From Acidobacteriota bacterium (lineage in GTDB: Bacteria > Acidobacteriota > UBA6911 > RPQK01 > JAJDTT01), in contig OZ242374.1 of NCBI GenBank assembly GCA_965209055.1, forward strand, positions 5,056,001 to 5,120,000: a stretch of DNA of 64,000 nt. Direction: 5' to 3'. Positions 1 through 64,000 of the stretch are shown piece after piece (position 1 is the first letter of the stretch; each line of letters begins with the position of its first letter). Position numbers and translations under genes: made by a program. Under the pieces are notes generated by a model, which did no database searches, was not told the origin of the DNA, and saw only the letters and a program-made list of their open reading frames with translations.

Positions 1-473
1 TGATCCTGCACAAACTGATGGAGGAACTCCTGACCGGAGAAATCCATTCGGATGAGGCCGCCGTGCGGGCGCGAGCCGCCGACCTGATTGGTCAATTGGG
101 CCTTGACGACGAAGAAGATGCGGCGGCGGGGCCGTCCAGTGCCGAGATGGCGGCCACAGTGATGCGGACCCTGCGACTTCCCCAAGTCGCTGCCCTCCGG
201 CCGCGGCTGGTTCCCGAGTTTCCGGTCTACGCCAGCGCCGTCGACGGTTCGGCGGTATCTCTCACGGCCGGCATTGCCGACGCCGTCGCCATTGACGGGA
301 AGGGGCGCATCGACGTGGTGGTGGACTGGAAGAGCGACGTGAAACCTGCCGGGAAACAGGTCGCCATGTATCACCGGCAGATTCGCGACTATCTCCGATC
401 GACCGAAGCCCGGACCGGCCTGATCGTCTTCATGAGTTCCGGCCGCGTCGACAGAATCGCGCGGGGCGGCTGA
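1..473 (+). CDS. C-terminal PD-(D/E)XK nuclease domain of an AddA/UvrD-type helicase-nuclease (5' partial)
   Basis: Frame is open from the window edge (ILHKLMEE); RecB-like nuclease motifs E-F-P-V, GIADAV, VVDWKS and Q-x-x-x-Y. Confidence 0.75.
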   Translation, partial: ILHKLMEELLTGEIHSDEAAVRARAADLIGQLGLDDEEDAAAGPSSAEMAATVMRTLRLPQVAALRPRLVPEFPVYASAVDGSAVSLTAGIADAVAIDGKGRIDVVVDWKSDVKPAGKQVAMYHRQIRDYLRSTEARTGLIVFMSSGRVDRIARGG

Positions 474-520
474 CAGGCCGCCGGTGGCATCCTTTCCGGC
501 ATCCTGGGACAATCCGGGCC

Positions 521-1396
521 ATGCCCGGCCGAGCGTGGCTCTACGCCCTGTCCGCCGTATTTCTCTGGTCCACCGTCGCCTCCGTCTTCAAGCTGACCCT
601 GAGGCACGTGGACGTCATCCACCTGCTCCTGATCTCCTCCTGGACGGCCTTTCTGGCCCTGTTTCTGGTCCTGGCGGCCCAGGGAAAGGCCTCCCTCCTG
701 CGTCGGCTCACCGGCCGCGAACTCCTCCGTTCCGCCGGCCTCGGCGCCCTGAATCCGTACCTCTACTACCTGGTTCTGTTCAAGGCCTACTCGTTGATCC
801 CGGCCCAGGAAGCCCTGGCCCTGAACTACACCTGGCCTGTCGTCCTGGTCCTCCTCTCGGTGCCTCTGTTGGGGCAGAGGATCGGCGCAAGAAGCGTGGG
901 CGCCATCCTGGTCAGCTTCGTCGGCGTGATTCTGATCGCCACGCGGGGGAACCTGGGAGCCTTGGGCGTCTCACACCCACTGGGCTCCTCTCTGGCGCTG
1001 GGCTCCTCACTGGTCTGGGCCCTGTTCTGGATCCTCAATCTGCGAGACCGGCGCGACCCGGTTTTGAAGCTGTTTTTGAGTTTCGGGTTCGGCTCCCTTT
1101 TCATCCTGGCCACCGTCCTGCTGGCTGAGGGGATCCGGTTTCCCAATTGGCCGGGATTATTGGGCGGTGTCTATTCCGGTCTCTTCGAAATGGGACTGAC
1201 CTTTCTGCTCTGGCTCAAGGCGCTGGGACTGGCCAGCACCACCGCGCGGGTCAGCAACCTGGTCTTCCTTTCCCCGTTCCTCTCCCTGGTTTTCATACGG
1301 GTGCTGATCGGCGAACCGATCCTCGCCTCCACCCTGGCCGGCCTGGTCCTCATCATCTGCGGGATCCTTCTCCAACAGCGCCTGGGGCGATCGTGA
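521..1396 (+). CDS. DMT/EamA family transporter
   Basis: About 10 hydrophobic helices in two EamA halves (LNYTWP; LSPFLSL...GE). Confidence 0.9.
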   Translation: MPGRAWLYALSAVFLWSTVASVFKLTLRHVDVIHLLLISSWTAFLALFLVLAAQGKASLLRRLTGRELLRSAGLGALNPYLYYLVLFKAYSLIPAQEALALNYTWPVVLVLLSVPLLGQRIGARSVGAILVSFVGVILIATRGNLGALGVSHPLGSSLALGSSLVWALFWILNLRDRRDPVLKLFLSFGFGSLFILATVLLAEGIRFPNWPGLLGGVYSGLFEMGLTFLLWLKALGLASTTARVSNLVFLSPFLSLVFIRVLIGEPILASTLAGLVLIICGILLQQRLGRS

Positions 1397-1462
1397 AACG
1401 TCCGTGGCGACTTTCTCCCCCGACTGCTAACCTGACCCCGCTCGGCATCGACGGAGAACACC

Positions 1463-2524
1463 ATGCAAAGTTATCGGATTACCACCTACCCCGGAGATGG
1501 AATCGGCCAGGAGGTCACGGCTGAGACGCTCCGTGTATTGGAAGCGGTGCAGGACGTTGACGGCGGCTTCCGTCTGGAGGTGACCCGGGTCCCCTGGGGC
1601 TCGGACTACTACCACCGGCACGGCACGGTGGTGCCGGACGACTACCTGGAACGGTTGGCCCCCAGCGACGCCATCTTCCTGGGAGCCATCGGCGACCCGG
1701 CCCGGATCCCCGACCACGTCACCCTGGCGCCTCTGATCCGCATCCGGCAGCGCTTCGACCAGTACGCCTGCGTGAGGCCCGCCCGGCTCTTTCCGGGGGT
1801 TCGGACGCCACTCGCCGGGAAGGGGCCTCAGGACATCGACCTGGTGGTGATTCGGGAGAACTCCGAGGGTGAGTACGTCGACAACGGAGGCCGTTTCCGC
1901 GTGGGCACCCCCGATGAGTTCGCGGTCCAGACCGCCCTGCACACGCGCAAGGGGATCGAGCGGATTCTCCGCTTCGGGTTCCGGATGGCCGGCACCCGGC
2001 GGAGCCACCTGACCATGATCACCAAGTCCAACGCCCAGCGCTACGGCTTCGTGCTCTGGGACGAGGTCCTGGAACAACTCAAGTCCGAGTATCCGGACAT
2101 CGAAGTTGCCAAATACCACATCGACGCGGCGGTCATGAATATGGTGCGGTGGCCCGAGCGGTTCGACGTGGTGGTGGCTTCCAACCTGTTCGGCGACATC
2201 CTGACCGATCTATCCGGGATCCTGGCGGGAGGACTGGGTCAGGCGCCCTCCTCCAACATCAACCCCGAGCGGCGATTCCCCTCCATGTTCGAACCGGTCC
2301 ACGGCTCCGCGCCCGACATTGCCGGCCAGGGCATCGCCAACCCCACGGCGGCGATCCTGAGCGGAGCCAACATGCTCCGCTGGCTGGGGGAGGAACGGGC
2401 CGCCGTTGCCGTTGAAGAGGCGGTGGAAACGACTTTTGCCCAAGGCCACGGGACACCCGACTTGGGCGGCGGCCATACGACCCGGTCGTTCACCGACCGG
2501 ATTCTGGAGAATCTTAGGGTCTGA
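1463..2524 (+). CDS. Tartrate/D-malate dehydrogenase-like beta-decarboxylating dehydrogenase
   Basis: PGDGIG, RFDQY, RENSEGEY, TKSNA, SNLFGDILTDL, FEPVHGSAPDIAG; GGAGA RBS. Confidence 0.85.
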   Translation: MQSYRITTYPGDGIGQEVTAETLRVLEAVQDVDGGFRLEVTRVPWGSDYYHRHGTVVPDDYLERLAPSDAIFLGAIGDPARIPDHVTLAPLIRIRQRFDQYACVRPARLFPGVRTPLAGKGPQDIDLVVIRENSEGEYVDNGGRFRVGTPDEFAVQTALHTRKGIERILRFGFRMAGTRRSHLTMITKSNAQRYGFVLWDEVLEQLKSEYPDIEVAKYHIDAAVMNMVRWPERFDVVVASNLFGDILTDLSGILAGGLGQAPSSNINPERRFPSMFEPVHGSAPDIAGQGIANPTAAILSGANMLRWLGEERAAVAVEEAVETTFAQGHGTPDLGGGHTTRSFTDRILENLRV

Positions 2525-2546
2525 GCTGCAACGGCAGGAATCACGG

Positions 2547-3694
2547 TCACACTCGAGTCGTGGATACGAGAATGTGGTCGTCCTTCACAGTCCGCTCTCG
2601 TGGCCGGAGTCCGATCACTTCCAATTCCCCGTCTCGCCGCAGTCTTTTGATGAATTCCTGAACATCGCTCTCCCAGACGAGTGGCATCTCCAGCAACTGA
2701 CCTAGTGCGTGCTCAAATTTGACTCGCCGGTCGCGAAACAACCGATCGCGAAGAGCACGATCTGCCGCGCGTCGCTGTTCGGTGCGCTCAACCTCGAAAG
2801 ACGCTGGTCCTGCAAGTACGTCTGCGTCGTACAAATCTCGTTGACCGGATCTTTCGACGCGTCGTTGTTGTTTTGCGACCGAACGTACGCGTTCCTGCTC
2901 TTCGACCGCCTTCTTTTCGACGCTGCGGAATTCACGGAGTCCTCTTAGGTGCCGTGTCCCGTACACAAGGTAGAAGTAGGAACGGTCGGAGACGGGCTTG
3001 AGTATTCGAGTAGAAGTGACGTACTTGAATTGCCCAACATCACGCATTTGACCGCAGTAGAACTCGACAATTTTCTTCTCCTTTTGCGGACCCGATAACA
3101 TAGCGGTGTCTGGGACGCGGCCACCAAAGAGTTCTTCAAACGAAGACGCTATTTCCGATCGCGGGTCATCGAGAAATCGATTGATATGTGGTCGAACATG
3201 AAATTCACAATTACCTCGCCCGACGTTTGCCTCAAGAGGGGCTCGATCTTACGGAGCCCGAATCCCTTCCACCCCGTTGGATCGATGAACACGAGCGAAA
3301 ATGAGTTGCCTATGAAATTCAGAATCTCAGGAATGAGGTCCTCAAACTCGCCGTGTAGCGCCCTGACGGTGACATCGGATCGATCATTGACTACAGACCT
3401 CAGTTCCTCGTAAGCCGCAACGTCCCTCTCGATGAACAGGCAGCGAATACCTGGATACCTGCGATGCGGTGCTAAACCGTTACGAACCTGTCGCAGCTTC
3501 TTGAGGGCGATACGGAAGGATGTGTCTTCGAATTCTTCATCAGCAGACTTCCAGGGTCCCGAAAACCCATCGACATAGGCGAACTTCGGTTGGCTGAAAC
3601 CGATGATGTAAGCCACTCTTTCCAGATACTTTTCCAGGAAAAAGTGTTTGAGGTATGTCTGCTCCCGCCCTCGGTAATACTCCAAGTCCTTCAT
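2547..3694 (-). pseudogene. tcmP: Three-Cys-motif partner protein (TcmP family, SAM-dependent methyltransferase-like fold), frameshifted
   Basis: GREQTxxKHxxLxxYL, YVDGFSGP, FIE, FIDPTGW and NFM motifs in ORF 3149-3694. Removing an AT duplication at 3184-3187 gives FDHINRFLDDPRSEIASSFEELFGG, in frame with ORF 2547-3101 (YFYLVYGTRHxRG). Confidence 0.8.
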
Positions 3695-3719
3695 CGGGCG
3701 TTTTCCGGCAATGGGCCCA

Positions 3720-4766
3720 TTAGGGAGTCGGCAGAATCGGAACCGGAGCTTGGGATGTAACTAGCTTTTCCTGACCTCCATAACCGTTCAAACGGACAGG
3801 AATTTGGATGCTCTCGGTAGCATGATTGACAAGTGAATCCTCACTCCCCAGAAGACAATGGCACCCCTGAAAGGGCAAACCAAGCTCGCGCCATAGAGCA
3901 TGGTCCTCCTTGCAGAGCGCCGGTACGATTGTGTCGGCCAGTTCTGTAATGGCGTGGCGAAAGAGTTCGACCTGCATCTCAAGCGGAATTCGGTACTTGA
4001 AGCCCGAAGGGTCTCGATCTTCGGTGAGATAGTCGAAAATGCTGTCGTCGCGGCCGTTCTTAGCTGCCGCGCGGCGTAGAGACTTCGCAGACGTGGCACG
4101 CAGCGCACCGAGAGTCACCATCTCCGGCTGGATTTGATTGATTTTACGGATGGCAGTCGCGTAGCCCGATCGCCAGCGCGGATAGGGAACCATTGGGTCA
4201 AGCCGGAATCGGACGGGCCACCCCGCTTTCTTCATGGTCGCTACCGCCTTGAAGCGTTCGGAAGGAAGCGGCGTGCCATGCTCCCACCGTGCGGCGACTG
4301 ACTCCGCATTCACCGACCATGAGAAGACCACTTGCGGCGTGGCTTGGAGTTCCAGGGCATACCGCACCTGCGTAGACTTTGTAAGAAATATGAGGCGGTG
4401 CCTCGACTGCCCCGCGAACTTTGGAACTATCCAGTGCGTAAGCGGCTTGCCCGTGACTCTCCGATAAGCCCTTTCGAAAACGAGCCCATCCTGGAGTTCG
4501 CCGACAATCATCATCTTGGGAATCGGGTCTTCGAGCCAGACATCCAATTCGTGAAGCATATCGTCAACGTTGGTGTAGACGAGCCCATAGAGTTGGTCCG
4601 GATTGAAACGAAACCACGGGGTGGTCTGGAGAAAGCAATAGGAACAGCGATATGGGCAGCCCCCGGCCGGAACGAGTTGCCAGAACTTGAAGCACACGAT
4701 ACCGGAATCGTCACCGGGCCCGCTGAACCTTCGGATAAACTTGGAGGCTCTACGTCCGATCAGCAT
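3720..4766 (-). CDS. Spore photoproduct lyase-like radical SAM protein
   Basis: GCPYRCSYCFLQTT (CxxxCxxC in SplB-like context), FLTKS, FSWSVN, E.GTP...ER, RLDPM; GGAG RBS. Confidence 0.85.
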   Translation of the reverse strand: MLIGRRASKFIRRFSGPGDDSGIVCFKFWQLVPAGGCPYRCSYCFLQTTPWFRFNPDQLYGLVYTNVDDMLHELDVWLEDPIPKMMIVGELQDGLVFERAYRRVTGKPLTHWIVPKFAGQSRHRLIFLTKSTQVRYALELQATPQVVFSWSVNAESVAARWEHGTPLPSERFKAVATMKKAGWPVRFRLDPMVPYPRWRSGYATAIRKINQIQPEMVTLGALRATSAKSLRRAAAKNGRDDSIFDYLTEDRDPSGFKYRIPLEMQVELFRHAITELADTIVPALCKEDHALWRELGLPFQGCHCLLGSEDSLVNHATESIQIPVRLNGYGGQEKLVTSQAPVPILPTP

Positions 4767-4822
4767 CGGTTTTCTCCGTTTGACCTGCTGCGCCGGTGCC
4801 CAATTGGCGGCGACTCAGCTTC

Positions 4823-5428
4823 CTAATTCTTGTAACCACGAAGCAGACCGACTACGACGCCATGAATCATCGCCATCTCCGTCCTCACTTCGATGGCCTT
4901 GTAACGTGGGTTCTCGGCCATCAAGAAAACACGTCGTCCCTGCTTGACGTAGCGCTTCAACGTCGTCTCCCCATCTATGGTGGCCGCAATGATCTCACCG
5001 TTACGGGCGGTCTCCTGTTGGCAAACGATCACGCGATCGCCATCCAAAATTCCTGCGTTCACCATGCTGTCTCCGGCGACCCGCAAGGCAAAGCAACGTC
5101 GTCTTGGAGACCATTCGATGGGAAACGGAACCAGTTCATCACGGTAGGCATCAACTGACACCGGAGCGCCGGCCACAATCTGACCGATTATGGGAGCGCT
5201 CGCCACCGCGGGAGAACCCCTAGTAAGCTTGACTCGACCACCACGGCGTCCAGGCAGTTGGAGGTAGCCCTTCCGTTCCAAGGCTCGCAAATGGTCTCGG
5301 GCCGTTCCCGTTGAAGACCATCCGAACTCGGAGCAGAGATCCCGATAGCTCGGAGGCGGCTCGCCAACATCTATGCGGTTTCGCACAGCGGCAAGAATGC
5401 GAGCCTGAGTGCGCGTCAAGTCAATCAT
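4823..5428 (-). CDS. lexA: LexA transcriptional repressor
   Basis: wHTH (PPSYRDL...HLRALERKGYL), Ala-Gly cleavage site (VAG), Ser in GDSM, Lys in TLKR. Confidence 0.92.
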   Translation of the reverse strand: MIDLTRTQARILAAVRNRIDVGEPPPSYRDLCSEFGWSSTGTARDHLRALERKGYLQLPGRRGGRVKLTRGSPAVASAPIIGQIVAGAPVSVDAYRDELVPFPIEWSPRRRCFALRVAGDSMVNAGILDGDRVIVCQQETARNGEIIAATIDGETTLKRYVKQGRRVFLMAENPRYKAIEVRTEMAMIHGVVVGLLRGYKN

Positions 5429-5437
5429 TGCAGACTC

Positions 5438-5466
5438 ACCATACCACTCATATGAGTGGTATTCAA
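5438..5466 (-). promoter_or_regulatory. sigma70-type lexA promoter with a palindromic operator in the spacer
   Basis: Minus strand TTGAAT-N17-TATGGT, then 9 nt to ATG with no RBS; perfect 22-bp palindrome ATACCACTCATATGAGTGGTAT at 5441-5462. Confidence 0.75.
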
Positions 5467-5471
5467 CTTAA

Positions 5472-6662
5472 GGAAGGTCTGAATAAGTCCTCATACGGGG
5501 CGAAACAGACCTTGTATCTCTGCCTTTTTCGGATCCAGACGTTGTAACGTGGGATTTGCAACCCTGAATTGGTCTTGACCAAGCGATTGCGAGACGGTTT
5601 CCCCAGCCTCAAACACAGCCGTGCCGCATTCCGATCAGGCGGTCACACCGGAGCGCTCGGCGATCATCAGATTGGCGAATCCCACCAGCAGATAGATCCG
5701 TTGGGTGTTTTTCGCCAGCCCGCGGTAGCGCACCTTGGCGTAGCCGAAATGCCGTTTCAGGTACCCGAACACATGTTCGGCCTTCGCCCGAACCGATGCC
5801 TTGCGCCGCTCGGCCAACGCCGCCTCACTCTCCGGCGACAGCTGCCAACGCTTCCCGGGCTTCATCATCACCTGCCAATCCATCGGCCGATCTCGATTCT
5901 CCGACCGCTTCTGCACTCCCTGGTATCCGGAATCCCCCCAAACTTGCGACTCCGAGCCGTGCAGCAATTCGGAGGCCCGCGTCACGTCATGCTCGTTGGC
6001 CGGAGCCGTCACCACCGTGTGCGCCACCCCCGTCTGGGCGTCCACCCCCAAGTGGGCCTTCATTCCGAAATACCACTGTTTTCCCTTTTTCGTCTGGTGC
6101 ATCTCCGGATCCCGCGCCCGATCCTTGTTTTTCGTCGAGGAAGGCGCCGCCAGGATACTCGCGTCCACGATCGTCCCACGGCTCAGCCGCAGGCCTTGCC
6201 GCTGCAGGTGAGAACCGATCTCCTCGAACAGCGCCTCCCCCAGACCATGCTCCTCCAGCCGATGACGGAACTTCAGAATCGTCGTCTCGTCCGGCAGCGG
6301 CCCCGTGAGCTTCAGGCCCACGAACCGCCGCACCGATTCCACCTCATAGAGCAGATCCTCCATCCCCGGATCGCTCAGGTTGTAAAACAGCTGCACGCAG
6401 TGAACCCGCAGCATCGTCGAGAGCGGGTAGGGACGCCGGCCCCGTCCCGCTTTCGGGTAAAACGGCTCAATCCGGGCTTCCAAATGCTCCCACGGAATCA
6501 ACCCGTCCATGCGGGCCAGAAACTTCTCTCGACGGGTCACCCGCTTCTTGGTGTCGTATTCCAGATCTGCGAACGTCCGTTGCGACATCGTCTTTCCCCC
6601 CAACGCAGTGATGATGAAAGAATTATCGTGCAGAACGCTGACTCGACTTAATCAGACCTTCC
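5472..6662 (-). mobile_element. IS5 family insertion sequence, copy 1
   Basis: 18-bp terminal IRs GGAAGGTCTGA(A/T)TAAGTC; TTAA target duplication at 5468-5471 and 6663-6666. Confidence 0.95.
5635..6603 (-). CDS. IS5 family transposase
   Basis: PDETTILKFRH, GTIVDAS, WYFGMKAH.GVD, WGDSGY, RAKAEH.F, KVRYRGL.KN. Confidence 0.95.
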   Translation of the reverse strand: MGGKTMSQRTFADLEYDTKKRVTRREKFLARMDGLIPWEHLEARIEPFYPKAGRGRRPYPLSTMLRVHCVQLFYNLSDPGMEDLLYEVESVRRFVGLKLTGPLPDETTILKFRHRLEEHGLGEALFEEIGSHLQRQGLRLSRGTIVDASILAAPSSTKNKDRARDPEMHQTKKGKQWYFGMKAHLGVDAQTGVAHTVVTAPANEHDVTRASELLHGSESQVWGDSGYQGVQKRSENRDRPMDWQVMMKPGKRWQLSPESEAALAERRKASVRAKAEHVFGYLKRHFGYAKVRYRGLAKNTQRIYLLVGFANLMIAERSGVTA

Positions 6663-6778
6663 TTAACTCAGGGCTTCCGATCCGTATCCGGGACCGCGTT
6701 GCTGACTCGTGGCCGTCGCCTTCGCAAAGACGCTCGTTCGTTGTCCGCTTGGACCAACCGTAGCCATTCCTGAGGTTG

Positions 6779-7960
6779 CTACCCAGACCTTCGTGATACA
6801 CGGTCGAGCGCATTCAGAAGACGAAGGAACTCCTCCCAGGTGTTGAAAGCGGCAACGGAAACTCGCAGCGCCGGCCTCTCCGGCTGAAACTTGACGACGA
6901 TCCTCCGCTCCAGCAGATCTTCGACGAGTCTCCGTAAACCCGTTTCCCTCAGCTCTCCGTACTCCAAGGCGACGAGACCAGAGGCGCGACCCGGCTTTGT
7001 AGGAGTGAGGATCCGGACTCCAGGGCGATTCTCCAATTCCCCATAAAGAAGTTGGACCAATTCTTGGACGTAACGCTCGATCCGGTCGGGACCCAGCGCC
7101 TCCATGATCTCCAGCGCCCGGCCGAGACCGATCCGTAGGGCATAGTTGTGAGTCCCCAACTCGGAGCGCAAGCCGGCCGTCACCGGCGGCGGGGGGGCAC
7201 CCGGTTTCAACCAGGTGCTGGCATCGGGGATGAAATCGGGGCGAAAATCGGCGAGCCGATCCGGCGACACCCAGAGAAACCCGACGCCCAAGGGACCCAG
7301 CAGCCACTTGTGACCGGAGGCGATGTAGTAGTCGCAGCCCAGGGCCGGAATCTCCACCGGAAACTGACCCACCGCCTGGGCGCCGTCCAGCATCAGCGGA
7401 ACTCCCCGTGTACGCGCAAGACCTGCTGCTTCCCGGGCGGGCAGCCTGCGGCCATCCAGAGTGGAAACCTGGCTGAGGCAGACCAGCCAGACCCGGCGCG
7501 TCAGGGCCGCCTCCAGGCCGCTGAGGAGTGCGTCGTCTCCTGCTTCCGCCGGGAAGGTCCTGACCACCACTCCACGGTGCCGCTCAAGCGCACGGCAGGC
7601 GTCCTGCGTGCTGACGTGCTCGGCCGAGGAAACGAGGATTTCGTCCCCGGCCTGCCAATCCACGCTCCGCAAAACCCGTTGCATGGCCTGGCTGGTGTTG
7701 GAGGTCCAGGCCAGATGCTCCGGCCGGACGCCCAGAAAGTCAGCCAGTTGTCGCCGGACCCGCTGCTCCTGATCCAGCAGAATTCCAGTCACCTCCGGTG
7801 AGGCCGACCCGTGACGGCTCTGGAAGGCCATCGTCTCGGCGACCACCTTGAGCACCGAATCCGGAGTCGGCCCGTAGGAACCGGTCTGAAAGTAGGCCAG
7901 CCGCCGAGTCAGGGGCAGATCTCCACGGAGTTGCCGGAAGCTCATGGGAGCTGGGGTCAC
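6779..7960 (-). CDS. Aminotransferase class V PLP-dependent enzyme (cysteine desulfurase/isopenicillin epimerase-like)
   Basis: DGAQAVG, SGHKWLLGP, RVSVAAFN; GTG start overlaps the upstream stop (GTGA). Confidence 0.85.
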   Translation of the reverse strand: MTPAPMSFRQLRGDLPLTRRLAYFQTGSYGPTPDSVLKVVAETMAFQSRHGSASPEVTGILLDQEQRVRRQLADFLGVRPEHLAWTSNTSQAMQRVLRSVDWQAGDEILVSSAEHVSTQDACRALERHRGVVVRTFPAEAGDDALLSGLEAALTRRVWLVCLSQVSTLDGRRLPAREAAGLARTRGVPLMLDGAQAVGQFPVEIPALGCDYYIASGHKWLLGPLGVGFLWVSPDRLADFRPDFIPDASTWLKPGAPPPPVTAGLRSELGTHNYALRIGLGRALEIMEALGPDRIERYVQELVQLLYGELENRPGVRILTPTKPGRASGLVALEYGELRETGLRRLVEDLLERRIVVKFQPERPALRVSVAAFNTWEEFLRLLNALDRVSRRSG

Positions 7961-9102
7961 GCCGTTTCGCTCCTGCGGTTCCCCTCGCGAGGCAGACTGC
8001 GAACCGCATCCCACAGATTCAGGCGCTCGATGGTGTCGGCCCGGTAGACGCCCACCTCGTCGGCCCCTGCGGCCAAGGCGGCATCGGCGCCTTGGCGGAG
8101 CAGATCCGGTGTCACCAGCTTGGGCGGGCCCCAACAGACCAGTTGGGCCACCAGGGGGACCCGGCCGGCCACGGTCCGGGCAGCCGCGCGCGTGTCCTCG
8201 AAGATGTGAGCCAGATTTCCGGTGAGGTGCCGGATGTGGATCTCGTCCACCAGACCTGCCTCGACCCACGCCGGCCAGTCCTGAAGGCGCTTCCAGGCCG
8301 TCTCCGGATTGGAGGCCACGGCGGCCGTCAGGGTCACCTTCCGCTCCAGGACATCCAGCTTCTGCCTCAGCTCCCGGACGAAGCGCGTGACGTATCCGGC
8401 CCGGAACAGGGTCCAGTCCCGATCCTGATTGGACAGGATCAAGGGATCCCGGCCCGACTCGCGGTGATAGTCCTCGACGATGGCCGCCTCGTAGCCGTAG
8501 ACCATCACCCCATGCTCGTCCACCTGTCCCGGGACCGATTCGATCTGGAATTCCAGTTGGACGCCGTCCACGTCGTAGTCCCGGGCCATTTCCAGAAACG
8601 GCTGCTGCTCGTGGAGGCGGGCCTCGCGCGTCCCGTAGCTGAGGACCACCGATCCTGATACGTCGAAGCAGGTCAATCCGTCCCGGCGCCGCATCCAGAG
8701 TTCGGGGTGGTCATTGGCGAACCGGGTCAGGCGCCATTCGGGCAACCGGGTGCCGCTCTGGTAGTCGATGCCGGTCATTCCCGTGTATCCGACGGCGTTG
8801 TACGGATGGACCTCGATGCCTCTTTGATGGGCCTCCTCCACCAGAAAGGAGAGGGGGTCCCAGCCGTGAACGGAATAGAATCCCGGCACCACGGCCAGGA
8901 TGTCTGCCGGATCGTGTCCTGCGCGGCCGTGGTCGAAACGGAGGCACATCTCCCGGCCCGGGGTATAGCCGGGAATGAACCGATTCACTCCGGCCTCGGC
9001 GCACTGATCCAGAAAGCCGCAGACCTTCTCCCGGTTTCCCTCGGTGGGAAACACGCCGTTGTATCCTCCGATGCCTCCCCAGACGGTGAGCCGTCTCGAC
9101 AT
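7957..9102 (-). CDS. GHL10/DUF187-like TIM-barrel glycoside hydrolase
   Basis: WDPL..LVEEAH.RGIEVH, HPE.W, YDVDGVQLEF, QDW..W...G.VD; AGGAGG RBS. Confidence 0.75.
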   Translation of the reverse strand: MSRRLTVWGGIGGYNGVFPTEGNREKVCGFLDQCAEAGVNRFIPGYTPGREMCLRFDHGRAGHDPADILAVVPGFYSVHGWDPLSFLVEEAHQRGIEVHPYNAVGYTGMTGIDYQSGTRLPEWRLTRFANDHPELWMRRRDGLTCFDVSGSVVLSYGTREARLHEQQPFLEMARDYDVDGVQLEFQIESVPGQVDEHGVMVYGYEAAIVEDYHRESGRDPLILSNQDRDWTLFRAGYVTRFVRELRQKLDVLERKVTLTAAVASNPETAWKRLQDWPAWVEAGLVDEIHIRHLTGNLAHIFEDTRAAARTVAGRVPLVAQLVCWGPPKLVTPDLLRQGADAALAAGADEVGVYRADTIERLNLWDAVRSLPREGNRRSETA

Positions 9103-9240
9103 GGGCGCTCCTCCTGATCACTCCGCGTACGGACGCCGTATACCTCGGTCGCAAGGAACGACTCGCATGAGGCGGGCCATGATGACACCGGGCGGCAGCC
9201 TCCGCCAGAGGGGGCGAACGACGGAAAGTCTCGCCGATGG

Positions 9241-9450
9241 CTACCGGACGTCCGAAATCCGGAACTTGACCGCCGCCGCATAAGGCCCGGCGAATTTGTC
9301 CGGTGGATTCACGAAGGGACCATGGCCCTGGCGAAGGTAGTCGGCCACCAGGATCTCGCCACCGTCGAGCCGAACGACGCTGGGGTAGCCGCAGTCGCCG
9401 TACAGATTCTCGGCAGCCAGGGTCAGGATGCCGGTCCTGGTCCCAGGTTC
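9241..9450 (-). pseudogene. C-terminal remnant of a sialidase/BNR-family protein
   Basis: Minus frame ILTLAAENLYGDCGYPSVVRLDGGEILVADY...* with an RTWD (Asp-box tail) in a different frame upstream; no start codon. Confidence 0.5.
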
Positions 9451-9939
9451 GGGCCCGGACCCGGCACCGGGGGCCGCACTGGCACGACAGCGAGGTCTCC
9501 CGCCCGATGCGGTTCGTCGAGTCTCTTACGGGGATTGCCGGCCGCGTGGCCCGGCAGATCCGGATCCTGTTGGAGAGCCTGGAGCACCGCCGCCGGTATC
9601 GCGCGCTGGCTCCGAGTTGGGTCGGTACCGGGAACTCCAGGAACCGGAAATTCGGGCCGAGTTCAGGAAGAGGAATCCAGCTTGCTCCGGGTCCGACCCC
9701 GGAGCAAGCCTCGGTTCGGCGCTTGCAGGCATCGGCCCGATCCCAGTGCCGGATTGGAGGCGCATCGGCCTCTGCGGGCTCCAATGATGGCGACTTGGGG
9801 CAAAATGAAACAGAAAAGTCACGGTATCACTAGAAAATAGTCTAATATTTTCACGATAAAATTACTCTTTTGGTCGGGTTCCTGATCCAATAGCTGACTG
9901 AATCGTTCATTCATCGATGCCTAGAGGAGGTGTAAGCGC

Positions 9940-12426
9940 TTGCCAAAAAGTTCCGGTCGCCGGAGGCGGCATAAGCACTCCGTCCGGATTGTCCTGCTCG
10001 CGCTGTTCGTCTTATGGGGGCCGATTGAAGGGCTGGCGCAATCTATTTGCGACCGCACCGCAGGCATCGTTGCCGCGATCCTGGCCGAGCTTCCGGAGGG
10101 CACAGCGTGCGGCGACGTAACGGCCCAGCAGCTTGCAGGGATCACCGAACTGGACGCTGAGAATCAAGGGATCGCCAGCTTGACAGAGGCCGATTTCGCG
10201 GGGCTAACCAGCCTCACGAGACTCGAGTTATCACACAACGACTTGACCGAATTGCCCGACGGTTTCTTCACGTGGCTCCCGCCCCTGGAGCGCTTCGCCA
10301 TTAGCCACAATCCGGAGACCGGCGGAAGGTTGCGCCGCTACTTCGAGGTTCTGAGGGCGGGCGAGGACACGCCGGACGGTACCCCGGTGCGCGTCCGCAT
10401 GAGGCAAGGCGCTTCCAAAGAGTTTTCGATGTCCCTGGTGGCGCGGGAGCGCGAGTACCCTGACGTACCGGTCCAAACGTCAGTCAATCGGAGGCGGAGG
10501 AATCCGGCAGACCCTGTGGTCACGGTCAGGCAGCGTGAAATCTACAGCGAAGTGGTCACCGTAAAACGCTCAGGTCCCGGCCAAAGCTCCATCATTCCGT
10601 TTGGTATTCAAGCAGATTACGACACCTGCGACCTTTCGACCTGTTGGGCTGGACTCTCTCTTGTCTACTACCCGCTGGATATAGGGACGGCGCCGCTGCC
10701 TCCTCCCGCAAATGCGTGGAGCCCATCCGACGACGACCTCCCGGGTTCCCAACTGCTGTTCATCGCCGACACGGGGACCAGCGCCCGAGACCAAGCGGGG
10801 ACCGGCATCCCGGACTCTCGAAGTGTCTCGGACCTGTTGGGGACGACGGAGGCCGCTCAGAAGAACTTCATCTCCGTTGCCAACACCAGCGAGCACCGGG
10901 CGGTGACGGTGCTGTTTCAATATCACAACGACGAGATGAAACGTGTTCTCTGGTACCTGCGGGTTCTGAGGGCCGGCGCCGCGGTCCTGGTCGATCCCTT
11001 CGATCACGAGATTCCAGGCACTGCTGACGGAGAGGGCGCCGGGGGGAGGGTGAACGTCAAGGATATCCTCTTCGACACGATCCCGGCTCTGAGTTCCGAA
11101 GAGGATGCCGGCTTCAATTCCGGGCGATTCGTGATTGCCGTCACGGCGGTGGGTGCAAACACGGTCGACGATCCCGACACCAGCGACAACGAAAGCAACA
11201 CGGCTGACACGGCGAACATCCTCTTCCCCACCTTCCTGGCCAAGGACCTGCACGGGGTGGACAACATCGACAATTGCGGGGAGATCAGGACGGCCGTCGG
11301 CGCCACCGACGAAGACAACAACCTCGAATACACCGGGCATGGCATTGACGGAGCCAATGATTGCTCCCAAGCGAGCGACGCTGCCGGTGCCGACGATACC
11401 TCCAGGAACGTCGGCGACTTGAGCATCCACAACTACCAGCCCCTGGCTTTCAACTGGTTGACCGGCCACCACACGGCGGCCCAGCTCCTTCCGGACCTGG
11501 GCGAGGGGATCGCCTGGGGCGTGAACGCCTTGACGCGTCCGGGCATTTCGACCTCCGGGTCGGCGGATGCGGTTACCACCCGGATCGATGTCCCCTATAC
11601 CGTCCTGGACGGCGCGGACGGTGCCCGGTTGGCCCCCAAGGTGCATGGGGGCGCCGAGGAGGTCAACGCAGCGACCGACGACGACAACCGAGCCGACGAC
11701 AGCGGCGCCGGGTCTCCCGTGGCCCAGGATCCGACGGCCTCGGAGAACAACCGGGTCGTCAACGGCGGGGCGCTTGTTTGGCCGGCCCTGTACCGGACCG
11801 TCCACCAGGAGCAGCGGGTCCGCTTCCTGTCCGTGGCGGATGATTTCGGCGACCCTGGCGAGTACCAACTCCTTGCCGCCAGGACTCTGTACAGGATCGC
11901 GCTCCACGATGCCATGGGAAATGTATTGTCGTTCCCCGAGACGGATCTCCCAGTGTTCGGTGGACTGCCCCTTCCCGAGCCTCCGCCGAGCCTCCATGTC
12001 CTGGTGGATGGGATCGGAGTCCTGCCCAATGCTTCTCCGGCGGATTGCATTGGGAATGCCCGGGTCGAAGGTTGGAGCTTGGCCGACCTGACGGACATCG
12101 TCCCCTCGGCGGCCGCCGGTGGGACCGGCTTTGCGGGTCTGGACGCCCCGGTCGATCCGGAGACGAACGCTTCATCGGGGTGGGTGAGATTCCACCGCGC
12201 CCAGGTCACATGCACCAGGGACTTTGGAGACGGAGACCCTTCCGACAGCGTGATTGAGATTCCCGATGGCGTTCCGACCCAGGACAAGAGATCGTTCATC
12301 GGCGGCACCGTGGTGGTGGAGAAGGAGACGGCGAACCGCACCTTCGTCACGGCGGGGCAAGTCGTCGTGAGATTCCTGACCCCGCACTCGGCCTTCGGGG
12401 CCTCCTGGTGGCTGGGCGAAGATTAG
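9940..12426 (+). CDS. Secreted protein with N-terminal leucine-rich repeats and a long acidic domain of unknown function
   Basis: Signal peptide, CDRT...C.DVT cap, LRRs (LTSLTRLELSHNDLTELPDGFF); AGGAGG RBS. Confidence 0.75.
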   Translation: MPKSSGRRRRHKHSVRIVLLALFVLWGPIEGLAQSICDRTAGIVAAILAELPEGTACGDVTAQQLAGITELDAENQGIASLTEADFAGLTSLTRLELSHNDLTELPDGFFTWLPPLERFAISHNPETGGRLRRYFEVLRAGEDTPDGTPVRVRMRQGASKEFSMSLVAREREYPDVPVQTSVNRRRRNPADPVVTVRQREIYSEVVTVKRSGPGQSSIIPFGIQADYDTCDLSTCWAGLSLVYYPLDIGTAPLPPPANAWSPSDDDLPGSQLLFIADTGTSARDQAGTGIPDSRSVSDLLGTTEAAQKNFISVANTSEHRAVTVLFQYHNDEMKRVLWYLRVLRAGAAVLVDPFDHEIPGTADGEGAGGRVNVKDILFDTIPALSSEEDAGFNSGRFVIAVTAVGANTVDDPDTSDNESNTADTANILFPTFLAKDLHGVDNIDNCGEIRTAVGATDEDNNLEYTGHGIDGANDCSQASDAAGADDTSRNVGDLSIHNYQPLAFNWLTGHHTAAQLLPDLGEGIAWGVNALTRPGISTSGSADAVTTRIDVPYTVLDGADGARLAPKVHGGAEEVNAATDDDNRADDSGAGSPVAQDPTASENNRVVNGGALVWPALYRTVHQEQRVRFLSVADDFGDPGEYQLLAARTLYRIALHDAMGNVLSFPETDLPVFGGLPLPEPPPSLHVLVDGIGVLPNASPADCIGNARVEGWSLADLTDIVPSAAAGGTGFAGLDAPVDPETNASSGWVRFHRAQVTCTRDFGDGDPSDSVIEIPDGVPTQDKRSFIGGTVVVEKETANRTFVTAGQVVVRFLTPHSAFGASWWLGED

Positions 12427-12451
12427 GTATGCAAAATTCGGGAACCAGGCT

Positions 12452-15400
12452 CTAGCCTGGAGCATCCTGGCCAACAGGATCCAGGGACGCGGACGGGTCG
12501 CTGGCTTGCCAGCTCCGCTTCAGCCACATGGTCAAGTCGTCGAAGAGGGTGTAGTAGGTGGGCAGCACCAGCAGCGTCAGCACCGTGGAGGCGATGAGTC
12601 CGCCCATGACGGTGCGGGCCATGGGAAAGTAACGCAGGTCGAAAAAGCTGCTGTAGCTGTAGGCCAGCGGAATCAGGCCCACGACCGTGGTGGTCGCCGT
12701 CATCACGATGGGCCGGAACCGATCGCGGCAACCTTGCAGAATCGCGCGGCGGCGGTCGATCCCGCGGCGCCGAAGGGTGTTGATGCGGTCGATGAGGACG
12801 ATGCCGTTGTTCACCACGATTCCGATGAGCACCAGGAGGCCGATCTTGGCCATTATGTTGAAGGGCGTGCCGGTGATGAGCAGAAAGCCGGCGATTCCCA
12901 CCACCGAAAAGGGCAGCGACAGCATGATGGCCAACGGATGGGTCAGGGATTCGAATAGCGAGGCCATGACGAAATAGACCATGAAGAGCGCCAGCAGGAT
13001 GTTGAAGATCCACTCCTGATCCGATTGCTGGTTCCGCCGGGTCCAGAAGCCCAGCGACCACCCGTAGCCCACCGGATAGTCCAAGCCGTCCATGACCTCC
13101 GTCATCTGCCGGATGCCCTCGTCCTTCTTGTCTCCGGAATAGGTGGCGAAGAAGTTGGCATAGGTCTGCCGGTCCTCCCGCTGGACCTGAGCCGCAACCT
13201 TCTCGATCCGAAGCTCGGCGACCTGAGACAGGAGGATCTCCTCGCCGTCGTCTCCGTATCCCACCACGGCCGAGCGCAGGTCTTCCAGCCCGCTCCGGTC
13301 CTCCGGCCGGAGCCGGACGATGACGTCCACCTCCCCTTCCGACGTGCGGAAGCCCCGAACCTGTCGGCCTCGCATCAGAATCCCCAGGATCTGGGAGACG
13401 GATTGAGTGGAAACGCCGTAGCGCCGGGCCAGGTCCCGGCGCAGGCGGACCTGAACCTCCTCGCGAGTGCTGTCCCGGGGCGAGGACACCTGGGAAAAGT
13501 CCGGATTTTCCCGCAGGCGGGTCCGGGCCTCGCGCAGCAGTCTCTCCAGGACTCGAGGATCATCGCCGTAGAGGCTCACGTTGATCCCTTCCCGGTTCTG
13601 CCTTCCGCTCTGGCCGGACAACTCGATCCGGCAACCCGGGATCACCGGGAGACCGTCCGAGATCTCCAGGCGGATCTCCTCCATCTCTTCCAGGCTGACC
13701 TCGTCATCGTGAAGATAGATTTCGGTCGAGGCATTGTTGTTGGAGAAGGAGCTGAAGACCTGGTCGATCTTGAAGGCTTCCTTGTTCTCCGCCAGGAAGG
13801 ATTCCACCGGATCGACGTAGTCCCTTTCGATCTTGGCGTAGTGATAGTTCTCGGTGAATTCGTAACTGATCCGGAGGCTGCCCGGCTCCTGGGCGTCCGG
13901 AGCGTTGTCGGGGACCACGTTCAGAAGCAGCCAGGTCGAACCGGCGACCGCCAGTGGAACCATCAGGAAACCCACCAGGAAGCGATGCCTCAGGGGCCAG
14001 GCCACCAGTTTCAGGTAGTAATCCATGATCCGCCGGCGGCCCGGCTTCCGTCCGTGCCCGGCGTCAGGGACGTCGCCTCCTCCGGCGGGGGTCGGTGCGG
14101 CGCCGGCGGCACGAGCCACGTCCAGCTTCAGAAAGCGTCCCATGGCCAAGGGGATCAGGGTCAACGAGAGGAACAGGGAACAGAGGAGCGCGAAGATGAT
14201 GGCCAGACCGCAGTGGCGAAGCCAGAAACTGAGAAAGCTCTCGGCGCCGAAGACCAGGGGGACGAAAATAATGATGGAGGTGAGGGTGGCCGCGATCACC
14301 GCCATCTGCACCTCCTGGGTGCCCTGTTTGACCGCCTGCAGGCGGTCTGCCCCTTGCTCCAGGTTCCGGTAGATCGATTCCAACACGACGATGGCGTTGT
14401 CCACCAACATTCCCGTCGCCAGCATCAACCCCATCATGGAGAGGACGTTCAGGCTCAGGCCGCCGAAGTAGAGGAACCCGAGGCTTCCGACCAGAGAGAG
14501 GGGGATGGCCAGGGCAACCACCAGGGCCGCGCTCCACTTGCGAAGGAAGAGGACCAGGACCCCCAGAGCCAGGAGCGCGCCGACGGTGCCGGCGGTGAGG
14601 AGTCCCTTCAGGGCCTTGACGATCTCCGCGCCGGCGTTGCGGATGACGTCCAGTTGGATTCCCTCGAGCGCGGGGTCCGACCTGATCGTTTCCAGTTCCG
14701 CCTCAACGCCCCGCACCGTCGTCACGGTGTTGGCTTCGGCCGCCTTGCGGACCCAGAGACCCACTGCGTACTCGCCGTTGAGGTGCTGGCTGGCATGGGC
14801 CGCGGGACTCTCGTAAACCACGTTGGCGACGTTTTCCAGCAGCAGACCCCGCTCGTTCACGGGAAAACGCTTGAAGTCTTCCATGGATCGGAACATGCCC
14901 CGGGTCATGGCGCCGTAGCGGACTCCGCCGTCCGTGAACCGGCCCAGGGAACGGTCCAGGTTGATGTCGGAAAGGCTCCGGAAAAGCCGGCCCGCATCCA
15001 CCCGGTACCTTCGGAGCTCATCGAGACTCAGATACACGGCGATCTCGGGCCTCTGGGTTCCGAAGAGTTCGACCTCGGCCACTCCCGGGACCCGCTCGAT
15101 CCGTCTCTTGATCTTCAGGTCCAGGAACTCGTAGGCGGTCTGCAAGTTCCTCTCGGACGCGACCCGCAGTCCCAAAATGGGCGCATCGTCGGTACTGAAG
15201 TTCACCACGTCGATCCGCTCAACGTCTTCCGGCAGTTCACTGCGGATCCGCTCGACCCTCTCCCTCACTTCCCCGCGCAGCCGCTGGACATCCATCTCAA
15301 AATCGAAAAAGGTCTGCACCCCGGACCTGCCGCTGCTGGAGAAAGACTGCATCCACTGGATTCCGGGGACCGTGCTCACGGCCTCTTCCACCGGTTTGGT

Positions 15401-15646
15401 GATGGTCTGCAGAACATGGGCCGGAGTGGCGTTGGGATAGGGAACCTGCACCATCACGAAGGGCAGGTCCAGGTCGGGAAACAGCACCAGGGGGATCTTG
15501 AACAGGGAGACCACGCCGACCAGGAGCAGCAGGGAGAAGACGGCGCAGATGGTCACCGGATAGCGGACGGAGAAGCCGGCCAGCGCCGAGGACCTGGGGC
15601 TTCCGGTGGGAGTCGATGAGGAATTCGGTTGCCGCTTACCCCGCAT
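12452..15646 (-). CDS. RND efflux permease, AcrB/AcrD/AcrF family
   Basis: GMLVDNAIVVLE, GIVVNNGIVLID, RFRPIVMT. Confidence 0.93.
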   Translation of the reverse strand: MRGKRQPNSSSTPTGSPRSSALAGFSVRYPVTICAVFSLLLLVGVVSLFKIPLVLFPDLDLPFVMVQVPYPNATPAHVLQTITKPVEEAVSTVPGIQWMQSFSSSGRSGVQTFFDFEMDVQRLRGEVRERVERIRSELPEDVERIDVVNFSTDDAPILGLRVASERNLQTAYEFLDLKIKRRIERVPGVAEVELFGTQRPEIAVYLSLDELRRYRVDAGRLFRSLSDINLDRSLGRFTDGGVRYGAMTRGMFRSMEDFKRFPVNERGLLLENVANVVYESPAAHASQHLNGEYAVGLWVRKAAEANTVTTVRGVEAELETIRSDPALEGIQLDVIRNAGAEIVKALKGLLTAGTVGALLALGVLVLFLRKWSAALVVALAIPLSLVGSLGFLYFGGLSLNVLSMMGLMLATGMLVDNAIVVLESIYRNLEQGADRLQAVKQGTQEVQMAVIAATLTSIIIFVPLVFGAESFLSFWLRHCGLAIIFALLCSLFLSLTLIPLAMGRFLKLDVARAAGAAPTPAGGGDVPDAGHGRKPGRRRIMDYYLKLVAWPLRHRFLVGFLMVPLAVAGSTWLLLNVVPDNAPDAQEPGSLRISYEFTENYHYAKIERDYVDPVESFLAENKEAFKIDQVFSSFSNNNASTEIYLHDDEVSLEEMEEIRLEISDGLPVIPGCRIELSGQSGRQNREGINVSLYGDDPRVLERLLREARTRLRENPDFSQVSSPRDSTREEVQVRLRRDLARRYGVSTQSVSQILGILMRGRQVRGFRTSEGEVDVIVRLRPEDRSGLEDLRSAVVGYGDDGEEILLSQVAELRIEKVAAQVQREDRQTYANFFATYSGDKKDEGIRQMTEVMDGLDYPVGYGWSLGFWTRRNQQSDQEWIFNILLALFMVYFVMASLFESLTHPLAIMLSLPFSVVGIAGFLLITGTPFNIMAKIGLLVLIGIVVNNGIVLIDRINTLRRRGIDRRRAILQGCRDRFRPIVMTATTTVVGLIPLAYSYSSFFDLRYFPMARTVMGGLIASTVLTLLVLPTYYTLFDDLTMWLKRSWQASDPSASLDPVGQDAPG

Positions 15647-18600
15647 GGCTTGAAGTCTCCGCTCTACGGTCCAGCCCCTCGTAGAGCACCGGCACCAGGA
15701 TCAACGTCAGGAGGGTGGCGAAAAGCAATCCGCCCATCACGGTAATGGCCATGGGGGTTCGCACCTCCGAGCCCTCGCCCCAGCCCAGGGCCATGGGAAG
15801 CAGTCCCAGGACCGTGGTCAAGGTGGTCATGAGGATGGGCCGCAATCGCACCTGCCCCGCCTCGATCAGCGCCTCGCGCCGGCTCAATCCCCGGTGGCGG
15901 AGCTGATTGGTGTAGTCGATCAGGACGATTCCGTTGTTGACCACGATCCCGACCAGGATGATCACGCCCAGCAGAACCATGACACTGACGGTGGAGCCGG
16001 TCACGAATAGCGCGGCCACCACCCCCACCAGGGCCACCGGAACCGTGAACAGGATGACGAAAGGGTGGACCAGGGACTCGAATTGCGATGCCATTACCAG
16101 ATAGACCAGGAGCACGGCCAGAGCCAGGGCGAAGAGCAGGCTGCTCCGGGAACGGTCGTACTCGCGGTGTTGCCCGCCCAGCGCCACCACTGAGTCGGGC
16201 GGCAATTCCCGGGACATCCCGGAGAGCTGAGCCTCGATCTTTTGGGAGACGGTGCCCAGATCCGCTCCCGCCAGGTTGGCCGACACCACGGCCGCGCGCT
16301 GGGAACCGACACGGCGGATCTCACCGGGTCCCCGCGAGAGCTGAACCCGGGCCACGGACCCCAACCGGATCGGCACCTGGGAATCTTCTTCCCCGGCCTC
16401 GGAACCCATCTCCGTCCGGCCCGGATTCGATCCGGACGCCGCGCCGCCTTCACCGGAGCGCTCGCCGAACGCACGGGACCGGGCGCCATCCTGGGCGCCA
16501 CTCCGGTTTCCATCGGCGCCGGTGCGTTCCTGCCGGGTATTGATGACAAGGTCGCGAATATCCTGAATGGCGTCCCGGTCCGATTCGGCCGCCTGGACCA
16601 GAATATCGAGCTGCCTCTCCTGGTCCCGGTAGCGGGAGGCGACGTCGCCGCGGATCTTGCTCCTCACGATCTCGGCCGCCTGACCCTCGTCCAGACCCAG
16701 GCGAGCCAATTGCTCCCGCCGAAAACTGATCTGGACCTCCGGATTCCCCAATCGGGTCGAACTCTGAACATCGGCGACGCCGTCGATCCCGGAAAGCCGA
16801 TCCATCACCTTCTCGGCGACGCTCCGCTGCGCCGCCAGGTCGTAGCTGTAGATCTCCACCTCCACCGGCTCTCTGAAGCTGAACAGGGTGGGACGGCCAA
16901 ACAGGTGGGTGAGTCCCGGATATTGTCCCAGCAGGCTTCTGGTCCGGCCGATCACCCTCTCCTCGCCCGCTTTGTCGCGGCCGTCCTTCATGGAGACGTG
17001 AATCCAGCCCCGGTGCTCTTCGAGCGGACCCGTGGCGAACTGGTCATCGGCCCCTCCTCCCACGCTGGAGGAGACGGTGGCCACGCCGTCCAGATCCAAC
17101 ACCCGGCTCTCGACTTCCCGGATGATCCGATCGGTCTCTTCCAGGGGTTTCCCTTGGGGAAGCTGGATCTCGAAGGAGAACTTTCCCTGAACCAGGGACG
17201 GAATCAACTCGGCTCCGAGGAACTGGGCCAGTCCGGCGCTGCCGGCCACAAGGCCCAAGGTGAGAGTCAATACGCTCCCCTTGTGGTCGAGAGCCCAGGC
17301 CAGGAGGCGGGGATAGATTCTCCGCAGAGACTCGAAGCCGGAATCGACCCGTCCCAGCAACGGGTTCAAGAGTCTCAACAGGCCTCTTCCCAGAGTCCTG
17401 AGCAGTCGCCGCAGGTCGCCGACGACGACGAGAACCAGATCCACGGTGAGGAACTTCAAGACCCGCGCCCCCCCGCGTCCCGCGGCTCGCACCAGGCGCG
17501 ACAGCCGGCCATCCTCTCCGCCTGCGGCGGGGGCCTGCCCGTTTCCGGACCGGCGGACCGGCTCCACCGAAATCCTTCGCCGGGACAGGACCATGGGAAT
17601 GACGGTGAGGGCGACGGCCAGGGAGGCGAGCAGGGCGTAGGTGATGGTCAGGGCCTGATCCTTGAAGAGCTGGCCGGCGATTCCCTCCACGAAGATCATG
17701 GGGAGAAAGACGGCCACCGTGGTCAGCGTCGACGCCGCCACCGCCTTCCCGACCTCACGGGTGCCCTGGTAGACGGCCTCCGCCAGATCCGCATTCCGCC
17801 GGCGATGGCGGTGGATCGATTCCAACACCACGATGGAGTTGTCCACCAGCATCCCGACGCCCAGAGCCACGCCGCCCAGCGACATGATGTTCAGGGTCAC
17901 GCCGGTCTGGTGCATCAGGGTGAACGTGGCCATGACGGAAATGGGGATGGAGAGTCCGATGGTGGCGGTGCTGCGAAGGTCCCGGAGGAAGACGAACAGG
18001 ACGAACGTGGCCAGCAAACCTCCCAGGAGGGCCGCGGCGGCGACGTTCCGAATCGCCAGATTGATGAACTGCGCCTGGTCGTAGACGATCTCGTGGGTCA
18101 ACTCGCCGGGATAGGTCTTCTGCTCCTTGAGCTGCTCCAGACGTTCTCTCACCGCTTCGGAAACCGCCACCGCGTTGGCGTCGCCTTCCTTGTAGACGCG
18201 CAGTTCCACGCTCTCCCGGCCGTTGAAGCGGGAGATGACGTCCCGCTCCTTGGTCCCCCGCCAGACTCTGGCCACGTCTCCCAGAACCACCCGGCGTCCG
18301 TCCAGATCCCGAATGATGAGATTCCGGATCTCCTCCACCGATTGGAATTCGTTGAGCACCCGGACCAGGTAGTTGGCGTCCAGGTCATACAGGCTCCCGC
18401 TGGCCTGATTGAGGTTCGCCTCGCGAATCACGCTGCTGACCTCGCTGACCGGAATGTTCAGCTCCGCCAGCCGTTTCTCCTCGATCTCGATCCGGATCTG
18501 CTCCTCCCGGCCGCCCGCCACTTTGACCGCCGCCACGCCCGAGGTCGATTCCAGCCCCTGCTTCACTTTGCGCTCGGCCAGGTCCCGGATGCGGCTGAGG

Positions 18601-19037
18601 GGGGCATCTCCATACAGATGAAGCCTCATGACCGGGTCATAGGCGGGATCGAAGCGCAGAATCACCGGTTTCTCCGCTTCGATGGGGAGGTTGGCCAGAT
18701 CCAGCTTCTCCCTCACGTCCATGACCGCCAGGTCCATGTCCGTGTCCCAGCCGAACTCCAGGATGACTTCCGACTGGCCCGGGCGGGATATCGAGCTGAT
18801 GCGGGAGAGGCCGGGAACCACCCCGACGTTCTCCTCCACGGGACGGGTCACCAGCGCCTCGACCTCTTCCGGAGCCGCGTCTTCGAATTCCGTCTGTATC
18901 GTCAGGGAGGGATAGGAGATGTCGGGCAGGAGATCCAGCGAGAGCCGGTCCACCGAAACCGCCCCGAAGAGGCAGACCGCCACCACGAACATGGAGACGG
19001 TGACCGGGCGGCGGATCGCGGTCCTGACGGTTCTCAT
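15636..19037 (-). CDS. RND efflux permease, AcrB/AcrD/AcrF family
   Basis: GMLVDNSIVVLE, QFESL.HP, RLRPILMT. Confidence 0.93.
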   Translation of the reverse strand: MRTVRTAIRRPVTVSMFVVAVCLFGAVSVDRLSLDLLPDISYPSLTIQTEFEDAAPEEVEALVTRPVEENVGVVPGLSRISSISRPGQSEVILEFGWDTDMDLAVMDVREKLDLANLPIEAEKPVILRFDPAYDPVMRLHLYGDAPLSRIRDLAERKVKQGLESTSGVAAVKVAGGREEQIRIEIEEKRLAELNIPVSEVSSVIREANLNQASGSLYDLDANYLVRVLNEFQSVEEIRNLIIRDLDGRRVVLGDVARVWRGTKERDVISRFNGRESVELRVYKEGDANAVAVSEAVRERLEQLKEQKTYPGELTHEIVYDQAQFINLAIRNVAAAALLGGLLATFVLFVFLRDLRSTATIGLSIPISVMATFTLMHQTGVTLNIMSLGGVALGVGMLVDNSIVVLESIHRHRRRNADLAEAVYQGTREVGKAVAASTLTTVAVFLPMIFVEGIAGQLFKDQALTITYALLASLAVALTVIPMVLSRRRISVEPVRRSGNGQAPAAGGEDGRLSRLVRAAGRGGARVLKFLTVDLVLVVVGDLRRLLRTLGRGLLRLLNPLLGRVDSGFESLRRIYPRLLAWALDHKGSVLTLTLGLVAGSAGLAQFLGAELIPSLVQGKFSFEIQLPQGKPLEETDRIIREVESRVLDLDGVATVSSSVGGGADDQFATGPLEEHRGWIHVSMKDGRDKAGEERVIGRTRSLLGQYPGLTHLFGRPTLFSFREPVEVEIYSYDLAAQRSVAEKVMDRLSGIDGVADVQSSTRLGNPEVQISFRREQLARLGLDEGQAAEIVRSKIRGDVASRYRDQERQLDILVQAAESDRDAIQDIRDLVINTRQERTGADGNRSGAQDGARSRAFGERSGEGGAASGSNPGRTEMGSEAGEEDSQVPIRLGSVARVQLSRGPGEIRRVGSQRAAVVSANLAGADLGTVSQKIEAQLSGMSRELPPDSVVALGGQHREYDRSRSSLLFALALAVLLVYLVMASQFESLVHPFVILFTVPVALVGVVAALFVTGSTVSVMVLLGVIILVGIVVNNGIVLIDYTNQLRHRGLSRREALIEAGQVRLRPILMTTLTTVLGLLPMALGWGEGSEVRTPMAITVMGGLLFATLLTLILVPVLYEGLDRRAETSSHAG

Positions 19038-19047
19038 GGGCTGGCGG

Positions 19048-20262
19048 TCACGGGCTCGGGCCGGTTACCCGGACCTTGGCGCCCTCGTTCAACTGACCGT
19101 GGCCGGCGACCACGAGGGAGTCGCCGGGGACGACGCCCTCCAGGACCTCGACGGCCTGGTCCCGCTGATAGCCCAATCGGACCGGACGGCGGTGGGCGAG
19201 ACCATCCCGGACCAGGAAGACGAAGCTCTGGCCGTCCTGCTCCCGGAGCGCCCTCCTGGGGATGATGGTGGCGTTCTCGCGAGTGTCGGTGCGGATGTCG
19301 ACCCGGACGAAGGCTCCCGGCCTGAAGAGGGCATTGGTCGAAACCAGCTCCACGGTGACCTTGACGGTTCCGGTGGACTCGTCCACCACGGGACTGATTC
19401 GGATCACCCGTCCCTCGATGGACTCCGCCCCGCCGGCGTCGAAACCGATGGAGGCCACCTGTCCGGGACGGACCAGGCGGACGTCGCGCTCGGCGACGTG
19501 CACGTCCGCGTAGAGCGGAGAAAACGCGCCCAGACGGAAGAGCGAATCCGCTCCCCGGATCGTTTGGCCCAGTTCAACGGTCCGCTGGGTGATGCGGCCG
19601 GAGAAGGGGGCGCGAATCTCGCTGCGGGAGATCTCCAGCTTGACCTGCTCGATTTCGGCTTCCAGCTCGCTGACCCGGTGGGTGAACTCCCGGACTTCGG
19701 AAGCGGCGGCGCGCTCGTCGTGCTCCAATTCGGCGATCTGGTAGCGAAGCGTGGCCACCTCCTCTTCGCTGACCAGGTCATCGGCAAAGGCCCGCTCCTT
19801 CCGGTCCAATTCCAAGGCGGTGTTCTTGATCTGAACCTGGGCCTTCTGTCCCCGGATCCGGGCCTTTTCCAACTGGATTCGGGTCTGGGCCAGCTTCTCC
19901 TCGGTGAGCCGGAGGCGGATCACCAGCTCCCGGTCGTCCAGGACGCACAGGAGCTGTCCCTCTTGGACATAATCTCCCTCTTCGGCCAGGACGCTGCGCA
20001 CGGTGCCTTCCGCCTGGGCCATGAGCTCCACTTCCCGCAGGGCCCTCAGGTTGGACGTCGAGGTCAGGTACGAGGAGATGGCGCCTTGACGGACCTGGTC
20101 CAGCTCGACCGGGATCGCTCCGTCCTCCGGTTTCTCTTCCTGGGAGGCGTCCGCGGACGGATCTTCGGAGTCTGTGTCCAGGTAGGGAGATCCAAAGTGC
20201 CAGGCGGCGGCCAGAATCGCCACGACGATCAGGAAACCGTAAACCTTCAGTCGGATCTTCAT
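19048..20262 (-). CDS. RND periplasmic adaptor (membrane fusion protein)
   Basis: N-terminal TM, lipoyl/hairpin halves (EEGDYV..GQ; IRAPFSG), SPVVD..TGT. Confidence 0.9.
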   Translation of the reverse strand: MKIRLKVYGFLIVVAILAAAWHFGSPYLDTDSEDPSADASQEEKPEDGAIPVELDQVRQGAISSYLTSTSNLRALREVELMAQAEGTVRSVLAEEGDYVQEGQLLCVLDDRELVIRLRLTEEKLAQTRIQLEKARIRGQKAQVQIKNTALELDRKERAFADDLVSEEEVATLRYQIAELEHDERAAASEVREFTHRVSELEAEIEQVKLEISRSEIRAPFSGRITQRTVELGQTIRGADSLFRLGAFSPLYADVHVAERDVRLVRPGQVASIGFDAGGAESIEGRVIRISPVVDESTGTVKVTVELVSTNALFRPGAFVRVDIRTDTRENATIIPRRALREQDGQSFVFLVRDGLAHRRPVRLGYQRDQAVEVLEGVVPGDSLVVAGHGQLNEGAKVRVTGPSP

Positions 20263-20411
20263 TGCGGACCACTGGAGGAGCCACCCGGAACTGATGAATT
20301 CCAAACCGGGGCGGCACCTCGGCGTTCAACATACTATACGACAGGCTGGGCCTGTTCGTTCCGTCGGTAGATGGTACGATCGCGCCCAAGTCCCCCGATG
20401 AGGAGGCCTCC

Positions 20412-22052
20412 ATGATGGTTCCGTTTCCCCGACCCGCGCTGGCGATGAGCGTCCTTTTGCCGGCAATCCTGCTGCAGTTGACTCCGGCCCGGGCGCACGA
20501 GATCACCCGCGCCGCCTTTCTCAAGCGGCACAACGTCGCCGCGCTGGCCCGTCCGGTGGGATTCGGGGCCTTGTCCGGTCACGAAGTCTGCCGCTTGAAG
20601 GTAGCCCTGACGGAGGAAGGAACCGGGGCCGGGCTCGCCGGGTTGATCCGGGTCACTCCCGAAGGCAGCGAGGAGGCGCTGGAGCTGCCGGGGCTCTTTC
20701 ACCGGTCCCGGGGCTGGCACACGCTGCCTCCGTCCGCCGAGCTCGCGGTTCCCCGGACCCGTCTCCGGATCGAGGCGCTGCACGGACTGGAGACGGAGAA
20801 GACGACAACGACCCTGGACCTTTCGGGAAGAGACCGGGCGGAGATCCGGTTGCCCCTGCGCCGCATCTATGACCCGCGGGCCAGAGGGCTGAAGTCCGGG
20901 AATACCCATCTCCACCTCGCGAGAATCACCTTCCGGGACGCCGAGCGCTACTTGCGGGAGGTGCCCCTGGGGGACGGACTGGACCTCCTGTTCGTCTCCT
21001 ACCTGCGGAGAATGCCGGACGAGGCCCGCTATACGACCAACGGGTTCACCCGGGCGGATCTCGACAGGCTCTCGGGTGGCGGAATCGACTTCGGATGGGG
21101 CCAGGAGCACCGCCACAACTTCGGCTCGGGGGAGCAGGGTTACGGTCACGTGATGCTCCTGAACCTGCTCAAGCTGATCCGGCCGGTGAGCATCGGCCCC
21201 GGCATCATGGGCGCGGGCAACGACGGACGCCCCCTGCAGACGGGGATTCGGGAGGCCCGGACGGACGGCGGCACCGTCATCTGGTGTCACAACGCCTTCG
21301 GTCACGAGGACCTTCCCAACTGGATGGCGGGCTTGGTGGACGCCCAGAACATCTTCGACGGGGGCTCCAGGGGGCACTACTCCGAGACCTTCTACCGCTA
21401 CCTGAACCTGGGCTTGAAGGTCCCCTTCTCGACCGGAACAGACTGGTTCATCTACGACTTCGCCCGAGTCTACGTCCCGCTGGAGGGACCGGTCACGGAG
21501 CGGGAATGGCTGGAGGTCCTCTCCCAGGGGCGCTCCTACATCACCAACGGCCCGTTTCTGGAGTTGGAAGCCGGGGGACGGCAGCCCGGCGGCACGATCT
21601 CCGTTTCCGGAAAAAAGACGGTGCGGGTCCGGGGCCGGGGTGTGGGCCGCATGGACTTCAAGGCCCTGGAACTGATCGTCAACGGGCGTGTCGTCCATTC
21701 CGTTTCGAGCCGTCCGTCGGAAGGTCATTTCGTGGCCGACCTGGACTTCCCTCTCCAGGTTTCCGATCCGGGATGGATGGCTCTGCGCATTCCTCCGAAC
21801 CTGCCCGAGAACGAGCTGGCCCGGTCCCTGTTCGCACACACCAGCCCCATCTATCTCCAGCAGAACGGCCGGTCCATCTTCCGGCCCGAGGTCGCCCGGG
21901 AGGTGTTGGCGGAGATGGAGGAGAGCGTGGCGAAGATTCATTCGCTGGGGTCATTCTCCAGTTCCCGGGACCGGGAATCGGTGCTTCGCGTCTACCGGGA
22001 GGGGATCCGGATCCTGAGCCGGCGGCTGGCGGATCGGAAGGGCGATTTCTAA
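20412..22052 (+). CDS. CehA/McbA-type PHP-like metallohydrolase, secreted
   Basis: Signal peptide, GNTHLH, GHV, WCHN, Y.YLN.G.....STGTD, GRSYITNGP, AHTSPIY. Confidence 0.75.
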   Translation: MMVPFPRPALAMSVLLPAILLQLTPARAHEITRAAFLKRHNVAALARPVGFGALSGHEVCRLKVALTEEGTGAGLAGLIRVTPEGSEEALELPGLFHRSRGWHTLPPSAELAVPRTRLRIEALHGLETEKTTTTLDLSGRDRAEIRLPLRRIYDPRARGLKSGNTHLHLARITFRDAERYLREVPLGDGLDLLFVSYLRRMPDEARYTTNGFTRADLDRLSGGGIDFGWGQEHRHNFGSGEQGYGHVMLLNLLKLIRPVSIGPGIMGAGNDGRPLQTGIREARTDGGTVIWCHNAFGHEDLPNWMAGLVDAQNIFDGGSRGHYSETFYRYLNLGLKVPFSTGTDWFIYDFARVYVPLEGPVTEREWLEVLSQGRSYITNGPFLELEAGGRQPGGTISVSGKKTVRVRGRGVGRMDFKALELIVNGRVVHSVSSRPSEGHFVADLDFPLQVSDPGWMALRIPPNLPENELARSLFAHTSPIYLQQNGRSIFRPEVAREVLAEMEESVAKIHSLGSFSSSRDRESVLRVYREGIRILSRRLADRKGDF

Positions 22053-22130
22053 TCGCCCCCTCGGCGTATTCGCGCGCGCTTCGTTCGCTTACGCTCACTC
22101 TGGAGGACGGCGGTTAGAAACCGCCGTTCC
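22036..22130. repeat. REP-like doublet (REPIN-like), copy A
   Basis: Inverted units GGAAGGGCGATTTCTAATCGCC (22036-22057) and GGCGGTTAGAAACCGCCGTTCC (22109-22130). Confidence 0.6.
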
Positions 22131-22180
22131 AACCGTCGCTCCATTTGAGATTTGGGATTTTCCCCCTATGATGGTGCGTC

Positions 22181-22930
22181 GTGACTGATCCGTGGCTGTA
22201 TCCCTTGCTGGTCCTGGCCGGTATCGTTGCCGGCGCCCTGAACGTCATCGCCGGGGGAGGCTCCTTCCTGACGTTGCCCATTCTGATCTTCATGGGGCTT
22301 CCGGCCAGCGTCGCCAACGGCACCAACCGGGTGGGCATCTTCTTCCAGAACGTGGGCGCCGTCTGGGGATTCCACCGCAACCGGCTGATGGACTGGAAGT
22401 CCATCCTCTGGGCGGCTCTTCCGGCCAGCCTGGGAGCCGTTGCGGGCACCGTCCTCGCCCTCTCCATCGGCGACGCCGCCTTTCGGAGGGTGCTGGCCTT
22501 CCTGATGATCGCCGTGACCCTGTGGACGCTCTGGGACCCCCTGGGGAAAAAGGGCGAAGAGAGCCGCGGGAGGGGCGTTCGCCTGCCGGCTCTGGCGTTC
22601 GGTTTCTTCCTGACGGGCGTTTACGGAGGTTTCGTCCAGGCCGGAGTCGGGTTCCTGGTATTGGCCGCGACGACCATGGCCGGGCTGGACCTGGTCCGGG
22701 GGAACGCCGTCAAGGTGTTGAGCATCCTGGCTTTCACCGTCGTCTCTCTCGCCATTTTCGTCTCTCAGGGCAAGGTCTTGTGGCTTCCCGGGCTGGTTCT
22801 GGCCGTGGGGACGTTCGTGGGAGGGCAACTGGGAGTCCGGTTCACCGTGCTGAAGGGCCACGCCTGGGTCAAACGCGTGGTGACGGCGACGATCGTCGTC
22901 TTCGCAGTCAAGCTGTGGGTGACCGGTTGA
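22181..22930 (+). CDS. TauE/SafE sulfite exporter family membrane protein
   Basis: AGGGSFLTLP, ANGTNR, YGGF.QAG.G. Confidence 0.88.
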   Translation: MTDPWLYPLLVLAGIVAGALNVIAGGGSFLTLPILIFMGLPASVANGTNRVGIFFQNVGAVWGFHRNRLMDWKSILWAALPASLGAVAGTVLALSIGDAAFRRVLAFLMIAVTLWTLWDPLGKKGEESRGRGVRLPALAFGFFLTGVYGGFVQAGVGFLVLAATTMAGLDLVRGNAVKVLSILAFTVVSLAIFVSQGKVLWLPGLVLAVGTFVGGQLGVRFTVLKGHAWVKRVVTATIVVFAVKLWVTG

Positions 22931-22979
22931 CCGGTATTCGATCCACCCGAATCCCAACCCATTTGACGGAGGTCTGCTC

Positions 22980-24470
22980 TTGAAGAGAGTCGGGATCGCG
23001 TCCTTGATGCATGAATCCAATACCTTCTATCCGGTGCCCACCACCCGGGAGATGTTCCGGGAGACCTGCCTGGTGTCGGGCCGGGAGGTCATCTCCCACT
23101 GGGGCGAGGCGCATCACGAGATTGGAGGCATGCTGGAGGTGCTTCCGGCTCAGGGTCTGGAGACGGTCCCCCTTCTCACCGGCACGGCCATGCCCTCGGG
23201 GCCGGTCCAGGAGGAAGCTTACGAGGAGATCCTGGCGGAGATCCTGGACCGGATCTCGGGCGAGTCCCTGGACGGACTTCTGCTGGCCCTGCACGGGGCC
23301 ATGGTGGCCGAGCACGTCCGGGACGCCGACGGGCGGACCGCCGCCAGTATCCGGCAACTGGTGGGCCCCGATCTGCCCATCGTCATGACGCTGGACCTCC
23401 ATGCCAACGTTTCTCCGCTCATGATCGAGAGCGTCACCGCCACCACCATCTATCGGACCTACCCGCATCTGGATCAGAGGGAACGGGGCCGGGAGGCCGC
23501 CCGCATCCTGGCGGAGACGCTGGAGGGCAGGATCCAACCCGTCCAGGCCCTGGTCAAACCTCCCCTCTGCATCAGCATCCTGGCTCAAGGGTCCCGCTAC
23601 GAGCCCGTAGCGGATCTTTACCGGCGAATGGAGGAATTGATCGGGCAGGAGGGGATCGTCAGCGCCAGCATCGCTCCCGGATTCGCCTACGCCGACGTGG
23701 AGGAAATGGGGCCGGCCTTTCTGGTGGTAACCGACGGCGATCGGTCGCTGGCCCGCAACGAGGCGTTGGCCCTGGCGCGCCGGGCCTGGAACCGTCGGGA
23801 CGAGCTGACCCTGCTGGGGACTCCCATCAAGCAGGCCGTTGCAGAAGCGATGGCCGCCGAAGCAGGCCCCGTCACGCTACTGGACGTGGGCGACAACGTG
23901 GGCGGCGGCAGCCCGGCCGACGGCACCCTGATCCTGGAGGAAGTGATTCGGACCGGGTCCGGGCCCGCACTGGTGGTGCTGTTCGACCCGGCTGCCGTAC
24001 AGGCCTGCGTGGCCTCCGGTGTGGGAACGGAAGTGTCGCTCGTGGTGGGCGGGAAGAGCGACGACCTGCACGGCCCGCCCATCCCCATCCGGGGACGGGT
24101 CCGTTGCCTGCACGACGGCGCCTTCGTGGAGGAAGAGCCCCGCCACGGCGGCGCCCGTTACAACAATCAGGGGCTCACCGCGCTGGTGGAGACCGGGGAA
24201 GGTCACGCCATCGTTCTGAATTCGCTCAGAATGGCGCCCATGAGCCTGGAGCAGGTCTTGAGCCTGGGCATCAAGCCGAATTCCTACCGGATCCTGGTGG
24301 CCAAGGGGGCCATCGCTCCGGTGGCGGCCTACGAGCCGGTTTCCAGCCGGATGGTCTACGTGGACACGCCCGGGATCACCTCCGCCAACCCGGCTCACTT
24401 CGAATACCGCTACCGTCCCCGCCCCCTCTACCCGTTCGAGCCGGAGACGGTCTGGGACGCTTCCCAGTGA
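22980..24470 (+). CDS. M81 (MlrC-like) metallopeptidase
   Basis: HESNTF, LHGAM, LDLHAN, YPH.D, GDN.GGG..DGT. Confidence 0.9.
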   Translation: MKRVGIASLMHESNTFYPVPTTREMFRETCLVSGREVISHWGEAHHEIGGMLEVLPAQGLETVPLLTGTAMPSGPVQEEAYEEILAEILDRISGESLDGLLLALHGAMVAEHVRDADGRTAASIRQLVGPDLPIVMTLDLHANVSPLMIESVTATTIYRTYPHLDQRERGREAARILAETLEGRIQPVQALVKPPLCISILAQGSRYEPVADLYRRMEELIGQEGIVSASIAPGFAYADVEEMGPAFLVVTDGDRSLARNEALALARRAWNRRDELTLLGTPIKQAVAEAMAAEAGPVTLLDVGDNVGGGSPADGTLILEEVIRTGSGPALVVLFDPAAVQACVASGVGTEVSLVVGGKSDDLHGPPIPIRGRVRCLHDGAFVEEEPRHGGARYNNQGLTALVETGEGHAIVLNSLRMAPMSLEQVLSLGIKPNSYRILVAKGAIAPVAAYEPVSSRMVYVDTPGITSANPAHFEYRYRPRPLYPFEPETVWDASQ

Positions 24471-24536
24471 TCTCCGCGCCGGCTTGCCGACCAGCGACCG
24501 ATAGTCGTAGTAGACTGCCCCGGTGGAAAACGTATG

Positions 24537-24618
24537 GGAGCGGCGTTTTCAACCGCCGAATTCTCGTAGTCCAAGGAGGAATGGGCGATTGGCAGTCGTC
24601 CCTCCTTTTTTCTTAGGA
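24537..24618. repeat. REP-like doublet (REPIN-like), copy B, degenerate
   Basis: GGAGCGGCGTTTTCAACCGCCGAA...TGGGCGATTGGCAGTCGTCCCTCCTTT resembles the reverse complement of the 46824-46908 element. Confidence 0.55.
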
Positions 24619-24626
24619 GAACAGGA

Positions 24627-25556
24627 ATGCTGACAAGAGAGAACATGGACGGTCTTTACATTCTCGTGGTCACTCCCTTCGACGACAGGTTTCATCTCGA
24701 TACGGAAGGATATCGGTACAACATCCGGAAGCTGGTCCGCATGGGAGTGGACGGCATCATCACCACCGGGACCAACGGCGAGTTCTTCGTGGTCAACGAC
24801 GAGGAACTGCGCACCATCAGCCGGATCACGGTGGAGGAATGCCAGGGAAGCGGGACCAGGGTCGTCGTGGGAGCCAGCGCCGTCAATACCGAGGAATCGA
24901 TCCGGCGCTCCCGCATCGCCATGGAGGAAGGGGCGGAAGGGGTCATGAACGTCGTCCCCTTCTACCAGACCCTGACCAAGGCCGAAGCCTACCAGTACTT
25001 CCGGGATCTCGCGGAAGCCTGCCCCGGCCTGGGCATCATCATCTACAACAACCCCGGCACCACCAAGCTGCTGCTCAACGACTCGGACTTCGTGGAACTC
25101 CAGGGGATTCCCACCGTGGCCGGCGTGAAGATGATCGGCGCCGACATGAGTCTCTATTTCAACAGCCTGAGGCGTACCGAGATCCCCCACTTCCCTCTGG
25201 AGCAGCTCTGGAGCGTGAGCCACGTTGTGGGGGGCAACGGAGTCATGGCCAGTTTCATCTACGCCTTCCCCGCCTTCATGCAGAGGTGGTGGAAGGCGAT
25301 CCGCGGCGGGGACGTGGCCCAGGCCCTGGCTTACCAGCACCAGTGCAACGAGATCTTGCAGGAAGCCATCATTCCCCTGGCGGGCGAGGGCTACAACGAC
25401 ACTTCTCTCACCAAGGCCACGGTGAACGCCGCCGGCTACTTCAAGGCGGGGCCGCCCCGTCCACCGTCGGAAGCGGCGCCGCCCGAAAGGATCGAACGGC
25501 TTCGCGAGACGCTGGAGAAAAAGTTCTCGCACTTTCTGGAGGACGAGATCCGCTGA
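24627..25556 (+). CDS. DapA/NAL family class I aldolase
   Basis: TPFD, GTNGEF, IYNNP, GVK. Confidence 0.85.
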   Translation: MLTRENMDGLYILVVTPFDDRFHLDTEGYRYNIRKLVRMGVDGIITTGTNGEFFVVNDEELRTISRITVEECQGSGTRVVVGASAVNTEESIRRSRIAMEEGAEGVMNVVPFYQTLTKAEAYQYFRDLAEACPGLGIIIYNNPGTTKLLLNDSDFVELQGIPTVAGVKMIGADMSLYFNSLRRTEIPHFPLEQLWSVSHVVGGNGVMASFIYAFPAFMQRWWKAIRGGDVAQALAYQHQCNEILQEAIIPLAGEGYNDTSLTKATVNAAGYFKAGPPRPPSEAAPPERIERLRETLEKKFSHFLEDEIR

Positions 25557-25596
25557 TTGCGGCCGAGTTGCTCCCGCCAACGGAATCGAGGAGACC

Positions 25597-26517
25597 ATGA
25601 ATCAGCTTCGAGGCACGCTCAAAGGGGTGGTGACCGCGCTGGGGACACCGCTGGACCGGAACGAGGACCTTCACGAGGAGGGCATGAGGAAGCAGATCCG
25701 AATGCAGTTGGCCGCCGGCGTGGACGGCCTCCTGGTGCTGGGGTCCATGGGCTGCATGCAGATGCTCAAGGACGAGGTCTTCACGGAAGCCGTGGAGGTG
25801 GCCATCGACGAGGTCAGGGGCGCCGTGCCCGTCATCGTGGGCTGCGGCGACACCAGCACGGAGCGGACTCTGGCGCGAATCCGGCTTGCCGAGAACTATC
25901 CCCTGGCCGGGGTGGCCCTGATTCCCCCCTTCATCTTCCGCTTCAGCCAGGCCGAGCTCCACGAATACTTCACCGGCGTGGCCTCCCGGACCAGCCTCCC
26001 GGTCTATCCCTACGACAATCCGGCGCTGACGGGCCATTCGCTGGAAGCTGAACTGGTCCGGGAGTTGGCCAGGCATCCCAACATCGTGGGGTTGAAGGCG
26101 TCCGGCGACTTCCTCACCTTCCGCCGTTCCGCGGAGCATTTCCGGGGATCGGAGTTCGCGGTCCTCTCGGGACACACCACTTTCTTCGACCTGGCTCTAA
26201 AACTGGGCGCTGTTGGAATCATCGAAGGGCTCTTCGCACTGGCGCCCGAGTATGGTGTCGAGATCTACCGAACCTTTCGGGAGGGAAATCCGGAAGGGTC
26301 CGCCGCGGCGCAGAGGAAGCTCCTGCGTTTGAGGGAGGTCGTGGCGTACGACTCGGTGTTCGCCGGCTTCACCTCCGCCATGAACCTGAGGGGGGTCCCC
26401 GGGAACTTCACTCCCCTTCCCTTCGCTCAGCCGACACAGCGGGGCCGCGAGCAGGTGGAGAAGGTGTTGCGGGACCTCGACCTTCTCAACCAGGGGGAGT
26501 CGGCGGGCAGCGCCTGA
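25597..26517 (+). CDS. DapA/NAL family class I aldolase
   Basis: LGSMG, YDNP, NIVGLKAS. Confidence 0.85.
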   Translation: MNQLRGTLKGVVTALGTPLDRNEDLHEEGMRKQIRMQLAAGVDGLLVLGSMGCMQMLKDEVFTEAVEVAIDEVRGAVPVIVGCGDTSTERTLARIRLAENYPLAGVALIPPFIFRFSQAELHEYFTGVASRTSLPVYPYDNPALTGHSLEAELVRELARHPNIVGLKASGDFLTFRRSAEHFRGSEFAVLSGHTTFFDLALKLGAVGIIEGLFALAPEYGVEIYRTFREGNPEGSAAAQRKLLRLREVVAYDSVFAGFTSAMNLRGVPGNFTPLPFAQPTQRGREQVEKVLRDLDLLNQGESAGSA

Positions 26518-26541
26518 TTGCGGCCCACAGCGGGCGGAAGT

Positions 26542-27303
26542 TTACCCTCGTACGGCTGAGAGGAAGGCCGAGGCCTGGGCCCGGACCATGCCGGTGGCCT
26601 CCCCGAACGACAGGAAGTGAAATCCCCGGTCGATCCAGAAACGGCCCTGCTCCAGCGTCCCCACCACCATACCGCAAGGCTTCCCTGCGGCGCGCGCTCC
26701 CTCCAAGACACTGAGAATGGCGTCGACCACCACGGGATGGTCCCACTCCCCGCAGTGTCCCAGATTGAGGGAGAGATCATAGGGACCCAGCATCACGGCA
26801 TCGATCCAGTCGCGGTCGGCCAGGCCGGGAAGGGCCTCGATGCCCCGGGGAGTCTCCACCTGAAAACAGACGAAGAAGTCGTCCTCCACCTCCTGCCAGC
26901 CACTCAAATCGAGGCTTCGGGTGCGCATCACGGAGGGACCACCCGGCCCGCGGCGTCCCCGGGGCGGGACGAAGATGGCGCTCTTGACCGTCTCGAGCTG
27001 CTCCTCCCTCTCGGTCCAGGGAATCATGAATCCGGACGGACCCATGTCCGCGTAGCGGCGCAACAGGTGATAGACGCTGTCCTCGGGACGCAGGATGAGT
27101 GGCAGATCCAACAGGCGGGCGGTGCGGCACAGCTCTTCGGCCTTGGCCAGATCGGCGGCGCCATGCTCCATGTCCAGGAACACGAAGTCCATGCCCACCT
27201 GCTTGTAGATCTCCAGGTAGCCGGCCCAGAAGTCGAAGGTCATCAGGGTCCCCACCACCAACTCGCCCCGGGCCAGCTTCTGCTTCAGGGAAGCATTGAC
27301 CAT
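26542..27303 (-). CDS. HpcH/HpaI family aldolase
   Basis: FLDMEHG, PP.GRRG, QVET, GPYDLS. Confidence 0.88.
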   Translation of the reverse strand: MVNASLKQKLARGELVVGTLMTFDFWAGYLEIYKQVGMDFVFLDMEHGAADLAKAEELCRTARLLDLPLILRPEDSVYHLLRRYADMGPSGFMIPWTEREEQLETVKSAIFVPPRGRRGPGGPSVMRTRSLDLSGWQEVEDDFFVCFQVETPRGIEALPGLADRDWIDAVMLGPYDLSLNLGHCGEWDHPVVVDAILSVLEGARAAGKPCGMVVGTLEQGRFWIDRGFHFLSFGEATGMVRAQASAFLSAVRG

Positions 27304-27304
27304 G

Positions 27305-27640
27305 TCAGGAGTCCTTGTACTCGTCCCGCACCGGATAGAAGACCTCCACGACTTCCGAATCCGCCTGGACCTGGCAGCCGTGAAACTTGTAGGGATCGAA
27401 GACGTAGGAATCGCCCCCTTCGGCCAGGAAGGTATCCGACTCCTCCTTGCCCACGAACTTGAGGGATCCGCTCACCACGTATCCCACCTGGCTGGCCCGG
27501 TGATTGTGCAGGGGAATGGTGGCCCCTTTGGACATGGAAAAGTGGCAGAGCATGACCTCCTCGTTGTAGGCGAGCGTCTTGCGCAGAATGCCCGGAATAC
27601 TGTCGTTTCCCTGAACTCCAGCGACCGAATGCTTCTTCAT
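27305..27640 (-). CDS. Cupin domain protein (KdgF-like)
   Basis: PLHNH..Q.GYVVSG; HG...EVFYP.R.EY. Confidence 0.85.
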   Translation of the reverse strand: MKKHSVAGVQGNDSIPGILRKTLAYNEEVMLCHFSMSKGATIPLHNHRASQVGYVVSGSLKFVGKEESDTFLAEGGDSYVFDPYKFHGCQVQADSEVVEVFYPVRDEYKDS

Positions 27641-27733
27641 GAATCCTCCCTATTACTGTATTTTCGAGTGGTTAATCTGACGTCCGCCCCGGTGCGGGTC
27701 CAGTCTACACCGCCGGGCAGGCGGAGAGAGTCG

Positions 27734-28465
27734 TCAAGCATAGCCTTGAATCAAGGGCGTGATAACGATTTCGGGAACGCAGGCTCGCGGCGGAAGCCCG
27801 GCCACCAGCAGGGCGCAAGCCGCCACGTCCTCGGAGCGAAGGATCCGCTCCCGCCGCTCGCGGGGAAACTGCTCCGGGCGGACGTCCAGGATGGGCGTAT
27901 CCACCTCGCCGGGAATGATCACGGTGGAGCGGATCCCGTGGACCCCTTCCTCCAGGTTGGTGGAGTGGGTCAGTCCCACCATCCCGTGCTTGGAGGCCAC
28001 GTAGGCCACTCCCGCCACTTTGGCGGCCCGCTTCCCGGCAATGGAGGAGACATTGATGATGACGCCTCCTCCCAGCTCCTGCATGCCCGGCAGGACGGCG
28101 CGGATGCAATTGAAGGCGCCGGTCAGGTTGACTGCCACGACCAGGTCCCAATCCGAAGGATCGATCCGAGCCAGACTTCTCACGACGGTGTTGATCCCGG
28201 CATTGTTCACCAGCAGGTTCACGGGCCCCAATCGGTCCCGGATCCGCGCGAAAACGCCGTCGACCTGATCTCGTGACGAGACGTCGCAGGCACAGGTCAG
28301 GACCCGGTCTCCCGGCAACTGAGCCGCGACATCCAGAAGTTTCTCCTCGCGCCGCCCGAGCAGAGCCACCGCTGCGCCCTCACGGGCGAATGTCTCGGCC
28401 ACGGCCCGGCCGATGCCCGTACCCGCTCCCGTGACCACTGCTACCTGATTCTTCAGAACGCTCAT
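27734..28465 (-). CDS. SDR family oxidoreductase
   Basis: TGAGTGIG, NNAG, YxxSK. Confidence 0.92.
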   Translation of the reverse strand: MSVLKNQVAVVTGAGTGIGRAVAETFAREGAAVALLGRREEKLLDVAAQLPGDRVLTCACDVSSRDQVDGVFARIRDRLGPVNLLVNNAGINTVVRSLARIDPSDWDLVVAVNLTGAFNCIRAVLPGMQELGGGVIINVSSIAGKRAAKVAGVAYVASKHGMVGLTHSTNLEEGVHGIRSTVIIPGEVDTPILDVRPEQFPRERRERILRSEDVAACALLVAGLPPRACVPEIVITPLIQGYA

Positions 28466-28582
28466 CGACCGCCTCCCCGAATTGGCCCCGAGACCATCGC
28501 GTCTTGGCCAAAATACGTATTTCTCATGGTTTCTTCTTGCAGTCCTGTCATCCGCACCTTAACCTCGAAGTGGAGGATAACC

Positions 28583-30124
28583 TTGAAAAAGCTCTCAACC
28601 AAGTTCTTGTTTCGAGTCACCTTCCTGCTGGCGGGCGTCGCCTGCTGGTTCTTCCTGCAGGATCCGGGCGCGACCTTCTCCTCACACGACCAGGGGCCCG
28701 ACCCGGACGAGCGCTTCGTCCTGGAAACGGGTCAGCCGGTGGGTGAACTCTCGTTCGAGGTTCTGGAGGAACTGACCGACATCCATCTGCCCTCCCGGCT
28801 CTACTTCGCCCATGCCGACGGGCGGCCGGAAACTCCCGTGGTGGGACGCTTCGAGAACTATTTGGTGACGGCCTCCGGCCGGGAGCTGAAGACCATACCG
28901 GTGGGCCGGTACGACGTCTACGTGAGCCGCGGCATCGAGTACACCCTGGACCACCAGGAGGTGGAGATCCTGGAAGGGAAACGGACCCATTTCACCTCCA
29001 CCCTCTCCCGGGCCATCGACACCAGCGGCTACATCTCGTCGGATTTCCACCTGCACCTCCAATTCGCCATGCGGGACGGCGCCATCGTCTCGGCGGCGGC
29101 CGGACTGGACCTGCTCACCGCTACCGATCACAACATCCTCAAGGATTATTCTCCCTACATCGAGGAGTTGAACCTGGGCCGGTTCATGTCCTCGGTGGTG
29201 GGGTCGGAGATAGACACGGCGTTCGGTCACTTCAACAGCTTTCCCATGTCGCTGAACCGGTGGCAGGAACGATCGTATCGCTACTCCATTCTTACTCCGG
29301 GAGAATTCCTCCGGTTGATGCGGCAGAACCCGGGCGACGAGATCGTGCAGATCAATCATCCCCGGTACGGCACGACCAAGGGCGGCTACTTCAACACGCG
29401 GCTCAACCGGGACACCGGAGAGATCGAGTATCCCTTCTTCGAAACCAGCTTCAATCAGGTCGAGGTCTACAACGCACTCACCGTATTGGAGGACCGGGAG
29501 AATCCTCGATTCGGCCGCAACCAGAGGCTGGACCAGAATCTGAAGGACTGGTACAGCCTGCTCAACCGGGGGATCGCCATCACCGGCGTGGGCAACACCG
29601 ACGCCCACCGCTATCCCAGCGAGTTGCCCGGATATCCGCGCAACTACGTCCTCTCGGACACGGACAAACCCTGGGAGATCGATCCCTACGAGGTGGTCGA
29701 TGCGTTGAAGCGGGGCGCGTCATCCGCTTCGCTGGGCCCCTTCATCCGCTTCACCGTCGACGACGGCGTCCAGATGGGCTCCACACACACCGCCCGGGAC
29801 GGCTCGGTGATGGTGCACGTCAACGTCCAGAGGGCCCCCTGGATTCCGCTGGACCGGGTGGAGATCGTGGCCAACGGCAAGGTGCTCAAGACACTCTCGA
29901 CCGAGGAGGCGCCGGAGGGCACGCGGCACCATTGGGACATCGAGGTCAAGGCCGACCAGGACACGTGGTTACTGGTGCTGGCCACCTCCGACCGGCCCTG
30001 GGAGAAGCCCTTCACCCACTTCAGCTCGTTCGCCTTCACCAATCCCATCTGGGTGGACTTCGACGGAAACGGCTATTTCGATCCTCCCAATCCCGGCTAT
30101 CCCGCCAACGAGACGGCCGAGTAA
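28583..30124 (+). CDS. CehA/McbA-type PHP-like metallohydrolase
   Basis: SDFHLH, TDHN, GHFN.FP, QINHPR, GNTDAH, AFTNPIWVD; TTG start after GGAGG. Confidence 0.8.
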   Translation: MKKLSTKFLFRVTFLLAGVACWFFLQDPGATFSSHDQGPDPDERFVLETGQPVGELSFEVLEELTDIHLPSRLYFAHADGRPETPVVGRFENYLVTASGRELKTIPVGRYDVYVSRGIEYTLDHQEVEILEGKRTHFTSTLSRAIDTSGYISSDFHLHLQFAMRDGAIVSAAAGLDLLTATDHNILKDYSPYIEELNLGRFMSSVVGSEIDTAFGHFNSFPMSLNRWQERSYRYSILTPGEFLRLMRQNPGDEIVQINHPRYGTTKGGYFNTRLNRDTGEIEYPFFETSFNQVEVYNALTVLEDRENPRFGRNQRLDQNLKDWYSLLNRGIAITGVGNTDAHRYPSELPGYPRNYVLSDTDKPWEIDPYEVVDALKRGASSASLGPFIRFTVDDGVQMGSTHTARDGSVMVHVNVQRAPWIPLDRVEIVANGKVLKTLSTEEAPEGTRHHWDIEVKADQDTWLLVLATSDRPWEKPFTHFSSFAFTNPIWVDFDGNGYFDPPNPGYPANETAE

Positions 30125-30206
30125 GAGGAATCAGGCGGGACCGGACTCGACGGACCTACGGGAGGTCTTCACCTGAATCGGTGCGGTGGTCCGGAGGTCG
30201 TCTGCC

Positions 30207-31649
30207 CTACTCCTCCTCCGCGGGCTGGGTCTTCCTGGACAGGCCGGCGGCGACCTTCTGGGCTTCCGACACCTGATCGTCGGACATCTTGGGACTGAGC
30301 CAGTTCTTGGTCCGGATTGCATTCTCGTTGCCATTCTCCGAGGCCAGGATAATCCAGGCATAGGCCTGAACCTCGTCCTTAGGCACCCCCCAACCGTTGG
30401 CGTACATGACTCCCAGGTTGTTTTGGGCCCGGGCCTCGCCCTGCCGTGCGGCTTTCCGGTACCAGGTCACGGCTTCGCGATCGTCCTCCGGAACTCCCCA
30501 GCCATTGGCGTATCTGAAGCCCAGGTTGTATTGAGCGCCGGCGTCTCCCCGCTCGGCGGCCCGCCGAAACCACTTGAGGGCCTCACCGGCGTCCGCCTGC
30601 ACGCCCCGGCCTTCCGAGTACATGTCGCCCAGACTGAATTGAGCGCCGGCTTCGCCCTGCTCGGCGGCCTTCCGGTACCAATTCGCGGCTTCGCCCACAT
30701 CTTTGGGCACTCCCCGGCCCGAGGCGTACATGTCGCCCAGGTTGAATTGGGCGCCGGCGTCTCCCTGATCGGCGGCCATCTGATACCACTTCACGGCTTC
30801 CTGGTCGTCCTTCGAGACGCCGCGGCCGCTGGCGTACATGACGCCGAGGTTGTTCTGGGCGCGGGCCTGGCCTTTCTCGGCGGAACTCCGATACCACTTG
30901 ACCGCCTCCGCAACATCCTCCGGCACGCCGCGGCCTTCCGCGTACATGTCGCCCAGGAACAGTTGCGCGCGGGCGTGGCCCTGCTCGGCGGCCATCTGGT
31001 ACCACTTCGCCGCCTCGACGGCGTCCTCCGGCACGTCCCAACCGTTGGCGTACCGGAACCCAAGGTTGTATTGGGCCCGGGCGTCTCCCTGCTCCGCCGC
31101 CTTCAGATACCACTTCACCGCCTCGCCCGGGTCCTTCGCCACGCCCCGGCCGATGAGGTACATGACGCCCAGGTTGTATTGCGCGCGGCCATGGCCCTGC
31201 TCGGCAGCTTTCAGGTACCACTTCGCCGCCTCGGCGGCATCCTTCAGCACACCCCGGCCGTTGGCATACCTGACTCCCATGTTGTACTGAGCGCGGGCGT
31301 CTCCCTGCTCCGCCGCCTTCAGGTACCACTTTGCGGCCTCGGCGGCATCCCTCGGCACGCCCCGGCCCGTGACGTACATGACGCCCAGGTTGTATTGAGC
31401 CAGAGCGTCTCCTTGTTCGGCCGCTCTTCGATACCACTTCGCGGCCTCCTCAGGGTCCCTCGGCACGCCCCGGCCCGTGGCGTATCTGAAGCCCAGGTTG
31501 AACTGAGCGCCGACGTCTCCCTCTTCGGCGGCCTTGCGCAGCTCTTCCAGATCCTGGGCGGCGACGGTTCCGAGTTGAAATGCGGTCAGAACGGCGAGGG
31601 TGACGAGCCAGAGTGCAATTTGGCGCGGGCGAGTACTACGCTGCGTCAT
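30207..31649 (-). CDS. Secreted Sel1-repeat protein
   Basis: Signal peptide plus 11 tandem 36-aa repeats (AAEQG.A.AQ.NLG.MY..G.GV..D..EA.KWY). Confidence 0.93.
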   Translation of the reverse strand: MTQRSTRPRQIALWLVTLAVLTAFQLGTVAAQDLEELRKAAEEGDVGAQFNLGFRYATGRGVPRDPEEAAKWYRRAAEQGDALAQYNLGVMYVTGRGVPRDAAEAAKWYLKAAEQGDARAQYNMGVRYANGRGVLKDAAEAAKWYLKAAEQGHGRAQYNLGVMYLIGRGVAKDPGEAVKWYLKAAEQGDARAQYNLGFRYANGWDVPEDAVEAAKWYQMAAEQGHARAQLFLGDMYAEGRGVPEDVAEAVKWYRSSAEKGQARAQNNLGVMYASGRGVSKDDQEAVKWYQMAADQGDAGAQFNLGDMYASGRGVPKDVGEAANWYRKAAEQGEAGAQFSLGDMYSEGRGVQADAGEALKWFRRAAERGDAGAQYNLGFRYANGWGVPEDDREAVTWYRKAARQGEARAQNNLGVMYANGWGVPKDEVQAYAWIILASENGNENAIRTKNWLSPKMSDDQVSEAQKVAAGLSRKTQPAEEE

Positions 31650-31869
31650 CGTCGGCTTCAAATATAATACCGAAATCCAACCCCGATGTCCGGGACCCTC
31701 CAAGCCCTGGTCACAAAAATCATCTACCTGGAGCGAAACGGTCACAAAAGAGCGGAGACGACGAAACGAATACGAACGGGACGTGTCTCCATGTCCGTCC
31801 AGCCGACGTCATCGTCTTGCAGAGGAGTGATAAATCGGAGGTGATGCGGTTGGCGGCCGCGGCGGTCTC

Positions 31870-31898
31870 TTGAAAGCGCACCGGCCCTCCGATAACAT
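31870..31898 (+). promoter_or_regulatory. Putative sigma70 promoter of thiC
   Basis: TTGAAA-N17-TAACAT upstream of the riboswitch. Confidence 0.55.
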
Positions 31899-31932
31899 GA
31901 CCGGTCGAGTCCCGGCTTGCGGGCCCGAAACC

Positions 31933-33970
<2,038 letters not shown>

Positions 33971-34058
33971 CCGCCGCGCACCGGGAACGAGTGGTCATCC
34001 GAGGGCATCGGGTCTGCCGCTTGCGCCCGGGCGGCTCCCTCTCCAGGCTGGTTCGAAC

Positions 34059-35708
34059 GTGACCCGATTCCGGGCGTCGAATCTGGTGCTTCTGGCAACC
34101 GGCTCCCTCCTGGCCATTTCCTTTTGTATCGCCGGCCTCACCGACGATCTCGGCGAGGGGGGCGTTTCCAGCATCAGCGAATCCGACCTGAGGTCGACGG
34201 TCGCGTTTCTGGCCTCGGAGGAACTCCAGGGGCGCCGCCCCGGATCTCCGTTCGGCCGGGTCGCGTCGCGGTACCTCGCCCACCGGTTCCAACTGTTGGG
34301 TCTGGAACCGGCCGGTGACGGGGATTCCTACTTCCAGCACTTCAGGTTGGTGCGGATGGAGCTGGGCGAGCGCAACTCCCTGGAGATCCGGCTACCGGAC
34401 GGCGCTTCCCCAAGGAAGCCCGATCTGTTCTCGGAATTCTGCCCGGACCCCCTTTCGGCCCGGGGCCCGTCCCGCGGCCCGGTGGTCTTCGCCGGCTACG
34501 GCATCGTGGCGCCCGAGTTGGGATATGACGACTACGACGGTCTCGACGTCAGGGACAGGGTCGTCTTGGTGGTGCGTCACGAGCCCGGCGAGAAGGATCC
34601 GGAGAGTCCCTTCCAGGGAGTCGTCGCCACCGAGCACAGCTTGACGCGCGAAAAAATCCTCAGGGCTCAGGAACGGGGGGCTGCCGGCGTTCTCGTGGCG
34701 CCGCACGTGCTCCATCAGACCCAACGGAGAGGGCTCAAGCGATTGGCCCGGTACTTCTGGCCCGAGAGGGGTCTCACCCGCCGGCATTCCCTGGAGATCT
34801 GGGCTGACGCCGTCACCATCCCGGTGCATTACGTCTCCGCCGAGTTGGCGGATTCCATGTTGGAAACGCAGGGAACGACGCTGAAGGAAATCCAGCAGAA
34901 GATCGATCGGGACTATCGGCCTCAGAGCTTGGTTCTGGAGGGCGTGGAAGCGCGCCTGGAATCGGAAACGGCGCCCCATACGACGGAGGTTCGCAACGTC
35001 CTGGCCACTCTCCCGGGAGTCGATCCCCGGCTCAACCAGGAGGTGGTGGTGGTGGGCGCCCATTTTGACCATCTCGGCGCCGACGAAGGAGAGGTCTACT
35101 ACGGCGCCGACGACAATGCCAGCGGCACGGCGGGTCTTCTGGAAATTGCGGAAGCCTTCGCCCGGAACCCGCAGGGGCCCCGGCGCTCCGTCCTCTTCGC
35201 CGGTTGGGACGCCGAAGAATCAGGCTTGCTGGGCTCCTACTACTATGTGGCGCGGCCCACCTATCCCCTGGAACGGACCGTCGCCAAGTTCCAAATGGAC
35301 ATGATCGGCCGCGACCAAGAGGTCCCCGACTCCCAGGACCGCCGATTTCTGGGCCTGGAGCAGCAGGGTGCGGACCAGAACCGGAACTCGGTGAACGTCC
35401 TGGGCTACAGCCGAAGCAGCGATCTGCGGGACCGGGTCCGGGAAGCCAACCGCCGGGTCGGGTTGGAGCTGCGATTCCGCTACGACGATCACGCCATGAG
35501 CCTGATTCGGCGCAGCGATCACTGGCCCTTCCTGGCCCACGGGGTTCCGGCGGCCTTGTTCCACACCGGACTCCATCCGGACTACCACCGGACTTCGGAC
35601 ACGGTCGACAAACTCAATTTCGCCAAGATGGAAAAGGTGACGCGACTCGTGTATCTCACGGCCAGGAGCACGGCCGACGCAGTCTCGAGACCCCGGCTGA
35701 ACCCGTAG
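34059..35708 (+). CDS. M28 family peptidase with PA domain
   Basis: GAHFDHLG, GADDNASG, AEE.GLLGS, DMIGR, RSDH, HPDYH. Confidence 0.9.
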   Translation: MTRFRASNLVLLATGSLLAISFCIAGLTDDLGEGGVSSISESDLRSTVAFLASEELQGRRPGSPFGRVASRYLAHRFQLLGLEPAGDGDSYFQHFRLVRMELGERNSLEIRLPDGASPRKPDLFSEFCPDPLSARGPSRGPVVFAGYGIVAPELGYDDYDGLDVRDRVVLVVRHEPGEKDPESPFQGVVATEHSLTREKILRAQERGAAGVLVAPHVLHQTQRRGLKRLARYFWPERGLTRRHSLEIWADAVTIPVHYVSAELADSMLETQGTTLKEIQQKIDRDYRPQSLVLEGVEARLESETAPHTTEVRNVLATLPGVDPRLNQEVVVVGAHFDHLGADEGEVYYGADDNASGTAGLLEIAEAFARNPQGPRRSVLFAGWDAEESGLLGSYYYVARPTYPLERTVAKFQMDMIGRDQEVPDSQDRRFLGLEQQGADQNRNSVNVLGYSRSSDLRDRVREANRRVGLELRFRYDDHAMSLIRRSDHWPFLAHGVPAALFHTGLHPDYHRTSDTVDKLNFAKMEKVTRLVYLTARSTADAVSRPRLNP

Positions 35709-36512
35709 TCCCCATTGCTCTCGGGAATCAGATTCCTAATCCGATCCCGCATCTCTGCTCAAGGGAACCACCGGCAGTGTGGTGAAGATACCGTTCATGG
35801 CGTCCAACTCCACGGCCACACCGGTGAATTCCTGCGTTCCTGCAGGTGCCGTACAACGCATGGACCCGGTGAAGTCCGACGTGTCGTGATCGAACAGTTC
35901 ACTGATGAACATGGCGTCCTGGCCATTGGCCGGGAGCGTGACCGGCTGTGTCTCGATCAACTCGCCATTCATCATCAAGTGACAGGTCAACGTCAGTTCC
36001 GACTCACTCAGGTTACGGAAAGCCGCCCCTGTATCGACGCCTCCCATCTGACGTCGGACCGGGATGATGACGTCCCGAACCGGCTGACTGGCTCCAACTC
36101 CGGCAACACCGACTCCGGGAGCTTCAAAGCGAAGCACCCCGCCGATGGGACTGTCGAGACCTTCGGTGACCACTTTCACTGATCCCGTCGTGAGATCCCC
36201 CATGCCGTTGGTGGAAACAGTGACTTCTCCCAGGGACGGCAGCTCGGACTGGAGGGTCAGAGCGCCGAAGTCCGTTGTTGTCAGATTCCCCATGACGTCC
36301 ACCATCGATCCCGGATCGATGAGCCCGCCGTCCTCGCCGTAGAAATAGACGAGAGGTTGAATCGGCGTGGCTGCCAGATTCACCAACACCACGTCGGAAC
36401 TGAAGGATTCCCCGTTGGCGAAATGGGCGAAGTCCAGGGCCTCCTGATTCCCCTTGTAGAAGCCGGCCGCAAAAATGAGTGGCGGGAACAGATCCTCGAG
36501 TCCGGGAATTAG

Positions 36513-37702
36513 GGAAGGTCTGATTAAGTCGAGTCAGCGTTCTGCACGATAATCCCTTCATCATCACTGCGTGGGGGGAAAGACGATGTCGCAACGGACG
36601 TTCGCAGATCTGGAATACGACGCCAAGAAGCGGGTGACCCGTCGGGAGAAGTTTCTGGTCCGCATGGACGGGTTGATTCCGTGGGAGCAGTTGGAAGCCC
36701 GGATTGAGCCGTTTTACCCGAAAGCGGGACGGGGCCGGCGTCCCTACCCGCTCTCGGCGATGCTGCGGATCCACTGCGTGCAGTTGTTTTACAACCTGAG
36801 CGATCCGGGGATGGAGGATCTGCTTTACGAGGTGGAGTCGGTGCGGCGGTTCGTGGGTCTGAAGCTCACAGGGCCGCTGCCGGACGAGACGACGATTCTG
36901 AAGTTCCGTCATCGGCTGGAGGAGCATGGTCTGGGGGAGGCGCTGTTCGAGGAGATCGGTTCTCACCTGCAGCGTCAAGGCCTGCGGCTGAGCCGGGGGA
37001 CGATCGTGGACGCGAGTATCCTGGCGGCGCCTTCCTCGACGAAAAACAAGGATCGGGCGCGGGATCCGGAGATGCACCAGACGAAAAAGGGAAAACAGTG
37101 GTATTTCGGAATGAAGGCCCACCTGGGGGTGGACGCCCAGACGGGGGTGGCGCACACGGTGGTGACGGCTCCGGCCAACGAGCATGACGTGACGCGGGCC
37201 TCCGAATTGCTGCACGGCTCGGAGTCGCAAGTTTGGGGGGATTCCGGATACCAGGGAGTGCAGAAGCGGTCGGAGAATCGAGATCGGCCGGTGGATTGGC
37301 AGGTGATGATGAAGCCCGGGAAGCGTTGGCAGCTGTCGCCGGAGAGTGAGGCGGCGTTGGCCGAGCGGCGTAAGGCATCGGTACGGGCGAAGGCAGAACA
37401 TGTGTTCGGGTACCTGAAACGGCATTTCGGCTACGCCAAGGTGCGCTACCGCGGGCTGGCGAAAAACACCCAACGGATCTATCTGCTGGTGGGATTCGCC
37501 AATCTGATGATCGCCGAGCGCTCCGGTGTGACCGCCTGATCGGAATGCGGCACGGCTGTGTTTGAGGCTGGGGAAACCGTCTCGCAATCGCTTGGTCAAG
37601 ACCAATTCAGGGTTGCAAATCCCAGGTTAGAGCGTCTGGATCCGAAAAAGGGAGGGATACAAGGTCTGTTTCGCCCCATATGAGGACTTAATCAGACCTT
37701 CC
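36513..37702 (+). mobile_element. IS5 family insertion sequence, copy 2
   Basis: Perfect 18-bp IRs GGAAGGTCTGATTAAGTC; TTAG duplication at 36509-36512 and 37703-37706. Confidence 0.95.
36571..37539 (+). CDS. IS5 family transposase
   Basis: Near-identical to 5635-6603 (6 amino-acid differences by eye). Confidence 0.95.
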   Translation: MGGKTMSQRTFADLEYDAKKRVTRREKFLVRMDGLIPWEQLEARIEPFYPKAGRGRRPYPLSAMLRIHCVQLFYNLSDPGMEDLLYEVESVRRFVGLKLTGPLPDETTILKFRHRLEEHGLGEALFEEIGSHLQRQGLRLSRGTIVDASILAAPSSTKNKDRARDPEMHQTKKGKQWYFGMKAHLGVDAQTGVAHTVVTAPANEHDVTRASELLHGSESQVWGDSGYQGVQKRSENRDRPVDWQVMMKPGKRWQLSPESEAALAERRKASVRAKAEHVFGYLKRHFGYAKVRYRGLAKNTQRIYLLVGFANLMIAERSGVTA

Positions 37703-38786
37703 TTAGACTAAATCGACGTACGAAGGTGACCTTGGGAGCGGTCGCGCTGTCGGAATCATCGGCGGGATCGTCAAAATGGTACTCGATGAAGCCGCCCTCC
37801 GGGTGTTCTTGGGCCGACTCGATGACCTGGGGCAGAATCGACTCTCCGGTGACGGCATCCTTAACTCTGCCGGAGGCGACCACGAACTCCAACTGTTGCG
37901 GAAATGCCCCGTGAAACCAGACGAGGCCGGTGGTATCCAGCACATAGATGTAGATGGAACCTTTTTTCCAGGGCCCCCCCTCATGCCTGAAGTCGTTCTT
38001 CAATCTTGTAACAACGGCAGTGCCTTCGCTCGCCAACTTTTCAGTCACGAATTCGATCGCCCCGTTCAGAAAGGCCTTGAGGGTCTCCCGATCCACCACG
38101 TCACTGGCGGTTACTGCCGGGGTGTCGGCAGGGTCGATAACGACCGGCTTCAGATGAGACTCCTGAATGTCGACCCCGGCCGTCAGGAGTATCGAGACGT
38201 TGACATATTCGATTCCGACAACGTAACCGCTCGACGGCCTATCCAGGGCGCCGCCGTCAGGGTTTGTGAATGATCGTGTTTCCGGATCGAAGCCGGCCGC
38301 GGCGGCGATTGGCGAGAGTACCTCCTCACGGAGTTGCCTGCCCGTCAGGGCCATGTCTTTTGAATGGAATGCCAGGGTACCATCGGTGGTAAGAGCTACG
38401 ATATATACCGACTCGGTCATCCAATCTCCCCCACCACTCCTGAAAACACACGACCCATACGCCTGTTGTACCGTGCTCGCGTCCTGATAGTAGTCTCTCG
38501 CCTGCCCCACAAAGGTCATCAGGTTGGCCTCGGTAGGATCCGCCTCCACTTGGGCGGCCGTGACGATGGGGTCGGGGACCTCCATTACACCTTCCGGGAG
38601 AGTGCATTCCACGTCCAACTGTCCCCAGACAAGGCGGGCATCGGAAAAAACGCCGGCCAGCATGAACAGGCCAACTGCAAGAAGAAGTAAAGAGGTCCCG
38701 GTTTTCAAAATTCCGGATTTCATAGTGAGATCCTCCTTCGTCATCCAGACTGCTTGAATTCGTGACGAATCAGTGAAATTAGGGTG

Positions 38787-38815
38787 ATTTTACGTGAACA
38801 GACCCTTGGAGGCAA
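38787..38815 (-). promoter_or_regulatory. Putative sigma70 promoter of the Cache-domain gene
   Basis: Minus strand TTGCCT-N17-TAAAAT. Confidence 0.6.
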
Positions 38816-39059
38816 TGAAAGGGACCGCGCCGCCTGGCGGGTCAGTGCGGGAACCGACGGCGCGGATGGCTTGATGGTGATGACGCTCCGCGCCAGCCCG
38901 GCGCGCACAGGCGCTCAATAATCGAATCGAGTCGAGCATCCTGCACGGTCACCGGAAGCAGCTCAAGCGGGAACTCGCCGGCGGGAACCGCACCATCCGG
39001 CCGGTCCGGAACTTCGACGACCGTATTCTCGAGGAGTATTGAAAAGAAAGGACCAATCC

Positions 39060-39446
39060 CGTAGCTCACTTGGACCGGGCGCATCGGACCCGGGTGGGGC
39101 GGGCGTTGGAGCGGCCAGGCATCAAGGGGATCCGGACCCTGGAGGCGGCGAACCGGTTCCTACGGGAGGTGTGGATCCCCTTTGCCAATCGGCGCTTCAC
39201 GGTGGCCGCGGCCCAAGCGGGAACGGCGTTCACTCCGGCCGACGAGATCGATCTAGAGGAGATTCTCTCGCATCAGGAGAACCGGGTGGTGGGTGCGGAC
39301 AACACGATGCGGTACCGGCGGCGCCTGCTGCAGATCGAACCCCAGAAGTTCCGCACCAGCTTGGCGAAATGACCAAGGGGTCCGATATTCACCGACCGGA
39401 CAGATCACGTGTCAAAAAAACCGGACAACTTGACGTGCCAATGACA
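39060..39446 (+). mobile_element. IS1202-like (ISNCY) transposase remnant with right end
   Basis: T.VGRAL...GI fused to GI.TLEAAN.FL....P..N.RF...DL..IL...E.RVV..DNT; subterminal repeats ACCGGACA..CACGTGTCAA and ACCGGACA..GACGTGCCAA, ending in ..TGACA. Confidence 0.7.
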
Positions 39447-39466
39447 TTTCAAGGTCAAGGGCAGAG

Positions 39467-39985
39467 CTACTGTCCCGCGCTCGCGATGGCGTCCAGAGCA
39501 GAGTCGTAATCCGGCTGCTCGGTCACCTCACCGACATATTCGACGTGCCGGATCACCCCTTCGGCATCGACCACGAAAAGGGCGCGGCTGGCCAAGCGCA
39601 ACTCCTTGATCAAGGTCCCGTAGTTCTGCGTGAACGACGCCTCGCGGTGATCGGAAAGCATGGAGAGGTTCTTGACGCCGGCGGCGGAACACCAGCGGCT
39701 CTGGGCAAAGGGAAGATCCATGCTGATGGTGTAGATCTTCACGCCCGGCAGTTTCGCTGCTTCCTCGTTGAAGCGCCTGGTCTGCGTGTCGCAGACGGGC
39801 GTATCCAGCGAGGGGACCACGCTGAACACGCGCACGGAATTCCCGGTGTCGGCCAGCGTGACCGGGGTCAGGTCGGTAGAGAGGGCCTGGAAATCGGGAG
39901 CTGGGCTTCCCGCTTCGAGTTCAGGTCCCACCAGGGTGAAGGGATTGCCTTTGAGCGTCACTGCATTGGATCTTTCAACCGTCAT
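39467..39985 (-). CDS. tpx: Thiol peroxidase
   Basis: VPSLDTPVC, SMDLPFAQ.RWC, EQPDYD. Confidence 0.95.
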   Translation of the reverse strand: MTVERSNAVTLKGNPFTLVGPELEAGSPAPDFQALSTDLTPVTLADTGNSVRVFSVVPSLDTPVCDTQTRRFNEEAAKLPGVKIYTISMDLPFAQSRWCSAAGVKNLSMLSDHREASFTQNYGTLIKELRLASRALFVVDAEGVIRHVEYVGEVTEQPDYDSALDAIASAGQ

Positions 39986-40328
39986 ATTCGCCTCCTTGGT
40001 GGAGGGGCATTCTAACACGCCGGTGAAGAAGTGGGAGCAAGGAAGAAAGCCAGCCGGAGAAAAGCCCTTTACGTCCCCCCGCTTTCATTCCATCCATGGC
40101 TCCCCGTCCGGCCCGTCACCCCCGATCGGTAGAATCGCAGGCGCTGGTCGCGGGACCCGAATCAAGGTCCCGCTGTCTTAACGGATTGAGGGGGTGCCAC
40201 CGGGACCCATTGCCCCGGTCCGACCCGAGTTTTTGAAATAACGAAACTTTTTTACTCAAAATTGCATCAAATAAGATATTAGGAGCGGTTTCGCCCACGG
40301 GCGGCTTGGATAGAAAGTGGCGTTAGCA

Positions 40329-40667
40329 ATGAAGACTTCGGTAATCGAAAGCGAGGGTCTGTACCCCAAGACCAGAAAGCCGGATGCCTCCCTCAGGAAT
40401 CTCGCTCTGGGAATTCTGCTGCAGGCATTCCGAGATATCGTAGCTCCCAAGAAGTCTGCCAGCAAAGAATGGGAACTCTGGCGCCAGGATGCCCTGGATT
40501 GGTTCTCGTCCGAAGAGAAAGATCCGGGAAGCTTCTTGTGGGTCTGCGACGTCCTGGCCTTGAGCCCCAAGGAACTGCGGGAGTGGCTGGACCTGTACAA
40601 CAGTTGCGACCCGGATCAGCAGCGGGAAATGGCGCGAAAGCTGACCCGCTTTCAGATCCGCCATTAG
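40329..40667 (+). CDS. Small hypothetical protein
   Basis: Host-like codon usage; motif L..IL.QA..D...A..WF.S....GSF.W.C..L...P..LR; start could be 40317. Confidence 0.65.
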   Translation: MKTSVIESEGLYPKTRKPDASLRNLALGILLQAFRDIVAPKKSASKEWELWRQDALDWFSSEEKDPGSFLWVCDVLALSPKELREWLDLYNSCDPDQQREMARKLTRFQIRH

Positions 40668-40780
40668 TTTCCGCCGAGCACCGAATCGGAGCATGCCGGG
40701 AGCATGTGACCGGGAAGCAGCACCGTCCGCGCCTGTGCGGACGCCGTTGAATACGGTGACCATTTTGGCCCGGGGCTGAT

Positions 40781-41686
40781 ATGTTCAACAGCCCCCTTCT
40801 CGTTCTTGTCTGCAGCCTTCTGGCGCTGGCTCTCGCGTTGCTGATACTGGCGATCGGAAGGCGCCGGTGGGCACGGACCGTTTCCGCTGGCGTCGCCTCG
40901 AGTCCTTCCGAGCCGGCGCCGCAGGAGTCCTCCCTTCCCCTCATCGAGTTGAACGACGTCTACAAATCCTTTGGCTCACAGAAAGTCCTGAACCGGGTGA
41001 GCTTGAAGATCCAACGCGCCGAAACCCTGGGGATCCTGGGGATGAGCGGGGGCGGCAAAAGCGTCATGCTCCAGCTCATCGTCGGGTTGCTCTGGCCGGA
41101 CCAGGGCGAAATTCGTTTCAAGGGCCGCAGTCTGGAAGAGATGAGTGAAAGTGACCTGCTGGACGTTCGCAGACGGGTCTCCTACGTCTTCCAAAGCGGC
41201 GCCGTCTTCGATTTTCTCAGCGTGGGCGAGAACATCGCCTATCCCTTGCGGGAACGGGGCATGGCGGACGAGGAGCAGATCGACAGGCGGGTCGAAGAGT
41301 TGTTGGATGCCGTGGAGCTGGAAGGGATGGGAGACCAGGAGTACGACGAGTTGAGCTTGGGCTCCAAGAAGCAGGTGGCGATCGCTCGCGCCATCGCCAC
41401 CAATCCTGAGGCGATCCTTTACGACGAGCCCACCTCGGGTGTGGACCCCATGATCGGCAAGACGCTGTCCCGCCTGATCCGCAAGCTGCACCGCCAGAAC
41501 AACCTCACCTCGGTCGTGGTCACCCACGACCTGCAGTGTCTGGCCACCGTGTCCGACCGGATCATTCTGCTCAAAGACGGCCGTATCCATTTCGAAGGAG
41601 ATCTGGAGGCGCTTTACTCCTCATCCGACCCCTTCGTCCAGGCGTTCATCACGGGCCGGCATCCGGACGGGAGGATTGAGACCTGA
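40781..41686 (+). CDS. MlaF/Mkl-like ABC ATPase with N-terminal membrane anchor
   Basis: GMSGGGKS, FQSGA.FD, ILYDEPT.G.DP, VVTHD. Confidence 0.85.
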   Translation: MFNSPLLVLVCSLLALALALLILAIGRRRWARTVSAGVASSPSEPAPQESSLPLIELNDVYKSFGSQKVLNRVSLKIQRAETLGILGMSGGGKSVMLQLIVGLLWPDQGEIRFKGRSLEEMSESDLLDVRRRVSYVFQSGAVFDFLSVGENIAYPLRERGMADEEQIDRRVEELLDAVELEGMGDQEYDELSLGSKKQVAIARAIATNPEAILYDEPTSGVDPMIGKTLSRLIRKLHRQNNLTSVVVTHDLQCLATVSDRIILLKDGRIHFEGDLEALYSSSDPFVQAFITGRHPDGRIET

Positions 41687-41687
41687 G

Positions 41688-42464
41688 TCACTTGGCGTCG
41701 GCCCGGAGAACCGGACGAACCGGGACTCCGCGTTCCGCCAGGAACTCCTTCACGGCGGCGATGGAGTACTGGTCGTAATGGAAGATGCTGGCCGCGAGGA
41801 TGGCGTCGGCCCGGCCGATCCGGACCCCGTCCAAGAGATGTTGCGGAGACCCGGCTCCGCCCGAGGCGATGACCGGAATCCGCACCAGTGAATCGACCTT
41901 CTGCAACAACTCCAGGTCGTATCCGGACTGGGTGCCGTCACGATCCATGGAGGTGAGGAGAATCTCGCCGGCTCCCAGCTCGGCGCCTCGCCGGATCCAT
42001 TCCAGGCCGTCCCAATCGGTCTCGTAGCGTCCGCCCCCGATGTAGACCTTCCACGACTTTCCGTGCCGTTTCACGTCCACCGCCAGCACGATGCATTGGG
42101 CGCCGAAGGCCCGGGAGGATTCCCGGATCAGTTCCGGCCGCTTGACCGCCGCGCTGTTCATGGACACCTTGTCGGCCCCCGCCCGGAGCAGTTCCCGGAT
42201 TCGCGCCAGCGAGGTGATTCCTCCTCCGACGGTAAAGGGTATGAAGATGGAGTCGGCGACTCTTCGGACCCAGTGCAGGGTCGTCTTCCGCTCCTCGACG
42301 GTTGCGGTGATGTCCAGGAACACCAACTCGTCCGCTCCCTCCCGGTAATACCGCCGGCCCAGCTCCACCGGGTCCCCGGCATCCCTCAGGTCCACGAAAT
42401 GGATGCCTTTGACCACGCGCCCGCCGGCGACGTCGAGGCACGGAATGATGCGCTTAGCCAACAC
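41688..42464 (-). CDS. hisF: Imidazole glycerol phosphate synthase cyclase subunit
   Basis: [31 protein letters not shown]. Confidence 0.96.
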
Positions 42465-43173
42465 GAGCCATCTCCTCCAATGAGATCTTCCCCTCGTAGA
42501 ACGCCCGGCCGATAATGGCTCCCCCCACACCCATTCCGTCGAGCCTGGAAAGGTGCCCGGGTGTCGTGACGCCGCCGGCAGCCACCAGCAACACGTGAGC
42601 AGGCAACAATCCCAAGATTGTCCGGCAGGCTGCGTACCCGGGGCGTTTGAGCATTCCGTCCTGTTCCACGTCGGTGCAGATGATCTGCTCGATACCCCAG
42701 TCCAGAATTCTCCGGAGCACGGCCTCCAACGCCAGGCTGCTCTCCCGCTCCCAACCCTGCGCCTGGAGGCGGCCGCGGCGCAGGTCGACACTCACGATGA
42801 AGGGAGAGGGTCCCCATTTGGAGATCCATCCCTCCACCCTTTCCGGGGTCTCCAGGACCGACGTGCCGAGGATCAGATGGCCGGCGCCCCAGTCCAGGAG
42901 CTGGGAGACATCCGCTTCCTCACGAATGCCGCCGCCGATCTGGACGGTGGCCCGCACTCGGGAGAGAATCCTGCGGATCGAATTCCGGTTGCGGCCTTCC
43001 CCAAAGCGGGCGCCTTCCAGGTCCACCACGTGAATCCGCGTCAGACCCGCCTCCTGGAACTCCAGGGCCTGCTCCACCGGGTCCCCCGAGTAGACCTTCT
43101 TGCGATGGAATTCGCCTCGAACCAGGCGCACGCATTTTCCATCCACCAGATCGATGGCCGGGATTACGAGCAT
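42454..43173 (-). CDS. hisA: ProFAR isomerase
   Basis: [29 protein letters not shown]. Confidence 0.95.
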
Positions 43174-43787
43174 GGCTCGCCCACCGCGACGAAGTTCTTG
43201 AGCACCCGGAGCCCCGGCTCGCCTGACCGCTCCGGATGAAACTGGACGCCCCAGAAATTCTTCCGGGAAACCATGGAGGCGAAGGAACCGGAATAGTCGG
43301 TGACCGCCACCGTCTCGGCCGAACCGGAAGGAGCGTAGTAACTGTGCACGAAATAGAAGTAGGAACCATCGGGGATGCCGTCGAGCAACCTGCCTGCGCC
43401 TGCCTCGGCCGGCGACGAGCCGCTGCGCCGGATCTGGTTCCATCCGATATGAGGCACCTTGACCCTGGAATCGTCGAAGCTCCGCACGCGGCCGCCCATG
43501 ACCCCCAGGCAGGGGGTGTCCTCCTCGTCGGAGACGTCGAACAGGATCTGCAGACCCAGGCAGATCCCCAGGAACGGAACCCGGAGCCGTTGAATGACCG
43601 GGACCAGTCCCTGCTCCCGCAAGGAATCCATGGCGGCCCGGGCCGAGCCCACTCCGGGAAGGATCACCTTGGAAGCCCTTGCGACCCGTTCGGGATTCCC
43701 GGAAAAGACGAAGTCCACACCCAGATAGGCCAAGGCGTTGCCCACGTTGTAGAGATTTCCAGCCTCGTAATCCACGACGACGATCAT
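43164..43787 (-). CDS. hisH: Imidazole glycerol phosphate synthase glutaminase subunit
   Basis: LPGVG, GICLG, PHIGWN, YFVHSY, QFHPE. Confidence 0.96.
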   Translation of the reverse strand: MIVVVDYEAGNLYNVGNALAYLGVDFVFSGNPERVARASKVILPGVGSARAAMDSLREQGLVPVIQRLRVPFLGICLGLQILFDVSDEEDTPCLGVMGGRVRSFDDSRVKVPHIGWNQIRRSGSSPAEAGAGRLLDGIPDGSYFYFVHSYYAPSGSAETVAVTDYSGSFASMVSRKNFWGVQFHPERSGEPGLRVLKNFVAVGEPCS

Positions 43788-44377
43788 AGGCTCCCCTTGG
43801 TGGAGGGGATCTTCCCTCCGGCGTCGGGATCGAGGCTCACGGCAGTGCGCAGAGCCCGGCCGAATCCCTTGAACATGGCCTCGATACGATGGTGTTCGTT
43901 CTCTCCCGGATTGAGGAACTGGATGTGGAGGTTGGCGCCCACCTCGAAGGCGAGTGACCGGAAGAAATGCGGCGCCATTTCGGTGGCCAGGTCTCCCACT
44001 TTCTCTCTCGCGGGGCGGTAGTCGGTATGGAAAGCGAAGCGGCCTCCCAGATCCAGGGCCACCGCCACCAGGACCTCGTCCATGGGCAGCAACGTCCACC
44101 CGTAGCGGCGGATTCCCCGCTTCTCTCCCAAGGCCTGTTTCAACGCCTGGCCCAGGACGATCCCCACGTCCTCGATCAGGTGATGGTCGTCGACCTGCAG
44201 GTCTCCCTCGCCCCGGACCCGGAGATCCATGGAAGAGTGCAAGGCCAACAGCTCCAGCATGTGACTCAGGAAGCCGGCCTCCAACCGGGCCGAGAAGCGG
44301 CCCTGGCCGTCCAGATTCAGCTCGATCCGAACCTGGGTTTCTCTGGTGTGTCGATCAACCAATGCTGTTCTCTTCAC
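43784..44377 (-). CDS. hisB: Imidazoleglycerol-phosphate dehydratase
   Basis: DDHH..EDVG, PMDE, NEHH.IEA.FK. Confidence 0.95.
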   Translation of the reverse strand: MKRTALVDRHTRETQVRIELNLDGQGRFSARLEAGFLSHMLELLALHSSMDLRVRGEGDLQVDDHHLIEDVGIVLGQALKQALGEKRGIRRYGWTLLPMDEVLVAVALDLGGRFAFHTDYRPAREKVGDLATEMAPHFFRSLAFEVGANLHIQFLNPGENEHHRIEAMFKGFGRALRTAVSLDPDAGGKIPSTKGSL

Positions 44378-44418
44378 CGTTTCTTCTCCGCTGTTGATCC
44401 CTGAGAACGACTGGAGAC

Positions 44419-45462
44419 TCAGGGCAGAATTCGACGCAACTCCCTCAGAAACAGATCGTTTTCCTCCCGAGTGCCGACGCTCACCCGGATGCATTCGGAC
44501 AACCCGGGCAGATCGCTGCGGTCCCGAACCACGATACCGGTCTCCCGGAGCTTCCTGCAGATGGAGCCGGCTCCGGGGCAGTCGAACAGGAGAAAATTGC
44601 TTTGAGACGGAAAGATCCGCCCCAGGCCCGGAATCGCGGCCAGCTCTCGGGCCAACCGCTCCCGCTCCCGGCGGATGCGCCGCCAGGTTTCCCGGTGCCG
44701 CTCCCAACCTTCCAGGGCTTCCAATCCTTTTTGCATCACCAGCGAGCTGAGATTGTAGGGCGCCTTGACCTTGAGGAAAAAAGAGGTCACCAGGGGGCTC
44801 GCCACCGCGTATCCCAGCCTCAGGGCCGCCCTGCCGAACGCTTTCGACAGCGTCCTCATCACCACCAGGTTCGGAAAGACCTCCACCTGGTCGACCAGAG
44901 ACGGAGTTTCGGAGAACTCCACGTAGGCCTCGTCCAGCACGACGATTCCCTTCCATTCCCGGCACAGCTTCAGAATCTGCCCGGTTCCCAGAAGATCGCC
45001 GGTCGGATTGTTGGGGGAACAGAGAAACGCCACCTTCACCGAAGCCGGCACCTCCTTCAGGAAGGCGTCGGCATCGAGACGTTGGGCCCGGTCCAGGCGC
45101 GACTCGACGAGTGAGACTCCGAAGGTCTGCGCCATGACCCGGTACATCCCATAGGTGGGCTCGACGACGGCAACCTGGTCCTCACCGGGCTGGCAGAAGA
45201 TCTTGAAGATCCAGTCCAACACCTCGTCCGATCCGCAACCGGCCACCACCTGCTCGGGACGGGTGCCGGTGTAGGCCGCCAGCGCTTCCCTCAGACGGGT
45301 CTGGTTGGGATCCGGATAGCGGTTCAGTTGGATCCCCCGCCAGTCCACCGGGAAAGGACTCTCGTTGGCGTCCAGCAGAACACCCTCCTGCACTTCGTCG
45401 CGGGCCGACCGGTAGGCCTTGAGTTCCAGGATGTTCCGTCTCACCAGTTCGCGTACCTGCAT
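44419..45462 (-). CDS. hisC: Histidinol-phosphate aminotransferase
   Basis: LDANE, NRYPDP, SPNNPTG, DEAY, RTLSKA. Confidence 0.95.
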   Translation of the reverse strand: MQVRELVRRNILELKAYRSARDEVQEGVLLDANESPFPVDWRGIQLNRYPDPNQTRLREALAAYTGTRPEQVVAGCGSDEVLDWIFKIFCQPGEDQVAVVEPTYGMYRVMAQTFGVSLVESRLDRAQRLDADAFLKEVPASVKVAFLCSPNNPTGDLLGTGQILKLCREWKGIVVLDEAYVEFSETPSLVDQVEVFPNLVVMRTLSKAFGRAALRLGYAVASPLVTSFFLKVKAPYNLSSLVMQKGLEALEGWERHRETWRRIRRERERLARELAAIPGLGRIFPSQSNFLLFDCPGAGSICRKLRETGIVVRDRSDLPGLSECIRVSVGTREENDLFLRELRRILP

Positions 45463-45463
45463 C

Positions 45464-46777
45464 TCAGTCTCCCGCCGGAATCCGCCCGGCTTCACCGCTT
45501 CCGATCCGCACCTCGACCGCCCGCCGATGTCCCTCCAACTGTTCCAGCTCGGCCATCACCTCCAAGGTGGGGGCCAGCGAGCGGAGCCCTTCCCGGCTCA
45601 ATTCCTGGAACGTGATCTTCTTGACGAAACTGTCCAGGGAGACTCCCGAAAAACTCCGGGCCAGACCCGAGGTGGGCAGCGTGTGGTTGGTCCCCGAGGC
45701 GTAGTCCCCCGCCACCTCGGGAGACCAGGGACCCAGGAAGACCGATCCGGCGGCTTGAACCCGTTCAACCCATCGTTTCGGCTCGCGCACCTGAAGGATC
45801 AGGTGCTCCGGCGCATACCGATTGGCGAACTCCAAGGCCTCCTCCAGCGACGAGGTCCGCACTGCGAAACTCGATCCCAGAGCCGCCGCTGCCAGATCCC
45901 GCCGCGGGAGGTCCCCGAGGCGGAGGTCCAATTCCCGTTTGACTCGATCGATGACCTCAAGCGAAGGCGAGGCCAGAATGGCCAGGCTGTCGGCTCCGTG
46001 CTCGGCCTGGGAGATGAGGTCCGCGGCCACGAAGCCGGGTCGAGCCGTATCGTCCGCCACCACCAGGACCTCGCTGGGACCGGCCACCATGTCGATGGCG
46101 ACTCCCCGCTGTTGGGCCAGCAGCTTGGCCGTTTGAACGACGGGACTGCCGGGTCCCAGGATCTTGTCCACCCGGGGCACCGAAGAGGTGCCGAAACAGA
46201 GGGCCGCGATGGCCTGGGCGCCGCCAATCCGGAACACCTCGCGGATCCCGGCAATGGACGCGGCCGCCAGAACCTCGGGAGTCACCGAGCCGTCGCCCCG
46301 CGGGGGCGTGCAGAGGACCACTCGCGGACAACCGGCCAACATTGCGGGGACTCCAAGCATCAGGACGGTGGAAGGGAGGACGGCCGTTCCACCCGGCACA
46401 TAGAGGCCGACCCTTTCGATGGGCCGCTGTTCCCGCCAGCAGGTGATTCCCGGCTCCACCTCCAGGATGCCTTCCCTCAGACCCTGGGCGGCGTGAAACG
46501 CCCGAATGTTGGACGCCGTCCGTCGCAGGGCCTCCAGCCGGACGGGCGACACCTGTCCCAGAGCCGATTCGAACTCCGTCCTCGCGACCCGGGGCTCCCG
46601 GATCTCCGCCCTGTCGAATCGGAGGGTGTACTCCCGGACGGCATCGCCACCCTTCTCTTCGACAGCCGAGAAAATCCGGCTGCAGACCTTGAGAAGGTCC
46701 GGGTCTCCTACGGGGTTGCGGCGGCAAAGATTCGAGATCTGTCTGCCGGACAACCGCGAATAGTCGTAAACGTTCAT
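45464..46777 (-). CDS. hisD: Histidinol dehydrogenase
   Basis: YVPGG, IDM.AGPSE, SQAEH, APEHL, GDYASGTNH.LPT. Confidence 0.96.
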   Translation of the reverse strand: MNVYDYSRLSGRQISNLCRRNPVGDPDLLKVCSRIFSAVEEKGGDAVREYTLRFDRAEIREPRVARTEFESALGQVSPVRLEALRRTASNIRAFHAAQGLREGILEVEPGITCWREQRPIERVGLYVPGGTAVLPSTVLMLGVPAMLAGCPRVVLCTPPRGDGSVTPEVLAAASIAGIREVFRIGGAQAIAALCFGTSSVPRVDKILGPGSPVVQTAKLLAQQRGVAIDMVAGPSEVLVVADDTARPGFVAADLISQAEHGADSLAILASPSLEVIDRVKRELDLRLGDLPRRDLAAAALGSSFAVRTSSLEEALEFANRYAPEHLILQVREPKRWVERVQAAGSVFLGPWSPEVAGDYASGTNHTLPTSGLARSFSGVSLDSFVKKITFQELSREGLRSLAPTLEVMAELEQLEGHRRAVEVRIGSGEAGRIPAGD

Positions 46778-46823
46778 CTCAACGCACCTGCGCTCTGCCG
46801 TCGTTTCCGCTCCCCTCCAAGAG

Positions 46824-46908
46824 AAAGGAGGGGCGATTTCCAATCGCCCAGTCTTCGTCGCCAAGTTTGTCACATTGGAGTTCGGCGATTGGAAATCGCC
46901 GCTCCTTT
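46824..46908. repeat. REP-like doublet (REPIN-like), copy C
   Basis: 25-bp inverted arms AAAGGAGGGGCGATTTCCAATCGCC and GGCGATTGGAAATCGCCGCTCCTTT with one mismatch; each arm is itself a hairpin. Confidence 0.65.
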
Positions 46909-46915
46909 GCTTCTT

Positions 46916-47269
46916 CTACCGGGCGTCCGCCGGACCGGGCCGGTGGGGAATCTCTTTGGACGCCGCTTGCGACGGCTCGATTCCACCCAACCGCCGGATC
47001 ATCAGACGGTAGCCGCCTTCGCCGTATCGAAGCCAATGGGCGATCCGGGTGATGGTCGCCGTGCTGACTCCCGTGAGCCGATGGATCTCGCGGTAGGGGA
47101 TCTCCCGCGCCACCAACCGGGCGACCTGCCAACGTTCGGCCATGGCCGTGAGCTCCCCCATGGTACAGAGATCTCGAAAGAAGAGGGCGTACTCCTCTCT
47201 GCCCTTGAGACGGGACATGGCGTCGAAGAGCTCCCAGAGAGCCTCGTTCTCCTCCAATATGGTTTCCAT
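46916..47269 (-). CDS. TrpR-like YerC/YecD (HisR-type) regulator
   Basis: FFRDLCT..EL.AMA.RW.VA, YREI...TG.STATITR...L.YG.GGY; heads the his operon. Confidence 0.9.
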   Translation of the reverse strand: METILEENEALWELFDAMSRLKGREEYALFFRDLCTMGELTAMAERWQVARLVAREIPYREIHRLTGVSTATITRIAHWLRYGEGGYRLMIRRLGGIEPSQAASKEIPHRPGPADAR

Positions 47270-47297
47270 GTGATAACATGTTAGCACAAAATAACAC
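47270..47297 (-). promoter_or_regulatory. Putative operator and leaderless promoter of the his operon
   Basis: Near-perfect palindrome GTGATAACATGTTAGCAC (47270-47287) abuts the ATG; extended -10 TGCTAACAT lies 8 nt from the ATG. Confidence 0.55.
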
Positions 47298-47524
47298 GGA
47301 AGACCAGCGGGGCGTGCAAGTCGCCTCATGACCGGACACTGGCAGTCCCGAACCGGCGCGCAATTGCCCCTCTTGCGTAGACCAAGAGGTTTTCCACAGC
47401 TTTTCCACAGAAGTCGGTCTTGGATTGTGGAACATCGTCCGGACCTGCGACAAAGGCTGGACCGGCAGTGGGGGAGTGCCAGAAAGTCAGGGACCGGATA
47501 GCGGCCGGACCGCCGGAGGGCGAA

Positions 47525-48577
47525 CTACATGAGGTCCTGCATGACCTGTTGAAGGACCTCCGGACCCGGCTTGACCTTTTCGTGGGGCAGCGACACCAGA
47601 GGTTCGTCACACAGGTTCAGCGTGTCCAGGAACGACTTGGCCACCGGATTGACGTAGATGAGACCGGTCAACAGTTCCGAGTCGGCGGCGGAACTGTGGA
47701 GCAGGCGCACGGCCTCCCGGCGATTCATGGGATCGTAGTCCATGTCCAACTTGCGCAGCCGGATGACGGACCCGTCATGCATCTCCACGTCCTTCGCTTC
47801 ACCCTCCGGGTAATCCACCGGGGCGATGGGCTCGAAGCCGGGGATGAAATCGATCTGGTGCAGCAACTCCTCATGTTCCTTGGCCCAGGAGTAACTCTTG
47901 GTCGATCCGGGATGATTGTTGAAGGTCACACAGGGGCTGATCACGTCGAGCATGGCGGTTCCACTGTGGCTGAGCGCCCCCTTCAAGAGCGCCACCAGTT
48001 GTTTGGGATCTCCGGCGAACGAACGAGCCACGTAGGAGCATCCCATCTCGATCGCCAGCGAACAGCAGTCCATGGCCGGCAACTCGTTGACCACGCCGGT
48101 CTTGAGCGTCGAGCCGTCGTCGGCGGTCGCCGAGAACTGGCCCTTGGTGAGGCCGTAGACGCCATTGTTCTCAATGACGTAGATCATCGGCACGTTGCGA
48201 CGCAGCAGATGGCAGAACTGGCCCAGACCGATGGAGGCCGTGTCACCGTCTCCGCTCACCCCGATGCAGAGCAGACCACGATTCGCCAACATGGTTCCCG
48301 TGGCGACTGAAGGCATGCGTCCGTGGACACTGTTGAAGCCATGCGACGCGTTCATGAAATACGCCGGCGTCTTGCTGGAGCAGCCGATGCCGCTCATCTT
48401 GGCCACGGAGTACGGGTTGACGCCGATCTCGTAGAAGGCCCGGATAATCTGGTTGGTGATGGCGTCGTGGCCACACCCCGAGCACAGCGTCGACGGGTGA
48501 CCCCGGTAGGCGGAGCGGGACAACCCGATACGGTTTGTTTTCTTTGGCTTCCTTGGCGCCCTTGTACGTAATGCCAT
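47525..48577 (-). CDS. korB: 2-oxoacid:ferredoxin oxidoreductase beta subunit
   Basis: C.GCGH, SGIGCS, HGR, GDGD..SIG, YGLTKGQ, PCVTFN. Confidence 0.9.
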   Translation of the reverse strand: MALRTRAPRKPKKTNRIGLSRSAYRGHPSTLCSGCGHDAITNQIIRAFYEIGVNPYSVAKMSGIGCSSKTPAYFMNASHGFNSVHGRMPSVATGTMLANRGLLCIGVSGDGDTASIGLGQFCHLLRRNVPMIYVIENNGVYGLTKGQFSATADDGSTLKTGVVNELPAMDCCSLAIEMGCSYVARSFAGDPKQLVALLKGALSHSGTAMLDVISPCVTFNNHPGSTKSYSWAKEHEELLHQIDFIPGFEPIAPVDYPEGEAKDVEMHDGSVIRLRKLDMDYDPMNRREAVRLLHSSAADSELLTGLIYVNPVAKSFLDTLNLCDEPLVSLPHEKVKPGPEVLQQVMQDLM

Positions 48578-48586
48578 GGTGTTATT

Positions 48587-50440
48587 TCAGGATGGACGCT
48601 CTGCAGCGATCACCTGTTCGGTGACGAAACGGGCATCCAGCGGAAGTCCGGTGTAGTGACAGATTTTGCGAATCTTGGTGCCCGCCTCTCCCAACTCCAG
48701 TTGGATCAGATCGGCCATCTGGCCGTCCCGATTCTGCTCGACGACGTATACCCTCCGGCAAACGGCGACGAAGTCCTTCAACGCGGAACTCAACGGCAGG
48801 GCTCTGAGCCGGAGGTAATTGATCTCGATCCCAAACTCCTCAAGAAGCTGGTCCCGGCACTCCCCCATGGCCGAGTCCGACGACCCGTAGGCGATGATGC
48901 CGATCACCGCCTCTTCTCGCAAGTCGACCACGGGCTGCGGCACCAGCTCCCTCGCCGTATCGTACTTTCGCTTCAGACGGTCCATGAGCTGGACGTAGTC
49001 CTCGGGCCGCTCACTGTAGCCGGCACTGTCGTTGTGGCCGCTCCCGCGGGTGAAATAGGAGGCCAGGGGATGTTCCGTGCCCGGAAGCGTGCGATAGGGG
49101 ATTCCGTCCCCGTCCAAGTCGCGGTAACGGGCAAACTCCCCGGCGCGCTCCAAGTCGGCTGCCGTCAGGACCTTCCCCCTGTCCGGTGGCTCGGTGGGAT
49201 ATTCGAAGGGATCGCACATCCAGTTGTTCATGCCCAGATCCAGATCCGAGCCGACGAAGACCGGCTGCTGCAGCCGCTCCGCCAGGTCGAAAGCCTGCCG
49301 GGCCATTTCGAAACACTCCTCCATGTCCCCGGGCAGCAGGACAGGATGAGCCGTGTCCCCGTGCGAGAGACTGTGCAACGCCAGGATGTCGCCCTGGGCG
49401 GTGCGTGTCGGCAGGCCCGTGCTGGGACCGACCCGCTGAACGTCGAAAATAACGCACGGGATCTCGGCAAAATAGGCCAGTCCCGTAAATTCGCTCATCA
49501 ACGAGATGCCCGGACCCGAGGTCGAAGTCATGGATCTGGCGCCCGACCATCCGGCCCCGATGGCCATACCGAGGGCCGCCAACTCATCCTCGGCCTGGAC
49601 GACTGCAAAGGTGGCTTTCCCCGTCTCGGGGTCGGTTCGATACTGGTGCAGGTAGTTGGTGAGAGCTTCTCCCAGACTGCTGGCCGGGGTGATGGGATAC
49701 CAGGTCACCACGGTGACTCCACCAAACATGGCGCCGAGGGCGCAGGCGGAATTTCCGTCGATGATGATCTTGCCCTGGGTCTTGTCCATCCTTTCCAACC
49801 GGTACGGATCGCGCTTGGGAAGATGATCCCTCACATACTGAGCCCCCATGTGGGCAATCCGGATGTTCAGGTCGATGGCTTTCTGCTTCTTCTTGAACCA
49901 CTTGGCGATTGCCACCTCCACCTGTTCCATCTCGATGCCCAGGAACTCGGCCACGGAACCCACGTAGGCCATGTTGGCCACCAACTTGCGCAGCCTGGGA
50001 ATCCGAACCACTTCCGCCGCCAACTTGCTGAACGGAACGGGATAATAGATCAAGTCATCCCGGATCCCGGAGAGCTTGAGACGCTCTTCGTAGAGCACGA
50101 CCCGGCCCGGGTCCAGCGTTTCCACGTCCTCACGGGCCGTCTGCGCGTTCATCGCAATCAGGATGTCCACTTCCCGCTTGCAGCCGACGTAGCCTCGTTT
50201 GGATGCGCGAATGGTGAACCACGTGGGCAGTCCCGCGATATTGGAGGGGAAAAGGTTCTTGCCGCTGGTGGGGATGCCCATCTGGAAGATGGACCGCATC
50301 AGCACGTTGTTGGAGCTCTGGCTTCCGGAACCGTTCACCGTGGCGACCTGAATACTGAGGTCATTCACCACGCCGGCCTGGACGCCTTCCTGCTGGGGAA
50401 CGAAGGTTTGGGTCTGTGCGATGGCCAAATTGATCTCCAC
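48587..50440 (-). CDS. korA: 2-oxoacid:ferredoxin oxidoreductase alpha subunit
   Basis: YPITP, QAEDELAA, TSGPG.SLM.E, QR.GPSTGLPT. Confidence 0.9.
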   Translation of the reverse strand: MEINLAIAQTQTFVPQQEGVQAGVVNDLSIQVATVNGSGSQSSNNVLMRSIFQMGIPTSGKNLFPSNIAGLPTWFTIRASKRGYVGCKREVDILIAMNAQTAREDVETLDPGRVVLYEERLKLSGIRDDLIYYPVPFSKLAAEVVRIPRLRKLVANMAYVGSVAEFLGIEMEQVEVAIAKWFKKKQKAIDLNIRIAHMGAQYVRDHLPKRDPYRLERMDKTQGKIIIDGNSACALGAMFGGVTVVTWYPITPASSLGEALTNYLHQYRTDPETGKATFAVVQAEDELAALGMAIGAGWSGARSMTSTSGPGISLMSEFTGLAYFAEIPCVIFDVQRVGPSTGLPTRTAQGDILALHSLSHGDTAHPVLLPGDMEECFEMARQAFDLAERLQQPVFVGSDLDLGMNNWMCDPFEYPTEPPDRGKVLTAADLERAGEFARYRDLDGDGIPYRTLPGTEHPLASYFTRGSGHNDSAGYSERPEDYVQLMDRLKRKYDTARELVPQPVVDLREEAVIGIIAYGSSDSAMGECRDQLLEEFGIEINYLRLRALPLSSALKDFVAVCRRVYVVEQNRDGQMADLIQLELGEAGTKIRKICHYTGLPLDARFVTEQVIAAERPS

Positions 50441-50549
50441 CGAAACCGGGGGCAGCCTCTACCCCACAAACGCCCGATCATTTTAGCAAACTACCAAGAC
50501 AAAGCACTCGGAATACGCATTCTTCTTTGTTGTAGACTTTCGGGCCAGG

Positions 50550-51296
50550 ATGCCCAGGGACCATCTCCACTTCATTCTGGTCCGAACCCGGTTCGCCTCC
50601 AATCTGGGCGCGGCCGCCCGCATCCTGAAGAACATGGGATTCAGCCGCCTGGTCCTGATCCGGCCCCGTTGCGAGGTCGGGGCCGAGGCCCGCATGATGG
50701 CCATGAAGGGAGCCGATCTGGTGGACCACGCCGTCTACTATCCCTCCCTGCGCGAGGCGAAGCGGGAGATTCGGATTCTGGCGGGGACCACGTCGAGATC
50801 GCCGAAGACAGGCACCCGCCGCGTCGGCAGCCGCACGCTGGCCGGCGAACTGGCCCCCCGGTACGGGTCCGCACCGCTGGGCATCGTTTTCGGACCCGAA
50901 GACAACGGCCTGTCGAGGGACGAGCTCCGGCTCTGTGAATGGCTGGTGGAAATCCCCACGGCCGGGGACTATCCGGTCCTGAATCTGGCTCAGGCAGTGG
51001 GCCTCGTGGCCTACGACCTCCACATGGCGGGTCTTGAGCCGGATGATTCTCCGTTTCTGAACCTCGCAGACCCGGCGGAATTCCGGTCGTTGATCGCTCG
51101 CCTGGAGATCGTCCTCAGATCGGCCGGCCTCCCCCCGCACCTGTCCCGGCAGCGGATCCTGGCCCGCTTGAACAGAATCCTGGGACGCGCGCAGTTGGAA
51201 AAGGAGGACGTCAAGCTGCTGAGGAGTTTGCTGGCCCTGGTTTCCCGTTCCCGTTGGGGGAATCGCCGGACCGGACAGCAGGCGCTTCACGAATGA
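50550..51296 (+). CDS. TrmJ/LasT family SPOUT RNA methyltransferase
   Basis: NLGAAAR..KNMG, FGPE..GL, LNLAQAV. Confidence 0.88.
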   Translation: MPRDHLHFILVRTRFASNLGAAARILKNMGFSRLVLIRPRCEVGAEARMMAMKGADLVDHAVYYPSLREAKREIRILAGTTSRSPKTGTRRVGSRTLAGELAPRYGSAPLGIVFGPEDNGLSRDELRLCEWLVEIPTAGDYPVLNLAQAVGLVAYDLHMAGLEPDDSPFLNLADPAEFRSLIARLEIVLRSAGLPPHLSRQRILARLNRILGRAQLEKEDVKLLRSLLALVSRSRWGNRRTGQQALHE

Positions 51297-52572
51297 CGTC
51301 CATGAAGGAAGAGACGGAAAAAACGGCATTGCCGATGCCCGGTTTCCCGTAACCCGGCGGGACCGGGAGCCGGTAACGTTCATGGGTGTCCCGCCAGACC
51401 CTCAACAGCCCCAGGTGATACTCGAGAGGGGCTCCTCCGGGATTGGACTTCCCCAGAACGCTCAGCGGTTCCGGACACCAAGTGGTAAAACGGGGCGCCA
51501 CGCCTCGGCTCATGAAGAAATCGAGACCCTCGCCGGTGGAGGCCAGCGCCTCCTCGACGCTGGTGAATCCGGCGGGCTGAGCCATCTCGATTCCGGCGAC
51601 GAAATTGGGGATTACGTGGGACGGGCCGAACACCTCGGCCGCATCCAGGATCCGCCGAATCCACTCGTCCCGTCCGATGTACTCGGCCTTGCCCGGACAG
51701 ATGATCTCGAAGAGCCTGGCGTCCCACACCTCGTAGTTGGGATGGTAGATCCGGACGCCGGCATCCTTGAAGCGCCGGACCGACTCCCGGGACAGCGCCT
51801 GGACCACCACCTTGCCCAGCCAGCGGCCCGGAAACCGCTCTTCGATGGCTTCCGGGTAACGGACGTAAAAGTCGATCTCCTCCTGGCCATCCAACTTTGA
51901 GGTGATGCTGCCCCCGGTCACCGTGTAGGCCTTGCTGATCGAATCGGTGTCCTGAATGATCTCCAGCGCCTCCAGAATCTCCTCAATCGTCTTCACGCCG
52001 GTATAGGAACGGCCCGATCTTCGCTGCTGCCGATAGTTCTCGTTGATGTCGCAGAACTGGCACTCCACCTTGCGTCCGAAGTACTGGCAGATCCGGAAGA
52101 CGGTGAGATAGAGGAGATACCCCCATTCGATGCTCGGCGCGATGTCGGTTATGGGCTTGCCGCTGGCAAGGGTGGACTTGTAGTACTCGGGAACCGCCGG
52201 AAACTCCACGCCGCAGATCTCCACTCCATCCAGGATCAGGATCAGCCTCCCGTCCTCTGAGCAGTCGATGCGGTAGGGGGACCCCGGATTCAGCCGGACC
52301 GAAACGATGGTTCGCCGGAAATTCCCCGCCCCGCCGGTCAGACAGATCTCTTCGGGCGCATGCAGGTTCTCCTGCTGCTCCATCGCGGTGATGGGCACGA
52401 GATCGAAGGAGAAGATGAAATAGGCCTTGGGTTTGTACCCGGACGCGATGGCCAGGGCATCCCTGGAAAAAGCGATCCCCGTTCGCAGGAGGTCCTCTTT
52501 GATGACGACTTCGCGCGGCAGGTCCCGAAAGGTCTCGGCCAGCGATTCGACCAGATCCAGGCGTGGGCTCAC
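51211..52572 (-). CDS. Radical SAM protein with CX8CX2C motif
   Basis: CQYFGRKVECQFC, TGG, NYEVWD..LF..ICPGK, VAGIE. Confidence 0.8.
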   Translation of the reverse strand: MSPRLDLVESLAETFRDLPREVVIKEDLLRTGIAFSRDALAIASGYKPKAYFIFSFDLVPITAMEQQENLHAPEEICLTGGAGNFRRTIVSVRLNPGSPYRIDCSEDGRLILILDGVEICGVEFPAVPEYYKSTLASGKPITDIAPSIEWGYLLYLTVFRICQYFGRKVECQFCDINENYRQQRRSGRSYTGVKTIEEILEALEIIQDTDSISKAYTVTGGSITSKLDGQEEIDFYVRYPEAIEERFPGRWLGKVVVQALSRESVRRFKDAGVRIYHPNYEVWDARLFEIICPGKAEYIGRDEWIRRILDAAEVFGPSHVIPNFVAGIEMAQPAGFTSVEEALASTGEGLDFFMSRGVAPRFTTWCPEPLSVLGKSNPGGAPLEYHLGLLRVWRDTHERYRLPVPPGYGKPGIGNAVFSVSSFMDVIREAPAVRSGDSPNGNGKPGPANSSAA

Positions 52573-52689
52573 AAAGCGTTAATGTAACAAAAAAGGGAGG
52601 AGAACGGTGTCGGGGCGCCCCTGTCGGCCCCTCTAACCGGCTTTATCTCCTTGACTCTTCACCCCTTGCCCTTCCCTATCCCGGAACTG

Positions 52690-55600
52690 TCAGCGCTGGA
52701 ACAGGGACTCCGCGGGATTGTTGCGGAGTTCATGGTACTCCTGAAGGCTCTTGATCCGGATCTCTTCCCGCTGCAGTGCCCGGATGGCGCTGACGGCCGC
52801 GGCCGCGGCAGAGAGCGTGGTGATGCAGGGGGTGCCGTACTGGATGCATGCCCGCCGAATGGCCTTTTCGTCGAAGAAGGACTCCCGGCCCAAGGGGGTG
52901 TTCACCACCAGGTGGATCTTCTTGCTCTTGATCAGATCCACCACGTTGGGCCGCCCCTCGTTCACCTTGTAGACCGTCTCCACTTCCATTCCCGACAGCG
53001 CCAGGACCTTGGCAGTGCCGCTGGTGGCCACCACCTGGAAACCCAGGCGCTGAAAATCCTGGGCGATGGTGATGACGTAGCGCTTGTCCCGCTCGTTGAC
53101 GCTCAGGAAGACGACTCCGGACTTTGGCAGGTGGTTGCCGGCGCTGGTCTGAGCCTTGGCGTAAGCGTAGCCGAAGGACTCGTCTCCCCCCATGACCTCG
53201 CCCGTCGACCGCATTTCCGGTCCCAGGATCGTGTCGACGCCGGGAAACTTGGCAAAGGGAAAAACCGGGGTCTTCACGAAGCAACTGGTGACGTCCAGAT
53301 CCCGAGTCAGTCCCAGCTCGGAGAGCTTTCTTCCGATCATGAGCCTGGCGCCCACCTTGGCCAGCGGGATTCCGGTGGCCTTGCTCACGAAGGGGATGGT
53401 GCGGCTGGCCCGCGGGTTCACCTCCAGGACGTAGACGCGCTCCTCCACCACCGCGAACTGAATATTCATGAGGCCCACGACCTGGAGCGCTTCCCCCAGG
53501 CGCCGCGTGTAGTCCCGCATGGTCTCCAGGTGCTCTTCCTCGATGATGATGGGCGGCAGGACCGACGTGCTGTCCCCCGAGTGGATGCCCGCCTCCTCGA
53601 TGTGCTCCATGATCCCGGCGATGATCACGTTCTCGCCGTCGGCCAGGGCGTCCACGTCATATTCCCGGGCATCTTCCAGGAACTTGTCGATCAGGATGGG
53701 GCGTTGGGGCGAGACGTCCACGGCTGAGCTGACGTACCCGTCCAGAGAGGCCTCGTCATAGACGATGGCCATGGCTCGCCCGCCCAGCACGTAGGAGGGT
53801 CGAACCAGGAGCGGGTAACCGATACGGCGGCCGATCTTGCGCGCCTGCTCGATGGACATGGCGGTGCCGTTCTCGGGCCGGTTGATGCTCAGTTCCCGAA
53901 GGAGCCGCTCGAAACGCTCCCGATCCTCGGCCAGGTCGATGGACTGGGGAGAGGTTCCGACGATGGGAACCCCGGCCTCGAAAAGGGGCAGCGCCAATTT
54001 CAGAGGGGTCTGACCGCCCAACTGAACCACGACGCCGTCCGGTTGTTCCCGCTGCACCACCGCCATCACGTCCTCGAAGGTCAAGGGCTCGAAGTAGAGG
54101 CGGTCCGAGGTGTCGTAGTCGGTGGAAACCGTCTCCGGGTTGCAGTTGACCATGATGGTCTCGTACCCCTCCTCCTTGAGAGCGAAGGAGGCGTGGCAGC
54201 AGCAGTAGTCGAACTCGATCCCCTGACCGATCCGGTTGGGTCCACTCCCCAGGATCACGATCTTCTTGCCGTCGCCCGGGTCCGCTTCATCCTCGAACTC
54301 GTAACTGGAATACATGTAAGGCGTGTAGGACTCGAACTCGGCCGCGCAGGTGTCGACGCGCTTGAAGACAGGACCGATTCCGTGGTCTCTCCTGAATTTC
54401 CAGACGTCTCGTTCGGTAACGGCGCGACTCCCGGATTCCCGGTTGCGGCTCAGGATCTGAGAAAGCCAAAGGTCGGAGAAGCCGTTTTTCTTGGCGCGAG
54501 CCAGCCTGGCCGGACCGAGGGTCTCCGGACGGTTTCCCTCGAGTTCCTTGATCTGGTCCAGCAGCCGCTCGATCTGCTGCAGAAACCAGTGATCGATGCC
54601 GGTGAGCTCGAAGATCCGGTCCCGGGTGTATCCATGCTCGAAGGCCAGGAAAACGTGAGCGAGACGGCTCGGATTGGGACGAACCAAGTGCTCGTTGATG
54701 CGCGTCGGACAGGTCTGCTCGGCAAACAGCGTCTTGTCCGTCTCCAGGGACCGGACTCCTTTGAGAAGGGCTTCGCGGAAGGTCCTGCCGATGGCCATCA
54801 CTTCCCCGACCGACTTCATCTGCGTCCCCAGCAACGGTTCGGATTGGGGAAACTTCTCGAAATTCCAGCGCGGAATCTTCACGACCACGTAGTCCAAGGT
54901 GGGCTCGAAGGAGGCGGGCGTCTTGAGGGTGATGTCGTTGGGAATCTCATCCAGCGTGTAACCCACCGCCAGCTTCGCAGCGACCTTGGCAATGGGAAAG
55001 CCGGTGGCCTTGGAAGCCAGCGCCGAACTCCGGCTCACCCGGGGATTCATCTCGATGACCACCATTCGCCCGTCGTCCGGATTGACGGCGAACTGGATGT
55101 TCGAGCCGCCCGTGTCCACTCCGATCTTGCGGATGATTTGGATGGCCGCATCCCGCATCGTCTGGTATTCCCGGTCGGTGAGGGTCTGTGCGGGAGCCAC
55201 GGTGATGGAATCCCCGGTGTGGACACCCATGGGATCGAAATTCTCGATGGAGCAGATGATGACCACGTTGTCGTTCAGGTCGCGCATCACCTCCAGCTCG
55301 AATTCCTTCCATCCCAGAACCGATTCTTCGACCAGGATCTCGCCGATGGGCGAAAGCTGGATTCCCCGGTCCGAGATCTCCTGAAATTCCTCGGTGTTGA
55401 AGGCGATGCCGCCGCCGGTGCCTCCCAACGTAAAGGAGGGACGGATCACGGCGGGAAGCCCCACCCTTTCCAGAATCTCCTGGCTCTCCTTCAAACTGGT
55501 GGCAAAACCGGAACTGGGGACCTGGAGCCCGATTTCCTCCATGGCCGCGCGGAAAAGGCGCCGGTCCTCCGCCATCTGAATCGCATCCAGATTGGCGCCG

Positions 55601-55947
55601 ATCATTTCGACGCCCATCTCCCGGAGCAGGCCGCTCTCGCTGAGTTGAACCGAGACATTGAGGCCGGTCTGCCCGCCCACGGTGGGCAATATGGCATCGG
55701 GGCGTTCCCGCCTGATGATTTCGCCGACGTATTCCGGCGTCAGCGGCTCCACGTAGGTCCGGACCGCGACTTCCGGGTCGGTCATGATGGTGGCGGGATT
55801 GGAGTTGACCAGGATGACCTGGAACCCGTCCTGCATCAGGGCCTTGCAGGCCTGGGTCCCGGAATAATCGAACTCGCAGGCCTGGCCGATGACAATGGGG
55901 CCCGAGCCGATGATCAGGATCTTCTCAATGTCGTCTCGCCTGGGCAT
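52690..55947 (-). CDS. carB: Carbamoyl-phosphate synthase large subunit
   Basis: [36 protein letters not shown] domain. Confidence 0.98.
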
Positions 55948-55980
55948 GCCTGCTGTGCTCGAGGGCTTGGTCCGCGGAAC

Positions 55981-57069
55981 TCAACCTGGCCGATGGGCTC
56001 GCATCAGGTCGAGGAAATCGTCGAACAGGTACATGGAATCATGGGGGCCCGGAGAAGCCTCGGGATGATACTGCACGGAAAAAGCCGGCAGCGACCGGTG
56101 CCGCATGCCTTCCAGAGTCCGGTCGTTGAGGTTGACATGGGTCAACTCGACGATGTCTTCGTCCAAGGAATCGGGGTCCACGGCGAATCCGTGATTCTGG
56201 GACGTGATCTCGATCTTTCGAGTCACCAGGTTTTGGACCGGCTGATTGCCGCCTCGATGCCCGAACTTCAACTTGAAGGTCCGGCCTCCGAGGGCCAATC
56301 CCAAAAGCTGATGACCCAGGCAGATTCCGAAGACGGGTCTGCGTCCCAGCAGTTTCTTGACGTTGGCGACAATGTAGTCGAGGGGTTCCGGGTCACCGGG
56401 ACCATTCGACAGGAAGACACCGTCCGGGTCCATGGCCAGAACATCCTCGGCAGGCGTGGTTGCCGGGACCACGGTGACGTTGCACCCACGGGACGCGAGG
56501 CATCGAAGGATATTGTGTTTGATCCCGAAATCGTAGGCCACCACTCGGAATTTGGACTCCTCCACCGGCCAGGAATAGGACTCGGTGGTGGTGACGAACT
56601 TCACGCAATCCAGTCCGGCCATCGTCGGATGGGCCAGGACTTTCCTCCGTATGGAATCGACCGACGACGTGGAGATTCCGCCCCGCATGGCCCCCTTCTC
56701 CCGGATGCGGCGAACCAGGGCGCGGGTGTCGATCTCGGAGATGCCGCTGATTCCATGCTGCTTCAGATAGGCGTCCAGCGTTCGCTCCCCACGCCAGTTG
56801 CTGAAGATGGGACTGCATTCACGGAGGACGAAGCCTTCCACCTGGGGCTTGGAGGACTCTCCATCTTCAGAGTTCGTACCGTAGTTTCCGATTTGGGGCT
56901 GGGTCATCACCACGATCTGACCGGCATAGGAGGGGTCGGTCAGAATTTCCTGGTATCCCGTCATGGAGGTGTTGAAGACCACCTCGCCCAATGTTTCCGT
57001 GTCTGCGCCGAAGGCGACGCCTTCGTACACGGTCCCATCTTCCAGATATAGAATCGCCCGTTTGTCCAC
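55981..57069 (-). CDS. carA: Carbamoyl-phosphate synthase small subunit
   Basis: GEVVFNT.MTGYQE, SNGPGDP, GICLGHQ, QYHPE. Confidence 0.97.
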
Positions 57070-57123
57070 GTCTCTTGGATCCTCGAATCAGGGAGGTCTG
57101 GTCGTGCCGGGCCCGTCTCCCGG

Positions 57124-57720
57124 CTATTCGATCATGCCCGCCTTGGAGACGGGCCAGTATCGGAACACGGCCTTCCCGAAAATATTCCGGCGCGGCACGC
57201 ATCCCCAGTTTCGACTGTCGTTGCTGGAATTTCTCCGATCTCCCAGTACAAAGAACTGGTCCTCAGGAACCTTGGCCGTGTGATAGTCGTGGTCCAGGTA
57301 CTCAGGCCGCAAATAAGGTTCCTCCAAGCGCCGGCCGTCGACGAATACGACACCTCCTTTGATCTCCACGGTTTCACCGGGAATCCCAATGACCCGTTTG
57401 ATGAAAGACTTGGCCGGGTTCCTAGGGTACCAGAAGACCACGATATCGCCGCGTTCGATGTTCGAGAAACGATAGGAAAGCTTGCTGACAAAAATTCGTT
57501 CCTGATCTGCCAGGCGGGGGGCCATGCTGGTCCCCTCCACCTTGACCGGCTGGACCACGAATACGACGATGAGGACGGCGGCGACTGCGGCGACGAGGAT
57601 GTCTCGAGCCCAACCGCGCAACTCTTTGAAAATGCCGGCCAGAGATCCCTGGTTCTCGCTGTCCCGGGCCTCTGTCCGTTCCTGTCGGACCGCGGTTTCC
57701 AGCGGTTGCTCTTCCGGCAT
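57124..57720 (-). CDS. lepB: Signal peptidase I
   Basis: GTSM.P, FIKRVIG.PG, GD.R..S.DSR.WG. Confidence 0.93.
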   Translation of the reverse strand: MPEEQPLETAVRQERTEARDSENQGSLAGIFKELRGWARDILVAAVAAVLIVVFVVQPVKVEGTSMAPRLADQERIFVSKLSYRFSNIERGDIVVFWYPRNPAKSFIKRVIGIPGETVEIKGGVVFVDGRRLEEPYLRPEYLDHDYHTAKVPEDQFFVLGDRRNSSNDSRNWGCVPRRNIFGKAVFRYWPVSKAGMIE

Positions 57721-57929
57721 TTCCTCCTGGACCGCTCCCTCCAACGAGGCTCATTGATACCATAGTCCGGAAAGCGAACTCAACCGGGCCGGCGAGCCCC
57801 ACGCCCGTAGTTTCCTTGGTGGTCGAGGCATGATAAACCGCGTCTAGCACTTCGTTGACAACCCCCGGAATCCGCTGAGGACCCCGCCGGATACCGGCGG
57901 GTTGCGGACCGGAAACAGGAGTACGCCGC

Positions 57930-58475
57930 ATGCTGGTGCCCGGCCGACTGTTCCTGACGCGTGGTTCCGGACGCCACCGCGAAAAACTCATCAGTTGGGA
58001 ATTGGCGCTCCATGACGCCGGGATCTCCTCCTTCAACCTGGTTCGCGTCTCCAGCATCTTTCCTCCCGGATGCAGGCTGGTCAGCAGCGAGGAAGGACTG
58101 AAAGCGTTGGTTCCCGGTCAAGTGGTGTTCGCCGTGCTCAGCAAGAATACGACTTCGGAGCCCGGCCGAATGATTGCCGCGTCCATCGGTTTGGCCGCGC
58201 CCCGGGATTCGAACCGGCATGGCTACCTGAGCGAGCACCACAGCTTCGGAGAAACTGCGGCGACAGCGGGAAACCACGCCGAAAACGTGGCAGCTCAGAT
58301 GCTGTCCGCAAGCCTGGGCCTGCCCTCGCGCGAGGATGACGCCGGCAACGGCAGGACGCGGCGCCGGGAACGATGCGGCGAGTTCGCCGAAACCACCAGT
58401 ATCGCCCAGTGCGCCACCGGTGACCGGGGCGGTCTGTGGACGACCGTCGTCGCGGCCGCAGTCCTGCTGCCGTGA
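57930..58475 (+). CDS. pdaD: Pyruvoyl-dependent arginine decarboxylase
   Basis: L.SWELAL.DAGI..FNLV.VSSI.PP, GYLSEHH, WTTV.AAAV. Confidence 0.85.
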   Translation: MLVPGRLFLTRGSGRHREKLISWELALHDAGISSFNLVRVSSIFPPGCRLVSSEEGLKALVPGQVVFAVLSKNTTSEPGRMIAASIGLAAPRDSNRHGYLSEHHSFGETAATAGNHAENVAAQMLSASLGLPSREDDAGNGRTRRRERCGEFAETTSIAQCATGDRGGLWTTVVAAAVLLP

Positions 58476-58542
58476 TCCGCCGGGGAAGAGGGTCGCGACG
58501 TGGCAACCGAACCAGCCACGCCGGAAGGAATGGGCGCTCGGC

Positions 58543-59112
58543 TCAGACCTCCAGGACCTCACTCTCTTTCAGCCGGCCCAGATCATCCGCCTCGGCGATG
58601 AAGTCGTCGGTGATCTTCTGGACCTTATCGTACCCGCGATGCTCGTCATCCTCGGAGATGGCCTTGCTCCTGGAAAGTTTCTTCAACCGGTCGTTGGAGC
58701 TGCGCCGGATGTTTCTGACCGCGGTCCGGTGCTGTTCGGTCACCTTGCGGACATGCCTGGCCAACTGCTTGCGCCGCTCCTCGGTCAGCGGAGGGATGGG
58801 CACCCGGATGAGCCGTCCGTCGCTGGAAGGATTAAGGCCCAGATTGGAGGCCAGAATCGCCCGGGTGATGTTCTCGATCTGGGTCGGGTCCCAGGGCTGG
58901 ATGGTCACCATGGTCGCTTCCGCCACGTGCAAGGTGGCGAGCTGGCTGATGGGCGTCAACGTCCCGTAGTAGTCCACCCTGATGGGATCGAACAGATGGA
59001 GGGAGGCGCGTCCCGTGCGGACCGTCGCCAACTCCCGGCTCAGATCCTCCACGGACTTTCGCATCCGGGTCCGGGTTTCAGTCAACACCTGCTCGACGGA
59101 GTTTCCGTTCAT
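58543..59112 (-). CDS. frr: Ribosome recycling factor
   Basis: RTGRA, VDYYG, P.LTEERRK, RNIRR. Confidence 0.96.
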   Translation of the reverse strand: MNGNSVEQVLTETRTRMRKSVEDLSRELATVRTGRASLHLFDPIRVDYYGTLTPISQLATLHVAEATMVTIQPWDPTQIENITRAILASNLGLNPSSDGRLIRVPIPPLTEERRKQLARHVRKVTEQHRTAVRNIRRSSNDRLKKLSRSKAISEDDEHRGYDKVQKITDDFIAEADDLGRLKESEVLEV

Positions 59113-59164
59113 GCTGTCCCCCCCTTGAGCCGCTCGGCGTCCCGGGCAAACCGGGAACGGCGTT

Positions 59165-59923
59165 TCAGTGGCTGATGACGGAACCAACCTTCTTGCCCAG
59201 GACCGCGTTCGTGATGTTCCCCTTCTGCCGGAGACTGAACACAACGATGGGCAGATCGTGATCCATGCACAACGATATGGCCGTTGCGTCCATCACCTTG
59301 AGGCCTTTTTCCAGAACCTGAAGATAGGTCAGCCGGTCGTAGCGTTTGGCATCCGAATTGACTTGGGGATCCGAATCGTAAACGCCGTCGACTTTGGTCC
59401 CCTTCAAGATCGCGTCGGCCCGGATTTCCATCGCTCGCAGGGCCGCCGCCGTGTCGGTGGAGAAATAGGGACTGCCGGTGCCGGCCGCGAAGATGACGAC
59501 CCGTTTCTTCTCCAGGTGCCGGATAGCTCGCCGCCGAATGAAGGGCTCCGCAAGTTCCGAGACATGGATGGCACTCAGGACCCGGGTGTCGACGTCGTTT
59601 TTCTCGAGGGCGTTCTGCAAAGCCAGAGAGTTGATGATGGTGGCCAGCATGCCCATGTAGTCGCCCGTGGCCCGGTCGAACCCGGCCTCACTGACATTCA
59701 CACCGCGAATGATGTTGCCGCCGCCGACTACGACGGCAGTCTCCACACCCAGTTCGTGAACTTCTTTGACCTGGAGGGCGACACCCTCCATCATGGCGGG
59801 ATCGACGCCGAAGTGGCTCTCGCCCATGAGCATCTCGCCGCTGAGCTTGACGAGAAGCCGCCGGTAGGCGGGTCGTTCCAGCTTGACCGGGTCTCCCAAC
59901 GGCGCCTGGCTCTCCTGGGGCAA
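59165..59923 (-). CDS. pyrH: Uridylate kinase
   Basis: [22 protein letters not shown]; TTG start after AGGAGG. Confidence 0.96.
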
Positions 59924-59964
59924 AACCGCCTCCTGTGAATGCGAGGAACTCCCCGGCGTCGGTG

Positions 59965-60564
59965 CTAGAGTTCTTCTCCCACCTTGAACCGGCAAAAGCG
60001 ACGGGCCGTGATGTTTTCCTTCAAAGTGGCGATCTTGGACTTGATGAACTGCTCGACGGTGATCGAAGGGTCCTTGACGAAGGGCTGCTCGTAAAGGCAC
60101 ACGGCGGAGTAGTACTTTTCCAAGCGGCCCTCGACGATTCTCTCGACGATAAATTCAGGTTTGCCCGTTGCCAGCGCCTGGTTTCGGTAGATCTCCTTCT
60201 CCCGATCGACCTCCTCGGAATCCACCTCTTCCCGCCGCACGTAAAGGGGGTTGGAAGCAGCCACCTGCATGGCCAGGTCCCGGACGAGTTCCTGGAATTC
60301 ATCGGTGCGTGCCACGAAATCGGTCTCACAATTCACTTCCAGGAGAACACCCAGCTTGCCGCCGGCATGGATGTACTGACCCACCGTCCCCTCGCTGGTG
60401 GCGCGGCCAGACCTCTTGGCGGCTGCGGCCAGGCCCCGTTCGCGCAGGATGACCACGCCTCGATCCAAGTCTCCATCGGCCTCGACCAGCGCCCTCTTGC
60501 ACTCCATCATTCCGGCGCCGGTCCGGTCCCGGAGCGCCTTGACCTGTGCTGCGGTTACACTCAT
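59965..60564 (-). CDS. tsf: Elongation factor Ts (short form)
   Basis: [21 protein letters not shown]. Confidence 0.96.
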
Positions 60565-60625
60565 TTTCGATCGACCTTCCCGCTGAAACGCTTGGTGCGC
60601 CGCTTCCTGTCGGACGCCCTGATTG

Positions 60626-61552
60626 TTATTCGGAGGTGGGGGCAGTCGCGGCCCGCACCGCGGGCGCGGGAGTGGCCGCCACGGCGGCATCGGGCGGTGT
60701 CGAGGTCTCCTGCGCCGCCTGCTCCTGCGCCGCCTGCTCTTGCGCGGCCTTCTCCTGGAGCACCTTCTCTCGCAGAGCCCTCTCGCGAGCCGCCTTTTCA
60801 CGGGCCGCTTTCTCGCGGGCCGCCTTTTCCCGGGCCGCTTTCTCGCGGGCCTCTGCCAGACGAGCTTCCCGGATAGCCTTTCCGGCCAGGATCGCATCCG
60901 CGATGGTGGAAGTGAACAGCCTCACCGATCGCAATGCGTCGTCGTTTCCAGGAATCACGAAGTCGACATCGTCAGGATCGCTGTTGGTGTCCACCACGGC
61001 GATCACCGGAATGCCCAGCTTGGCGGCTTCCTTGACGGCGATGACCTCCCGATTCGTGTCCACCACGAAGAGGATGTCGGGGAGCCGCTCCATGTCCCTG
61101 ATGCCGCGCAGATTCTTGTCCAGCTTTTTGCGTTCCCGCTCCAGCCGCGCCACTTCCTTCTTGGAGAGCTTGTCGTAGAAGCCGTTGACCCGTTTTTCTT
61201 CCAGATCCTTGTATCGCTTGATGCTGTTCCGGACGGTCGCAAAATTGGTCAGGAGACCACCGAGCCAACGGTTGTTGACATAGTGGGCCTCGCATCTCTC
61301 GGCTTCCCGTTCAATGGTGTCCTGGGCCTGTCTCTTGGTGCCGACGAACAGCACGGAACTCCCCCGGATGCTCCGCTCGACGAGAAAATCGATGGCCCGT
61401 TTGAAATACCGGAGCGTGGTACGGAGATCGACGATGTGGATGCCGTTTCGCTGGCCGAAAATGAACGGCTTCATCTTCGGATTCCAGCGCCTTGTCTGAT
61501 GCCCGAAATGGACACCGGCGTCCAGCAGTTGCTTGATGGGAATGGAACTCAC
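60626..61552 (-). CDS. rpsB: 30S ribosomal protein S2 with C-terminal extension
   Basis: AGVHFGH, WNPKM, RWLGG.LTN, PGNDDA. Confidence 0.97.
60708..60852 (-). repeat. 15-bp coding tandem repeats in the rpsB 3' end
   Basis: (REKAA)x4 followed by [10 protein letters not shown] units. Confidence 0.85.
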
Positions 61553-61566
61553 CGATTTCTCCCTGG

Positions 61567-61959
61567 CTACCTCTTGGAAAATTGGAACCGCTTACGCGCC
61601 CCGGGTTGCCCGTATTTCTTCCGTTCCTTGACCCGCTGATCGCGCCTGAGAAGCCCGGCCTTCTTCAGCGTAGCGCGGAGATCGGGATCGAACTGGAGCA
61701 GGGCACGGGCTATTCCCAGCCGGACGGCGCCGGCCTGTCCGGAATATCCCCCGCCCTTGACGTTGATGTACACGTCGAACTTGTCGTTATTCTCCGTCTG
61801 CGCCAGAGGTTGCAGAACGACAACCTGTTGCGTCCGGTTGCGGAAGTACTCCTGGAAATCGACGTGGTTGACGACGATCTGCCCTTCCCCGGGCATCAGG
61901 AACACTCGTGCAGTGGCGGACTTCCTCTTGCCCGTTCCGTAGTATTGAACCTCGTTCAA
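61567..61959 (-). CDS. rpsI: 30S ribosomal protein S9
   Basis: GTGKRK, GGG.SGQA, ERKKYG...[10 protein letters not shown]. Confidence 0.97.
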
Positions 61960-61989
61960 GGAAGATCTCCTGTGGTCGGCGGGGACGAA

Positions 61990-62430
61990 CTAAAGGGCCA
62001 GCGGCTCCGGCTTCTGAGCTTGATGCGGATGGTCGGCGCCAGCATAGATCTTGAGTTTCCGGATCATCCTCTTGCCCAACTTGTTCTTCGGCAGCATACC
62101 TCGAACCGCCAGGCGTACGAGACGATCCGGATACCGGCGCAGCAGATTCTCGGCCGTTATTTCTTTAAGCCCCCCCGGGTAACGGCTGTGGGAATAATAG
62201 ACCTTCTGGGACCACTTCTTCCCGGTCAGGCGCACTTTGTCGGCGTTGACGACGATCACGAATGCGCCGGTATCGAGAAAATCGGTGTAGTTCGGCCGGT
62301 CCTTACCCATGAGAAGGGTAGCCAGACGAGTCGCCAAGCGTCCCAGAACCTGATCGCTGGCGTCCACGACGAACCACTTCCTGTCGATTTCGTCGAAACC
62401 AGGAAGAAACGTCTTATTCGAATTCTTCAT
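61990..62430 (-). CDS. rplM: 50S ribosomal protein L13
   Basis: W.VVDA...LGRLA, GMLPKN.LG, HPH.AQ.P. Confidence 0.97.
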   Translation of the reverse strand: MKNSNKTFLPGFDEIDRKWFVVDASDQVLGRLATRLATLLMGKDRPNYTDFLDTGAFVIVVNADKVRLTGKKWSQKVYYSHSRYPGGLKEITAENLLRRYPDRLVRLAVRGMLPKNKLGKRMIRKLKIYAGADHPHQAQKPEPLAL

Positions 62431-62467
62431 CTCGCTACACTACGCCCCACGAGTCCAAGAGTCTGGA

Positions 62468-62497
62468 AATCTACCGAACGGACCCGTTCCTTGTCAA
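62468..62497 (-). promoter_or_regulatory. sigma70 promoter of the rplM operon
   Basis: Minus strand TTGACA-N18-TAGATT. Confidence 0.6.
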
Positions 62498-62563
62498 GGC
62501 AGCGCCCTGTCGAATTGCTTTGGGTTCGCGTTCCAGGCAGTTGGGACGTTCAGGACATTGAAG

Positions 62564-63082
62564 ATGAACGGAACCCACAAACGATCGGCGATTCTGGCGG
62601 CGCCGGGGCGCGAACTGCTGATCCTGGCGGCCGCATGCTGCATCCTCGTGGGAACCGCCGTCTGGCACCAGTCGCTGGACTCCCGGACAGACGCGGGCGA
62701 AACCAGGCTGGCGGCGATCGGCGACGGTCGAGGGAGACTGGAAGCAGTTCTGAAGAGGGTCCGGCGCTGGGAAGAGGCGGTCGAAGTCCTGATCCGGTGC
62801 CGCGACCGGGTCCGGGAACTCAAGATCCGTCAGGCATCCCCTCTTTCGCTGTGGAACCGGCTCATGGACCGGTTCCCGTCCGGGGAGGAACTATCCCTGC
62901 ACCGTCTGGATTGGGAGGACGGAACACTGACTCTCGAGGGAACCGCCGCGACACCCTCCGCCGCCGGGACTCTGCTGGACCGTCTGGATCCGGGCGCCGG
63001 ATTTTCCAAAGTGGAACTGCGATCCCTGGAACAAACAGGGAACACCGTCCAATTCGCCGTCACTGCCCGAACCGGGCACTGA
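62564..63082 (+). CDS. PilN-like type IV pilus assembly protein
   Basis: TM plus coiled coil plus L.L.G.A...F..V.L fold; upstream of pilO. Confidence 0.6.
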   Translation: MNGTHKRSAILAAPGRELLILAAACCILVGTAVWHQSLDSRTDAGETRLAAIGDGRGRLEAVLKRVRRWEEAVEVLIRCRDRVRELKIRQASPLSLWNRLMDRFPSGEELSLHRLDWEDGTLTLEGTAATPSAAGTLLDRLDPGAGFSKVELRSLEQTGNTVQFAVTARTGH

Positions 63083-63097
63083 CCGGGATACGCGAGT

Positions 63098-63697
63098 ATG
63101 GAGAGGCTTCGTCGAAAGGTCCGCCAAAAACCTGCCCTTTCCCTGTCCGTCATGGGACTTCTCCTGGCGGGTTCCATCTATGCTTCGACGATCCGTCCGC
63201 TCCAATTCCGCCTCGAGGGGCTGGAGCAGGAATTTCTGCGGGCACGGACCCATCAAAATCAGACCGACTCGGCCCTGGATCGCCTCACGAGGCTCAAGGA
63301 AGAATTCGGCGAGCACCGCACGCTCCTCCAGGACGAGGGAGGACCGGCCGAGGGGGAGACTTCCGGTTCCGAGGCCATCAGTCAAATCGTACGGCTGGCT
63401 CTCCAACGTGGTCTGCGTCCCACACGAGTCTCTCCCTCGACCCCGGTCGTGGAGGAATTCCTGACCCATTGGCCATTGGACCTGGTCGTGGCGGGAGGAT
63501 TTCACGGTCTGGGCCGATTCTTTCAGGATCTCGCGGAACTGGATGAGATCGTCAACGTCCGAAGACTGTCCATCAGCCGCCGGGACCCTTCCCTTCCGGC
63601 GATGACTCTGGACGCTTCCATCTCCCTGACCTTCTTCCGGATCAACCTGCAGGACTTCGACCCGGACCAGGAGCTGGAGCAGGAGGAGGCGCCATGA
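63098..63697 (+). CDS. pilO: Type IV pilus assembly protein PilO
   Basis: TM, coiled coil, P..L.V.GGFH.L..FF..LA.L..IVN. Confidence 0.8.
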   Translation: MERLRRKVRQKPALSLSVMGLLLAGSIYASTIRPLQFRLEGLEQEFLRARTHQNQTDSALDRLTRLKEEFGEHRTLLQDEGGPAEGETSGSEAISQIVRLALQRGLRPTRVSPSTPVVEEFLTHWPLDLVVAGGFHGLGRFFQDLAELDEIVNVRRLSISRRDPSLPAMTLDASISLTFFRINLQDFDPDQELEQEEAP

Positions 63698-64000
63698 TCC
63701 TGGTCCCGCTCCTCCGGTTCGGCGTGTTCCTCAGCCTGGCGGTTGTCAGCCCAAAAAGTCCGGCCGTCTACTCGCCCCAAGGAAAGCCAGACCCGTTCGA
63801 GCCTCGAAACCAGGAGCATCACCACACGATGGAGACTCCATTGACGGCACCCTTGCGGCAACTCGCGATTTCCGAATTGGTGATTGTAGGGACAGCCGTG
63901 GGGAAACTCGGCGTTTTCGTCCTGGTCCAAGGAGCCGACCGCTTGACCCACCTGGCTCCCATGAAAGCCCGATTCGCCGACGGGCACTTGGTGGAGGTCT
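63694..64000 (+). CDS. PilP-like protein (3' partial)
   Basis: ATGA overlap with pilO; Y.P.GK.DPF.P...PL....ISEL..VG. Confidence 0.6.
   Translation, partial: MILVPLLRFGVFLSLAVVSPKSPAVYSPQGKPDPFEPRNQEHHHTMETPLTAPLRQLAISELVIVGTAVGKLGVFVLVQGADRLTHLAPMKARFADGHLVEV

Follow-up and report, generated by a model that had tools for sequence, protein, structure and literature searches.

The window analyzed here is a stretch of 64,000 nucleotides of an Acidobacteriota genome. ORF calling identified three co-oriented genes on its minus strand, in the order lexA, a gene encoding an SPL-like radical SAM enzyme (rSAM) and tcmP. The genes were separated by gaps of 56 bp (4767-4822, between lexA and the rSAM gene) and 25 bp (3695-3719, between the rSAM gene and tcmP). 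They are located between two convergent metabolic genes, a tartrate-dehydrogenase-type gene (1463-2524, plus strand; TIGR02089, 481 bits with a cut-off of 470) and a class-V aminotransferase gene (6779-8269, minus strand; profile match). The GC content was 0.50-0.60 over about 2600-5600, as compared with 0.63-0.69 in the flanks. The spacing, the convergent neighbors and the AT-richness had all been reported in a preliminary description of this DNA and were confirmed; its family assignments also held in the HMM check it had called for, with the LexA, SPL-type radical SAM and TcmP profiles all above cut-off. An Rfam search returned zero families in positions 1-9000 of the window and in four Acidobacteriota loci.

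Positions 1-2524 and 6803-9156 aligned to genomes of the same genus at 84-88%. The DNA in between (2525..6802) is an insertion of 4.3 kb relative to these genomes and comprises the cassette of three genes, an IS5 element and a remnant of 136 bp of upstream DNA. An empty site was found in three of the five same-genus genomes, with a distance between the flanks of 16 bp in G001 and of 71 bp in both G002 and G003, and a FitA/PIN toxin-antitoxin pair occupied the same insertion site in G004. No close ortholog of the unit was detected among 40 relatives. The earlier impression that the unit looks mobile is thus in agreement with its low GC, the empty sites and the lack of a close ortholog. The IS5-family insertion sequence (5468..6666, minus strand, with the transposase at 5635-6603; NF033581, 334 bits) displayed 22-nt inverted repeats and flanking TTAA, and at least 24 copies with 94-100% identity were present in the genome. 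It lies directly upstream of the -35 box of lexA and was overlooked in the first reading. A prophage or integrative element as the origin of the low-GC islet was rejected, as integrase or phage genes were absent from the first 9 kb of the window, the multicopy IS5 aside.

The cassette-borne lexA (lexA2, 4823..5428, minus strand) encodes a second LexA of 201 aa (TIGR00498, 169.1 bits with a cut-off of 110.95), so that the unit indeed carries its own lexA. LexA2 comprises an N-terminal winged HTH domain (LexA_DNA_bind, PF01726, 48.5 bits) and a C-terminal Peptidase_S24 domain (PF00717, 98.1 bits), and shares 34% identity with the other LexA of the genome (LexA1). Its translation contains an Ala86-Gly87 cleavage site, Ser121 (GDSM) and Lys158 (TLKRY), which we take to correspond to A84-G85, S119 and K156 of E. 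coli LexA. A perfect 22-bp palindrome read upstream of the gene (5441..5462) is a candidate operator for LexA2. The central 18 bp (5443-5460) take up the spacer that separates a -35 box TTGAAT (5461-5466) from a -10 box TATGGT (5438-5443) on the minus strand, and this core occurred exactly once in the 6.08-Mb genome. The same palindrome type, CCACTCA-N4-TGAGTGG, was located between the -35 and -10 boxes of nine promoters, namely that of the window and those of other trio loci (L006-L010, L014, L015 and L029). A second palindrome type occupied the same promoter position in three loci with a LexA only 33% identical. An automated promoter scan gave 0 promoter-like sites in 2400-5700; the lexA2 promoter was missed because its hexamers match just 8 of 12 positions. 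When the whole genome was searched for more LexA2 operators with up to 3 mismatches, two additional sites were found, which are copies of a single duplicated sequence, and the reversed-pattern control found one site. The search was therefore about at control level, and a wider LexA2 regulon is unsupported. The other lexA of the genome heads an imuA-imuB-like cassette and displays the same operator-in-spacer layout with a different palindrome. The proposed damage inducibility of the unit is plausible, judging from the retained Ala-Gly site and Ser/Lys pair of LexA2 and from the conserved palindrome in the promoter spacer.

The rSAM gene (3720..4766, minus strand) is intact and encodes 348 aa. 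The protein matched the Pfam SPL family PF20903 with 64.7 bits (cut-off 27) and contained the CxxxCxxC motif as CPYRCSYC, with C37, C41 and C44 invariant, which agrees with its description as an SplB-type enzyme. It remained below the cut-offs of the true-SPL equivalog TIGR04070 (76.4 bits versus 400) and of the generic radical SAM family PF04055 (23.3 versus 29.5 bits), and its score with the Rv2578c-type model was only 28 bits. The homologs formed 637 clusters. The AF2 model of a homolog (pLDDT 89.6) matched six SPL entries with E values from 6e-12 to 5e-11 and TM scores of 0.61-0.64, and the next best structural match had 7e-5. In the alignment to the chains of the 4FHC series, no cysteine was found at the hydrogen-donor position of SPL, and the second relay Tyr of SPL was replaced by a Phe that is invariant in 70 homologs (C-S-Y-C-F versus C-H-Y-C-Y). 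The missing donor Cys and the invariant Phe therefore indicate that the chemistry differs from that of SPL. The rSAM family also has four extra invariant cysteines (C25, C285, C302 and C304) and an H303.

The tcmP gene was confirmed to be broken. Its N-terminal part (3149..3694, minus strand, 181 aa) ends at a premature stop after a frameshift and matched positions 1-168 of the 263 of TIGR04474 with 100.8 bits (cut-off 53). The C-terminal part (2547..3101, minus strand, 184 aa) is encoded in another frame that stays open as far upstream as about 3220. This part matched TIGR04474 positions 207-261 and comprises a helical linker and a winged helix. The frameshift was located at about 3186..3190 (minus strand), where five bases stand in place of one codon in the family (consensus FDxINRFL from 82 homologs), and reading through the window tcmP met one in-frame TAG. 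In intact relatives, TcmP is encoded by one ORF of about 375-390 aa (most of the 120 best homologs listed), and the C-terminal part from the window shared 55-57% identity with the corresponding halves of the intact TcmP proteins of L006, L008 and L010. Over 2547-3700, the Logan contigs of four runs, all from the same sample, were identical to the window without gaps, at depths of 10-58. An assembly error as the source of the frameshift was rejected on account of the same break in these four read-set assemblies; the sample may be the genome's own source, and the identity thus argues against an error peculiar to the present assembly. Since tcmP is broken here, the window itself cannot demonstrate function.

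The N-terminal part contains the motifs K16-H17, Y40-x-D42-x-F-x-G-P, F-I-E89 and D138-P-T-G-W, and D42-G-F-S-G-P, F-I-E and D-P-x-G are conserved across TcmP homologs. Structure modeling suggested that TcmP is a class-I methyltransferase fold with a C-terminal winged helix. The model was built on the homolog from L006, in which about 11 residues around motif II are missing that most homologs, including that of the window, retain; its fold gave Z scores of 9-11.4 to many class-I methyltransferases. Residues 286-368 of the model matched cullin WHB winged helices (Z 9.6, rmsd 2.7, 75 aligned). Foldseek returned zero matches to the TcmP model at E <= 0.001, and a TcmP profile of 82 sequences gave only chance-level matches to PDB sequences. 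TcmP had no Pfam sequence match either. Pfam RsmJ (PF04378) was absent from the present genome, so that a local RlmJ was lacking for alignment.

The top fold matches included the rRNA methyltransferase RlmJ/DUF519 and the tRNA enzymes Trm1 and TYW4. As the nearest TcmP folds are RNA and small-molecule methyltransferases, the pair of rSAM and TcmP might act on rRNA, tRNA or a metabolite during stress instead of on DNA. We regard such a substrate as very improbable, because the sole strong structural match of the rSAM is the DNA enzyme SPL and the gene context consists of LexA and DNA polymerases. The winged helix likewise suggests DNA binding, though winged helices also bind RNA and protein.

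The trio was not restricted to the window, and the synteny search proposed in the preliminary description recovered it in other genomes. In 12 of 53 related loci, from MAGs labelled as several different phyla, the rSAM gene was immediately preceded by a lexA gene. The association of rSAM and TcmP was more general and spans many bacterial phyla. Of the 51 loci in which the rSAM gene is complete, 42 had tcmP next to it in the same orientation, either before or after it, and the stop and start codons of the two frequently overlapped. Of the nine unpaired rSAM loci, two run into the end of a contig. The single viral contig encoding an rSAM of 43% identity likewise had TcmP next to it. No TcmP or LexA was found within 1.5 kb of SPL-like paralogs (about 30-39% identical) in relatives (0 of 11 loci). 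DUF5131 had been named as the usual partner of TcmP, and all seven full-length non-cassette TcmP matches in 41 genomes adjoined a DUF5131 gene, among them the other TcmP of the present genome (C1:3205558-3207237). The TcmP neighbor in the window is of the PF20903 type and not DUF5131, as the preliminary description had stressed, but the pairing is less exotic than it appeared there, since rSAM-TcmP pairs constitute a large conserved family.

Polymerase genes were frequent neighbors of the pair. Of the 51 loci, 17 had a dinB-like Y-family polymerase gene and 20 a dnaE2-like gene in the same orientation as the pair, mostly in Acidobacteriota, and the typical operon was arranged as dinB-tcmP-rSAM-(GNAT)-dnaE2. 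In L047, lexA, dinB, tcmP, rSAM and a dnaE2-like fragment formed one row. Y-family-like or DnaE2 polymerase genes were absent from the window cassette. The Acidobacteriota LexA box is GTTC-N7-GTTC. The repeat TTC-N8-TTC was detected in the promoter spacer of the Acidobacteriota polymerase operons and, in L025, in that of the pair standing by itself, and these sequences would be compatible with that box; the repeat was not found in the lexA promoter of L025's genome. A search for host LexA boxes in Planctomycetota identified TGTACA upstream of the pair (L043 and L044) and of lexA in L043's genome (L086). The TGTACA spacings differed among the Planctomycetota loci, and nothing comparable was found in other genomes.

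The operon order in Acidobacteriota could also indicate that the pair is an accessory of error-prone polymerases that promotes mutagenesis and not repair, by making or converting lesions or by modifying nucleotides or the polymerase, with the lexA-headed form as its portable version. No ImuA-like gene was noticed in L027, the sole such locus examined gene by gene, and excerpts of PMC3765255 propose that DUF4130, another SplB-associated protein, is mutagenesis-related. However, most loci are without a polymerase gene (31 of 51 have no dnaE2-like gene within 6 kb) and lesion reversal is the only activity known for the SPL fold. We therefore consider a mutagenic role improbable.

The pair had been proposed to serve in DNA modification or repair, possibly against phages. 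The polymerase-gene context (17-20 of 51 loci) favors lesion processing, while the anti-phage part received weak support. A DNA (hyper)modification or anti-phage module, with LexA controlling a mobile defence islet much as S24 repressors control prophages, would account for the sporadic distribution and low GC of the unit and for the toxin-antitoxin pair at the same site in G004. The N-terminal part of TcmP matched the PADLOC candidates PDC-M30A (E 7.4e-10) and PDC-M41A (E 0.0019). In L006 the trio is followed by SAVED-2TM and CD-NTase genes (CBASS), and in L015 by cas3 and cse1 (type I-E CRISPR-Cas). Defence genes thus adjoined two of the six trio loci examined. The rSAM and LexA, however, had no PADLOC match, and a conserved restriction or effector partner was absent. 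The family was absent from 50,697 phage records, only Bacillus splB with 26-27% identity was carried by the 19 plasmid records that matched out of 72,556, and just 3 of 2.9 million viral contigs encoded a relative. As the pair is also found inside polymerase operons, a non-defence context, in 17-20 of 51 loci, a defence function appears unlikely. The strongest context signal is DNA-damage tolerance and not anti-phage defence.

On balance, we slightly favor the reading that lexA2-rSAM-tcmP is a horizontally acquired, self-regulated SOS operon whose pair processes damaged DNA beside translesion polymerases. Judging from sequence and comparison, LexA2 would bind the 18-22-bp palindrome in the -35/-10 spacer of its own promoter. 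RecA filaments formed upon DNA damage would induce its self-cleavage at Ala86-Gly87, and a nearly leaderless three-gene transcript would then be made. The subsequent steps are suggested by fold and gene context. The rSAM may cleave SAM at the [4Fe-4S] cluster of its CxxxCxxC motif and abstract hydrogen from a flipped-out damaged base or base pair in the manner of SPL. TcmP, with its signatures resembling motifs I, II and IV, may be an obligatory partner that binds DNA and SAM and either recognizes and holds the lesion or completes the reaction by a transfer step. The role of the family would be repair of, or replication past, blocking lesions alongside translesion polymerases. The copy in the present genome is probably non-functional, because tcmP is frameshifted, the IS5 element directly borders the promoter and the unit has been lost from sister species. 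A more specific proposal is possible, but we put it forward tentatively: rSAM and TcmP may form a previously unrecognised oxygen-independent SOS system, in which radical chemistry and a SAM-dependent partner reverse or convert a blocking lesion other than the spore photoproduct, located beside translesion polymerases in several phyla and also carried between phyla as a trio equipped with its own LexA and a novel operator motif.

Detailed maps of SOS regulons exist for only a few phyla. If the favored reading holds, a two-enzyme module in dinB-dnaE2 operons or with its own LexA would represent a new biochemical arm of the damage response. Radical SAM enzymologists would also gain an accessible relative of SPL that catalyzes a different reaction. 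The more specific proposal, if correct, would by extension give a first indication of what the widespread pairs of DUF5131 and TcmP do. TcmP proteins in general might be partners of radical SAM enzymes of megacluster 5, and the cassette LexA with its putative operator could serve as a compact, portable damage-inducible switch. In the present genome, the insertion is in decay and should matter little to the physiology.

A published description of a lexA-SPL-tcmP cassette was not found in the literature. SOS control of SplB-like enzymes has already been published (PMC3323433, PMC8565304, PMC3765255). As is proposed for the present family, the COG1533-type splB genes of Alpha- and Betaproteobacteria, Bacteroidetes and others are SPL-related radical SAM genes under LexA (excerpts of PMC3323433 and PMC8565304). 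Those genes are solitary with a host LexA box, while the present family is paired with TcmP and has its own lexA in 12 of 53 loci; the two may partly overlap in orthologs.

Compared with SPL itself (SplB; 4FHC and mutants), the rSAM shares the radical SAM fold, as the best and sole strong structural match over about 300 aligned columns, and keeps the CxxxCxxC motif with the Tyr inside it. It differs by only 21% identity and its score of 76 bits against the 400-bit equivalog cut-off, by the lack of the donor Cys, by Phe in place of the second Tyr, by the extra invariant C25, C285 and C302-H303-C304, and by its obligate TcmP neighbor and occurrence in non-sporulating phyla.

The DUF5131-TcmP pair (TIGR04474) displays the same two-gene arrangement with a radical-SAM-superfamily enzyme, and the window TcmP is above the family cut-off. 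DUF5131 and SPL are placed in one radical SAM megacluster of RadicalSAM.org (5-2 and 5-3) in excerpts of PMC9477430. The partner in the window, in contrast, has the canonical CxxxCxxC motif and nil BLAST similarity to DUF5131. The DUF5131-linked TcmP of the present genome is distant from the cassette TcmP (BLASTP E 0.003 over 44 residues), and relative to it the cassette subfamily has an added linker and winged helix. With RlmJ/DUF519 and other class-I methyltransferases, TcmP residues 1-240 share the Rossmann fold in the model (2oo3 Z 11.4, 6qe5 Z 10.4), including conserved acidic and glycine-rich loops after strands 1 and 4. It has no sequence-level link to RlmJ/DUF519, whose Z score is within 1 unit of unrelated methyltransferases.

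The lexA-imuA-imuB-dnaE2 cassette is similar in that a lexA paralog heads a damage-inducible, laterally spreading operon, and the lexA with imuA/imuB-like ORFs in the present genome (identified by eye only) shares the operator-in-spacer layout of the window. The cargo of the window cassette is rSAM-TcmP and not polymerases, the operator sequence differs, and in Acidobacteriota the pair is nested inside the dinB-dnaE2 operon.

Three closely spaced genes were found on the minus strand, with intergenic gaps of 56 and 25 bp: lexA2 (4823-5428, 201 aa), a radical SAM gene (rSAM; 3720-4766, 348 aa) resembling that of spore photoproduct lyase (SPL), and tcmP, which was split between two frames (3149-3694 and 2547-3101). 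LexA2 scored 169.1 bits against TIGR00498 (cut-off 110.95), the rSAM 64.7 bits against Pfam SPL PF20903 (cut-off 27) and the first tcmP frame 100.8 bits against TIGR04474 (cut-off 53; profile positions 1-168), while the second frame covered profile positions 207-261. The GC content was 0.50-0.60 in the cassette and 0.63-0.69 outside. The flanking genes were convergent and metabolic, of the tartrate-dehydrogenase type (1463-2524, plus strand) and the class-V aminotransferase type (6779-8269, minus strand). These results agree with the preliminary description, which had read from the sequence a tight, AT-richer unit with its own lexA between convergent metabolic genes. Its SPL-like assignment holds for the Pfam domain but not for true SPL, since the rSAM reached only 76.4 bits against the equivalog model TIGR04070 (cut-off 400). 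Its interpretation as a LexA-controlled, mobile, damage-inducible and possibly anti-phage module was supported only in part.

Positions 1-2524 and 6803 onward aligned to five genomes of the same genus (83-88%). The flank-to-flank distance was 16 bp in one of them (G001) and 71 bp in two others (G002 and G003). The cassette site was occupied by a FitA-like/PIN toxin-antitoxin pair in G004, and in G005 by the remains of a tcmP 3' end (45 residues, 53% identical) and of a toxin-antitoxin unit. Therefore, 2525-6802 is an insertion at a spot that is variable within the genus and empty in three genomes; a few codons at the end of the aminotransferase gene were also replaced by it. In the sister species G005, a related cassette is already eroded. 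No close rSAM ortholog was detected among 40 relatives, where the best match was 34% identical; matches at E <= 1e-20 occurred in 27 of 41 genomes including this one (26 of 40 leaving out the unpublished genome G016, on which no conclusion depends), those in relatives being distant SPL-like paralogs. The low GC, the empty sites and the lack of a close ortholog support the proposed mobility of the unit. An IS5-family element (5468-6666, minus strand; transposase 5635-6603, NF033581 334 bits) with 22-nt inverted repeats and TTAA at both sides reached to within a single base of the -35 hexamer of lexA. This element is very active in the genome, with 24 or more copies that are 94-100% identical (15 at 97-100% and nine at 94%). 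Another copy was located in the window at about 36506-37674.

More than 100 tcmP homologs were single ORFs of about 375-390 aa, and the two halves shared one frame in the related loci L006, L008, L010 and L015. In the window, five bases stood in place of one codon at about 3186-3190 (compared with the consensus FDxINRFL), a frameshift that accounts for the broken tcmP noticed earlier. Separately assembled contigs of four runs (depths 10-58) were identical over 2547-3700, with no gaps or differences, which makes an error confined to this assembly an unlikely cause of the break; the four runs represent one sample, possibly the source of the genome itself, rather than replication from another population. 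Because tcmP is frameshifted, the cassette is probably inactive in this genome.

The value of the cassette lies mainly in the family-level pattern and less in this decaying copy. Homologs of the rSAM formed 637 clusters at E <= 1e-5, of which the best 120 were 67-87% identical and came mainly from metagenomes. A scan of species-representative genomes gave 53 loci, whose MAG labels included Candidatus Binatia (closest, 81-83%), Acidobacteriota, Myxococcota, Planctomycetota, Gemmatimonadales, Nitrospinota and Chloroflexia. All six-frame ORFs of these loci were searched with an HMM iterated from the TcmP of the window. A whole rSAM ORF was present in 51 loci, and 44 of them also contained a TcmP-like ORF. 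It adjoined the rSAM on the same strand in 42 (by rule, upstream in 23 and downstream in 17; L008 and L055 were added on inspection). No TcmP was found in seven of the 51 (L007, L014, L017, L021, L036, L037 and L051), two of which (L014 and L021) are cut by a contig edge. Sequence comparison supports an obligate pairing of rSAM and TcmP, as well as lateral spread.

Other TcmPs had a different partner. In 41 genomes around that of the window, all seven full-length TcmP matches besides that of the cassette adjoined DUF5131, including one in the same genome (contig C1, 3205558-3207237). Therefore, DUF5131 is the usual partner in this lineage, in line with the preliminary description, and the cassette with its SPL-like partner departs from this rule. 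Upstream of this DUF5131-TcmP pair, an ORF without Pfam match at E <= 0.01 (locus L062, 24-995) ended in what by eye may be a His-rich nuclease-like motif, and a defence context is suspected. RadicalSAM.org assigns DUF5131 to megacluster 5-2 and SPL to 5-3 (PMC9477430), so that both types of partner lie side by side in the superfamily; BLAST detected no similarity between the DUF5131 protein and the SPL-like rSAM of this genome. Neither TcmP nor LexA occurred within 1.5 kb of SPL-like paralogs at 11 loci in relatives (one locus from G016). Given these paralogs, the DUF5131 genes beside other TcmPs and the megacluster relation, the association with TcmP is a specific feature of this family of rSAMs.

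The search for lexA-SPL-tcmP synteny found lexA directly upstream of a whole rSAM in ten of 51 loci (L006-L010, L013, L014, L015, L021 and L029), or in 12 of 53 when L057 and L058, with only an N-terminal rSAM fragment, were counted. The LexAs of these loci were 58-66%, 45-47% or 33% identical to LexA2. Ala86-Gly87, Ser121 and Lys158 of LexA2 correspond to the cleavage and catalytic residues of E. coli LexA, supporting its assignment as a LexA-family repressor with an intact cleavage apparatus. The genome G042 (Planctomycetaceae-labelled, source of locus L044) had five matches that exceeded the cut-off of the LexA family, unusually many paralogs.

The candidate cassette promoter (minus strand) consisted of TTGAAT, 17 nt and TATGGT, with the ATG 9 nt past the -10 box. 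Its hexamers matched 8 of 12 consensus positions, several relatives being closer to consensus, and an automated promoter scan of 2400-5700 called no site. The spacer was filled by ACCACTCATATGAGTGG, within a perfect 22-bp palindrome (5441-5462) that is a putative operator. The same palindrome type and arrangement occurred in L006, L007, L008, L009, L010, L014, L015 and L029, and the loci with the 33% identical LexA (L013, L021 and L058) had another palindrome, TATCAAC-N4/5-GTTGATA, at the unchanged position. The other lexA of the genome, with a product 34% identical to LexA2, had the same layout with AACAGAC-AAAT-GTCTGTT in the spacer. These sequences support an operon layout and a promoter that contains a conserved operator-like palindrome. 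The other lexA (C1, 2089862-2092090) was followed by imuA/imuB-like ORFs, identified by eye only; if these are read rightly, both LexA paralogs would head cassettes. The 18-mer core of the palindrome occurred once in the genome. A search allowing 3 mismatches added two sites, both from a single duplicated sequence, and one site was obtained with the reversed control; therefore, this search showed no wider LexA2 regulon. The two near-operators (C1, 838584-838601 and 3904664-3904681), in inverted orientation and no more numerous than the reversed-pattern control suggests, preceded an 88-aa ORF without Pfam match by about 25 nt.

The pair was also associated with SOS polymerases. Of the 51 loci, 17 contained a dinB-like Y-family polymerase gene on the same strand and 20 a dnaE2-like gene. 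Most of these loci belong to Acidobacteriota, and their TcmP is shorter (about 280 aa) and lacks the C-terminal extension. L027 had the order dinB-tcmP-rSAM-GNAT-dnaE2 with overlaps or short gaps, and in L047 (Gemmatimonadales) lexA, dinB, tcmP, rSAM and a dnaE2-like fragment were consecutive. The gene orders thus support a recurrent embedding of the pair among predicted SOS polymerase genes. The pair stood alone in Planctomycetota loci and in L011, L012, L025 and L053-L056. The LexA box in Acidobacteria and Alphaproteobacteria is the direct repeat GTTC-N7-GTTC, and TTC-N8-TTC in the spacer of Acidobacteriota operon promoters (L027, L031 and L050) and of the pair-alone promoter in L025 would fit this host-type box; it was absent from the lexA promoter of the genome of L025. 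In four Acidobacteriota operons of the dinB-tcmP-rSAM-dnaE2 type (L016, L027, L031 and L050), the promoter was followed by a leader that is conserved, GC-rich and about 90 nt long, ahead of the dinB-like gene (in L031, at about 3470-3620). The leader has GGTGG at one end and CCACC at the other, which may pair, and it matched no Rfam family.

These settings are consistent with a role in damage repair or damage tolerance, which we moderately favor. DNA damage would derepress the operon, the rSAM would act on a damaged DNA base by radical chemistry like that of SPL, and TcmP would be its partner, binding DNA and SAM. The polymerase neighbours could also be taken to indicate promotion of mutagenesis, a role that seems quite improbable to us. 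A role in DNA modification or defence is unlikely. Defence genes stood beside the trio in two of six loci scanned (SAVED-2TM and CD-NTase in L006; Cas3 and Cse1 in L015). HipA was encoded about 4 kb off in L008 and dinB about 2 kb downstream in L013, and the remaining neighbours were metabolic genes.

A structure model of the L006 TcmP homolog (82 sequences, pLDDT 87.6; poor at residues 80-93) showed a class-I methyltransferase fold at residues 1-240. The best fold match was DUF519/RlmJ (2oo3, Z 11.4, rmsd 3.8, 196 aligned; 6qe5, Z 10.4), with other methyltransferases within one Z unit. Residues 286-368 were modelled as a winged helix that matched cullin WHB (Z 9.6, rmsd 2.7, 75 aligned), which fits the sub-threshold Pfam GMT-wHTH matches (25.1 bits in L041 and 14.7 in L006, cut-off 27); this domain occurs in 26-78% of members of TcmP Atlas clusters. 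Invariant or nearly invariant residues (K16, H17, Y40, D42, F44, G46, P47, an F-x-x-E segment, F125, D127, P128 and G130) followed strands 1, 2 and 4, the places of methyltransferase motifs I, II and IV, and we take D-P-x-G-(W) to resemble the amino-methyltransferase motif (D/N/S)PP(Y/F/W). The L006 TcmP (L006, 7076-8197; Binatia-labelled), the modelling template, lacked about 11 residues around predicted motif II that are kept in the window and most homologs, and may itself be impaired.

For the rSAM (AlphaFold2, L006 homolog, 70 sequences, pLDDT 89.6), the six best PDB matches were all SPL (E 6e-12 to 5e-11, TM 0.61-0.64, about 270-300 columns, 20-22% identity), followed by Elp3 at 7e-5. With these matches, a substrate other than DNA seems very improbable. 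Aligned by sequence to SPL chains, the rSAM retains the cluster motif of SPL and the Tyr within it. However, the Tyr after the third Cys is replaced by a Phe that is invariant in the rSAM family, and the stretch aligned to the donor Cys of SPL contains no Cys. C25, C285, C302, H303 and C304 were invariant in the 70 sequences (40-93% identity), suggesting an additional metal site that would hold zinc or an auxiliary cluster. The loss of the SPL radical-return residues together with this extra Cys/His set argues for a reaction other than reversal of the spore photoproduct.

In the literature searched, only two papers mentioned TcmP, each as an annotation label, and DUF5131 appeared only in the RadicalSAM.org table (PMC9477430). 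No full-text description of the SPL-like/TcmP pair, the lexA-rSAM-tcmP cassette or these operators was found, the search covering neither supplementary tables nor subscription journals, where an earlier mention is possible. Regulation of SplB-like genes by LexA, as well as their association in operons with SOS components, has been described (PMC3323433, PMC8565304 and PMC3765255). The cassette joins two known kinds of system: SPL-like enzymes under SOS regulation and pairs of TcmP with a radical SAM enzyme.
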